Shown here one piece after another: positions 1 to 63,940 of a stretch of DNA of 63,940 bases (position 1 is its first letter; each line of letters starts with the position of its first letter). The notes below the pieces were generated by a model. It saw nothing but the letters and a program-made list of their open reading frames with translations, ran no database searches and was not told the DNA's origin. The translations under genes were made by a program, and so were the position numbers. Origin of the DNA: Octopus bimaculoides (taxonomy: Eukaryota); assembly GCF_001194135.2 (NCBI RefSeq), contig NC_068989.1:5299159-5363098 (forward strand), given 5' to 3'.

Positions 1-53
<53 letters not shown>

Positions 54-778
54 TTATACACGCGCGCTCGCGGTTCTATGTGTGTGCGTGTATTCACACA
101 TTCATATAAACATACAACACATACAATGCTAGACGTAGATAAGGTTGACAAAACTAGGTCACGTGCCGGGCGGATTATTGTGTTTTTGGCGGAAATTTAA
201 AGAGGCGATAAATTTCAGAAGCGCTTGCCGAGGGGAAGGAAATGTCCTTTTTAATGGGGGTTTTAGGCCCGTGATGGATGTTGAAGGGTTAGTAGTGAGG
301 GTGGTATTTTTGCGTAAATATGTGGATTAGAGTTACTTGTAAAATATAATGAGGTCACTACTTATTTATTTATAGCCCACCGGCAAAGTAAACTTGAATT
401 AAAGCACGAAGTTTCCCCCGATTTAAACTTGCAAATGCTTTGACTATATCCTATATCGTGTGTACATACATACATACATACATACATGCAAACAAACAAG
501 CATGTTTATACGTACATACATACGGCTAGCCTGTATGGTCTAGCTAAATCAAAATGGATTTTTGTATTCTTCCTTTCTACTTGGTGAGTTTAAATGTACT
601 TATAAAAATATGTCCTTCTGTTGAAATGTATTTCAGTAAATTTCTATATCTTTGTGCAGCTGAAGATTGCTCTGCATTTTGCATTTGATGTAATTTTTTC
701 ACATTGCTTAATTAAATGGAGTCGCATGAAACGATCGTACTGCATTAACTTTGGATATCCTTATTGCTTATTTTGACT

Positions 779-809
<31 letters not shown>

Positions 810-1720
810 AGTGCGTGGAAAGAAGCTTGCTTCCGAACCACATGGTTCCAGGTTCAGCCCCGCTGTGTGTATGAAGTGAAAACCTTACCTGACATTGTGG
901 TTTTGAGGCACGGGGCAAAGTTGCCGCTCGCTCATAAAAACACGTATTAAATNNNNNNNNNNNNNNNNNNNNNNNNNNNNNNNNNNNNNNNNNNNNNNNN
1001 NNNNNNNNNNNNNNNNNNNNNNNNNNNNNNNNNNNNNNNNNNNNNNNNNNNNNNNNNNNNNNNNNNNNNNNNNNNNNNNNNNNNNNNNNNNNNNNNNNNN
1101 NNNNNNNNNNNNNNNNNNNNNNNNNNNNNNNNNNNNNNNNNNNNNNNNNNNNNNNNNNNNNNNNNNNNNNNNNNNNNNNNNNNNNNNNNNNNNNNNNNNN
1201 NNNNNNNNNNNNNNNNNNNNNNNNNNNNNNNNNNNNNNNNNNNNNNNNNNNNNNNNNNNNNNNNNNNNNNNNNNNNNNNNNNNNNNNNNNNNNNNNNNNN
1301 NNNNNNNNNNNNNNNNNNNNNNNNNNNNNNNNNNNNNNNNNNNNNNNNNNNNNNNNNNNNNNNNNNNNNNNNNNNNNNNNNNNNNNNNNNNNNNNNNNNN
1401 NNNNNNNNNNNNNNNNNNNNNNNNNNNNNNNNNNNNNNNNNNNNNNNNNNNNNNNNNNNNNNNNNNNNNNNNNNNNNNNNNNNNNNNNNNNNNNNNNNNN
1501 NNNNNNNNNNNNNNNNNNNNNNNNNNNNNNNNNNNNNNNNNNNNNNNNNNNNNNNNNNNNNNNNNNNNNNNNNNNNNNNNNNNNNNNNNNNNNNNNNNNN
1601 NNNNNNNNNNNNNNNNNNNNNNNNNNNNNNNNNNNNNNNNNNNNNNNNNNNNNNNNNNNNNNNNNNNNNNNNNNNNNNNNNNNNNNNNNNNNNNNNNNNN
1701 NNNNNNNNNNNNNNNNNNNN

Positions 1721-1795
<75 letters not shown>

Positions 1796-2405
1796 CTATC
1801 TAAACATATGTATGGTTGATGTGATTACGTATTATCCAAAGCAACGTTTTGTCTCATAAGCTTGTTAAGGTCGGTCGTGCACTCACAGACAACACTGATG
1901 TAGTATCTACGGATATTTGGAGAATACGCATTCCTATTTATGTTACATAAAACAAACATATATAACCCTATATATATATGTGTGATTTATGCTTGTTTTG
2001 TATAAGAAGTCAGGTTTACTGAAAAAGCGTTCATATGGAAGACGGTGTCAGCGGAATAATTTGGAATATGAGTGTATTTGGGTAGTGCGGAAGGGTGGGA
2101 GTGAGACAACTAAATCAGTTTTGATAAGCTGTGGGGAGTGTGCAACAGGCAATATTTCTGGAACATACGAAAATATATGTTTCCCAAGATAGTACATACA
2201 TAAATATATAGTTACACAGAGAGAGAGAGAGAGATATATGCATATATACACTCATTCGTGCATGTATACACATAAACACACATTATGCACACACATGCGT
2301 GTATTAGTCAGAGTAGGAAGGAAGGGCCCACGAACTTCAAACATATCTATTTACCTCTCTCTGTCTCTTCCAATTCTATATTTTTTGCGTGTGTTTTTGT
2401 ATATA

Positions 2406-2568
2406 TCGTATTTTGACGTGTATAAGGAATCCCCCAATTTTGGGGGGCTTAAAATTTGGAAAAAAGGTTTTGTAAGGGATTATAATACTATCCATGGATA
2501 AGAAACTCCCTTATTTTTTAACCTAATTTTTGACAAAAAAGGGGTTCCTTATACACGTTAAAATACGG
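2406..2568. mobile_element. 163-bp MITE, Tc1/mariner-pogo type
   Basis: About 28-bp TIRs (t/c)CGTATTTT(G/A)ACGTGTATAAGGAA(T)CCCC; TA on both flanks (2404-2405 and 2569-2570). Confidence 0.85.
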
Positions 2569-2615
2569 TACTTCCCTCCGTGTCTACATACATAATACAT
2601 ACATATAAAGATACA

Positions 2616-2652
<37 letters not shown>

Positions 2653-2738
2653 ACACACACACATACACACATACCTGCTTTTTGTTCTTACACCTGTCTA
2701 CGTCTTTTGTTTCCTGTAAATTTGAACTATACACATAC

Positions 2739-2779
<41 letters not shown>

Positions 2780-3769
2780 ATATATATATATATATATATA
2801 TATATTCTTTTANNNNNNNNNNNNNNNNNNNNNNNNNNNNNNNNNNNNNNNNNNNNNNNNNNNNNNNNNNNNNNNNNNNNNNNNNNNNNNNNNNNNNNNN
2901 NNNNNNNNNNNNNNNNNNNNNNNNNNNNNNNNNNNNNNNNNNNNNNNNNNNNNNNNNNNNNNNNNNNNNNNNNNNNNNNNNNNNNNNNNNNNNNNNNNNN
3001 NNNNNNNNNNNNNNNNNNNNNNNNNNNNNNNNNNNNNNNNNNNNNNNNNNNNNNNNNNNNNNNNNNNNNNNNNNNNNNNNNNNNNNNNNNNNNNNNNNNN
3101 NNNNNNNNNNNNNNNNNNNNNNNNNNNNNNNNNNNNNNNNNNNNNNNNNNNNNNNNNNNNNNNNNNNNNNNNNNNNNNNNNNNNNNNNNNNNNNNNNNNN
3201 NNNNNNNNNNNNNNNNNNNNNNNNNNNNNNNNNNNNNNNNNNNNNNNNNNNNNNNNNNNNNNNNNNNNNNNNNNNNNNNNNNNNNNNNNNNNNNNNNNNN
3301 NNNNNNNNNNNNNNNNNNNNNNNNNNNNNNNNNNNNNNNNNNNNNNNNNNNNNNNNNNNNNNNNNNNNNNNNNNNNNNNNNNNNNNNNNNNNNNNNNNNN
3401 NNNATATATGTGTGTGTGCGTATGTATGAAGAAGGTTGAAAAGTAACACACTTGTTGATATGTATAAGGAAAATAAGACAAGGTAGACAATGGTAAAATA
3501 ATGTACGTTAGCATCACTTCGGCTGCCACAATCGCCATCATATTTACCATCACTACAACCATTACCACCGCCACTATTATCACCACAGCCACCACCCTTA
3601 CCATCATCCCACTCCCAACACCTACATCAATTTTGACCTGCAGTTATTCAAGGTTTGGGTAGATGTTGCGTCGATCCCACCCGATGAGGTGTGTGACATA
3701 GTCAACTCATCAAATATTCTCTCACTAAATTCGTTTTAAAAATTTGTCCCACTTTATCATATCATTCTT

Positions 3770-3815
<46 letters not shown>

Positions 3816-4586
3816 TCGCTCTCTCTCCCCCTCTCTCTCTATCTATCTGTCCCTTTCTTGATCCTTCTAGACAGCTGCCTCTCTGAATCCTTTTCCACGA
3901 GCTGTTTTATTCTTAAATATGACGTGTACACACACACACACACACACACACACATGGAAAACCACGCATGACTGGTTTTCACATTATATACAATTACATT
4001 AATTTGAAATCTAACGCGTGATATAACTATTTTGATAAACATACAATTTTGCCTCCTCGCTGTGTTGTGAAAACAAACGCACACACAGCTTACATCACGC
4101 CATGGCCAAAAAATTGTGGGGGCAACCTGAATAGTTTCTAGTCTTCTATATTCATCAGAGAAAAGTACTCATCTTCTGTCCACATAAAGATTACCGTATT
4201 TGATGACATAGAAGATGTACGGACGTATTAGATGCACTCCAATTTCAGAAAGCGCATATTCGGGAAAAGATGTTTTCAATACATTAAACTAGGGTGGGAC
4301 AATTTCGCATACAAGACCCGGGGTGGTTTTTTTGATGATGTTTTATGATGCAAAATGTGCTCCTTATATTGGTTTCAAATTTTGTCACACGGCCAACAAT
4401 TTCAGGAGAGGGTGTAAGTCGATGACATCGATCCCAGTGCACAACTGGTACTTATTTTGTCAACCCCGAAAGGATGAGAGGTAAAGTCGGTCTCGTCGGT
4501 ATTTGACCCCAGAGAGTAAGAACAGACGAAATGCAGCTAAGCAGTTTGCCCGGCATGCTAACGATTCTCCCAGCTCACCGCCTTAA

Positions 4587-4636
<50 letters not shown>

Positions 4637-5079
4637 ATAATAATAATAATAATAATAATACTAAAGGCACAAAACCTGAAATTTTGGGAGAGGGGGTAAG
4701 TCGATTACATTGACCCCTCGTGTTCAACTGGTACTTATTTTATCGACCTCGAAAGGATTAAAGGCAAATTCGACCTCGGCGGAATTTGAAGTCAGAATGT
4801 AAGGACGGACTAAATGCTGGTAAGCATTTGGCTCGGTGTGCTAACGATTCTGCCAGCTCGTCGCCTTACAAGTACGTCTTATATTGCCATCAAAAATGGT
4901 AATAGCTCAGAGCTATTTATTCTTCGTGCTTGGATACACCGAACCTACTTGGATTAATTTGTTATATATAGGTACATGCCCTGGTAAGGTTTGTTTATTA
5001 ATTAATTAATAATGCACTACACAGCGGCTTTTTGCACTCTTATGCAAATTAGACTGAATTACTTCTCTTGCTCATTATC

Positions 5080-5609
5080 AACTAATCATAACCCCCGCCA
5101 CTGCCTCCACCACCACCACTACTGCCTCCAACATCACAAATAGCGTTGCCATCGATGTCCTCCTCCTCCTCCTCATCGTATTCGTCGTCGTCATCGTATT
5201 TCTTGTTGCTGCTGCTTTCAACATCCACCTACTCCTGCTCCTCTTCCTGCCCTCCCCCATCATCACTATCACCACCACCACCACCANNNNNNNNNNNNNN
5301 NNNNNNNNNNNNNNNNNNNNNNNNNNNNNNNNNNNNNNNNNNNNNNNNNNNNNNNNNNNNNNNNNNNNNNNNNNNNNNNNNNNNNNNNNNNNNNNNNNNN
5401 NNNNNNNNNNNNNNNNNNNNNNNNNNNNNNNGCTCCTCCTCCTCCTGCTCCTCCTCCTCCTGCTCCACCTCCTCCTGCTCCTCCTGCTCCTCCTGCTCCT
5501 CCTCCTCCTCATCGTATTCGTCGTCGTCATCGTATTTCTTGTTGCTGCTGCTTTCAACATCCACCTACTCCTGCTCCTCTTCCTGCCCTCCCCCATCATC
5601 ACTATCACC

Positions 5610-5640
<31 letters not shown>

Positions 5641-5780
5641 CAAGCAGCAGCATTGTCGTCGTCATCATTGCGATCGTCGTCACCGCCATCACTATAATCA
5701 AGGTCACTATCATCACCATCATCACCATCATCACCATCATCATCATCACTAGCAGCAGCAGTAGCAGCAGCAGCAGTAAT
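5080..5780. repeat. Trinucleotide low-complexity block (CCT/CCA/CAT) with a segment duplicated either side of a gap
   Basis: About 5158-5286 is repeated at about 5498-5625. Confidence 0.85.
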
Positions 5781-6088
5781 GGCGATAGTGTGCGATATTG
5801 TAGACAACGTCTGAATATATTTTTTACAAACTAAAATTTGGTCTGTTCCGTCGACATCCACCCCAACTCACCGACTTCCTTTTCTCCCTCTTCTTCCCAC
5901 TTGCCTCATTATGTTGCTAATTCATATTGAATCGCGTTGATTAATGTCCTCCTCCAGCACCGCCCTCCCCCTCACAAATAATTGCTATTTTCTTAATACG
6001 ATGAATATTTAATTGAGATTTGTTAATTAGTTTTCATTATTGTCTCTTGTAGATGTCAGTGTGCGTACGCATGTATGGGCATGTACAC

Positions 6089-6142
<54 letters not shown>

Positions 6143-6483
6143 NNNNNNNNNNNNNNNNNNNNNNNNNNNNNNNNNNNNNNNNNNNNNNNNNNNNNNNNNN
6201 NNNNNNNNNNNNNNNNNNNNNNNNNNNNNNNNNNNNNNNNNNNNNNNNNNNNNNNNNNNNNNNNNNNNNNNNNNNNNNNNNNNNNNNNNNNNNNNNNNNN
6301 NNNNNNNNNNNNNNNNNNNNNNNNNNNNNNNNNNNNNNNNNNNNNNNNNNNNNNNNNNNNNNNNNNNNNNNNNNNNNNNNNNNNNNNNNNNNNNNNNNNN
6401 NNNNNNNNNNNNNNNNNNNNNNNNNNNNNNNNNNNNNNNNNNNNNNNTATATATATATGTATGTATATATATGTATATATATG

Positions 6484-6536
<53 letters not shown>

Positions 6537-7286
6537 TTGTTTGTTTGTTCCTCCACCATCGCTTGATAACTGACCCCGTAACGTAGCGGTTCGGCAAAAA
6601 ACGACCGATAGAATAAGTCCTGGCATCGATTTCTTCCACTAAAATCTTTAAGGCCGTGCATAATGGGAAAATACTATGAATTAAATTACCCAGCTAGATG
6701 GACGTTCTAATGGAATATATTGGTAGAGCACTAGTAAGCATTTCTTCTCTTTTAACTCCCGCCAGTGTTCACCTATCCTCTCACCTATGTTACGTGCTGT
6801 CTTCCCCCACGTATGTTGTTGCCCTGTTTGTGCTGCGTCCCTCACTACACAGCATAAGCTGTAGGATTAGGAACGTAGACTATAGTATGTATGTGTGTAT
6901 GTATGTATGTGTGTGTATATGTATGTGTGTTTGTACGAGGAAGAGTAGTGAGTTATATTTATTGCTTGCAAGCAGACACTCTCTGTTTTTCATTTCCGTT
7001 CCATGTGGAAGACCTTTTGCCAAAGTGACGCACAATCACATCGTTGCAAAGCAAATTTTTTAACCATCCAGTCATACCTGCGCTTATATTACACGATGGA
7101 ACGGTTTCATACTTTTCGAAAGTGATTTTCGTTATTTTCCTTGAAGCAAAACAATTTTGGCTGAATTCCAGATGATGAACGCTACAGCTACCGCACTAAT
7201 ATGGATTTGCAGAGAGGAAACTGACAGAAATTATGTGATAAACGGCGGGAAATATAGAGAGGGAAAGAGATGGACACACGCGCGCG

Positions 7287-7335
<49 letters not shown>

Positions 7336-7363
7336 TCACACATATATATAAATACATACATGC

Positions 7364-7410
<47 letters not shown>

Positions 7411-7886
7411 ACACACACACATATATATATATGCGCACACAGAAACACTGAGCTTTATATATTTGCATATTTACTTTACTTTTCATACTTCACTGAAATC
7501 CTACTTCTTCCCGCCACTTAGCTCATATTCGCGCCCGCGCATACGTACAAACACACACAGACAGACTCACATACACAGACAGACTCACACACACAGACAG
7601 ACTCACACACACAACTGTGAGTAATGCGTAACTAATCCGGTCTTGTCTAACCAAACCGGGTTGGACCGATCATTTCGTCCACCCAGCCCGCCAACCGACT
7701 AGACCAAACGTTTTTGTGCTAAATATACTGACATCAATTTTGTTTCTGCTTACCCCGGTTGCTTAATAAATTCAACAGACAAGAAGGCGCAAGGAGAGAT
7801 AGTGGGAGGAAAGGATTGAGGGAAGGATAGAGATCGAGAGAGGAAGGGAAGGACAGCAGTAGAAAAAGACAAAGAGATTAAATGTA

Positions 7887-7931
<45 letters not shown>

Positions 7932-9027
7932 ATGCGGAGAGACTGAAATACGGAAGAAAATAATTTAAAGAGAAAGAAGTCAGAGAGAGACAGAGAGAAT
8001 TAGATTGGTTAACTTCTTGGTTAACTTCAGTTCTTTACCTAATATTGGTTACAAATTTTGGCGCAAGACCTGCAATTTCAGGATACGTGGTTCGTCGATT
8101 ACAACGATCCCAGTATTCGACTAGTACCTATTTTATCGACCCCAAAAGATGTAAGGCCGAGTCAACCTCATCGGAATTTCAACTCAGAATGCAAAGAGCC
8201 AAAAAAGGAATGCTGCTAATCATTTTGCCCGACATATAACGGTCCTATCAGTTCGACAATAACACATTTTTATAAACAAGGCGGCGAACTGGCAGAATCG
8301 TTAGCACGCCGGGCGAAATGCTTAGCAGTATTTCGTCTGTCTTTACGTTCTGAGTTCAAATTCCGTCGAGGTCGACTCTACCTTTCATCCTTTCGGGGTT
8401 GATAAATTAAGCAGCAGTTGCGTNNNNNNNNNNNNNNNNNNNNNNNNNNNNNNNNNNNNNNNNNNNNNNNNNNNNNNNNNNNNNNNNNNNNNNNNNNNNN
8501 NNNNNNNNNNNNNNNNNNNNNNNNNNNNNNNNNNNNNNNNNNNNNNNNNNNNNNNNNNNNNNNNNNNNNNNNNNNNNNNNNNNNNNNNNNNNNNNNNNNN
8601 NNNNNNNNNNNNNNNNNNNNNNNNNNNNNNNNNNNNNNNNNNNNNNNNNNNNNNNNNNNNNNNNNNNNNNNNNNNNNNNNNNNNNNNNNNNNNNNNNNNN
8701 NNNNNNNNNNNNNNNNNNNNNNNNNNNNNNNNNNNNNNNNNNNNNNNNNNNNNNNNNNNNNNNNNNNNNNNNNNNNNNNNNNNNNNNNNNNNNNNNNNNN
8801 NNNNNNNNNNNNNNNNNNNNNNNNNNNNNNNNNNNNNNNAGGAAAAAGAAGTTGGTTGGTATAACGAGTAAGAGAAGACAATTTAGAAAATTTCTTCTCC
8901 GTTACATAGACGAATGTAGTCGGCTTTCAGGGTTCGTATCATATATAAAAACCAATCCTTCTCAAGACTCACTTTCACTCGAAACCAAAATTAATGACTC
9001 TCTTAACTCGTCAGATCTTTTCCCGTC

Positions 9028-9063
<36 letters not shown>

Positions 9064-9339
9064 CCTCTCTCTCCTTCTCTTTCTTTCATCTTCCCTGCCG
9101 CTCTCAGTATAGCTTTTACTTGTTTCACTCATTAGACTGCGGTCATGCTGGGGCTTCGTCTTAAAAACATTTTAGTTGAACGAATCGACCCCAGTACTTA
9201 TTCTTCTTTACAAGCATGATACTTATTCTAGTGCTAGTTACGGGACGTAAACACACCAACATCGGTTGTCTAGTAGTGGTGGTGGACAAACACACACACA
9301 TCCGACGAGATTCTTTCAGTTTCCATCCTTCAAATCCGT

Positions 9340-9660
9340 ACATCAAAAGCAGTCACGACTGAATGCGTGTCATGAACTGAAAGAACAGTTGGAAGTTGAC
9401 CCGGACCTTTTTTCGAAGGTCGTCAATGACGATGAAAGCTGGTGTTTATGGAATTTGCAGATGTGGAAGAGGTGAAGAAGAAAACAAAAACAAAAACAAA
9501 AAACGACGGTGGCGTTAAAAAAAAGGCGTCGCCTTGCAAGAGTTCCAGCACTGCTTCAAACAGTGGAAAACGCGCCTGGATCGATGGATTGCTTCAAATG
9601 GAGAATATTGTGAAGGCGATAGAAGTGTAAACATGTAAAACTAAGTGAATAAAATAACAT
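9340..9660 (+). mobile_element. Internally deleted mariner transposase remnant
   Basis: QKQSRLNACHELKEQLEVDPDLFSKVVNDDESW (TGDE-like first catalytic Asp region) is fused to a C-terminal FADVEEVKKK...FKQWKTRLDRWIASNGEYCEGD-like segment read across frameshifts. Confidence 0.75.
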
Positions 9661-10595
9661 TGTGGGTTCCACGTCACTCCACTATGCGGCACTTTGGGCA
9701 AGCGTTTTCTACTATAGCCCTGGGCAAACCCATGCCTGATGAACGAATTTGAAAGACGGAAACTGTGTGGAAACCCGTTGCATATGCGTGGGTGTTTCTC
9801 CACCACTACCACCGTTTGAGAACCTGTGTTGTTTTCTTGTCACCGTCCTTGAAACTTAGCGGATCGGCAAATCAGGCCGATAGAACAAGTACCAGACACC
9901 AGTACAAATATATCAGTACTTGGGTCGATTTGTTTGACTAAAAAAAAAAAAACCCCAGCATGGCAGCAATCCAATGATGTAAACAAGTAAAAGATAAACG
10001 GCAAAAGAAAAATGGGTGCAGCAACTCTGTTGTATGTTCACCCTCGTCGTCTCGTAACCACCACCATTATCGTTGTTGGTGGTGTTTAGCCCTAGGTCTG
10101 GTGAAAGAAGACTTATGATTAGCAGCGTTCCAATGCTCTCACGTTATTTCTTTAAAGCCTATCACCGACTGCATTAATCACCCTCTTCTTAACGTTTGTA
10201 AGTCAATAGGGCGGCAATGATTTAAAAGTATTTTCTGCTGTTTTATCTAAGTAGTTCTAGAGACCGTCTGGTTGATGTAGGGGAGAGCTCCGTCAACGTT
10301 CTCAGCGAAATTTTAGTGCTTTTAAACGGGTGTGGCACCAGTTGGATTGTAAATAGTGCCGGTTGGGTAACAGGAAACTAATTATTTGTAAAGGTAAGAT
10401 GGTCTTGTTGGTGTTGTTTACGATATCAACTGCTGTAATTTACAGTTTAGCTCTTTGTAACTGTAGAATGATGTAAGTGTTTCAACCGATGTCGCCGTCT
10501 TGCTTCATATTTCCTCCCCGAAAATGAAAAAAAAAAACAAACTAAAATGAGCTGCAGTAACTTCAATACCTAACACCGCGGTTTTTTGAATGCCT

Positions 10596-10633
<38 letters not shown>

Positions 10634-11550
10634 NNNNNNNNNNNNNNNNNNNNNNNNNNNNNNNNNNNNNNNNNNNNNNNNNNNNNNNNNNNNNNNNNNN
10701 NNNNNNNNNNNNNNNNNNNNNNNNNNNNNNNNNNNNNNNNNNNNNNNNNNNNNNNNNNNNNNNNNNNNNNNNNNNNNNNNNNNNNNNNNNNNNNNNNNNN
10801 NNNNNNNNNNNNNNNNNNNNNNNNNNNNNNNNNNNNNNNNNNNNNNNNNNNNNNNNNNNNNNNNNNNNNNNNNNNNNNNNNNNNNNNNNNNNNNNNNNNN
10901 NNNNNNNNNNNNNNNNNNNNNNNNNNNNNNNNNNNNNNNNNNNNNNNNNNNNNNNNNNNNNNNNNNNNNNNNNNNNNNNNNNNNNNNNNNNNNNNNNNNN
11001 NNNNNNNNNNNNNNNNNNNNNNNNNNNNNNNNNNNNNNNNNNNNNNNNNNNNNNNNNNNNNNNNNNNNNNNNNNNNNNNNNNNNNNNNNNNNNNNNNNNN
11101 NNNNNNNNNNNNNNNNNNNNNNNNNNNNNNNNNNNNNNNNNNNNNNNNNNNNNNNNNNNNNNNNNNNNNNNNNNNNNNNNNNNNNNNNNNNNNNNNNNNN
11201 NNNNNNNNNNNNNNNNNNNNNNNNNNNNNNNNNNNNNNNNNNNNNNNNNNNNNNNNNNNNNNNNNNNNNNNNNNNNNNNNNNNNNNNNNNNNNNNNNNNN
11301 NNNNNNNNNNNNNNNNNNNNNNNNNNNNNNNNNNNNNNNNNNNNNNNNNNNNNNNNNNNNNNNNNNNNNNNNNNNNNNNNNNNNNNNNNNNNNNNNNNNN
11401 NNNNNNNNNNNNNNNNNNNNNNNNNNNNNNNNNNNNNNNNNNNNNNNNNNNNNNNNNNNNNNNNNNNNNNNNNNNNNNNNNNNNNNNNNNNNNNNNNNNN
11501 NNNNNNNNNNNNNNNNNNNNNNNNNNNNNNNNNNNNNNNNNNNNNNNNNN

Positions 11551-11606
<56 letters not shown>

Positions 11607-12710
11607 CAAGCTTCTTTCGGTTTCCCCTCTGGCAGATCCACTCATAAGACATTGGTCGACCAGAAGCTATAGTAGAAGACACTTGCTCAAAGTGCCATGC
11701 AAAGGGACTGAACCCGGAACCGTGTGGTTGGGAAGCAAGCTTCTTACCACTGTGTGTGTAAGTGCTTGTGTATGTCTGTGAATATGTCTTGTGTTCGTGT
11801 ATGTCTCTGTGTGTGTGTGTGTGTTTTTGTGCGTTTGCATATGTGTATGGCTTAGAATTGATTCTGTTGATTACTAACTTTAGACCGGACAGTCTTGTTT
11901 TTTTTGAGGGGTGGGGTTCTTTTTTAGCATTCTATTCTTCGTCCGGCAACAAGTCGAGCCGGGCGTTAATTTTGCCTTTTGAGACAACGACTAAAAAGAA
12001 GAAAAAAAAAAAAAAAAAAAAAANNNNNNNNNNNNNNNNNNNNNNNNNNNNNNNNNNNNNNNNNNNNNNNNNNNNNNNNNNNNNNNNNNNNNNNNNNNNN
12101 NNNNNNNNNNNNNNNNNNNNNNNNNNNNNNNNNNNNNNNNNNNNNNNNNNNNNNNNNNNNNNNNNNNNNNNNNNNNNNNNNNNNNNNNNNNNNNNNNNNN
12201 NNNNNNNNNNNNNNNNNNNNNNNNNNNNNNNNNNNNNNNNNNNNNNNNNNNNNNNNNNNNNNNNNNNNNNNNNNNNNNNNNNNNNNNNNNNNNNNNNNNN
12301 NNNNNNNNNNNNNNNNNNNNNNNNNNNNNNNNNNNNNNNNNNNNNNNNNNNNNNNNNNNCTACGTGATGATGTGTTATATTATTTTATATGTTATATTGT
12401 TGTTTTTTTTTTGTTTTAAATTAGTATTCGCTGCCTCGTAGTAGTGTACAGCTCACAGTGTTGACACATAGGAGAGAAGCTTGGCCAAGGCCACCGTGGA
12501 AAGTAGTTGACTTGTTTTTCTCTTCCTGTTTAAACAACTAAAGTAATGTCGAAAAAAGAAAAAAAAGGTTAGATTTAACCAACAATTGGCCAAAGGTTAT
12601 GGATTTATTGTGTAAAACAGAAAAGATAACTTTAATTTTTTTTCTTTTTGTGATGTAAAATTTGGCAGTAAAGAAAGAAGTAGAGATCAATGAAGCGGTA
12701 TTGCAAGTAG

Positions 12711-12761
12711 ACACCCGGTTAACACCCGGTTAACACCCGGTTAACACCCGGTTAACACCCG
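12711..12761. repeat. 11-bp tandem repeat (ACACCCGGTTA) x4.6
   Basis: Four perfect units plus a partial unit. Confidence 0.95.
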
Positions 12762-14028
12762 CAGTAACATTTGACTGTAGCTGAAATGGTCAGGGTGAAC
12801 GGACGCATACATACATACAAGCCCGGGTACTCGCAGAGTGATCGTGCAAATAGAGGTGGGGGAGAAGTAGGGCATTGGTAGTAGAAGCTTGCAGAGAAAT
12901 GAGGCCAGGAAGGCGCCGCTGAGAAGTGTTGTTACGGTAAGGAATGGTTGAGATTTGTATAGTAAACTTGAGGCCCGTATCTAGAGTGCGTGTAGTTCGT
13001 GGGGGTGGACAGAATGATATAGTAATATGGCTGGGAGTATGGAGGAGAGCGGAGGGTCGGTATATTAAGTAAACACAGTTAGCAAGTAAACCCAATAATA
13101 TGCAATGCACATATGACACACATAGTGTGCAGAGTCATATGCAAAGTGTCTGCACACAGCTGCGCATAACAAATTCAACGTTGCCGTCAAAAGTGCAGTT
13201 AATGGTTCACCGCCAGTTTCGACGATGACCATTGCATGGCTTGATCGACTGAATTACCTGCTACTTGCCCTTTGAATTAGCATGTATGTGGCTGAGTATT
13301 CCACAGACTCATGTACTCATAACGTAACGTAATTGCTGACATAAAAAAAAAAAAAAACGCACGAGAATATTATTCTGGTTAGTTCCTCTCTTGCTTCGAC
13401 TGCAACTCTTGCCACTCCGAGGTGGCGTCGCCATTCTTACTTTTCTCGTTATTGCCATAAGAAGTGCTCTGAAGAACTTTCCTTCTTAGTTCCAGATCAC
13501 TTTGTACCACCTCACCTGACTCGAAACTCACTCCGTCTTCATCCAAATGCTGTTGTGCTTCCGCGAATAAGGAAGTCTTTTTACAGTTGTAGCTTTTTTT
13601 CCTTCCTCGAATTGCCAGACATTGCAATTCTCTTCCATCTCATTGTTCNNNNNNNNNNNNNNNNNNNNNNNNNNNNNNNNNNNNNNNNNNNNNNNNNNNN
13701 NNNNNNNNNNNNNNNNNNNNNNNNNNNNNNNNNNNNNNNNNNNNNNNNNNNNNNNNNNNNNNNNNNNNNNNNNNNNNNNNNNNNNNNNNNNNNNNNNNNN
13801 NNNNNNNNNNNNNNNNNNNNNNNNNNNNNNNNNNNNNNNNNNNNNNNNNNNNNNNNNNNNNNNNNNNNNNNNNNNNNNNNNNNNNNNNNNNNNNNNNNAA
13901 TTTCTCCTTCTCTTTGGTTCCTTACACTAAGTGACTTTTCGCCTTGTTTGGGATTTTCAATTAAGGAAAAGAAAAGAAAAAAAATTAGACGCACCGTAAT
14001 TTCAGCAGTTTTTAATGCATAAAAGCTT

Positions 14029-14558
14029 ATGGAAAACCTAACCTTACCTATAGGACCCGGGGTTACTTTAGGAACATCTTTAGGGGGTGGGCTGGGAGAT
14101 GCTTCATATGTACCATCAAATACGATGAATCTCAGGTAGTAAAAGAGAGATACAAAGAGTGACAAGGCTGGCTTTTTTTTCAAGGATAGTTACAATCCTC
14201 AGAACACCCGGAAGTGTGGGCCTCCAACCAGGCCTTTCGCGATACCCTTAAAGTCAGGAACTTTTCAGCACCCTCCTCGTATATATGCACGAATGTCTCT
14301 ATGTATACATGTATGTATGCACTAACATATACACACACATGTATGATTTTGTTTTACTTGTTTAATCAAAAAGTTAGGGGTCACACTTTTTTCAGAGCCT
14401 TTCAGACAGGTGAAAGGAAGTCTGGGGTTAGTGGGGAGAATTATTCTGGAACCGGAGCCCTAACCCAAATGCTTGTAATGGAGCGAACTCTACTAAAGGA
14501 ATCCGAAGAACAAGATGATGATGCGAAACCGGACAACGCCATTGCGTATGCGAAACAT
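14029..14558 (+). CDS. Tentative two-exon fragment of an unknown protein (14029-14135 and 14396-14558)
   Basis: MENLTLPIGPGVTLGTSLGGGLGDASYVPSNTMNL|R|AFQTGERKSGVSGENYSGTGALTQMLVMERTLLKESEEQDDDAKPDNAIAYAKH. Donor CAG|gtagta, acceptor cacttttttcag in matching phase 2, then donor CAT|gtatgc. No family recognised. Confidence 0.3.
14209..14281 (-). mobile_element. Mariner-type terminal fragment
   Basis: Minus strand begins TA-CGAGGAGGGTGCTGAAAAGTTCCTG, resembling mariner TIRs (TACGAGG...); no partner end found. Confidence 0.5.
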
Positions 14559-14875
14559 GTATGCTTTCCTTCATCCTTCTGTGCGTGCACCTATGCCTGT
14601 GTGTTTTACGATGCGTGACTCGTACTGGTAAGTCTTGCCCTTAACACTAGATTTAACAGCGAATTAGAAGGAGGAACGGAATGAAACACTAATGCGTGAT
14701 TAATTAGCGTTCCCCCACCCCTCTTTTCTTTTTCATATCGTTTTGTTGTTTGTTCTTTCGTTTCTTTTTTGTCCTGACTTACAATATGCACTAGACTGAT
14801 AGCGGGTACATTTGCACTGGAGCATAACTGTACACTCAACTGACACACACCCTCGTACGAGCTCATATATATATG

Positions 14876-14974
<99 letters not shown>

Positions 14975-15022
14975 GTGTATGTATTTATATACACATATGT
15001 ATGTGTATATATACATATATCA

Positions 15023-15055
<33 letters not shown>

Positions 15056-15259
15056 GAGTAGGAGAGAGAGATAATGTGGAGAACCATGAAAAGGTCGTCT
15101 ACAACTATTCTTGTAATCTGTAGACCATTTCCACCACTGGTTCAGCCAGAAGTAGTGGTAAGAGATGGGAAATGAGCATCTGCTTCCGTACGTATGTGTA
15201 TGTATCTTAGTGAGTGAATGTGTGTGTGTGTGAAAGAGAGAGGGAGAGAGAGAGAGAGA

Positions 15260-15313
<54 letters not shown>

Positions 15314-15859
15314 TGGGGGTATGTGTATGTCAGTGTGTATGATTAAGTTGTCTGGGATTGTCTGAAATATTAGACAAGGTCTTTTAATACTAGAACAGGG
15401 AACAAAAATGAAAATGTCTTGCGGTCACGTCCTCCTTATTTTCGAGTTCAAACCCTGGCAAGGCCGACTTTAGATTTCGTCCTTGTGGGGGGCCTGACAA
15501 AATAATATATCAGTCAATTACTGAAGGTGATTTAATCAACTAGATTCCCTCCACCTCGATACCCTTCGCCTGTTCCTGAAATTACTAGAATAAATTGCCA
15601 AGCATATAGGTGCAAGCATGGGTATGTAGTTAAGAGGCTCTCCTTGCAACCACCTGGTTCTGGGTTCAATCTCAGTGCGCGGCAACATGGGTAAGTGTTT
15701 TCTACTATCACCTCGGGCCAACCAAAGCCTTGGGAACGACATGATAAAGCTGACACCCACCCCAACCCTCCTCTCCAAAACTCTGTCACATCGTGTTTAT
15801 ATTTAACCCTTTAGGATTACGATTACTCGGTCAAATTCTTTCCTTTGCTTGTTTCCTTT

Positions 15860-16037
15860 GCTTGTTTCCGTCATTTGATTCCTGTCATGCTGGAGCACCG
15901 CCTTAAAGGATTTTTATCCTATCGGTTTCTTTTGCCGAACCGCTAAGTTATGGGGGCATAAACACATCAAAATCGGTTGTCAAGTGATAGCAGAGGTGGG
16001 AGTGGTGGGGGAAAACACACACGCGCACGCACACACG

Positions 16038-16081
<44 letters not shown>

Positions 16082-16243
16082 CGACGAGCTTCTTTCAGTT
16101 TCCGTCTACCAAATCCACTCACAAGGTTTTGGTCAGCCCGATGCTATAGTAGAAGACACTTGCCCAAGGTGCCATGCAATGAGACTGAACCCAGAACCAT
16201 GTGGTTGGGAAGCAAACTTCTTACCACACAACCACCCTGCGCT
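15860..16243 (-). mobile_element. SINE family A, near full length
   Basis: Reverse complement aligns by eye to 60436-60839. Confidence 0.8.
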
Positions 16244-17195
16244 TAAATGTCAGTTATTTATTCACATTGTTTTGAATTATTCATGCATTAAATTGTAGTC
16301 TTGAGATTTCGATGATGTAATTGTAAATTTTTAGAATGACATTGTAGGGTAGGTGTGAGAGGCTGGATCTGGCTGGTCTGAACATAAGCCAGATATGGCC
16401 GACTGAAATGCTAAAAGGTCAAAGTCAACAGAATGTAGTGTCAAACGGACAGCGTCGCCACTCCTCCGCTCCGAAATCTGTGCCCCTGTGAAGTCATTGT
16501 TGCAAGACCAATACTATCACAAGAATCAAAATGGTAATGGAGAATAAATCTATATTTTGCTACAATAGAAAACGGCAGGAATTCAAAGAGAAATTTGAAT
16601 AAAATAATTCTCCATTATGAAGCAGAGGGGAAAAATATAGATAAGAAATAGAATAATTTATCACTAAATTTCTATATTTTACTTTGAAATCTAGGTTTTT
16701 CTCTTTGCTATTGATTGTTGTTTTTGTTATTGGTAGTGTTATTGTTGTTGTTGATGTTGCTGTTGTTTAACACCACGACTTCTCAAATCGAGCTGACACA
16801 TGATCAACGACGTTTCAGCCGTGACCATGTCGTTTTATATATATATAAAAAAATAACAAGGTACATTATCTTGCGTCTTTTACATGTTGCAGTCATTAGA
16901 CTGCGGTCATGCTGGGGCACTGCCTTGAAGAGTTTTTAGTCGAACGAATTAATCCCAGTGCTTTTTTCTAAAACCTGATCCTTATAATATCGGTCACTTT
17001 TACTGAATCGCTATGTTACGGGAGACGTAAACACACCGTCACCGGATGTCAAGCGATGTTGGGGGCCAAACACAGACACAAAGGCACATATACACGAATG
17101 AATATATATGTTTCAATATATATTTCAATATGTAACCGCGTGTGTATCGTTGGCGATTTTCTTTCTCCGTCTTCCCTTCTTTGGACTTTTCCTAT

Positions 17196-17230
17196 ATTTC
17201 TGATGAAGAGATCCGCTCGAAACGTGAAAT
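17196..17230 (+). ncRNA. Minimal hammerhead-like motif with canonical CUGAUGA core but GUG at the cleavage triplet
   Basis: ATTT-CTGATGA-A-GAG(atccg)CTC-GAAA-C-GTG-AAAT. Confidence 0.55.
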
Positions 17231-17883
17231 CCTCTTTCTTTTCTTTTCTTTCCTGGGGGTTCAATAACACTGTACTTATTCCACATCCTCGCGTTGTTGT
17301 TTTTCTCTTTTTTTGGTCATGTTTGGATTGACTATATATATATATATATATATATNNNNNNNNNNNNNNNNNNNNNNNNNNNNNNNNNNNNNNNNNNNNN
17401 NNNNNNNNNNNNNNNNNNNNNNNNNNNNNNNNNNNNNNNNNNNNNNNNNNNNNNNNNNNNNNNNNNNNNNNNNNNNNNNNNNNNNNNNNNNNNNNNNNNN
17501 NNNNNNNNNNNNNNNNNNNNNNNNNNNNNNNNNNNNNNNNNNNNNNNNNNNNNNNNNNNNNNNNNNNNNNNNNNNNNNNNNNNNNNNNNNNNNNNNNNNN
17601 NNNNNNNNNNNNNNNNNNNNNNNNNNNNNNNNNNNNNNNATATCATTTCATATATGTCTCATTCTTATAGAATTATGTTTAATATAAAAAAAAAAAAAGC
17701 AGAAAACGGGTTTATAGATATTACGTTCAGCATATGTTACCATTTACACATAATCCAAATTTATGTTGATGCAGCCTTCATATTGTAAAGGCGAGGGTGG
17801 AGATTGTGTATGCCATGTTGATGGCAGTGGTGTATAGTATTCTTGGTGGTAGCAGTGGTTGAGTGAGCGAGATGGTCACACAC

Positions 17884-17932
<49 letters not shown>

Positions 17933-18241
17933 AACACACACATATGATGGTGGCGGTGGATGTAGTGGGGCAGTAACTCCCCAAAATATTGTATTGCATA
18001 AATGCTCACACGCACGTGCGAGTGTGTGTGCCTATGTGTGTATGCATATATATCTAAATCTATATCCATATCTATATCTACCTCTCTATCTATCTATACA
18101 CACACACATACGTCCATGCATAGTTAGATACATACACACACTCACACACATATAAATATATAAACAGATATATATATACCCGCACATGTATCTATCTATA
18201 GACAGAGAGGCAGACAGACAGACAGACAGACAGACAGATAG

Positions 18242-18301
<60 letters not shown>

Positions 18302-18865
18302 TGACTGACAGACAGATAGCCATACCGATATACCTGAAGGTTTTATTTGGAGTTCAGAAATATATAAAACATAAAAAACAGTAACTCATTTCCTGCTCCA
18401 ATTCTTTATCTTCATCCTCATCAAATCTCGAAGTTCCTCTTATCAGACGGGTAAACACTTTGATGTCAACAGCTGCTGAAACCATTAAAATAATGGTCAT
18501 CGTATTATAGAAACTATTCCAGCTGTGTCAAACACTGTGTAGAATGGTTGTGATGGTCTTGGCGGTGGTGGTGGTGGTGGTGGTGATGGCAGTATTAGTG
18601 ATAGTGCTGTGGTGTTGATCGTGGTAACTGCGTGCTTCGTGTTGTTGTTGTTGTTGATGATGTTGGTACTCGATGTGTACAAAACTGTTGTGGTGACTAC
18701 ACTATTTTACGGATGTAAAACCTGGCCAAGTTACCCCTAAGATGGGAAAGAAAAAAAAAACAAACAAACAACATAACCACTTTCTCTTAGCATAGTAAGT
18801 TAGCTCTCTCTGTGCCATGAGGCACATAAGGCCGCTACACGATCTCTGCAACCAGTTCTAGTTTC

Positions 18866-19074
18866 TTATTTCCTTATTGCCCACAAGGGGCTAAACACAG
18901 AGGGGACAAACAAGGACAGACATAGGAATTAAGTCGATTACATCGACCGCAGTGCGTAACTGGCATGAAAGGCAAAATCGACCTCGGTGGAATTTGAACT
19001 CAGAACGTAACGACAGACGAAATACTAATAAGCATTTCGCCCGGCGCGTTAACGTTTCTGCCAGCTCGCCGCCT
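18866..19074 (-). mobile_element. tRNA-derived SINE, family B, near full length
   Basis: Head AGGCGGCGAGCTGGCAGAA..GTTCTGAGTTCAAATT. Other copies near 4400-4570, 4670-4870, 8050-8240, 8278-8423, 23300-23700, 40685-40832, 48690-48830, 53640-53830 and 56385-56520. Confidence 0.85.
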
Positions 19075-19129
19075 ATTCTAGTTGTAGTTTCTACCACTGT
19101 TTTGGCCTTATTCTAACTTCTCCACTCTT

Positions 19130-19475
19130 CTTGTCTCTTTTCCTTCTCAATGGTCCTTCGCCGTGCAGTTTTAGGCCACTTTGGTGCTCTTTTACTCAGG
19201 GTCTTACTTTAGTGCCACCATACAACTGCTTTTCCGATCTTATCTGAGGACATATCCAATCCAGTCCTAGCATCTGCGTTCCATTTCGTCACTGATCCTG
19301 TTGATGCCCGTTATCGTCTCACTTGTATCGTTTCGCACTTTGTAGCCATTTGATGTCGAGTATCCTCCTTAAATGTGCGAGTAAGTAGCTGTCCATTGTT
19401 TTTGTTTCCACCCACCATTTCTGTCTCTTTCCAATTTTCACATCCGTAGAATAATATTGGTCGGACTAACATGCC
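19130..19475 (-). mobile_element. Degenerate RTE-like LINE, C-terminal region after the RT domain
   Basis: Broken frames give ..VRNDTSETITGINRISDEMERRC*DWIGYVLR*DRKSSCMVAL.., matching the RWnWlGHVLR pattern of RTE ORFs. Confidence 0.65.
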
Positions 19476-19479
19476 TGCA

Positions 19480-19800
19480 AAAAATTATCAACACCAAGTG
19501 ATTAGAGAAAACTCTTAATACTACTGTTCCAGGGGGTGGGGTTAATATGTGAAGCAGGTATGCTTTCTTAAGGAAACTCCAACTGCGATATGGTGGGCAT
19601 TGAACGTGCATACTCGACTCCAGAATTCCGAAATAGATAGTCTTTGATGAACTAGCAGTTTGCTCTTGGACCAAAGAAGAGATACACAGACTCAAAATTA
19701 CCTTGAAAATGTGAAACTTGATGTCTACTTGGGAACATCTTGCTCAAGACCACTCGCTGTGGCCTTAGTGCTTGTATATTCTAGAGTACAGCAGTCAGAA
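19480..19800 (+). mobile_element. Degenerate RTE (BovB-like) LINE 3' coding remnant
   Basis: LRKLQLRYGGH*TCILDSRIPK*IVFDEL...ITLKM*NLMSTWEHLAQDHSLW matches the QLRWAGH..D.R.PK..F.GEL..TWE.LAQDR..W pattern. Confidence 0.75.
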
Positions 19801-20461
19801 TCAGAAATGATCAGAGAAATTAAAGGGAGGAGGGCTGAACAGGAAGCAAAAGTCTCAATGGTTTCTAATTCTGATATTATGTGCTGCTAATGTAACCATG
19901 GATTTTATGCCAATATTGGCCTAATAACCCACTCCTGCGTCTATATATATATATATATTCTTTTTGTTTGAGTGTATGTATGTATATAAACACAGACACA
20001 CACACATATTTTGGTCAGTTCAGTCTCCTGTTACTCTCAGTTTCACCTTCGGTGCAAAGGGTCTTTAGTCAAGTCAGGACTTGCCTACACGAGTTGCATC
20101 TACAAGCGAAACTCGGAGTAGAAAGATACTTGCTCGACCAAAAGATAAATGTTATTAATCTCTGTTATGGTATCGAGTACTAATTTTTCCGATAGTCAAC
20201 ACCGAACGTCTAGATCGGTGTGGAAAGAGACCTGAGTTACGAGACGAAGTCGCTGCTTCAGTTTTAAAAGAAAAAGAAAAAAAAAGCCTCCATATTCTCT
20301 ACATGTACTGAACAACCCTTTCTCATTCATTCGCCATACATACATACTTACATACATACTTACATGCATAAATATATACATAAATACACGTATGCATAAA
20401 TACATACCTATGTATATATACATACACATACATCATAGAGAGAGGGAGAGACAGAGTGGAG

Positions 20462-20538
<77 letters not shown>

Positions 20539-21705
20539 ATATTTTTAATTAACAATTCGTGCTATTCGCTTTCATAACACGAACCACGATAAAAGTTGAA
20601 TATTTTTCACACGCTACCGTATATATGTGAAGTGTGTGGGAGAGTGTGTTGTGTGCATATGTGTGTGTACAAAACATGATAACCATGTGGGATACCTCTC
20701 ACACTCACACATGCACACACTCACATGCACACACTCACACTCACACACTCACACACACGTACATATATATAGTTGTTTTGTGCTTACCAAACTGATAGCT
20801 GACGAGACCTCAATTCTTATTCCCTGTTATTGGCTACTAAAGTATATTTTCCTTTTTCTAAAAGTGTCTCCACCACATATCACACAAAACCACCACCACC
20901 ACCACCACCACCACCACCACCAACACCACCACCATCATCATCATCATCATCACCACTACTAACATTTCCTTCACAAAGATTAATTAAAGAAAAGATACCA
21001 GACGAGATCGTCTCCGTCCTTGGTTCTCTATCGTTTGTACCGCAGCGCCCCCTTTCACCAACTTACGTTGTATCAAAGCATCTTTTCCATGTTTTATTTT
21101 TTACTTGTTTCAGTAAATTTCACTTGACGAAAGCCTCGCGGCCATACTGGGACATCGCCTCGAGGTTTCTAGTCGAATAACTCGATCCCTGAACTTACTT
21201 TTTCAAGCCTGCTAATTACTCTAATTGGGCTTATTTGAAGTAGTAAATTTGCAAAAGTCTTTTGAGTATCGGACACATACTTTGCTGTATTTGTTCCGGA
21301 TGTTTGGTTTCTAAGTTCAAAATCACAGCGTTAAATAGGCCAGTCATGGTCGAGCAGTCCTATGAGTGGACTGGAGTATATATGTGTGTGTGTGTGTGTG
21401 TGTTCCGCAATAATTCGCACTCAGATATTTTCTCACACCGTCTCCGATAAAGGGATATCCATAATATCCCAGAAACAGCTGTAAGACTATTTCATTATAA
21501 ATGTCCTGAAAACTCCTCACAGCCTTGGATTTGTTATCTCATTCTGTCTAACATATACATGCATGCTAATACAAGACCCACATTAGACTCCTCACTCGTA
21601 TCATAATCGAACCAAGAGTTTAACCACGATTTATCCATAGCACTTACTTAGCCTTACCCGACACTCTTTGGGTCTTCTAGATACCAATACCTCTCTTACC
21701 CTCGC

Positions 21706-21776
<71 letters not shown>

Positions 21777-22095
21777 NNNNNNNNNNNNNNNNNNNNNNNN
21801 NNNNNNNNNNNNNNNNNNNNNNNNNNNNNNNNNNNNNNNNNNNNNNNNNNNNNNNNNNNNNNNNNNNNNNNNNNNNNNNNNNNNNNNNNNNNNNNNNNNN
21901 NNNNNNNNNNNNNNNNNNNNNNNNNNNNNNNNNNNNNNNNNNNNNNNNNNNNNNNNNNNNNNNNNNNNNNNNNNNNNNNNNNNNNNNNNNNNNNNNNNNN
22001 NNNNNNNNNNNNNNNNNNNNNNNNNNNNNNNNNNNNNNNNNNNNNNNNNNNNNNNNNNNNNNNNNNNNNNNNNNNNNNNNNNNNNNNNNNNNNNN

Positions 22096-22153
<58 letters not shown>

Positions 22154-23761
22154 GTGCGTGCGTGCGTGTGTGTATGTATGTATGTATGTATGTATGTATG
22201 TAGGTATTCAGACACACGATAGTTTTTGCACACAATTTCTGTCTCCCGACACATATTTTGTAGTTTTAAGCGTTCAATTTAATGCAGAAAAAAGAATAAA
22301 CAACATATCTTCTAGTTTTAAGAGCAGAAGAAAGAAACTAAATAAATAAAATATTTCATAATCACACATTTTCAGTTTTTTGTAAATACAGGTTTTTTTT
22401 TTTTAAACAGGAGAGTGCCAACATTTGGCTTGTTACTATGGAAACAGGCATGAATGTATCTGTGTCTAACGATTGGCTAAAATTACCAAAAATTTATAAA
22501 CTATAAAAGCTATTAACTCTTTGCTTATTGATTAATGGTGAAATTGAATTTTATGTCATTAATTACCGTACAAAACTACATCATTACACCAAATTTTGAA
22601 ATTAATTGGAGCAAAATTGATGAAATTGAAAAGTGGCAGCCAAACAGAAAAAAAATCCGGTTTCGGGATTGAAGTGGAAACTACGTGTTTACAAAGTGAA
22701 CATCTTAACAACACAACTATGTCTGCGTCTATGGGCGTAAATAATGCCGCAAGACCAACCTTGAACAGTAATGAGATTGATGATAATGATAACGACGATG
22801 ATGATGATGATGATGATGATGATGACGATCGGGAAGTTGTGGTGCTATCTATTTGAACAACAGACGGTAGATTCGCTCTGTCAACAGAGTAAGAATAATA
22901 TATTCTTAAAGAGAACTCTGAAAATTCCGACCGTTTCCTATGCTACAGATGACTCACTCCTGCGAAACACGACAGACGCCAGAGATGGTAAGCAGTCAAA
23001 TATGACAGGATTTAACAAGTTGATGCCGTAATGACATTTAAAATGTCATGCTTGTGCGAGCTAGAAATTTGTCAATAGAATTTAGCATTTGTTGAGTCTT
23101 GTACAGGAGGAAATGGATTTAAGCATAGAGACTTGAACGAACTAAAGCAATAGTCTATCTCTAGAAAACACGAGAAATAATGAATTTATTAGTTTCTTTT
23201 CGAGGGAAATTGTTGAGGATCGATTATATTTGAAACTGAATAAGTTTTTCTGAGGTTATTTTCCCATACATTTAACAAATATTATTATTTCCTGCTGCTT
23301 AAGGCAGCGAGCTGACGAGATCGTTAGAGTGCCGGACAAAATGCTTCGCAGCATTCCTTCCGGCTTTACGTCTTGAGTTAAGTTTCACCGAGGTCGACTT
23401 CGCCTTTCATCCTTTCAGAGTCGATCAAATAAGTACCAGTTGAGTACTGGGGTCGATATAGTCGGCTTAATCCTTCACCCGAAACAGCTGGCCCTGTGCC
23501 AAAATTTGAAACTATTATTTTCTGCTGCTTAAAGCAGCGAACTGGAAAAATCGTTAGAATGCCGGACAAAATACTTAGTGGCATTCTTTCCGGCTTTACG
23601 TCCTGAGTTTAAGTTTCACTGAGGTCGACTTCGCCTTTTTGGGGATCGATAAAATAAGTACCTGTTGAGCACTGGGGTAGATGTAATCCACTAAAATTTC
23701 TGGCCTTATTTTAACGACTCCAAAAAGATGGAAGGCAATCAGTAATGGAAGCCTCTGTATG

Positions 23762-24076
23762 CAGTGGCGGACTGGGTCTAAAAATATTGGTTGCCAGGAG
23801 ACTAAGGGGACTCACCCGCAACTACAAGGGGGCCCACCCGCAACTACAATGCTATAATTTATTTATTTATTTTTTGTTAAAAGTATTCTTTTCAACTGTC
23901 TACAAACACAGCCAGACTGAAATAATTAATGCATTCTTCCAGGAGTGAATAAAAAATTCTCAAAGTTCAGGGGAAGGGCCCCTTAGATACTAACAGTGGC
24001 CCCCATATATGGACTGTAATGGCGCAGGGGCCCACTTGCCATCGGGCAAGCTGGCAACCTGACCAGTCTGTCACGG
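23762..24076. mobile_element. 315-bp non-autonomous hAT-type MITE
   Basis: TIR CAGTGGCGGACTGG versus right end CCAGTCTGTCACGG; perfect 8-bp TSD TCTGTATG at 23754-23761 and 24077-24084. Confidence 0.88.
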
Positions 24077-24658
24077 TCTGTATGTGTTGCTCAACTTGTT
24101 AGGAATAGCTGTCAATTTTGCCTGGAATTATACTCTGTCGTGTTGGAATGGAAATATAAGAGGATGGAGAATACAATATTATTGGCACGCGGTTCTGGTG
24201 GTGGTGGAAGAAGAAGAGGAGGAGGAGGAGGAGGCAGCGTGGAAAAAGAAAAGAGTTAATTGGTTAAAATTACAAAAACTTCCATATTTCAAAGTTCATG
24301 ATTTTTTTATTATTATTAGTTTCTCTGGAAAAATGGCTGTGGTTTTCTTATCGTAATTGGCATACAAAACAACAGCATCTGTAAAAATTTTCAATAAGAT
24401 CGGTGACTGTGATTCAAATGACAAAGATCAAAAGAAAAAAAAAACAAAAGAAAAAAGGATGGTCACAGCTAGAATGCTCTTGATCACCGAGGTCAGTTTG
24501 ATCAATATTGAACTGAGGTCAAGCAACAAAACAAAAGTAAAAATCTATTCCGACAGGAAATTATAAATAAGTCACTTCCTGTTGGCGTTCTTTTGTGAGC
24601 GCATGTTGACTTACACACGTACACTTACATATGCAAACACATAATACACATACATACA

Positions 24659-24689
<31 letters not shown>

Positions 24690-24893
24690 GCACACAAACA
24701 TACGTTTCAAAAATAATCAAATTTACTCTTAGAAAATCATATTGTTTACTTCTTTAAGATAAACCATCTATGAACATACACTGTGTTAGCCGGTACTCGG
24801 AAAGGTGCTTAGTGAGAACCCAGCTCGGATTTTCAATCCCCATCTTCTGTGTGTATGTGTGTGTGTGTGTGTGTAAATGGATGAATGTATGTA

Positions 24894-24938
<45 letters not shown>

Positions 24939-25655
24939 GTGCATTTGTGCTAATCTTTCGTTTGATGTACGCAGTACACCGAAGTAAATCATGGTCTTGA
25001 CTTCGTAGATCTCATCAATGCAAAGCAAGCGAGTGCCAGGATAAAGGTGAAGTAGCATTAACATCGTTAAGTTTACACTGCATTGGGAATCGAAGTCCAA
25101 TATTGATCTATGTAGAGGATCTATTAATACATTGGTTGAAAGATTGTAATTAGAAGCGAATTCTAATTAACACCGATTATATAATGATCTAAGCTCTTAA
25201 CCAATTTTTTTCTAGATAAGAAAGACAAGCAAATATCAAGGAATCTTGTAACATTTTACGTCAGTAATCGTTGGTTAGAAAATGTCAAAACTGGAACAGT
25301 AATGAAAACCGTAAGAATAAAAAGAAGCAACAGATGTAGATGAAGTTTCTGCAGGTAAATATCCTGCTTAATTAAAGAAAATAATCAATGAGAATAATTA
25401 CGATGATCCTCAAATTGTCAATGTTGACGAAGCCAACTTTGTTTCGGAAAAAATGTCATCAAGAACTTTGTCTCCTTTCTTTCTTTTTAAAAATGTAAAA
25501 TGTCTCAATTTGGTCATAAAGCATCACAGGATCGATTAACCTTCTTATTTAGAGACAATGCTGAAGAGAGGGTGGCTTCTAATCAAAGCCGAATCTTATT
25601 TATCGAAAGACGATCTCAAAAGCTTTAAAATTATGCAACAAGCAATTTGGTGATC

Positions 25656-25960
25656 AAATGTTTGTTCCTTCTCGAGCCATGCCTGGGTCACAAGGGCCGG
25701 TTTCCCGGTTTCATTGGCGTATAGGTTCCCCACCTGGCCGGGACGCCGGTCTGTCACAGGCGAGCTGCTAGACGCTGGAGGAAAGAATGAGAGAAAGTTG
25801 TGGCGAAAGAGTCAGCAGAAGTTCGTCATTACCTTCTGTCGGAGCTGCGTGGAGCTTAGGTTTTTCGCTCATAAGCACACACATCGCCCGGTCTGAGATT
25901 TGAACCCGCGAACCATCGACCGCGAGTCTGCTGCTCTAACCGCTAGGCCATGTGCCTCCA
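25656..25960 (-). mobile_element. tRNA-derived SINE, family D, full length
   Basis: Head TGGAGGCACATGGCCTAGCGGTTAGAG..GGGTTCAAATCTC; tail GAAACCGGGAAACCGGCCC..GGCATGGCTCGAGAAGGAACAAAC. Confidence 0.8.
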
Positions 25961-26456
25961 TAATAAGTAAAAAGCGTGTGTCCATACACTCTTGTTTTGT
26001 TTACAAATTGTGACGTCGCATTCTGTCTTTAGATTGAAATTTATTGGAAAGAAAAAAGTGCATAATTTAGGTTACACAGTTCCTTTGATCCTTTAAGGAT
26101 TTTTGTACTAATATGTAAAACATAATCCCAACTGCTGTCCATTTCTGTTTATTTTATGTTCTCTGTAGTCTAGCATGCTGATGTTGCTCTCTTAAGACTG
26201 TCGTTCGTAGAGATCGTCGCCAATACGTCGTTGACATCATCCAAACAGCTGTAGATCTGTTTTCATAGCTGTCAGTAACGTCTCTTGCATATGTCGCCTC
26301 ACAATATGATGGCCTTACTCGATCGAGGTGGCACGAGGTCTTCCTTGTTGTAAGCGGACAACTGCAGTTCCAGTAAGCTGGATACGATGCTGAAGACGAT
26401 AATATAAATATGTGTTTATGTTGAAACATGTACGTTGAAGTAATTTTCAGCCAGTT

Positions 26457-26635
26457 GGGTCCTAAAAGGCTGAGATGTATCTGGTTGCCGGTACACGTCA
26501 TTAAAAGGGTCCTAAAAGGCTGAGATGTACCTGGTTGCCGATACATGTCACTAAAAGGGCCCTAAAAGGTTGAGATGTATCTGGTTGCCGGGTACACGTC
26601 ACTAAAAGGACCCTAAAAGGCTGAGATATATCTGG
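26457..26635. repeat. 50-bp minisatellite, about 3.5 units
   Basis: cctaaaagg(c/t)tgagat recurs at 26461, 26511, 26561 and 26612. Confidence 0.92.
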
Positions 26636-28076
26636 CACCCTCGCTAGATGCTACTGTGGCGATTTTTTCTCTCCTTCCGATATTCATTGCGTTTTTAACA
26701 TAGAACGTCCATAGGAAATGTTAACTCAGAATGAATACCGTTGGAGCTGGTCTGTCCACGCTGTGTATATATTAAGTATGATATATAGATTACTGCTTTA
26801 AATGTCAGTTGTTCAAATTAAATGACACTTCGTATATGTTTTATAAATAGAGTGGGGGAAATATGAAATTGGTAGCGAGTGAATAAGGAGCATGGAAAAT
26901 GTGTCCCATGGAAAATATATCACACCCTGGTTAATTAGTTTAATTACATTAAGTGGGTATGAGAAAGTATAAATATTTATTTATTTATTTATATTATATT
27001 TGTATGCCTAACGAATTTTGATCTGAAATCATATAGTGGAACTAGTAGTAGTAGTAGTAGTAGTAACGATGATGGTGGTGGTGGTGGTGGTGGTGGTGTT
27101 GGTGTTGGTAGTCGTAGTAGTAGTTGTCGGTTAGCTCCGATATTATTTCTAGCGGATAGAGCGACCACATGGAGGCACCCATGTTGATGGTAGTGACAAC
27201 GATGCCGTTGAAGAGTTTAGAGGGAGGAGAAGGGTGAGAATTGGTGGGCTGAGAGTCAATGATGAATGTCACCAAATCTCTATTAAATGGGAAGGAATTT
27301 TTCTTAATGGCAGACGATTGGCATTTATTGGTATGACATTTCTGTTAATTCCATTAAAGCAACAACANNNNNNNNNNNNNNNNNNNNNNNNNNNNNNNNN
27401 NNNNNNNNNNNNNNNNNNNNNNNNNNNNNNNNNNNNNNNNNNNNNNNNNNNNNNNNNNNNNNNNNNNNNNNNNNNNNNNNNNNNNNNNNNNNNNNNNNNN
27501 NNNNNNNNNNNNNNNNNNNNNNNNNNNNNNNNNNNNNNNNNNNNNNNNNNNNNNNNNNNNNNNNNNNNNNNNNNNNNNNNNNNNNNNNNNNNNNNNNNNN
27601 NNNNNNNNNNNNNNNNNNNNNNNNNNNNNNNNNNNNNNNNNNNNNNNNNNNNNNNNNNNNNNNNNNNNNNNNNNNNNNNNNNNNNNNNNNNNNNNNNNNN
27701 NNNNNNNNNNNNNNNNNNNNNNNNNNNNNNNNNNNNNNNNNNNNNNNNNNNNNNNNNNNNNNNNNNNNNNNNNNNNNNNNNNNNNNNNNNNNNNNNNNNN
27801 NNNNNNNNNNNNNNNNNNNNNNNNNNNNNNNNNNNNNNNNNNNNNNNNNNNNNNNNNNNNNNNNNNNNNNNNNNNNNNNNNNNNNNNNNNNNNNNNNNNN
27901 NNNNNNNNNNNNNNNNNNNNNNNNNNNNNNNNNNNNNNNNNNNNNNNNNNNNNNNNNNNNNNNNNNNNNNNNNNNNNNNNNNNNNNNNNNNNNNNNNNNN
28001 NNNNNNNNNNNNNNNNNNNNNNNNNNNNNNNNNNNNNNNNNNNNNNNNNNNNNNNNNNNNNNNNNNNNNNNNNNNN

Positions 28077-28255
28077 TTTTTTTTCTCCGTGTTTTTCTCC
28101 TTGTCTCCGTATTCTTTCTGTTGAAGAGCGTAGCTCGAAACGTCAAAGACTTTCCGTATTCCCGAGCGTCATACTAATATATACTTTTGTTATTTACACC
28201 ACCTGTCCTCGTCTGTTGTTATTATTTGTATATTCTCCCATATATGTATGTATAT
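28077..28255 (+). mobile_element. Hammerhead-bearing short repeat ending in (TA)n, probable Penelope-like terminal-repeat remnant
   Basis: Near-identical inverted copy at 30490-30750; related copies at 29500-29640, 17150-17335 and a partial at 38400-38470. No RT or GIY-YIG ORF is seen. Confidence 0.55.
28113..28149 (+). ncRNA. Minimal type-I hammerhead-ribozyme-like motif (Penelope-like-element type)
   Basis: TCTTT-CTGTTGA-A-GAGC(gta)GCTC-GAAA-C-GTC-AAAGA: 5-bp stem I, 4-bp stem II, palindromic ACGT stem III, GUC triplet; core position A6 is U. Confidence 0.65.
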
Positions 28256-28445
28256 ACCCATCTACCTACTTATCTCTCTATCTCTGTAAACATATATACA
28301 TATACATATATATATGTATATACCCATCTACCTACCTATCTCTCTATCTCTATATACATATATACATATACACACACATATATATATACCCATCTACCTA
28401 CCTATCTCTCTATCTCTATGTACATACATACATACATACATATAT
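28254..28445. repeat. About 65-bp higher-order tandem repeat x3 built from microsatellite modules
   Basis: tatacccatctacctac(t/c)tatctctctatctct recurs near 28254, 28318 and 28384. Confidence 0.85.
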
Positions 28446-29579
28446 ATAAATATATATGTATATAACGGACGCTTCTACACAGTTTTCGTGTACTAAATTC
28501 TGTCGCAAGTCATTTGTCGGTCTGAGGCTATAGTAAAAGACACTTATACAATATGAGAATTTATTTTAGCGATCTCTGGAAATTGAAAGGAAAATGTGAC
28601 ATCGGTGAGATTTGAACTGCAAAGATAAAAATCTGCGACAAATACTGCATGACATTTTGTTTGACGCCCTGAACGAGTTTTCTAACCCTCCGCCCCCTTG
28701 ATAGTTATCTAAAAATAAATAATCTAAATTTGAAGCCTGAAACGAAATACCACGGTAACGAGGTTGTTGGCTGGCTGATTGGTCGGTTGGCTTGTTGCTC
28801 GGTTGATGGCCTTGTCGTCAGGTGGGTGGATTGATGTAGGCGTTGATCAGGAAATGTGATAGTCTTTGATGAATTAAATGGCAAATGACCTTGGAATTGT
28901 TCAACTGATGATAAAAATAAAATCTTTCCAAAATGTCATCATCAGAGTGGAACTAAAACTGGTTATTTTTCTTTTACACAACTGGATTATTCTTATCATT
29001 GTATCACTGTATCGGTGAGATTAGCGGATGTGGTTATACAATGCTCGTCACAATGCGCTTCCTCGCAACGTCGTAGCTTTCGAATGATGCCATCCCTGGT
29101 CGCTAGGCGGGCAGACAAACATTCCTCCTGAACGAAATGGCAGTCCATCGTGGGTTTATTCATTTAAGGCTGAGTGGACTGGATCAACGTAAAATGAAGT
29201 GTTTTGCCCAAGAACTCAACGCGCCGCCCGGTCTGGAAATCGAAACAACGATCACAAGATCGAGAGTAAAATACCCCTGCCCATAGGACACGCGCCTTCA
29301 CTGGGTTATACTCTTAGCCGAGAAAAAAGATCGATAAACAGATTGATTGGTAGGTAGATAGAACAGTAAAATATAACAACCAAGGATGATACACTTTCAT
29401 ATTTCTATCTATCTATCTATTTATCTATCTATTTATCTATCTATCTGTCTGTCTATTTGTCTACCTATTTGTCTGTCTGTCTTTCTACATAGTTGGAATT
29501 TATAGTAAAACAAAAGAAGAAGACAAGTGTATGAACAACAAACAGGTGTATTAGTTTGATGCTCGGGAAAATGAAAAAG

Positions 29580-29617
29580 CCTTTTATGTTTTGAGCCTAC
29601 GCTCTTCAACAGAAAGG
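29580..29617 (-). ncRNA. Decayed hammerhead-like motif
   Basis: CCTTT-CTGTTGA-A-GAGC(gtag)GCTC-AAAA-C-ATA-AAAGG; two CpG-type transitions break the core; stem I covaries with the other copies. Confidence 0.5.
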
Positions 29618-29669
29618 AGTAAGAGAAAATAAACATAGAGAGAACAAGAAAAACCTTGTAGATTAACGC

Positions 29670-29740
<71 letters not shown>

Positions 29741-30357
29741 GCTGAGTGCATAAGGATATGAACTCCTTACAAGTACTCTACAATAATCCAGGTTCTGACT
29801 AATTTAGGATATCACATCCTAAGATATCTATGCAGGAGAAACACGTGTCGTACAATCTTCTAAAAAGAATATATTATGTATGACTAATAATAATAATAAT
29901 AATAAACTTTGTGGATGTACAATTCATCGTCCCTATTTTATTAATTACAGAGAGAGAGAGAGAGAAAGAGAGAGAGAATGATGAATTCTTATAGCTAGTC
30001 TTTATTACTGAGACCTCTATAGAGATTTCGGAGTGTAAGTTAGAAAAAGTCCATGTTAAAAAATGCCAAAATTATCTGTAAGTTACTTTTTAATAATCTT
30101 ACTAAATTTCCCTTCTCTTCTTTAGAAAACTGTCTTATTAATTTCAACTAATTTTATTATTATCGTCTTCCATATTTTTCAAGGTTCTTTTTTCAAATAT
30201 TAACACTGCGTTCTTGAAGCGTTATGTCGAGGGATTATTTTTTAACATAGACTCCTTCTAGCTCGATGTTTTAAGTTGCGAAACAATTGTTGTTATATAA
30301 GAATTTCAAATGGCTAAATAAATTTCATCATACTATATTTCTCTCATTATTTATAAC

Positions 30358-30470
<113 letters not shown>

Positions 30471-30484
30471 CTATATAATTACAT

Positions 30485-30752
30485 ATATATATATGGGAGA
30501 ATATACAAATAATAACAACAGACGAGGACAGGTGGTGTAAATAACAAAAGTATATATTATATATATATGGGAGAATGTACGAAAAAAAACAAAACAACAA
30601 CAGACGAGGACAGGTGGTGTAAACAACAAAAGGATGTATTAGTATGACGCTCGGGAATACGGAAAGTCTTTAACGTTTCGAGCTACGCTCTTCAACAGAA
30701 AGAATACGGAGAAAACAAGGAGAAAAACACGGAGAAAAAAAACGGAGAAAAA
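30485..30752 (-). mobile_element. Hammerhead-bearing repeat with a partially duplicated 3' segment
   Basis: The segment atgggagaat..acaacagacgaggacaggtggtgtaaa..aacaaaag occurs twice in tandem (about 30492-30556 and 30567-30640). Confidence 0.55.
30667..30703 (-). ncRNA. Minimal hammerhead-like motif, same family
   Basis: TCTTT-CTGTTGA-A-GAGC(gta)GCTC-GAAA-C-GTT-AAAGA. Confidence 0.62.
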
Positions 30753-31677
30753 AATGAATAGTCACTGGTCAACGATCTATCATGGCTTCTGTGTGTATGT
30801 ATGTATTTATATATAAACCAGCCACCGGTGCTATGCGGATGCAGCTCACTAGAAACTTGTCTCCATTTCAGTGCTCATCCCAGATTTAATTATTTTAAGC
30901 ACATGACACTCTGTGAAGCTATTTCCTATCAAAGGTTGGGAAAGGAATTTTGTTCTCGGTTATCATTTTAACATCAACAACAATGACAACGACAACATCT
31001 ATAGGGACTCAGAAATCCTCGGAAGTTACAATTAACCATACCATTGAGTTATGTCTACTTATAGTACCACTACATATGCATCTGCTCGAGGTGCATGGCT
31101 CAGTGGTTAGAGCGGTCGGGCTCAAAATCAGGAAGTCGTGAGATCGTTTCCCACGACCGGGTTGCATGTTGTGTTCTTGAGCAAGACACTTTTTTTCACG
31201 TTGTTCCAGTCCACTAAGCTGTAGAAATGAGTTGCAACGTCACGGGTGCCAAGCTGTATCGGCCCCTTGGCCTTTCTTTTGGATAACATCGGTGGAGTGG
31301 AAAGGGGAAGCTGGTATGCATGGACGACTGCTGGGCTGCCACGAACAAAGTGCCTCAGAGGGGGAACTTTCTAGGTGCAATCCCATGGATTTTCACCCCC
31401 ATCACCTTGTTTTTTTTTTTTTTTACATATGGATCCAATAAAGAGACAGCTATGTGCTCACTTGACGACCTAGAAATAGTAGCCGAATCTCCCGAAATAT
31501 TTCCTTATCTATCGTATTAGAAAATATTAAGGGGATTCGATAAGGGTGTCACACAGTCATCATCATCATCAGCAGCAGCAACGGCTGGACATTACTATGT
31601 TGGGTCCTAGGACTCATAAAACCGGTTACCCGGTTTCCATACATACATACATACATACATATACATATATACATACA

Positions 31678-31833
<156 letters not shown>

Positions 31834-32257
31834 AGCGCAGGAGTGGTTGTGTGGTAAGTAATTTGCTTACCAGCCTCATAGTTCCGGGTTCAGTCCCAAG
31901 GTGCTACATGCTAGAACTAACAACCATTTAAAAAAAATAATAAGTGGAATAGAATAGCAGAACACAGGAATAGAAGAACAGGATTTAGTCGATTCACTTT
32001 CATTGACGCTGTCACACATCGAGAAGGTCTGAATGAACGCCATCATTTTCGTGGCACAAAATGATGCGGTGCCATATCCTGTGTGACATTTTACTAGGCT
32101 TACAAAGAATAAGTCTTGGGGTCGATTTGCTCGACTAAAGGCGGTACTCCAGCATGGCCGCAGTCAAATGACTGAAACAAGTAAACGAGTAAAGAGTATA
32201 TATATATATATATATATATATACGATGGGCTTCTTATTCTTGAAGTTTCCGTCTACC

Positions 32258-32290
<33 letters not shown>

Positions 32291-32798
32291 TGTATGTATG
32301 TATGTATGTATGTGTGTATGTATGTATGTATGTATGTATGTACAGCCTGTATCTATTTATAGTCGATGTCTATTTATAGTGTACATCATCAGTTTTGTGT
32401 CTAATAGAAAAACACCAATTACGGACACCCACGCACTCCTCAAACACCATTACCGCCCATACGAATTGTCTCTCTCTCTCTTTCTTACATACACCTGTGA
32501 ACACACACACACACACACACACACATATGCAGACCAGCGAAGAAGCCGCCAAGTGATTGTTTGATCTGCTAGAAATAGCATTTAAATTCGACTCCATACC
32601 ATATGTTAATAGCTAAAAGGAAGGACACATCGGTTAATGTAGTCCTAGATATACTATTCCTGGGGAAAAAGAAAACAGAACAGAAATAGAGCTGGTTACA
32701 TTCTGAGGCCCTTCGATCAATAGGTTTGATCGATTTACGCTCATGTAGGACTAAACAGTAACGCACGCGCGCGCGCACTCACACACACACACACAGGT

Positions 32799-32831
<33 letters not shown>

Positions 32832-34324
32832 CACACACACGAGTACAGTCACACCTGAATACAGAAAACACTCACACATACAGAGGGCTGCACAGACAGC
32901 GTCACACACACACACGCGAATACAGTCACACACTAATGCAGGTAGACGCATACACACTCACACATACGCACACCCATACACATATTCGCNNNNNNNNNNN
33001 NNNNNNNNNNNNNNNNNNNNNNNNNNNNNNNNNNNNNNNNNNNNNNNNNNNNNNNNNNNNNNNNNNNNNNNNNNNNNNNNNNNNNNNNNNNNNNNNNNNN
33101 NNNNNNNNNNNNNNNNNNNNNNNNNNNNNNNNNNNNNNNNNNNNNNNNNNNNNNNNNNNNNNNNNNNNNNNNNNNNNNNNNNNNNNNNNNNNNNNNNNNN
33201 NNNNNNNNNNNNNNNNNNNNNNNNNNNNNNNNNNNNNNNNNNNNNNNNNNNNNNNNNNNNNNNNNNNNNNNNNNNNNNNNNNNNNNNNNNNNNNNNNNNN
33301 NNNNNNNNNNNNNNNNNNNNNNNNNNNNNNNNNNNNNNNNNNNNNNNNNNNNNNNNNNNNNNNNNNNNNNNNNNNNNNNNNNNNNNNNNNNNNNNNNNNN
33401 NNNNNNNNNNNNNNNNNNNNNNNNNNNNNNNNNNNNNNNNNNNNNNNNNNNNNNNNNNNNNNNNNNNNNNNNNNNNNNNNNNNNNNNNNNNNNNNNNNNN
33501 NNNNNNNNNNNNNNNNNNNNNNNNNNNNNNNNNNNNNNNNNNNNNNNNNNNNNNNNNNNNNNNNNNNNNNNNNNNNNNNNNNNNNNNNNNNNNNNNNNNN
33601 NNNNNNNNNNNNNNNNNNNNNNNNNNNNNNNNNNNNNNNNNNNNNNNNNNNNNNNNNNNNNNNNNNNNNNNNNNNNNNNNNNNNNNNNNNNNNNNNNNNN
33701 NNNNNNNNNNNNNNNNNNNNNNNNNNNNNNNNNNNNNNNNNNNNNNNNNNNNNNNNNNNNNNNNNNNNNNNNNNNNNNNNNNNNNNNNNNNNNNNNNNNN
33801 NNNNNNNNNNNNNNNNNNNNNNNNNNNNNNNNNNNNNNNNNNNNNNNNTACTACTACTACTACTACTACTATACCCTATGCACCACGACCCCTAACGCCG
33901 CCATCACCAACGACCACACATCTCCCAATCGTCCATTCCTCTCCACCTGCTACGGTCAACACTAGTGTCCTTCCTTTCTTATCGAAAGCAACAGTTGCGG
34001 TTTACAGACTCTGGCTGCTCTTTCTAGCAAACAGGTCAAGCAGCACCATTATGAAAGGTATTACAGTACGGGCTGTCCCGTCTATTTTTGCTTTCAATGT
34101 ATATTTCAGACTACACTATCCAATACACCCTTCTTTTTTTTTTTTTGAAATATAATGCGTGAGATTTGAGAGAGTTTTAGCTATTATATCTAGCAGATGG
34201 GACATCTACACAGAGGACGTCGCGTCGTTGGCTCGTTGTATATTTGAATGTTTTCATATCACTTGTTATCATCCCTCACAGATCAACAGCTGTGCTTATT
34301 GATATCTGAACTAACCCTATTGAT

Positions 34325-35000
34325 TAATCGATTCCTTCCTTCCTTCATTTTCATTCATCGATTCATTGAGTTATTCATTCAATTAGTCAATCATTCTTTC
34401 ATCGTTTCATTTAATCGTTTGTTTGTTTATTCGTTCTCTCATTCATTCATTCATTCATTCATTCATTCAATCAGTCAGTCTTGCTTTCATTCGTTCATTC
34501 ATTCATTCATTTCATTCATTTAGTCAATCATTCATTCACTGTTTCATTCAGTCTTATTTTTCATTCATTCGTTCGTTCATTCATTCTTTCGTTCATTTAT
34601 TTACTCATTCATTTATTCATTCAGTCAGTCTCGTTTTTATTCATTCATTCATTCTGTCATTTATCTATTCACTCATTCATTCGGTCACTCAGGCGGTCAT
34701 TTTTTTTTATTTAATTCATTCATTCCTAGTCTGTCAGCTAGTCATTCGTATACTTATTCAATCAATCATTCCTTGTTTATTTATTTATTTATTTATTCGT
34801 TCATTCATTCATTCATTCTGTCAGTCAGTCAGTCATTCGTTCATTCACTCATTCATTTATTCAAGCATTTTTAACTCATTCAAACAGTCAATCACTCATT
34901 TCGTCTTTCATTCATTATTTCAGTCACTCATTTACTCGATTGCTTATTCATTCATTCATTCATTCATTCACTCATTCACTCATGCTTTTATTTATACGTT
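34325..35000. repeat. Long degenerate (TTCA)n / (TCAG)n array
   Basis: About 680 bp of imperfect ttca units. Confidence 0.9.
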
Positions 35001-35601
35001 TGTTTACTGAAATAGATACACTGATTTCTCAACAATATCGATTACACCATTTCGTTGATATTTAGGTAATCGATTGGAGTCGAATAGGAAACAAGCTAAT
35101 GACAACATCCCACCCCTACTCCACCACTACCTCTTCCTCTCTAACGAAGTATCTCAATCAGCAGTTCTCAACCGTGACTCCCAGAGCCGCATGTGGCCCT
35201 CAAGCATCTTTCCGGCGGCCCTCGACCGACTTCCCTTTATAAATATAATTTTTCTTTCACTGACTAGTATTTTACTTTTTTTGGTGTGTCCCCTAAGAAA
35301 ATACAGGTTTTAAAAAGGTTGAGAGTCACTGATCTATGTGGTTGCTCGATCTACTAGAAACAACAGCTAAAACTCTCTTTAACCACACTGCATTGTCATC
35401 AAAGAAGGAAGGACGTATTATATAATGTAGTCTGGGTTGGTCGTAGTTGAAGAGCCTTCGATCATAAGTCCGTTTTAACCAGGGTTGACCTTGGGCTGAA
35501 CAACAACAAAACAACATATATTATCAGTGACGTAGCTGGACTAGACTGTGTGCCGCCTAGGGCAGCCCTTGAATTTGCGGTCCCGGCCGCGAAATTTTTT
35601 T

Positions 35602-36098
35602 CCCACGAGAATTCCGGAACCCAGTAATGAATGAACTCATTTGCATACAGCCAGTCAGAGCTCGCCTTGACCTTGTTGTCAAGTTAACAAACACACTCTC
35701 CCAAGGAAACTCAACGGTGTTGTACGTCGACCGATCGCCAAGTTATGCCTGATTTTAGAAGGAGACAAGTAATTAGATAAATTTGTATCTACACCTGTTA
35801 TCGAATTTTGGTAGGGCCCCATGTGGTAAAGATGTGGATGGGAAAAATGTGGGTAGAGGGTGATGTGCTAGCAACCGTCTCCCCTTACTGTTTTACAACA
35901 ACACAAATGACTACGCAGAAGCATCCATGGTTGAAACAAGAACAAGAACAACAAACATTCTTAAAAGAGAAAAGAAGCATGGTCATTGCTTACCTTATCG
36001 CTCATCACTTGTTATGTACTCGTAAGTTAGTTTGATAACTGGGCTCTGATTGGCAGTATGCAAATGAGTTTATAACTGGGTTCTGGGACTCTCGCGGG
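35602..36098. repeat. Inverted repeat pair (about 60-bp arms, 35602-35663 and 36041-36098) each carrying an octamer ATTTGCAT
   Basis: Left arm cccacgagaattccggaacccag..aactcatttgcatacagccagtcagagctc; reverse complement of right arm cccgcgagagtcccagaacccag..aactcatttgcatactgccaatcagagccc. Confidence 0.8.
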
Positions 36099-36179
36099 GT
36101 TCTATACAGTAGACCCAACAGTGCCGTCCTCATAAAGGTATCGACCGGGACGAACCGCCCCTTACCTCTATTCCCAGAG

Positions 36180-36489
36180 AAGGCGTGTGACTAAGTGATT
36201 AAAAGGCTCACAATCATAGAATTGTGAGTTCAATTCCCAGCTACGTGTTGTGCCCTTGAGCAAGACAGTTTATTCCACGTTACTCCAGTCCAAACAGCTG
36301 ATAAAAATTAGTTGTACCTGTATTCCAAAGGGCCAGCCTCATCACATTGTGGGTCATGCTGAATCTTCTTGAGAACTACGTTAAGGTACTTGTGTCTATG
36401 GAGTACTCAACCACTTGGACGTTAATTTCATGAGCTGGCTGTTCCATTGATCAGATCAACAAGAGAACTCATCGTCGTAACCGACGGAG
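36180..36489 (+). mobile_element. SINE (head C2 + tail X)
   Basis: Head ..gttcaattccc..gtgttgtgcccttgagcaagaca.. as at 50921; tail ..gaactacgttaagg..gatcaac..ctcatcgtcgtaaccgacgg as at 41750. Confidence 0.7.
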
Positions 36490-36560
36490 GGCCAGTTACT
36501 CCTACCCTCACTCTAGCTACGCAATTGCATTGGACCACCACCACCACCACCACCACCACT

Positions 36561-36592
<32 letters not shown>

Positions 36593-36854
36593 CAACAACA
36601 ACGACAACATCCAAAGCAGCAATGAATAGATTACATCGAACCAGTGGCGTAGCTTGAGTGTGTACCATTCGAGGAAGCCCACAAGTCCCACCCTCGCCCC
36701 GAACCTATTACAGGCTTATAAAGCAAACCCGAAAGTGCCGCCCTTGTAAAAGTGTCGCAAATGGTCCTTTTAGGAAACGGGATGGAGGACTATCCCTCCC
36801 CACCTCTAGCTACACTACCTACCTACCTACCTACTTACCTACCTACCTACCTAC

Positions 36855-36917
<63 letters not shown>

Positions 36918-36998
36918 AATGTTTTAATTTTTTTAAAAGCAAAATATTGTTCGTCACTAGAAATAAGATAAGTCAATAGATGGCACTTTTATCTTGCA

Positions 36999-37036
36999 TT
37001 TCGATATTTCGGGGTTAAGACCTCTTCTTCAAGAAA
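36999..37036 (-). ncRNA. Divergent hammerhead-like motif
   Basis: TTTC-TTGAAGA-A-GAGG(tcttaa)CCCC-GAAA-T-ATC-GAAA; palindromic ATAT stem III, AUC triplet, C3 to U. Confidence 0.45.
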
Positions 37037-38325
37037 ACTATTAACCATTAATTTATCTTGTTTCTTATAACTCACATTGTTTTGGCTTTTCAAAAAAAAA
37101 ATTACAACCTGTTATCTATATCAGACAATATTTCATGCAAACTATACCACTCTAATATATATGTGCGCCTGTGTATGTATGTATGTATGTATGTATGTAT
37201 GTATGGGTGCATTCAAGTATGTATATATGCATATACATACATATATTACACAAACGCGCACGCACACACACATTTCGCTTAGACAATGTGAGACTAAAAA
37301 CCTGGTGTAGAACTCAATATTAGTATGTTTCAGAACAAAGTATTAGATGAGTATAGAACGGTAATGAGAAAAGGAAAGAGATAACACAGGAAAACGATGG
37401 TTATCTTATGAACTTCCTTAGCTTACTGCTGTTTCCACTATAAGATACAGTGAACTCTAATTTGAGTGCCTGAATGACATTGCTTCATCGGAGCCTCGAA
37501 TATGAAGTGCAATTTATTTGGGGATTAAAAAATTATCTACAGGGAAAGCGTTACCATTGAGAAAGTCATTGCTGATGTATATAAATAAAAGTGTGTCCCA
37601 AAGGGAATTTGATTTGCTAGGAGAAAAAGTAGAAAACATTTTTTTAAAAAATAAGCTATAGGATGTTATTCAGGCGTTCAACTAAGAATCCACCGCATTT
37701 CACTGTAGAAACAGCTGTAAGCTAATTTAGTTGATAACATTAGCATGTTTTTGCCGGTGTCATCTCTTTTTCCTACGCACTCACCCCCATCCCCCACACA
37801 CGCACTTAAAATATTTAGAATACTTAGAGAAGTTTCGGCTAGAACTGGCTCAGGCCATGGCTCACTTAGAAGCACCACCTGGAAAAGACACTTAATGATG
37901 TTTCATATTACAGTCATTCTTTGAGCACAATGGCTCTGTGTGTGTGTATGTATATATATATACATACACACATATATATATAATGATGTAAGAATAAATA
38001 GACATTTTTATTTTTCACACACGAGCAATGCCTAAACTACGTTAAGAGTACACGTGTCTGCGGAGTGCTCAGCCACTTGGACGTTAATTTAACGAGCCGG
38101 CTGTTCCGCTGATCGGATCAACTGGAACCCTCGTCGTCGTAACCACGTGTAATTATTTCTAAATCTCTCTAAAGGAGACTATGGCAACAGTACGTATGTT
38201 TCCAAGGAAAGCCGACAAGGAGTTATGCAAATTTAAATTATTACATATATGTTAGGCTCCCTTTTCTTTATGCACTTTTATTTTTTTATTTACAAAGTTT
38301 ATTATCTCTCTCTCTCTCTCTCTAC

Positions 38326-38364
<39 letters not shown>

Positions 38365-38657
38365 CACATACACATACATACATGTGTATGTGTGAAGTTG
38401 AAATTTACAGTAAAACAAAAGACAAGTGTATAAACAACAAGCAGATGTATTAGTTTGAAGCTCGGGAAGGTACCGCGGCCATGCTGGGGCACCGCCTTGA
38501 AGAATTCTTAGTTAGATGAATTGATCCTAGTACATATTTCTTTTAAAGGTTTGTACTTATTACATCAGTCACTTTTGCCGAACCGTTACGTTTCGGGTAT
38601 GTAAACACGTCAACGCCGGTTGTCAAGCGGTGGGGATAAACAAACATAAACACAAAG

Positions 38658-38708
<51 letters not shown>

Positions 38709-39534
38709 CATATAAAAAGTGGTGCTCTAGCATGGCCGCAGTCAAATGACTGAAATAAGTAAACGACTAACAGAATATAAATATAAATGTAAATTTAAAT
38801 GTGTGTGTGTATAGATATGTGTGTATGTGGGTATGTGTATATATATATATATATATGTATGTGTGTAACGATCGGTATGTATATATGTGTGTGTATGTGT
38901 GCGCGTTCTGTGTGTGAAAGGTCTTAAACATACACTCACACAGGCACACATTTCCATATATGGACAACATCTTTATTCTGATACTCGACGCATAGAGCAA
39001 TTGGAAGTTGAATTATATACGAGGAGTCGCTTCCTAGAGCCTTTTGTCGTTGCCACTCGTCCCGGTTTCATCCGACCTTTGACCCCAGTTAACCAGATAA
39101 AAACCAGGACGAGTAAAGGGTGAGGTTAGAATGGAATGGTTGTTTACTGTTGTCCCTTTGTGCTTGTCCACGTCATTCCAGATGACTTCCTTCTCCACTA
39201 ACGAAACTCCCGGACTCTTTGAACCTCTGTCATTTCCTCTCAAATTGTCCACCGAAAACGAGTTTTTTTTTTAAAGTTGCTTAAGTGGATAGTTTATACA
39301 AAACACATACACACACGCGCACGCACACACAACACACGCGTGTGTGTATATATATATATATATGTATAAAAATACATACATACATATATATGTGTGTATA
39401 TATAGAGATAAAGATAAGAATGTCACCTTTGTTGTTGTTGTTGTTCTTCACTCATATTTCTGCATTCCAATCGTCAAAATTCAAATGCACACACACACAC
39501 ACACACATACATACATACATATATATATATATAT

Positions 39535-39790
39535 AGGCGCACGAGTGGTAAGTAGCTTGCTTACCAACCACATGGTTCCGAGTTCAGTCCCATCTTGGGC
39601 AAGTGTCTTCTACTATAGCCTCGGGCCGACCAAAGCCTTGTGAGTGGATTTGACGGAAACTGAAAGAAGCCCGTCGTATATATGTGTAAGTATGTGTGTG
39701 TGTGTTTGTATATAATGTGTATGTATGTTTCTGTGTTTGTCCCCCTAGCATTACTTGACAACTGATGCTGGTGTGTTTATACATATTTGC
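39535..39790 (+). mobile_element. SINE family A, 3'-truncated
   Basis: Same head and body as 60436. Confidence 0.75.
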
Positions 39791-41054
39791 ACGCACACAC
39801 ACATATATATTATTTATGAGTGTGTATGTGTATGTATGAATATATATATATATGTGTGCGTGGATGTACGTATAGTATATGTATGTATATACATGTATAT
39901 GAGTATATACATATATATATATGCGTATATACAAATATATACATACATATTTGCACTCACATAAATGTTGTGCGCGTGTTTGAGTATGTGTATGTGTGTG
40001 CGTGTTCGCGCGTTTGAGTGTGTGTATGTATGTGTGTGTGTGTGCACGTATGTGTGCGTGTGTAAATGGATGAACCAAAATTTCTCAGATGCCGTGAAGG
40101 AAATGTCATGCTTGAACCACGTCCTTCACTGCCACTAAATATCCGGAAGTACTTTAATATTATTCCAAAATAGATCGTCTTCATTTGCTTTTGTGATTCC
40201 TTATTCGCAACTAATAAGATCAGGATGTGAGATAAAGATAACGACGTCTCCTTTCTTCTTCTTCTTCAATCATATTTCAAAAATAATTCCAGAAGTGACT
40301 TTACCTTTTCTCCTCTCGGGGATCGATAAAATAAGCATCGATTGAACAGAGGGGTCAATGTGATCGACTTCCCTCTCACTCGAAATTTCAGCCCTTGTAC
40401 GTCTTGTAGAAGAGACTTTTATTCACTACTGGCAGAAATACCTATTTCCAGGCGGTGTTTTGCTACTCCTTTGCTTGTTTCAGCCATTTGACTGCGGCCA
40501 TGCTGGAGCATCGCCTTACAAGGTTTTAGTTGAAGAAATCGACCCCAGGACTTATAAGCCTAGTACTTATTCTATCGTTCTTTTTGCCGAACCGCTAAGT
40601 TATGGGGACATTAACACACCAGCATCGGTTGGCAAGCGATGGCGGGGAGGGGGACAAACGCGCGCACGCAAACATATATGATGGGTACGCAACTGGTACT
40701 TAATTTATCGACCCCGAAAGGATGAAAGGCAAAGTCGACCTCGGTGGAATTTGAACACAGAACATAAAGACAGACGAAATACCGCTAAGCATTTCGCCCG
40801 GTGCGTTAACGGTTCTGCCAGCTCGCTACCTTAGGCATCCTGAATACCATTTTAGCAAGTTTAAAAACTTTGATTTGTTTTGTGCCGTAAACCATTTACC
40901 ATTTCTTTGGCACCCCGCTTCCCTTCATGCCCAAGCACGTGCTTATTTTACTTAATGGTTAATCCTGTGCTGATTGGGTCGCATAACTTTATGTATTTGC
41001 CAATTAATCTAACCTAGTCATACACGGAAAAGAAACGGAGATTAAATTGTGATT

Positions 41055-41260
41055 GTTTAGCCCCAGGTCAGCCCTGATTGAGTAGACCTATGATCAAAGA
41101 CTTTCTATGATAGTTATGACCATCCTGTCCTCTTTTCAGGCTATGTGTGTTTAGGACTACATCATCTCATGTGACCTTCCCTTTTCAAGATTTTTTATGG
41201 GTGTGATTTGAAAGAAATCTGATTGATATTTCTAGTAGGCCGAGCGGCCACTTGGAACCT
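41055..41260. repeat. Interspersed repeat family F (GTTTAGCCCCAGGTCAGCCCTGA..CCTATGATCAAAG..GGTGTGATTTGA..TATTTCTAG), unclassified
   Basis: Similar copies near 31440-31600, 35330-35510, 43500-43630, 53950-54140, 54660-54920 and 55450-55680. Confidence 0.6.
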
Positions 41261-41749
41261 CTATTCAAGTGATAGTGATCATAATTATGATGATGATGAT
41301 GAATGATGAATGATGATGATGCAGTGGTGGTGATAATGATGATACTAATTGAGGACAATGACGATGATGATGTTAGTGGTGATGGTGAGTCTGACAACGG
41401 TGGCGACGATGGTGGCGACGGTAGTGGTGGTGGTGGTGGTGAAGTACTTGACCCTGATAATCTAATGAAAATTCAAGTTCAACTCTCGCATAGCAGATAA
41501 TAGATAAAGCGGGAGTGGGGGTTGGTGGGTGGAACTGACCTTAAATCTGATTGGTTAAAAGCTTTCGCCTTCATATCTTTGGTCAACTCAGCTAAGTATT
41601 TCTACTTGATAAAGATGGCGTTCTTCGTATTAATTAGTTTTTACAATCATTGGCTGCTCAACCAGGTTCTATGGTTAGCCTCTTCTCCCTTTCTCTCATG
41701 GTGTGTGTACATGCATATGTGTGTGTGATTCAGTGTCCCTGTGTGTGTA

Positions 41750-42131
41750 GTGGAGGCGCAATGGCCCAGTGGTTAGGGCAGCGGACTCGTATTTGTAGGA
41801 TCGCGGTTTCGATTCCTAGGCCGGGCGTTGTGAGTGTTTATCGAGCGAAAACACCTAAAGCTTCACGAGGCTCCGGCAGTGGGTGGTGGCAAACCCTGCT
41901 GTACTCTTTCACCACAACTTTCTTTCGCTCTTTCGTCTTGTTTCTGTTGTACCTGTATTTCAAAGGGCTAGCCTTGTCACACTCTGTGTCAAGCTGAATC
42001 TCCCCGAAAACTATATTAAGGGTACACGTGTCTGTGGAATGCTCAACCACTTGCACGTTAATTTCACGAGCAGGTTGTTCCGTTGATCAGATCAACTGGA
42101 ACCCTCGTCGTCGTAACCGACGGAGTGCCAC
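41750..42131 (+). mobile_element. tRNA-derived SINE, family C (head C1 + tail X), full length
   Basis: GTGGAGGCGCAATGGCCCAGTGGTTAGGGCAG..GGTTTCGATTCC head; tail ..GATCAACTGGAACCCTCGTCGTCGTAACCGACGGAGTGCCAC. Confidence 0.85.
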
Positions 42132-42420
42132 GACGACAACGATGTGTCTACGTGTGTACATGCCTTTACATATGTATGGGTGTTTGAATCCTGGATATAT
42201 TCTTTTAAAGCCTGATACTTATTTTATCAGTTTCTTTTTCCAAACAACTAAGTACAAGGACATACTGGTTATCGAGTGATGGTATGGGACAAAGATACAC
42301 ACACATATGACAGGCTTCCATACAGTTACCGTTTACCAAATCCTCTCACATGGTTCCAAAGCAAGCTTCTTAATCACACAGCCAAGCACATGCCGATAGA
42401 CATACTTGCATATACACAAA

Positions 42421-42472
<52 letters not shown>

Positions 42473-42630
42473 TATACATATATACACACACACATACTGA
42501 TACATACATAGAAACAAGATAATTCTATATGTATATACATATACACATAGGATATATATACATCTTTGTTTGAAATCAGCAAAACCGTTTATATTAAGTT
42601 ACTTTTTTTTCACTGTTTTAAATTAATAAA

Positions 42631-42642
42631 TTTATTTTTATT
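42631..42642 (-). terminator. Candidate polyadenylation signals (two AATAAA) about 35-45 nt after the METTL2 stop
   Basis: Plus-strand tttatt at 42631-42636 and 42637-42642; AT-rich context lowers specificity. Confidence 0.45.
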
Positions 42643-42676
42643 TGCTAAATTTCAATGTTGACTAAGAAAATAACAA

Positions 42677-42825
42677 TTAACTCGTTGACAATGGCTTGCG
42701 ATATTTACACTGGATCCACACACGGTACATCTTCAATTGTCGACTTCTGTTTACTTGGAGGCGCCGGTCAATGATGTTCTGCTCTTCCACCAGGCCAGCC
42801 TGGGTGAACATCTGTCTTAGCTCAT
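42677..42825 (-). CDS. METTL2: METTL2 last coding exon 9 (149 nt): [48 protein letters not shown]
   Basis: ccctcccttttccag|AT; TAA at 42679-42677. Confidence 0.96.
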
Positions 42826-44825
42826 CTGGAAAAGGGAGGGCGAAAAAAAAAAAAATTATATATTTGAGTGTTTAATTGAGAAGGGTTTAAAACAGGATGG
42901 TAAGGTGAAGTCGGGAAGATTTAGTCATTATTTCTAGCAGCTGACCGAATGTGGTTAGCCTCTTTTCTCATGGTGTGTGTACGTGTATGTGTGTTTATGT
43001 TTGTGTGTGTGATTGAGTGAGTGTCCCTTGGTGTGTATATGTGTAAGTGAGTGTTTGTATGAGTGTGTGTGTGTGTATATGCAAGGCTGGATTCAAGTCA
43101 ACTTCAGCCCTTATCACATCCTATGTATGTATATTAATAAAATTAAATGCTGGTGCAGACAAGCAAGCCAACAAAGCACCAAAAGACATTTTTCTAGTTC
43201 TTAGTTCTTTGCCTTCTGGCTAGATGCTGCTCCCGTGAGGTTTTGACTTTCAGTTGTTTGAGAGTATAGAATCAGTTAAATGAATACCAGTTATATAATC
43301 GTAATAATGTTGGCACATTTCAATTAACCAGTTTCCCCTCTGAAAAGAAAACTGAAAAAAAATCAACCAACATTTAAATACATCATTTTATTTTTTTCTG
43401 TCTTATGGTGCTAAGGGAGATAATTGCGTGGCAACGGGAGCGCCTGTCCCTGACCGTTTGTTTCACTTGCTCCAAACAGCGTACCTTACTATGCTCTTTT
43501 AAAAAAGGATAGATATAATTTGATAAGGCAGCCCTTATTGTATGAAAGTAAGATGAGATGGTAATAGCTGTGTTACTTTGATCAGAGGTCTATTCTTTAG
43601 AAACATCAGGGACTGACCTGGTCTATACAACAACTGGTCCCTTCCTGCTATCCTGTTGTGACTTGGTAACTCAGCCTATTACTGCATTGTCCCCATACAC
43701 CTTTAAAATGAGGATGACATGTTTTGGTAATCATCATCATCATCATTTAACATCCGTTTTCCATCTGGTACAGAATGGATGGTAAGACAGGAACTGGCAA
43801 ACCAGAGAACAGAACCAAGGAGACATTTATACTAAAATGGTGACAATGTGAGGCACATGAAAACAAGCAGCCAGTTATATATACGATGGGCTTCTTTCAG
43901 TTTCTGCTTGCCAAATCCACTCACAAAGCTTTGGTCGGCCCAAGGCTTTAGTGGAAGACACTTGCCCAAAGTATGATTGTTTATTTCTAGAATGGAATTG
44001 TAGGGTAGTGTGAAAGGCTGAAGTTGGGTGGTTTGAACACAAAAAAGAGGTAGAGTATTTGGGCCGGATAAGACCAGTTTAAATGCTAAAGAGTTAAAAG
44101 AGAGATTTAGCTGCTGTTTCAATGAGAGGCTTGTAATACATGTCTATGTGTGTGTGGCCGGCATTTGCATCTGTACCATCAAGTTACTGAAAGTGAACTT
44201 ACCTTGGGTAAAGAAGTATACTCGAGTACCATCTTGGCGGACATAGAAGTTTTCTGACAAGCATCTACCTGTGGGTGGTAATGGCAAAAGGTAAGAAGAA
44301 TGACAAGGCGTTTGATTCATTGGGGACACAAAGAGACACAAGCTGTATTGGCCTTTGACTTTCCCTTGTGTAACATCGGTGGCATGGAGGGGAGAAGCTG
44401 GTATGCACGGCCTTCCATAACCAACCTTGCCTGTACTTGTGCCTCGGAGAGGAACTTTCTAGGTGCAATCCCATGGTCATTCATGACCAAAGGGGGTCAC
44501 CCAATATATATATATATATATATATATGTGTGCGTGTGTGTGTGTGTGTGTGTGAATAAAAATAAAAGAATATAAAAAAAGGGTTTTGTATGATCGTGTA
44601 TAGAGGAATATATTATTTAAAAGAGTTCCAACTCTGTTTTTTATGTTTTATTTATATTCTTATAAAATTAATGTGGGATATAGAATATGGAATATATAAT
44701 ATAAATAGTAAAATGAAATGAAGTATTGAATGTCTTATTGAATATATGAAATATTGAGTATTAAATATATAAAGGCGCTAGTATACTTTCATGCCTCATG
44801 ACATTCATCAAAGCCCTGTCTGACA

Positions 44826-44897
<72 letters not shown>

Positions 44898-47800
44898 TAG
44901 ATACATGAGGATTTCTGCATAATTCCTGTTGACCAAATTTCCTCCACTAAAAGCTATGTTTGAAGACACATAATGCCCAAGGTACCATGCAGTGAGTTTG
45001 AACATAGAACCATATGGTTTGGAAGTAAACTTCTTAACAACATAGCCACAGCATACCCGACAGCAAACACAATGGATGTAGAAATAGGCTGAAATTATGA
45101 CCTTGTGGTTCAGGAATCGATCACTTTCAACCCCAGATCAACAAACTGTGTTGTCAGGAATCCCTGAAGCAAACCCTGCTTACCTTTCTTGAATCGTAGC
45201 TGGGCCATGTCATAGCGACCGTAATCTCTGAACAGTAAAAGACCTCCTGGTTTCAAGTAACTACTTAATCTGTTCACAGTTTGTTGCATCCTGTAGGGAG
45301 AAAGAGAGAGAGAGAGAGAAGTAGAGTAAATGAAAAGACAGCATTGAAGTAAAAGAGAGGAGACGGAACATTCATTATACCATGACATTCATCATCATCA
45401 TCATTTAACATCTGTTTTCCATGCTGGCATGGGTTAGATGATTTGATTGGAACCAGTAAGCTGGAGAGCTGCACCAGGTTCAGTCTGATTTGGCTTGGTT
45501 TCTACAGCTGGATGCCCTTCCTAATGCCAACCACTCCTTGTTTTAACTCTTTTTGCACCAACAATCACCTGAGATCACACCTGGTTCTATGATGTTAATT
45601 AGTTTAAAGTGGTTGAAATTAAAGCTGTTCACCAATGTTTCATGATAATTTATGTTCCAAGCACTGGCTTAAGAATGACTTAAGTTATTTTACTAAACAC
45701 TTCATTATTTTCAAAATTAGCTAAAAGGAAAAGTAGTGTATTTTAACGGAAATATGGTAATGAAATGGTTAACCCCTCATCTCCCAGGATAAAGCTGACC
45801 TCATTCCCCCCTTGGAGTTAGTAGTCCTGCAAGTTGCATGGTGGCACGAAAAAAGCACCCAGCATGTGCTGTAAAGTGTTAGGTGTTAGGAAGGGTAACT
45901 ACCTGTTGAAACCATACCAAAGCAGACACTGGAGCATGATGCAGGCCTTGGGCCCATAGAGAAGAAGAAGAAGCTGTTGTCATCATCATCATTGTTTAAT
46001 GTCCACTTTCCATGCTGGCATGGGTTGGATGGTTTGACAAGGAACTGGCTAGCAGGGAGCTCTCCAGAATCTAACAGTCTGTTGTGGCATGGTTTCTATG
46101 GCTAGATGCTCTTCTTAACACCAACCACATAACAGAGTGTGCTGGGGGGCTTTTATCACAAGGACAAAACGTAATAGAGCAATTACTTTCATGTATGGAA
46201 GTAGGCAGGAAGAAATAGAAGAACATTTTATGATGAGTGTAAAGTGAAATGGAAGTAAAGATGGTTGTTGAGTGAAGACAAAAGTGGTTCTTACTTGTTT
46301 GGACTAATAGCATTAAGGACAAATATCATAATAATAATATCGAGGCTGTTTTCCTCAAACGGTACTGGAGAATACTCATTGGTGATGTCACATACAAATG
46401 GGTAGCAGCGTGAAGGTTCAAATTCTGGATGTTCCTGTTGAAGTGGGAAGTGATGGCAATTATTTTACTGATGGTCCAATCATTTAAGAGCATCTTTATA
46501 TATATATGTATATATATGCTATCTATCTGTTTATATATATATATAGTTAGTTATGATGGCAAAAATAAATGTCTAAAATTAGCCATCATATGATGGGTAG
46601 GGATAAATAGGAAGTCATTACGAAGGGAGAAAATTTACCAGTGTTACATGGGAGATAACTCCTAAATAAATTATTGTCGTGTAAATGAATTTGTTGTATA
46701 TTGAGTTGTAGTATAAATCAAGTATTGAATTGTGGCGTGACACAATATTGCGTAGCACAGTATATAAGAATATTCGAATGATATCGTCTTACCTTGACAA
46801 GATCAATAGCTTTGGAAGAAAAGTCACAGCAGTATATCACAAGGTTAGGGTTACTGAAATTAACAGAAATTTATAAAATTAGCTTTAATCCTTTCGTTAC
46901 CGTATTTATTTTGCGATTCTCTGTGTTTCTTTCAATTAATTTTAAATATAACAAAGAATTTAATAAAATAACTTAGTTATCATTCAGCTAGTGTTAGGAA
47001 CATAAATTGTGACTACGGTTTGGTGGAAGATTTTAATTCAAAACTTATGGGAACAAGATGTTTGTACTACAAAGCCAGAAGCGGTTTCAGCCGGGTTGGT
47101 ATCGAAAGGGTTAAATAATGGAGGAAGTGCTCACACGCATACACACACACAAACTTTGACGATCAGATATAGGCGAATCTTTTATGTCCCAACATATATT
47201 CAATGGGACTTTGGTTTATGAATGCCTCTCATAATGAAGAAATTGGTTTACAGACAATGTTTCAAAGATAAAAATGTCTTGGGTGACAAATGATGTCTTG
47301 AATAAAGAACACACAGGATAGCAATAAGCTGGGGGTATTGACAAGAAGGGTGTCAGTTTCTGCCGAGTTTCCATTCAGAGCACATCCCTGCTTCAATTCA
47401 ATGTAGCTTCTCTTGAATTTCCTATTGGAAAAATAGTTTTGGGAGACAAATGGTCTGCAGGAATGAATTAAGGTGGTAAATCAAGGTATGTCATAGATTT
47501 AGTTTCTGTGAGATATCCTGTGATCAGAGCTTAAAGATTGTGCTGTTTAACCACAGGCCGACTTTGATTGAGTTAACTACAATGATCAAAATGTTCTATT
47601 ATTACATATAATGTCATTTCAAATTTGAACTTACACTTTTCCATGCTTGCATGGAATTTATTTGAGACAGATTTTCTCCAGATGGATGCTCTTTCTGTCA
47701 CCAACCCTTACCTGTTTTCAAGCATTGACAGACGTGTTTTTGCAGAATAATATCAGAAATGAATGACATTCCTTGCATGACAATGACACTGAGTTATAAC

Positions 47801-50800
47801 TATCGCGTAATGTCAAAAAAGGGAAACACAACCCTACCACCACATATGTGTGTGTACTCTTATCCGCATCACTATTTAATGTCCCCTTTTCCATGCTGGC
47901 ATTGGTTGGATGGTTGAGCAGGAGCTGATGAGCCAGACGACTGTGTGAAGGTCCAATGTCTGTTTTAGCAGGGTTTCTACAGATTGATGCCCTTCCTAAC
48001 ACCAACCAATGAAAATAAAAGTTAGTTATTTTACCAATGCCTTTCAAATTCTCCGCTGCCACTTAACATTCACTTTCCATACTGGCATAGATTGGGGAGT
48101 TTGGCAGGAGCTGGCTAATAGGAAAGCTGCACCCAGCTCCAATTGCCTGTTTTGGCAAGGTTTCTACAGCTGGATGCCCTTCCTAATACCAACCACTTTA
48201 CAGAGTGTACTGGGCGATTTTTTTGTTGTGTTATCGGCACAAATGGCATCACCAAGTAACTCATGAGACCACTTTGCTGAGTCAGGGTGCAATATTAAGG
48301 GGCATGGCTAAAATAGGAAAAGGGGACAGAAACAGGTGTCCTGCTGTAGAGAGGTGATACATGGATAGGAAAATAAAACAATTAAAACATTAAGGATCAA
48401 TTATGAAACTTACTTGTTGGTTTTTAAGACTGGAAAAACTGTGTTGCCTGCACCACAGCCAACCTGACACAAAAAGAGAAAGAAACAGGGATCATTTGAT
48501 AGCAGAGTAAGGGGAGAAGCTACTAAAAACACACTAAGAAAATATAAAATAATCTACTATAATAATTCTCTTGTGTTTTTCTCTGTCACAACGTATCAAT
48601 GAGAAAGGAAGGGGTGATAGGTGAATAAAGAAGGAAGGGGTGATGGAAATTCTATGGTGAAAAAAAAAATCAACCTTGTGTGAGTATACTTACTTTAATT
48701 GACCCTAAAAGGATGAAAAGTACAGTTCACCTCATTGGAATTTGAACTTGGAACGTAAAGAGACAGAAGCAATGTCACTAAGCCTTTTGTCTGCTATGCA
48801 AACAATTCTGTCTGCCCGCCATCTTACATTTGACAATAATAATAGATTTAAGTTTTAGCACAGGATAGAAGGCTTGAATCAAAGCTGACTTTAAACCCTT
48901 TTTTCTTATCTCAATCTCAATTGAGAGAGATGTACAGTGACAGAGATAAAGGTTAGAGGTATGTAGGGATGGATACAGTGAGTGGCAAACAAAGATGGCA
49001 GATATGAGAAACACACAAAAGAAAAGGAAAAGGAGGAAGGATGAAGAAAGACAGTGAAACCCCCTTACTTCGAAGAATCTGTAGATTTTGTCAGGGTCGT
49101 CGTTCACCTCTTCTTCACTCACAGTCACTTGAGGTATGATGGAAGTTGTGGTATTAGTGGAAGCTTGTGATGTTTCATGTTCATTCTCAACTGGTTCCTG
49201 CTCGATGGGGCCTTCGCATTGTTGCTGCTCTGGCTGTTGCTGCTCTTCTGGCACCAGATCACACTGCTCAGAACCGGAACGGGATTTGGATTCTGGTTCC
49301 AGTTCTGGTTCAGATTCTGATTCTGATTGACTGTTCGAAGGATGGGAATTTGGTGGTTCGAGTTTCGCTTCTGGAGCTAACTCTGGAAACTCTGTGAAGA
49401 GCCAGTGCCGATCTTTGAAGAATTTATCCAGGTGTAACTGGTAAAAATGGTCCCAGAACTCATAGGCCTTGTCTTCATATTCAACTGATTAAAAAAACAG
49501 AAAAGAAAATTTTAAAACATGAAACATTCTTTTTATTCTTTTATTTGTTTCAGTCATTTGACTGCAGCCATGCTGGAGCACCACCTTTAGTCGAACAAAT
49601 CAACCCTAGGACTTATTCTTTGTAAGCCTGATACTTATTCTATCGGTCTCTTTGGCCGATATAAGTTACGGTGATGTAAATACACCAGCATCAAAATTTC
49701 CCCAAGGCACTTGATGAAGGTTGGAGGGTATATCAGTGTGTGTGTGTGTTCGTGCGTGCATGTGGGGGTGTGTTTGTCTCCCAACATCATTTGACATCAG
49801 TGTTAGTGTTTATGTCCCTGTAACTTAGTGGTTTGGCAAAAAGAGACTGATAGAATAAGTACCAGGTTTAAATTAAAAAAAAAAGTACTGGTTTCAATTG
49901 ATTTGACTAAAAGTGCTTGAAGTGGGTGCTCCAGTATGGCCACAGTCAAATGACTGAAACAAGTAATGGATAGAAGATGAAAGGATAGAGATGACTGGTG
50001 ACAAGGATCATCAAATGACTAACAAAGATATTAGTAGTAGTAATGGTGGTGGTGGTAGTAGTAGAGATGGTTTTGAAAGTGCTAGAAGAGGTAGTAGTGG
50101 TAAAGGTGATGGTGGTGGTGGTGGTGGTGGTGAAGAGGGTGGGCAGTGTATTTTGATTGGATGTTCTTCTCTCACCTTGTTTCTCAAACGACACGAGGTC
50201 AGCAGCCTGTTCTTCGGTAATACGTCGAGCTTCAGATTCTTGTGATGCATCCCAGACGACATTGTCCCTGGATGGAAGAGTGAAAAGAAAAAAAAANNNN
50301 NNNNNNNNNNNNNNNNNNNNNNNNNNNNNNTTTCATACAAAATTCCAGAATCAGCTAATAATATTTTTGAACAATTAGGCGAGATTTTATTTACATATTT
50401 TATAAATTATTCAGAGGGGATGGTCATTAGGCTTTCATTTGTAACGCTCCACCTTTGTAAGCGAGAATGAAGCAACCAATGTCCATTCTGGACATGTGCA
50501 AGGCAATCTCATGCATCATGGTTTCGTTCCTGAGCTGCTCTATATCAACTGGAGTCTGTGGAACCAAACACAATATGTGATACCGAAAAGTAAGTAAGTC
50601 CCTTGGACATCATTCTCTCAAGTCCTAGGACTTATAAGGCTGGCTACCCTGTTTCAATGGCATGTAAGCTATTGAAATCACAACCCCCCCCCCCCTTTCC
50701 TGAATGGAATGTGATCCCATCACAGGGTTCCTCATTTACAGCTGAGTGAACTGGACCAATGTAAGATGAAGTGTTTTACTCAAGAACACAACACATTGAC

Positions 50801-53372
50801 CAGTCTGGGAATTGAAACCATGATCTTGCGATCATAACTGGGTTCTAATCACTAGGCTACACATCTTCACATGATACCAAAAACAGTTCCTGAAATTAAA
50901 TCGTTTATATGAGTATAAATGAGAAGGTGTGTGGCTCAGGGGTTAGAGCACTGGGCTTACAATCATGAGGTAGTGAGTTCAATTCCTTGACCAGGCTGTG
51001 TGTTGTGTCCTTGAGCAAGACACTTTATTTCACATTGCCCCAGTTCACTCAGCTGTAGAGATGAGATGTGACATCACTGGTGCCAAGCTGTATTGGCCCC
51101 TTTGTTTTTCCCTTGAATAACATCGGTGGGGTAGAGAGGGGAGACTGGTATGCATGGGCGACTGCTGGTCTTCCATGAACAACCTTGCCTGGACTTGTGC
51201 CTCAGAGGGGAGCTTTCCAGGTGCAATCCCATGGTCAGCCATGACCGAAGAGGGGTGGGGGTGGGGTCTTTATATTTATGAGTATAAATCAGAAGAAAAA
51301 ATATGGTAGGTAGGTAGGATGGAGCTGGGGTCATACCAGATTAGTGGTCCCAGAGGCATCCTCATGTGTTGAGCCAACCAGTGCTCTCCATTGCTGGCAG
51401 TCCCATGTCAGTCCCTCTACATCTTCCAAGGTGATGTTGAGCCCCTGGAGAATTTCCCCAACCATGTCCAGCCATTTGGTGTGGGGCCTGTCATGAGACC
51501 TCTTCCAGCCCACAGCTGTTATATTAAATTTAAATGAGAGTAAAGCCCTGGCAGGATGATCTAGTGAGTGACGGAGGAAATGGCCGTACTAGCGTATGCA
51601 ATGGACAGCTATGAGGCGGGAAGCTGTGGGCTGATCCATGCTCGCATGCAGTTCTTTACTAGAAATGTGATGGTAGCATCCAATGTTCTTGGTGGTTTTC
51701 AGGGCTCTGCTATTGAAAGTGTTGATCCTCTTAGCAAGGGTCTTCAATGGGGGCCACATTTCTGCTCCATAGAGGAGAATGGAGGAAAACTACAAACAAA
51801 GGATATGTATATTAGCATGCAGTAAGAAGGGTTTCACACCAAACCCAATTACTAGTCTATATTTTCTTCCCACTCCGACCACACCAGGCCTGGCCAACTC
51901 GAATTACATTGCGGGCCACTTTAATCACAGAAATTCTTTTGAGCGCCACTTGTATACTTTATGCACTAACAGTCAAAAGGTGGAGGTGCAATGACCCAGT
52001 GGTTAGGGCAGAAGAGTCGCGGTCATAAGATCATGGTTTCAATTCCCAGACTGGGCGTTGTGAGTGTTTATTGAGTGAAAACACCTAAAGCTCCAAAAGG
52101 CTCCAGTAGGGGGTGGTGGTGAACCCTGCTGTACTCTTTCACCACAACTTTCACTTACTCTTTCTTCCTGTTTCTGTTGTACCTGTATTTTAAAGGGGCC
52201 AGCCTTGTCACACTCTGTGACATGCTGAATCTCCCCGAGAACTACGTTAAGGGTACACGTGTCTGTGGATACTGCTCCCCTTCATCTGATAAGCTATAAA
52301 AAAAATTAGGGATGGAAAAACAGATAGAGAGAGAGAGAGGGAGGAAGAGAAAGAGAGTGATGGAGAGAAATTAGAAGAATGTTAGGGAGTAAAGATAGCA
52401 ACAATGTGAAGGGAAGAGAAAGAGAGAATGGAAAATGCAATGAAAGGGAGCAAGAAGGATAAAAGGGAGGAAATAAAGAAAGAGTGGAAACACCCTTACC
52501 AATTATTGTGTCTAAATACTTTATTAGGATCAGTGAGAGGCCTAGCCCCACCCCTGGGACGTTGCTGAGATGTAGAGCGTGATGAGCAATGCAAAATTTG
52601 TGGGACAGAGCGGTATATATGATACTGAAAGGACATCACGTGTCGATTCAGTAGGCTGAGTGTAACTCCAGAGACAGAACGAGATGCCATTTCTTCTGAA
52701 ATATACAGATAAAAGACTTTTGTTGTTAGAATTAAATGGAAGTATAGAATGAAGGGATCCTATTGTCAAACAATGCTAATCCTATTTGGGAAGTCTGCTT
52801 AAGATAGACGAGGCGGCCCCTGTTTGTGGCTGTGGCCAGTTTTACCCGACATACAGTTTCCCCAATATCAACAGTGACAGTGTCAACAGGGAATGGCTGA
52901 TTTGGTCCATATCATGGGCTGCAGTGAAAATAAATGTTCTGAAAACCAATATCAAACAATTATAATAATCTAAAATCTTTGCCCCTGCATCTGTATCATC
53001 ATCATCGTCATCATGATCACCATCAGCGCCGCCGCCGCCGCCACCACCACCACCACTTTTCATGCTTGCATGAGGTGGATTTTCTACATCGACTAAAGAA
53101 TTCTTCAAGGCGGTGCCCCAGCATGGCTGCAGTCTAATGACTGAAATAAGTAAAAAGATAATATATATATATATATATACATACATATATATATATGAAG
53201 TGAGTTATAGAGCTTGTTGAACCATGTCAAATCGTCCAACCCATGTCAGCATGGAAAACAGACGTTAAATGATGATCTTTTACCATTTACGATTTGCACG
53301 TGTACCTCGATGTTTTGCAGTGAATCGGAAAATACGAAGATGTTTAGAAAATCTTCGGTTTTCTCTTTTACA

Positions 53373-53418
<46 letters not shown>

Positions 53419-54834
53419 AACTCATCGGCCGTTGGTCGTAGAAACACTGTCTGAAAGGAATAATGGATGTTACAACAGGAATGACTGTGATTGCAAGTCC
53501 GCTCGACCACAGTCGATCTCCCGGGACTCGAAAATCCTGTATTTACAAAAGCAACGTTCGGTTTATTAAGATTCTCATAAGCTTTTCACGATAAAATTTT
53601 TTTTTATGTATGTTTATCGATAATATTGATTTTTAACATCGGTACAAGGTCACAACTATCGGGGATGGTGCGATTGATTATATCAATCCCAGAACTTGAC
53701 TGCTGCTGAATTTTATTGACCCTGGAAGGATGAAAACTAAAAGTTGATTCCGGCAAGATTTGAACTCAGAACGTTAAGATACACAATTACATAGTGCAAG
53801 CGATGTTATCAGTCACTCAACCGATCCTTCCAGTCCAACCGAGCCGTAATATCAAGAATGTCTGATGAAATTCTGATTGCAGTCAAATAACTATTTTCGG
53901 TAGATTGTCGTTTAATGGATTCAACTCGAATCGAGCCAACGACAAAGCCTTTACATGGCCACTCATCTTGTTAGAAATAGCAGCCAAATCTCCCCCAAAT
54001 TTTTAGTCTTAGAAAAGGCACGTTGCATAATATGATCCTGGGTTCCCGGTATTCAGGGAAAAGACAGGATGGTCACGGCACAAGATGAATGCCTTTGATT
54101 ATGCGTCTACCAGACCAGAACTCATCTGCAGTTAAACAAAAATAGCAACTACCGTATTTTACGGTATAAAAAGACGCAGCTGCATATCAGGTACACATCG
54201 ATCTCAGCAGTGCATATTCAGGACAGAAGTTTTTTGTCCATTAAAGATCATGGGAGACCGGGACATTATTTGTTTTTTGAAAAAAGTACGTCCATCAAAT
54301 ACGACAGTTACAATGTGCCTTTCACGCACGTGTGTTGATCTGAGTTACTGGGAGACAAAATCCCGCCGACGGAATAAATGTGAAGATATTTTTAGAATTA
54401 TTATAAACAATTTCATGAAATAAATGGAATTACTGAAGATTTTTCAGATAACGTAGTTTTATTTTTAGCATAATCATTTCATCCTAGTTCAACTCGAATT
54501 GGTATTATTTATCTATAATCAAAAGTGTTACTGTTATAAACTTGGCATCTTTAGATATATACACGATTTTATGTCCAACGTGTCGTGTTTTTTTTTAACA
54601 GTAGGCTGTGATTTGAAAGAGGTTAGCTGTTATTTTTAGTAGAGATTTACGTTGAGGTTTCCTGGTTGGCGCGTTACCAGATCAATATTGTTGTTCAATC
54701 AGCTCAACAGATTTCTGATCGAAGGTATTAAGCCGTGGCTATCCCGTATTTCTTTTTCATTTTTTTTTCTAGACGTAGTGTACCTTGGACGGCATTATTA
54801 AATGTGTCCTGCAATTTTTAGTGAGGTAGAATTT

Positions 54835-54872
<38 letters not shown>

Positions 54873-55383
54873 GCTATTTTTAGCAGATCGAGTGACTATG
54901 TAGGGGCTCCCACGTTGGCTCGTTAGTAAATTAATGCAGCTGACAGTGGCGGTGGTGGTGGTGATGATGATCTTGTCGAAGCTTTGGTTGTGGGTCGATT
55001 ATGATAATTGTAGTAATGATAATAGCATAAGCACGAAGACGACTATGTTGATGATGATAGTGATGATGACGTTGACGAGGAGAAGAAAGAGGATATTGGT
55101 GCTGATAATGAGGGAGGGAGGGAAAATACTGTTCGGTGTCATTAAAGAGATGAGGAATTCCAAGAGCGAGAGGAATCGAATCGAATCGAAGCTCCATATT
55201 GCCTGTCAATGCTTAAACAGAAGACTGTGAAGAGAGAAGGCAAAGCAACGACGTTACTACTCACCAAGCGTTGTGCTGGAACACGTTACTGGAATCTGTT
55301 AAATGGCGATTACCGAAAGCAGACCGTTTCTGAGAAGCATCGTTGCTGGAATTGGAACAAGTTCCTTCTGCAACATCAGACAT
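42677..55383 (-). CDS. METTL2: tRNA N3-methylcytidine (m3C32) methyltransferase, METTL2/METTL8/Trm140 family; 9 coding exons, 1200 nt incl. stop, 399 aa (exon 1a isoform)
   Basis: Exons 55383-55265, 50267-50176, 49484-49069, 48463-48414, 46853-46793, 46434-46295, 45290-45184, 44268-44203 and 42825-42677 all have GT/AG junctions and join in frame. Family motifs: [37 protein letters not shown] (SAM motif I), [60 protein letters not shown]. Confidence 0.97.
44203..44268 (-). CDS. METTL2: METTL2 exon 8 (66 nt): (G)[21 protein letters not shown](D)
   Basis: taccacccacag|GT ... CAA G|gtaagt. Confidence 0.97.
45184..45290 (-). CDS. METTL2: METTL2 exon 7 (107 nt): [35 protein letters not shown](G)
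   Basis: ctccctacag|G ... AAA G|gtaagc. Confidence 0.97.
45390..45545. repeat. Interspersed repeat family E (catcatcat..TTTAACATC..TTTCCATGCTGGCATGGGTT..TTTCTACAGCTGGATGCCCTTCCTAA)
   Basis: Copies near 43735, 45830 (reversed), 45980, 47630, 47870, 48060 and 53215 (reversed). Confidence 0.75.
46295..46434 (-). CDS. METTL2: METTL2 exon 6 (140 nt): [46 protein letters not shown](K)
   Basis: cccacttcaacag|GAA ... AAC AA|gtaaga. Confidence 0.96.
46793..46853 (-). CDS. METTL2: METTL2 exon 5 (61 nt): (N)[20 protein letters not shown]
   Basis: ctgttaatttcag|T ... GTC AAG|gtaaga; CCDFS motif. Confidence 0.96.
48414..48463 (-). CDS. METTL2: METTL2 exon 4 (50 nt): [16 protein letters not shown]
   Basis: ctttttgtgtcag|GTT ... 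AAC AA|gtaagt; SAM-binding glycine motif. Confidence 0.96.
49069..49484 (-). CDS. METTL2: METTL2 exon 3 (416 nt): [35 protein letters not shown], acidic linker, [11 protein letters not shown]
   Basis: ttttttaatcag|TT ... TTC GAA|gtaagg; open across 138 codons; conserved [15 protein letters not shown]. Confidence 0.96.
50176..50267 (-). CDS. METTL2: METTL2 exon 2 (92 nt): (W)[30 protein letters not shown](V)
   Basis: ctcttccatccag|G ... CAA G|gtgaga; phases 2 and 1. Confidence 0.95.
50921..51276 (+). mobile_element. SINE (head C2 + tail Y) with a 13-bp target-site duplication
   Basis: TATGAGTATAAAT at 50908-50920 and 51277-51289; related copies at 31088-31395 and, tail only, 44330-44500. Confidence 0.85.
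51331..51790 (-). mobile_element. Degenerate RTE-like LINE remnant in METTL2 intron 1
   Basis: [26 protein letters not shown]...[15 protein letters not shown] followed by [17 protein letters not shown]...[14 protein letters not shown]. Confidence 0.8.
51980..52269 (+). mobile_element. SINE family C copy in METTL2 intron 1, CpG-decayed
   Basis: Collinear with 41750-42040 with many CG to TG/CA changes. Confidence 0.85.
52500..52695 (-). CDS. METTL2: Alternative first coding exon 1b with putative mitochondrial targeting presequence: [63 protein letters not shown](W); would give a 423-aa isoform
   Basis: Acceptor ttttatctgtatatttcag|AAGAA ATG (ATG at 52690); donor AAT TG|gtaagg in the same phase 2 as exon 1a. 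The last ~20 codons are paralogous to exon 1a (LTDxxxVFxHNxW). No Asp/Glu in the first 53 residues; 7 Arg in the first 50. Confidence 0.85.
55265..55383 (-). CDS. METTL2: METTL2 coding exon 1a (119 nt): [39 protein letters not shown](W)
   Basis: ATG at 55383; ends GCT TG|gtgagt, phase 2; joins exon 2 to give HNAW-DNV. Confidence 0.93.
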
Positions 55384-56944
55384 TTTTAGAATAATCCATT
55401 CATTATTGCAGGAGAGGCTGACAAGGGAGATTACTCTATTTTACCATTTTTATGAATAGCCAATGAGGATGTCTCTACATGGTCGATCGACCTGCTAGAA
55501 ATAGCGGCAAATCTCACACAAAAAAGCACCCACGGTCTTCAAAACGGAAGTGAACATTGGATTACGAACTTATATATACACTATAACTAAAAATACACGA
55601 TGAGATGGTCACTGTTGAAATATGTTTGGTTATAAATCTGCTCAATCAGAGTTTACCTGAGGCTAAACAGAAACAAGTCTTTTTTAATTTTCATTAATTC
55701 AGTAATGAATACAAAACAATGGAACCTTCACGTAGTCATCTGAACTGCCAGAAACAGCAGCCGAATCACCCTCAAGTCACACCCTACTGTCTAAAACAGG
55801 ATACACTATATAATGTAAAGGGTTTCTTATTTAAAAAAAAGTCTAGTATCAATTCTATCGATATCTTTCGCCGAACCACTATGTCACGGGGACATAAACA
55901 AACTAACATCGATTGTCAAGTGGTGGAGGGAGGGAGAACCATAACCACACGCACACATATTTATACGAGGAGCTTCTATACAGTTTCCGTCTACGAAATT
56001 CAGTCATAAAGCATTGGTCGGCTCGTGGTGATGGTAAAAAACACTTGCTCAAGGTACCGCCCAATGGATCTTTTACTCACAGTAAGCCACATGCTAAGAT
56101 TGAATCTATTGCCACCAGTATGTGAAAACAATTATTGGCAAAATCCATGGAGGTTAACATTTTTTTGGCATCCTCGCCAGTTGCTGCGAGGACGATTTTC
56201 GCCCGCCTCCGATATATGTATATTGTGTTTTTAAACGCAGCACGTCCATAACATGCATTATCTTCGGACGAATACGGCAGTAAATTTATTGTCCGCGATT
56301 TATTTACATTACGTATGATACCCAGATGGCTATTTTAATCTAATACTGCTCCTGTTGCATATAAAAGATTATTATTATAGCATAGGCTAAAGTGGCGAGC
56401 TGGCAGAGTCGTTAGCACGCCGGACAGAATGTTAAGCGGTATTTCGCCCGCCTTTACGTTCTGAGTTCAAATTTCACTGAGGGAGATTTAGGCTTTCATT
56501 CTTACGGTGGTTAATAAAACAAGTAACTTTTCTCCCCCACTCCTGCAAAATTATTACTTGCTTTCTCATGAAACCAAAGCTGTTCCTTTTTTTGGATCAT
56601 TTCCTCCCAAAATCCTGATTGGAATATTCCTCACATCGGGGAATTTTTTAAGATCTGTTTTTTTTTAACTGTTTTATTTTTGCACTTTCATTATAAACAC
56701 ATGACGGACAAAAAGTTGTATCAAAGCTAGAGTGTGTACCGGCCGACACAGCCCTTGAGTTTATCGTGCCCAGACCCCCTACACAGGCTTATATTGCAGA
56801 TTTTAAAGTGCTGCCCTATAGAATCGTCGCTCAAGGAGAACCGCCCCATCGCTTTCCCACCCAACTTGTTACGCTACGTCTTTTACAAACAGAAAAAAAA
56901 TCATTAAACACATTTCTCAACAAACAGCAAAAGAACTATATTCC

Positions 56945-57215
56945 TTTGTTCAACGATTATTCAGCACTGTTCTCGATTCTGGACTGTCTTTTCTACTTCT
57001 TACCAGTTGGATCCCTGCCGTTTTAGCTCTGTCTCTGTATCCTGCCCCCAGCTATTTTTAGGGCGTCTTCTCTTCCACCTCTCTTGCGGGTTCATAGGTT
57101 TCCATGAAGGAAGGCCTTCCACGGCCGAGGGTTTTTGGTTTCAAACAAGGCTCAGACTGTCGATACTTTTGTGTGGAACGGTGTGACGGGAATAGTCTGA
57201 TCCTAATTACTGAAA
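56945..57215 (-). mobile_element. Degenerate RTE-like LINE 3' remnant upstream of METTL2
   Basis: NPQERWKRRRPKNSWGQDTETELKRQGSNW*EVEKTVQNR resembles the WNPQGKRKRGRP..W..AQNR..W pattern. Confidence 0.7.
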
Positions 57216-58200
57216 GAGAATGAGAAAAAGGTTCAGTAATTCATTCAGATGAGTGGCCCCGCTTATAATAATTTAAATGCCATAGGTTATCACCATCTGA
57301 CAGTGAACCACCGACGAGATTATGCGGATCCAGTGACTGGAGCACACACTCAGGCCTTTGAGTGATCATGGTTAGATGCTAAAACTATGATTCTGAAAAN
57401 NNNNNNNNNNNNNNNNNNNNNNNNNNNNNNNNNNNNNNNNNNNNNNNNNNNNNNNNNNNNNNNNNNNNNNNNNNNNNNNNNAAAAAAAAAAAGCAATATA
57501 AAAACTTGAAGATTGTGCTCCAGCATGGTCGCAATCCAATGATTGAAACAAATAAAAGTTAAAAGATATCCAGAAGGTGGGAGCTGGAAAGAGAAACATT
57601 CCCTTTCAATGTCTTAACTCCAAAATATTCTGAAAGTCTAATTCCGGAATTATAACATTATTGCTGAGTCGCTGGTTCCATAATTATCACAATTCTGGGA
57701 GGATCTGCAAAGGAGGGGGTCATGGACGTTACACTCACAAATCGAATAATTTCCTACAAAAAAAAAAGTTCTGGGGCCGATTTTGACTAAAACGTTCTTC
57801 AAGGTGATGTCCCGTATTTACGACAAACACAAAACAAAGGATATGCAAGGGAAATAACTCTTATTGACTTGACCTTAACACTTTCAAGGGACACAATTCA
57901 TATAGCATAACACATTTTGTCCTTTTCGAGCCGACATTCTTTGTTACTTTTCTTTCGCTACATTTCAAACATTATCGAACAGAATTAAGTTTTCCAGCAG
58001 CGATGGTCTCTTATTTTTAGAGATTTCTTGAATTCCTTAACTACTATGTTTCTTATATCTTCAAAATTACGGTGTGAGTGATGTTCGGGTGCGAGTCAAA
58101 CGACGGGTTAGAAGTTTTGTTTTGTGCATCTTGGTAACAGATGAGCCGCAAAGCAGGACCAATGATCAATGTGCGTATGTGCGCATGTATGAGTGAGAGA

Positions 58201-58283
<83 letters not shown>

Positions 58284-59848
58284 NNNNNNNNNNNNNNNNN
58301 NNNNNNNNNNNNNNNNNNNNNNNNNNNNNNNNNNNNNNNNNNNNNNNNNNNNNNNNNNNNNNNNNNNNNNNNNNNNNNNNNNNNNNNNNNNNNNNNNNNN
58401 NNNNNNNNNNNNNNNNNNNNNNNNNNNNNNNNNNNNNNNNNNNNNNNNNNNNNNNNNNNNNNNNNNNNNNNNNNNNNNNNNNNNNNNNNNNNNNNNNNNN
58501 NNNNNNNNNNNNNNNNNNNNNNNNNNNNNNNNNNNNNNNNNNNNNNNNNNNNNNNNNNNNNNNNNNNNNNNNNNNNNNNNNNNNNNNNNNNNNNNNNNNN
58601 NNNNNNNNNNNNNNNNACTTAGCAGTTCGGCAAAAGACAACGATAGAATAAGTAATAGGCTTACAAAATATAAGTCCTGGGGTCGATTTGTTCGACTAAA
58701 GGCGGTGCTCCAGCATGGCCGCAGTCAAAATGACTGAAACAAGTAAAAGAAAGAAAAGAAAGAGGGAGTGAGATAAAGAGAGACATGCAGGAATGGAATA
58801 TAACCACATATATAAATAAATAAATTATCGTGCATATAAGGACAATCATTCACATACTCATTTTATAAAGTAAAGTATAAATGGATTTCCGTCAGTTTCG
58901 ATGATGAGCATTCGAGTTGTTCGACCGGCTGGATTGACCACTGATAATTGGCTGGATATTCTATAGGCCACATTTATCTTTACCGTTAATACTTAGGCAG
59001 AATCAACATGAGACAGTAAGAGTTCGGCCGGTCCTTTGTATTCTAATCCATCCATCGTCTCTCACTAGGAATTCCAAGAAGCCAGGAGACAAGCAAAAGG
59101 CAAGGCATCAGAGCCGGTAGAGCAGCAGGTTTTATATGCGAGATAGTCTTCGCTTAGAGGGATGCCGTGACAAAGACCTGAGTTCCCCTCATGCTTAATG
59201 GGATTGCTGCACCCTCAGACACCAACCCAAATATTTCTACATCTCGGCGCATACCTGCCAGGAAAACATACATACATACATACATACGTACATACATACA
59301 TACATACATACATACATACATACATACATGCATGCATGCATGCATGCATGAATACATACAGACACACATACATACGTACACACACACACTTATACATATA
59401 TACATACATAAATACACATACACACATACTTACACATATACATATATGCACGCATACACACACATACATAAATACACATATGTACATATATGCATACAAA
59501 CACATACCTATATATACACTTCTATCAGAAGAATTTTTATTCATTAAGATAGAAGAAATACACATAATTATATATATATATATATNNNNNNNNNNNNNNN
59601 NNNNNNNNNNNNNNNNNNNNNNNNNNNNNNNNNNNNNNNNNNNNNNNNNNNNNNNNNNNNNNNNNNNNNNNNNNNNNNNNNNNNNNNNNNNNNNNNNNNN
59701 NNNNNNNNNNNNNNNNNNNNNNNNNNNNNNNNNNNNNNNNNNNNNNNNNNNNNNNNNNNNNNNNNNNNNNNNNNNNNNNNNNNNNNNNNNNNNNNNNNNN
59801 NNNNNNNNNNNNNNNNNNNNNNNNNNNNNNNNNNNNNNNNNNNNNNNN

Positions 59849-59907
<59 letters not shown>

Positions 59908-60435
59908 TTCATTATATACAAGTATTTGTTGTACGGATATTTTGTGGCAGCACTTATCGCCGGATTGGTTCATTATCTTTAGTCGAGTTTTGTTTTAACA
60001 AAAAGAAACATTATGTTTCTTTTAAAATTTCTTTGCTTAAAATAAGAAGAGTTGTATTCGTAGAGATCTATTTCTGCTTATTATGAACAGTGAAATATAT
60101 TTACGTATCCAGAGACGAAACATCCGGTCACATTATGATCCAATTTAACAGCTATAACTTCTACTTAAGAATGAAAAACAAACATCATGACTCAAACAAC
60201 GTTCACGACGACCGCCACTGCTTACGTTAATGCGATTTCTATCACTGGCTCCGTCAGTAAGACCATTAACGGCAACAGCATTGACATCAGTACACCCACA
60301 GCGATGAAGGGTATAGCCACACCTAAAGGCATAAATGTGTGTATGTGTGTGTGCTTTCATAGAAACAGCAATATAATAATAGTTCCCTAGCAAAAACTTG
60401 TCTTTCACACAAAAATGGTGTCTTTTTACATTCTT

Positions 60436-60839
60436 AGGCGTAGGAGTGGCAGTGTGGTAAGTAGCTTGCTTACGAACCACAAGGTTCCGGGTTCAGTCCA
60501 ACTGCTTGGCACCTTGGGCAAGTGTCTTCTACTATAGCCTCGGGCTGACCAAAGCCTTGTGAGTGGATTTGCTAGATAGAAACTGAAAGAAGCCCGTCGT
60601 ATATTTGTATGTATATATGTATGTGTGTGTATATGTTTGTGTGTCTGTGTTTGTTCCCAACAACATCGCTTGACAGCCGATGTTGGTGTGTTTACGTCCC
60701 CGTAACTTAGCGCTTCGGCATAATAGACCGATAGAATAAGTACTAGGCTTACAAAGAATAAGTCCCGGGGTCGATTTGCTCGACTAAAGCCGGGGCTCCA
60801 GCATGGCCGCAGTAAAATGACTGAAACAAGTAAAAGAGA
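60436..60839 (+). mobile_element. Full-length tRNA-derived SINE, family A (has an internal TA/TG microsatellite)
   Basis: Head aggcgtaggagtggcagtgtggtaag..ggttccgggttcagtcc (A/B-box-like); tail GCATGGCCGCAGT..TGACTGAAACAAGTAAAAGA. More than 15 whole or partial copies in the window. Confidence 0.85.
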
Positions 60840-61037
60840 ATACACGCACGCGCACACACATAATACATACACTCATATATACATGCATGCATACATACAA
60901 AAGTATGTACTTATACACACACATACATCCATACATGTACTGATGCATACATACGTACGCACATTGATTCTTAAATACACAAACGATAGCCATACGACCA
61001 AATACACACACACACACGCACGCTCATACACACACAC

Positions 61038-61076
<39 letters not shown>

Positions 61077-62269
61077 TTGGTTAAAAAGCATTTATGAAGC
61101 AGATGTTTTTCTAAAGATTAATTTTCTTGAAAATTATTTTCGTAGTTGTTGTTGTTGTTGGTGGTGATGGTGTTGGTGGAGGCTTGCTGTTNNNNNNNNN
61201 NNNNNNNNNNNNNNNNNNNNNNNNNNNNNNNNNNNNNNNNNNNNNNNNNNNNNNNNNNNNNNNNNNNNNNNNNNNNNNNNNNNNNNNNNNNNNNNNNNNN
61301 NNNNNNNNNNNNNNNNNNNNNNNNNNNNNNNNNNNNNNNNNNNNNNNNNNNNNNNNNNNNNNNNNNNNNNNNNNNNNNNNNNNNNNNNNNNNNNNNNNNN
61401 NNNNNNNNNNNNNNNNNNNNNNNNNNNNNNNNNNNNNNNNNNNNNNNNNNNNNNNNNNNNNNNNNNNNNNNNNNNNNNNNNNNNNNNNNNNNNNNNNNNN
61501 NNNNNNNNNNNNNNNNNNNNNNNNNNNNNNNNNNNNNNNNNNNNNNNNNNNNNNNNNNNNNNNNNNNNNNNNNNNNNNNNNNNNNNNNNNNNNNNNNNNN
61601 NNNNNNNNNNNNNNNNNNNNNNNNNNNNNNNNNNNNNNNNNNNNNNNNNNNNNNNNNNNNNNNNNNNNNNNNNNNNNNNNNNNNNNNNNNNNNNNNNNNN
61701 NNNNNNNNNNNNNNNNNNNNNNNNNNNNNNNNNNNNNNNNNNNNNNNNNNNNNNNNNNNNNNNNNNNNNNNNNNNNNNNNNNNNNNNNNNNNNNNNNNNN
61801 NNNNNNNNNNNNNNNNNNNNNNNNNNNNNNNNNNNNNNNNNNNNNNNNNNNNNNNNNNNNNNNNNNNNNNNNNNNNNNNNNNNNNNNNNNNNNNNNNNNN
61901 NNNNNNNNNNNNNNNNNNNNNNNNNNNNNNNNNNNNNNNNNNNNNNNNNNNNNNNNNNNNNNNNNNNGCACCAGCTGAATACCGGGTTCAATATAATCGA
62001 TTTACCTCCACCCTAAAATTGCTGGCCTTGTGCCAAATTTTGAAACCACTATCCAAGTCTGAATTTTATGTGCATAAGGAAATTTCCGTCGAGAATGCAT
62101 CTCTACCAAGGAAAGCATTGAATCTTTAAATTTACATATTAATTAGTATGTGTAATAATCATTGGATTCATAAGGCCGGTTACGCGGTTTCCATGGAAAG
62201 TAAGCGACCGAAATCACAATATTCTCTCTGGAATGAACGCCGGCCCTTATACATGTATATCATATATAT

Positions 62270-62627
62270 TCTTTTATTTGTTTCAGCAATTTGACTGCGG
62301 CCATGATGAGGCATCACCTTTTAGTCGAATCCAGGACCTATTTTTTGTAAGCCTAGTACTTATTCTACTGGTCTCTTTTGCCGAACCGCTAAGTTACGGG
62401 ACGTAAACACATCAACATCGGTTGTCAAGGGATAGTGGGGGACAAAGAGAGATACACGAACACACATACACACACACACACATACATATATGTGCATGTA
62501 CATATATACGACGGGCTTCTTTCAGTTTTCGCCTCACAAGGCTTTGGTCGGCCCGAGGTTATAGTAGAAAATACCCGAGGTGCCACGCAATGGGACTGAA
62601 CCCGGAACTATGTGGTTGGTAAGCAAG
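62270..62627 (-). mobile_element. SINE family A, cut by an assembly gap
   Basis: Reverse complement aligns to 60436-60839. Confidence 0.8.
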
Positions 62628-63940
62628 NNNNNNNNNNNNNNNNNNNNNNNNNNNNNNNNNNNNNNNNNNNNNNNNNNNNNNNNNNNNNNNNNNNNNNNNN
62701 NNNNNNNNNNNNNNNNNNNNNNNNNNNGCACGCATGCACATTCAATCTCTCTTTCTTTCTCTCTTTCACTCACTCTCTCTCACTCTCTCTCTCTCACACA
62801 CACATACATACACACACAAATTTGTATGGATTTGTACGTACATAAATATGTAACATCCCCCCCCCATTTGTTCACTTCAATCTTTATTTGATTTGCTGTA
62901 GAGGGGAAAAAATGAAGAATAAAATAATAGCTTGAAACACTTCTGGTCATTCGGTAAGAGCTAACAAAAAGGAATTGATTTCAGACGATCAGATTAAAGA
63001 ACAATCAGTAGCCAGCAAGGCACAAAATCTTAGCGAAAGCCAAAAGCGAAGTCGAAGTTTTATCATCGGAAGTTATGCGACGCCATTAAAAAGCAGACGA
63101 TAAAATACTATACTTCCATTCTGGCTTTTCTTAAAGTTATTTCATCGACTGCAGATATTTTTGTCAATATGAATAACACAAACAGTATTGATATCTAAAG
63201 TAGGAAGAAGAAATCAGATTTATAGAGATGAGAAAATTAGACATTCTAAGTTTAAGTCACAAGAGATTGTAGGTAAAGTTAACAATGGGAAGGACTTTTG
63301 TATAACAGAATCAACCATTATTTCTATGCTACGTTTAATATATATATATTTCTGAAATGCATGTATATGCGTACGTATATACATACGTACGTACATACAT
63401 ACCTACATACATAGATGCATACATACATACAAACGCACGCATATACATACATATATATATATATACACATTTACGTGTGTATGTGTTCTTTTATTCATTT
63501 ACTTGTTTCAGTCATTTGACTGCGGCCATGCTGGAGCACCGCCTTTAGTCCAACAAACTGACACCATGACTTATTCTTTGTAAGCCTAGTACTTATTCTA
63601 TTGGTCTGTTTTGTCGAGCCTCTAATAAGTGTGTCTTATATACCATAAAAAAACGGTATATGAAAACTAGTCGATGGCACTGCTCTTGTCTTAGGAATGG
63701 TACATGTAATTGGTCCTCCGATTAACTAACACTAAGTTGTTTCTGAATATCTTTTGCGGAATCCATTCTGTTGCAAGTTATATTCTCGGGTCCTTACTCT
63801 GAGGATATAACTATAACTTTCTCCTTCCAGTGTGTGTCACCCGGGTCAGCCTTTGAGTTTTCTGCCGATAATATCATCCACACCTGACCAATACTGCGCA
63901 TATAGGGTAATACAGCGGACTGAAAAGTGACACCCTTATA

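Follow-up and report, generated by a model that had tools for sequence, protein, structure and literature searches.

Two starts in a METTL2-type gene

Can a single METTL2-type gene supply a tRNA m3C32 methyltransferase to both the cytosol and the mitochondria? The question is raised by a gene of Octopus bimaculoides whose first intron contains an exon with its own copy of the N-terminal motif of the METTL2/8 family. We analysed this gene in a window of 63,940 nucleotides, by which we mean the whole stretch of DNA under study. Its features are collected in Table 1.

An earlier note on this DNA had described a clean exon in intron 1 with an ATG, 63 open codons and, in the phase of exon 1a, a TG|gtaagg donor. 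This description holds in every part, and the exon at 52695–52500 is real and protein-coding. Exon 1a contributes 39 codons and the TG of a Trp codon and forms the start of the cytosolic-type isoform X2. Joining of either exon 1a or the cassette to exon 2 (at 50267) completes the TGG codon for Trp, and the frame is open through the common exons. The spliced products of 399 and 423 amino acids are identical to the RefSeq METTL2 proteins of O. bimaculoides, XP_014788428.1 (isoform X2) and XP_014788427.1 (isoform X1). X1 corresponds exactly to the cassette product and X2 to the exon 1a product. The exon can therefore not be called hidden, as had been claimed, because it is already part of the RefSeq annotation. 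X1 of O. sinensis shares 97% identity along its entire length, and the closest database matches to the octopus products carry the name METTL2. The assembly contains a gap of 34 N at 50297–50330, 30 nt upstream of exon 2.

Table 1. Features of the octopus METTL2-type gene, with positions in the window.
Feature	Position	Strand	Remarks
Exon 1a, coding part	55265..55383	(-)	ATG 55383, last base 55265, donor TG|gtgagt
3' splice site of the cassette	52696..52725	(-)	polypyrimidine-rich stretch and AG, caacaaaagtcttttatctgtatatttcag
Cassette exon (1b)	52500..52695	(-)	196 nt, minus-strand sequence
Leader-frame ATG	52688..52690	(-)	context gaagaaATGg: G at -3, G at +4
Presequence-like leader, residues 2-43	52562..52687	(-)	assigned by composition
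Second copy of the METTL2/8 N-terminal motif and TG of Trp	52500..52561	(-)	
GT of the cassette donor, TG|gtaagg	52498..52499	(-)	phase identical to 1a donor
Common exon 2	50176..50267	(-)	joined by exon 1a or cassette
Common exon 3	49484-49069	(-)	
Common exon 4	48463-48414	(-)	
Common exon 5	46853-46793	(-)	
Common exon 6	46434-46295	(-)	
Common exon 7	45290-45184	(-)	
Common exon 8	44268-44203	(-)	
Common exon 9	42825-42677	(-)	stop included

Common exons 3 to 9 (42677..49484, minus strand) encode the FWDHFY and FFKDRHW elements, an acidic low-complexity insert and the SAM methyltransferase core. In both isoforms the Pfam families Methyltransf_12, _23, _25, _11 and _31 score above their cut-offs, so a Rossmann methyltransferase core is present, and residues 226-420 align to METTL6 structures with E = 1.6e-56. 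The FWDHFY/FFKDRHW region of exon 3 also aligns to METTL6 and is invariant in an alignment of 24 sequences. The WDxFY helix and the FFKDRHW motif are family-specific RNA-binding elements (PMC11479938). Judged by its core, its RNA-binding elements and its N-terminal motif, the octopus gene belongs to the METTL2/METTL8/Trm140 family of m3C32 tRNA methyltransferases, with m3C32 activity as a prediction. In an AlphaFold2 model of X1 the core is confident; residues 1-49 and the acidic insert (residues 137-225) have pLDDT values <50, the motif reaches ~60, and no structural insight into the alternative N-terminus was gained from this model.

The duplicated motif and its leader

Both starts encode the family motif G-x-R-x-L-x-D-x3-V-F-x2-N-x-W-D, with one copy in exon 1a and one in the cassette. 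The exon 1a copy is of the standard RPQFGNRxLTDxxNVFxHNAW type, and 15 of 29 residues are identical between the two motif peptides (E = 5e-9). A loose regular expression for the motif, run over the six-frame translation of the window, matched only in these two exons and never in 100 shuffled sequences. The second copy reported earlier is thus confirmed by the peptide comparison and by the window-wide search alike.

The contrast between a basic leader in the cassette and a short acidic one in exon 1a has likewise been borne out. The cassette leader comprises 43 residues with no Asp or Glu and 4 Arg, has a net charge of +4 and reaches a maximum helical hydrophobic moment of 0.70, compared to 20 residues, 3 of them acidic and 2 basic, for exon 1a. 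Across species, 1b-type leaders measure 30-66 residues (66 in Mytilus) with net charges of +4 to +9, 1a-type leaders 13-20 residues with -1 to -3, and leaders of METTL8-type proteins 28-34 residues with +4 to +8. By the crude composition test that we applied, the octopus leader has the attributes of a presequence: it is N-terminal, within the usual 20-60 residues, net positive, free of acidic residues and of amphipathic potential. The other 1b-type leaders compared and the METTL8-type leaders share this composition. This supports a mitochondrial-presequence composition comparable to that of METTL8-type N-termini. On these grounds X1 is probably imported into mitochondria, which would give the octopus enzyme a mitochondrial version.

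Probable inclusion of the cassette downstream of exon 1a

The earlier note had read the two exons as tandem alternative first exons. This reading does not agree with the relatives of octopus, in which the homologous exon is joined downstream of exon 1a. Two assembled transcripts of another cephalopod, with a protein 71% identical, read ...AAT GCT TG|A AAT GGC.. across this junction and contain the complete 1a open reading frame upstream. In decapods, the leader-frame start codon itself sits within exon 1a: a crayfish transcript and the RefSeq X1 model of Procambarus (MYLNIMPDL...) start within exon 1a in the +1 frame, and RefSeq X1 of Eriocheir (MYSSTMR|EVHH...) requires a splice from exon 1a to ttttgcag|AGGTGC. 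In amphioxus, exon 1a is followed by ccattgcag|ACGTG..ATG, and a bivalve-like cassette contains no ATG. Overall, the exon is seen to follow exon 1 and to precede the common exons in three transcripts (L001, L002 and L003) and in the RefSeq X1 models of Procambarus and Eriocheir; for octopus itself it follows by homology.

The octopus acceptor reads ...ctgtatatttcag|AAGAAATGG, with 52695 on the minus strand as the first exon base, and differs from that of O. sinensis by a single substitution. It had been called strong in the earlier description. The AG acceptor is real, but its polypyrimidine tract is the weakest among the internal exons, with a score of 0.64 compared to 0.68-0.95 for the others. 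Splicing downstream of exon 1a explains why an acceptor was seen there in the first place. We conclude that the octopus exon is probably not an alternative first exon but is spliced in after exon 1a. For O. bimaculoides, we infer the junction of exon 1a and cassette from homology, the conserved acceptor and the RefSeq model. A homology query with 110 N-terminal residues returned no matching octopus transcript.

Distribution and conservation of the second start

The arrangement had been proposed for this animal; it is in fact widespread in bilaterian invertebrates. Besides cephalopods, the cassette design is found in bivalves, decapods, insects and amphioxus. Exon 1b, which the earlier note proposed to seek in other molluscs and bilaterians, is present there, and among molluscs, crustaceans, insects and amphioxus its frame runs on into exon 2 without a stop. 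METTL2 models of oyster, Dreissena, a caenogastropod, a nemertean, an annelid and a sea cucumber have an in-frame upstream extension instead, with similar basic sequence ahead of an internal Met.

Between octopus and a squid-like cephalopod, the 1b motif shows a pS of 0.77 and a pN of 0.16, which indicates purifying selection. The leader diverges in sequence while keeping its presequence composition. The motifs of molluscs and crustaceans have derived features in common, and cross-clade profiles exceed the 1a profile by 4-18 bits; 1a and 1b types thus differ consistently in the motif itself, beyond the leader. A 59-column profile of the 1b-type N-terminus retrieved mostly 1a-type proteins from representatives at 50% identity, together with leads in Plodia, a beetle and two further sequences (L008 and L009). 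From a word-indexed database, the same profile returned only short exon-2 open reading frames.

Of the changes that separate the exons of O. bimaculoides and O. sinensis, 8 are nonsynonymous and 1 is synonymous. The resulting omega of 2.6 does not reach significance (p = 0.32), and 9 changes in all are too few for dN/dS to be informative. Between the two octopuses, the cassette is no more conserved than the intron directly upstream. The 287 nt upstream of the cassette are 95.1% identical, compared to about 90% in other intron sequence.

How the second frame could be reached

We consider it likely that the exon is an alternatively included cassette of a single METTL2-type m3C32 gene, with X2 as the cytosolic-type and X1 as the mitochondrial product. 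Skipping, with exon 1a joined to exon 2, would give the short, acidic, cytosolic-type X2. In the inclusion product (exon 1a, cassette, exon 2) the TG at the end of exon 1a and the A that begins the cassette would together form a TGA, which would close the 1a frame and turn exon 1a into a 39-codon upstream open reading frame. The 196 nt of the cassette shift the frame by +1. The leader-frame ATG lies 4 nt (AGAA) 3' of the junction TGA in octopus, and at this ATG, 4 nt past the stop, the new frame would open. It would encode the 43-residue presequence-like leader and its own diverged motif and continue into exon 2 in phase to give X1. The duplicated motif would be part of the N-terminal region of the enzyme, and mitochondrial X1 would do the job of the separate METTL8 gene of vertebrates.

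As the inclusion mRNA retains the 1a AUG, X1 would require leaky scanning, reinitiation after the 39-codon frame or transcripts that start downstream of this AUG. At 6 of 7 junctions the 1a frame, 30-40 codons long, ends at TG|A, and across the species compared the position of the leader-frame AUG ranges from 22 nt upstream to 19 nt downstream of the junction. This geometry of a short upstream frame and a nearby start fits leaky scanning or termination-reinitiation. The 1a AUG has A at -3 in 6 of 6 contexts and additionally G at +4 in 3, and such good contexts argue against strong leakiness. Two further out-of-frame AUGs precede the cassette in octopus. Readthrough or frameshifting that would fuse 1a to 1b was considered and rejected: the leader would be buried internally, and the frames differ in most species.

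Alternatively, a promoter within intron 1 could make the cassette a true first exon, so that two promoters produce the two isoforms. In octopus, the cassette contains a well-placed ATG, the conserved 287 nt in front of it could be a promoter as well as splicing signals, and upstream of the 1b ATG of Haliotis there are weak acceptor candidates only. A first exon needs no acceptor, yet tttcag is kept 5 nt upstream of the ATG in both octopuses; the homologous exon follows exon 1a in transcripts of another cephalopod, and the cassettes of decapods and of the bivalve-like sequence are without a usable start, coding beginning within exon 1a. We therefore regard a second promoter as unlikely.

Messages with an early stop codon, as expected on inclusion of the cassette, are typically subject to nonsense-mediated decay (NMD). 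The cassette could accordingly act as a poison exon whose junction TGA tunes METTL2 levels through NMD, with the downstream frame not usefully translated. Many exon junctions follow far downstream of the TGA, the contexts of the 1a AUGs are good, and there is no excess of synonymous change between the octopuses. What makes this account very improbable is the frame behind the stop. Inclusion does put a stop into the 1a frame, but a conserved and constrained coding frame joins exon 2, open and in phase in molluscs, crustaceans, insects and amphioxus. The motif is constrained as protein between cephalopods (the pN and pS values given above), derived residues are common to its mollusc and crustacean copies, and the leader retains its presequence composition despite sequence divergence. 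A related doubt concerns the purpose of an isoform that is made: its N-terminus could serve another role, such as the choice of a cytosolic substrate or cofactor, or target another compartment. The long, acid-free, Arg-rich leader with amphipathic potential matches METTL8-type presequences, and the basic in-frame extension before an internal Met in other invertebrates is the classic layout of dual targeting, both of which speak against another role. In its favour, it is the motif and not the leader alone that differs consistently between 1a and 1b types. N-termini of METTL2 and METTL8 have been proposed to carry specificity signals (PMC11479938), and human METTL8 isoforms differ in location, some splice forms going to the nucleolus (PMC9023283). 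We judge this reading to be quite improbable.

A probable single gene for two compartments and the possible origin of METTL8

Published work confines METTL8 to chordates or vertebrates (PMC8662637, PMC8980813). The earlier suggestion that octopus has no separate METTL8 locus agrees with the 120 best matches, among which METTL2/8-type octopus proteins form one cluster, with a body common to X1 and X2; a more diverged paralogue could rank below these matches. The catalytic body shared with X2 also sets the cassette product apart from a METTL8 orthologue encoded by a separate gene. The conserved exon, the duplicated motif, the leader, the single cluster and the restriction of METTL8 to chordates together point to one gene for both compartments, and one octopus METTL2/8 gene serving cytosol and mitochondria is the best reading of the sequence evidence.

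The motif of METTL8 had been thought closer to 1b. In METTL8-like database proteins, the motif APLGSRILTDP.KVFEHNMW directly follows the presequence, and family-wide profile scores place it slightly nearer to the 1a type. The difference of 1b and 1a scores is -2.5 to -6.6 bits for METTL8, about -10 for amphioxus 1b, -13 to -20 for METTL2 and +12 to +47 for protostome 1b. The pairwise count for octopus, made by eye (12 compared to 10 of 20 positions), does not discriminate, and the N-terminal exon does not group with METTL8 in a comparison where the short motif gives low power. As the METTL8 motif is no closer to protostome 1b than to 1a, common descent of the exons is unproven.

A tentative view, which we hold to be possible but rather doubtful, is a single ancestral bilaterian METTL2/8 gene with a two-frame 5' end that vertebrates later split into METTL2 and METTL8. 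Exon 1a would then be either the cytosolic start or, when the duplicated exon is added, a short upstream frame closed at the junction. Leaky scanning or stop-coupled reinitiation would give access to the mitochondrial frame, in many cases at +1-frame AUGs within the conserved NVFEHNAW codons. Molluscs, arthropods and cephalochordates would have retained the design for >500 million years, and the 1b copy of the motif may be adapted to the tRNAs or the SerRS of mitochondria.

Papers on METTL8 state that the mitochondrial m3C32 writer arose in vertebrates, without an account of how or whether invertebrate mitochondria obtain m3C32. In the literature searched we found no description of a mitochondrial METTL2 isoform or of the cassette arrangement in METTL2 of octopus or other invertebrates, and a paper on tRNA modifications of Aplysia contains nothing on m3C32 in mt-tRNA. 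A conserved presequence-bearing METTL2 isoform, if true, would be a concrete and testable answer, and METTL2/METTL8 would become a clean case of a spliced dual-location gene divided between two paralogues. The layout also offers a natural test case for ribosomes that reach a second frame past a junction-made stop. The value of these findings is tempered by the presence of X1 in public annotation, and their functional side is predicted.

Comparison with known systems

That an upstream open reading frame may end near the next start is a general principle of termination-reinitiation. The 1a frame of METTL2, with its 30-40 codons, likewise ends near the next start or overlaps it. Within the family, the octopus gene belongs by best matches and domains to the orthologous family of METTL2A/B and yeast Trm140, the cytosolic m3C32 writers. 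X1 resembles METTL8 in a presequence followed by a motif of the same type and in the composition of the leader. The presequence of human METTL8 comprises Met1-Gln22, and alternative 5' splicing likewise determines which METTL8 isoform is made (PMC9023283). METTL8 is, however, a separate gene, while the catalytic body of the octopus protein is shared with the cytosolic isoform.

Outside the family, dual targeting of yeast Pif1 is achieved by leaky scanning (PMC11229318) and that of GARS by two start codons (PMC8123711). This layout of in-frame AUGs is exactly that of the METTL2 models with an in-frame extension, from oyster to sea cucumber. In octopus, by contrast, the starts lie in different frames and exons, and the choice would depend on splicing as well. 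The closest known mechanism is that of human KARS1, where the cytosolic form arises when exon 1 is joined to exon 3, and retention of exon 2 provides the mitochondrial signal (PMC8251883, PMC8123711). KARS1 serves two compartments from one gene through a cassette exon and differing N-termini, as METTL2 would. In contrast to KARS1, a functional motif is duplicated within the METTL2 cassette, the upstream frame ends at the junction or close to it, and the start codon of several lineages overlaps exon 1a in another frame.

Gene structure and isoforms

A manual reconstruction based on open frames and splice sites gives the METTL2-type gene ten exons on the minus strand of the window. An earlier note had proposed an exon at 52500-52695 with an acceptor, an ATG, 63 open codons, an in-phase donor and a second copy of the N-terminal motif, and all of these are confirmed there. 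The acceptor reads tatatttcag/AAGAAATGG (slashes mark exon boundaries), and the 63 codons plus TG start from the ATG at 52690. Exon 2 continues with Trp and an open frame whether it is joined to exon 1a or to this exon, below called the cassette, giving products of 399 or 423 aa. The motif copies in the exon 1a and cassette peptides align with 15/29 identical residues (E = 5e-9). A loose motif pattern run against the six-frame translation of the window matches these two sites only, with 0 matches in 100 shuffles.

Exons of the METTL2-type gene in the window
Feature	Position	Strand	Signals
Exon 1a	55383-55265	-	open frame, ends TG/gt
Exon in question	52695-52500	-	AG acceptor, gtaagg donor
METTL2 common exon	50267-50176	-	open frame + splice sites
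METTL2 common exon	49484-49069	-	open frame + splice sites
METTL2 common exon	48463-48414	-	open frame + splice sites
METTL2 common exon	46853-46793	-	open frame + splice sites
METTL2 common exon	46434-46295	-	open frame + splice sites
METTL2 common exon	45290-45184	-	open frame + splice sites
METTL2 common exon	44268-44203	-	open frame + splice sites
METTL2 common exon	42825-42677	-	open frame + splice sites

The cassette is not hidden, as had been claimed: both reconstructed products are identical in every letter to RefSeq isoforms X1 (XP_014788427.1, 423 aa) and X2 (XP_014788428.1, 399 aa). For the 423-aa product, the top database match is Octopus sinensis METTL2 isoform X1 (97% identity, 100% coverage), whose 90% cluster includes both O. 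bimaculoides isoforms. Exon and isoform are therefore known already from RefSeq; the functional steps are all ones that we infer. Full-text literature searches brought up no paper describing the cassette, the junction stop discussed below or, for invertebrates, a mitochondrial isoform of METTL2.

SAM methyltransferase domains are present in X1 and X2 alike, as are the FWDxFY and FFKDRHW elements, which align to METTL6 structures and are parts of the m3C-specific RNA-binding domain (PMC11479938). The N-terminal motif is missing from METTL6, and no structure of METTL2 or METTL8 was found among the PDB entries searched. Between the FFKDRHW element and the methyltransferase core, exon 3 (49484-49069) encodes a long low-complexity insert (X1 residues about 137-225) that is acidic and rich in Ser, Glu, Pro and Gln; its AlphaFold2 pLDDT is <50, and its length and sequence differ greatly across species.

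Interspersed repeat families occur in the window in 3-6 copies each, some within METTL2 introns (for example 16031-16226, 39545-39727, 49534-49658, 60454-60836 and 63486-63616). Microsatellites are numerous, and there are 18 N runs, among them a 34-N gap (50297-50330) that sits 30 nt ahead of exon 2. A search of the window for tRNA genes was negative, and no other clear coding exons beyond the METTL2 gene were seen in it.

The cassette follows exon 1a in relatives

The cassette had been taken for an alternative first exon. This does not hold for its relatives, where cephalopod and crayfish transcripts and RefSeq decapod X1 proteins place the homologous exon downstream of exon 1a. In a squid-like species (protein 71% identical to octopus), two independently assembled RNA-seq contigs both carry the full 1a frame (MAEQEE...RPQFGNRTLTDPNNVFQHNA) directly into the homologous exon (...AAT GCT TG/A AAT GGC C...). 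The GT of the 1a donor is missing there, and the junction is therefore a splice junction. A crayfish transcript is arranged likewise, and the RefSeq Procambarus X1 start MYLNIMPDL... is the +1 frame of the final 1a codons. In the Eriocheir genome, RefSeq X1 (MYSSTMR/EVHHLSS...) is possible only via exon 1a spliced to ttttgcag/AGGTGCAT. Directly upstream of METTL2 in Eriocheir sinensis (database record L006, 4709-9047), on the same strand, lies a class I aminoacyl-tRNA synthetase gene (Pfam tRNA-synt_1c and Anticodon_2), forming a tRNA-related gene pair.

In Branchiostoma lanceolatum, exon 1a is followed by an intron of about 540 nt and then by ccattgcag/ACGTG...ATG and a 1b-type exon, that is, one resembling the cassette; in Haliotis the two exons are separated by about 330 nt. 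A bivalve-like genomic contig has a good cassette acceptor and no in-frame ATG, so the start must lie upstream. The Mytilus X2 start MCLNTMH agrees with this, and from the peptide alone we infer that it is the +1 frame of the NVFEHNAW codons. In an AT-rich, arthropod-like transcript (L008, 1-320), the 1b segment adjoins exon 1a without an intron, via a donor further downstream; the 1a frame there continues as TGG TAA TAA, and the leader frame, +1 relative to 1a, opens within exon 1a (MKMMFSSIMHGNK...). Plodia interpunctella Mettl2 X4 (P0151; ...SSNIMRG...) looks similar in its N-terminus. The beetle gene model Trypoxylus dichotomus GJQ73352.1 (P0149) has both motif copies in one frame and no leader (...VFEHNAW KKPMHGSRYLVNKNRVFEFNAW DDVEWD...); either the model is mis-joined, or both copies are co-translated in this form.

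Reading frames and leaders

Junctions were compared in six species (both octopuses, the squid-like species, crab, crayfish and amphioxus), with the bivalve-like locus in addition. The 1a ORF of 30-40 codons closes in 6/6 at a TGA created where TG meets the cassette's initial A; at the bivalve-like locus the junction is TG/T, with a stop eight codons further on. Position -3 is A for each of the six 1a AUGs, and position +4 is G for three of them. The leader frame has its first AUG between 22 nt before and 19 nt after the junction; the octopus AUG stands 4 nt (AGAA) past the junction stop, in the context gaagaaATGg, and the 196-nt octopus cassette shifts the frame by +1. The 168-nt amphioxus cassette (L007, 10002-10803) differs from those of cephalopods and decapods in lacking this shift, its leader frame being the 1a frame, split only by the junction TGA.

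Leaders of the 1b type have 30-66 aa, a net charge of +4 to +9, 0-4 acidic residues and a hydrophobic moment of 0.5-0.84; 1a leaders have 13-20 aa and a net charge of -1 to -3. By composition, METTL8-type leaders cluster with the 1b type. X1 residues 1-49 are unstructured in AlphaFold2.

A second architecture is found in gene models from oyster, Dreissena, the caenogastropods Batillaria and Nucella, the nemertean Tubulanus, the annelid Owenia and the sea cucumber Holothuria (proteins P0045, P0046, P0041, P0016, P0014, P0017, P0299 and P0023), where a basic in-frame extension precedes an internal Met matching the usual acidic start. This suggests that two in-frame start codons could serve dual targeting in place of a duplicated exon, and supports the general idea of an invertebrate METTL2 working in both compartments.

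Constraint and origin

Between octopus and the squid-like species, constraint on the 1b motif (pS 0.77, pN 0.16) matches that on the 1a motif (pS 0.83, pN 0.21). The two octopus cassettes have 9 differences, 8 of them nonsynonymous, too few to inform. The arthropod-1b profile beats the 1a profile on mollusc 1b motifs by 4-18 bits, and the mollusc-1b profile is better on crustacean ones by 5-14 bits; the excess is missing in the two insect sequences. Molluscs and crustaceans share the signature RPxGGxRxLxDxxxVFxxNNW. These motif comparisons argue for a single origin of the 1b motif predating the mollusc/arthropod split.

The METTL8 motif had been thought closer to 1b, but the 1b-minus-1a profile difference is negative for vertebrate METTL8 (-2.5 to -6.6 bits), as for amphioxus 1b (about -10 bits) and METTL2 (-13 to -20 bits). 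These scores do not establish the protostome cassette as the source of either the METTL8 first coding exon or the amphioxus cassette; the pattern may come from independent duplication, from conversion of one copy by the other or simply from divergence. The amphioxus cassette motif scores 1a-like, and this cassette may be an independent duplication. METTL8 is reported as chordate- or vertebrate-specific (PMC8662637, PMC8980813). A dual-targeted ancestral gene, partitioned later, is a reasonable supposition.

Mechanism

METTL2 is probably controlled by a splicing switch, cassette in or out, that would be coupled to the choice of translation start. It is unlikely that in octopus the cassette is instead a true first exon driven by its own promoter within intron 1. 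Across the 287 nt of intron upstream of the cassette (52696-52981), O. bimaculoides and O. sinensis share 95.1% identity, against 89.6% just downstream and about 90% in other intron blocks (p = 0.001), which fits splicing control but would fit a promoter too; the exon 1a-to-cassette splicing in relatives speaks against one. An alternative N-terminus with a non-mitochondrial role is very improbable, and so is a pure NMD exon, which the coding constraint contradicts. METTL2 and METTL8 N-termini have been suggested to hold specificity signals (PMC11479938); the divergence of the 1b motif may then affect more than targeting. The closest known case is KARS1, whose mitochondrial enzyme is produced when exon 2 is retained (PMC8251883, PMC8123711).
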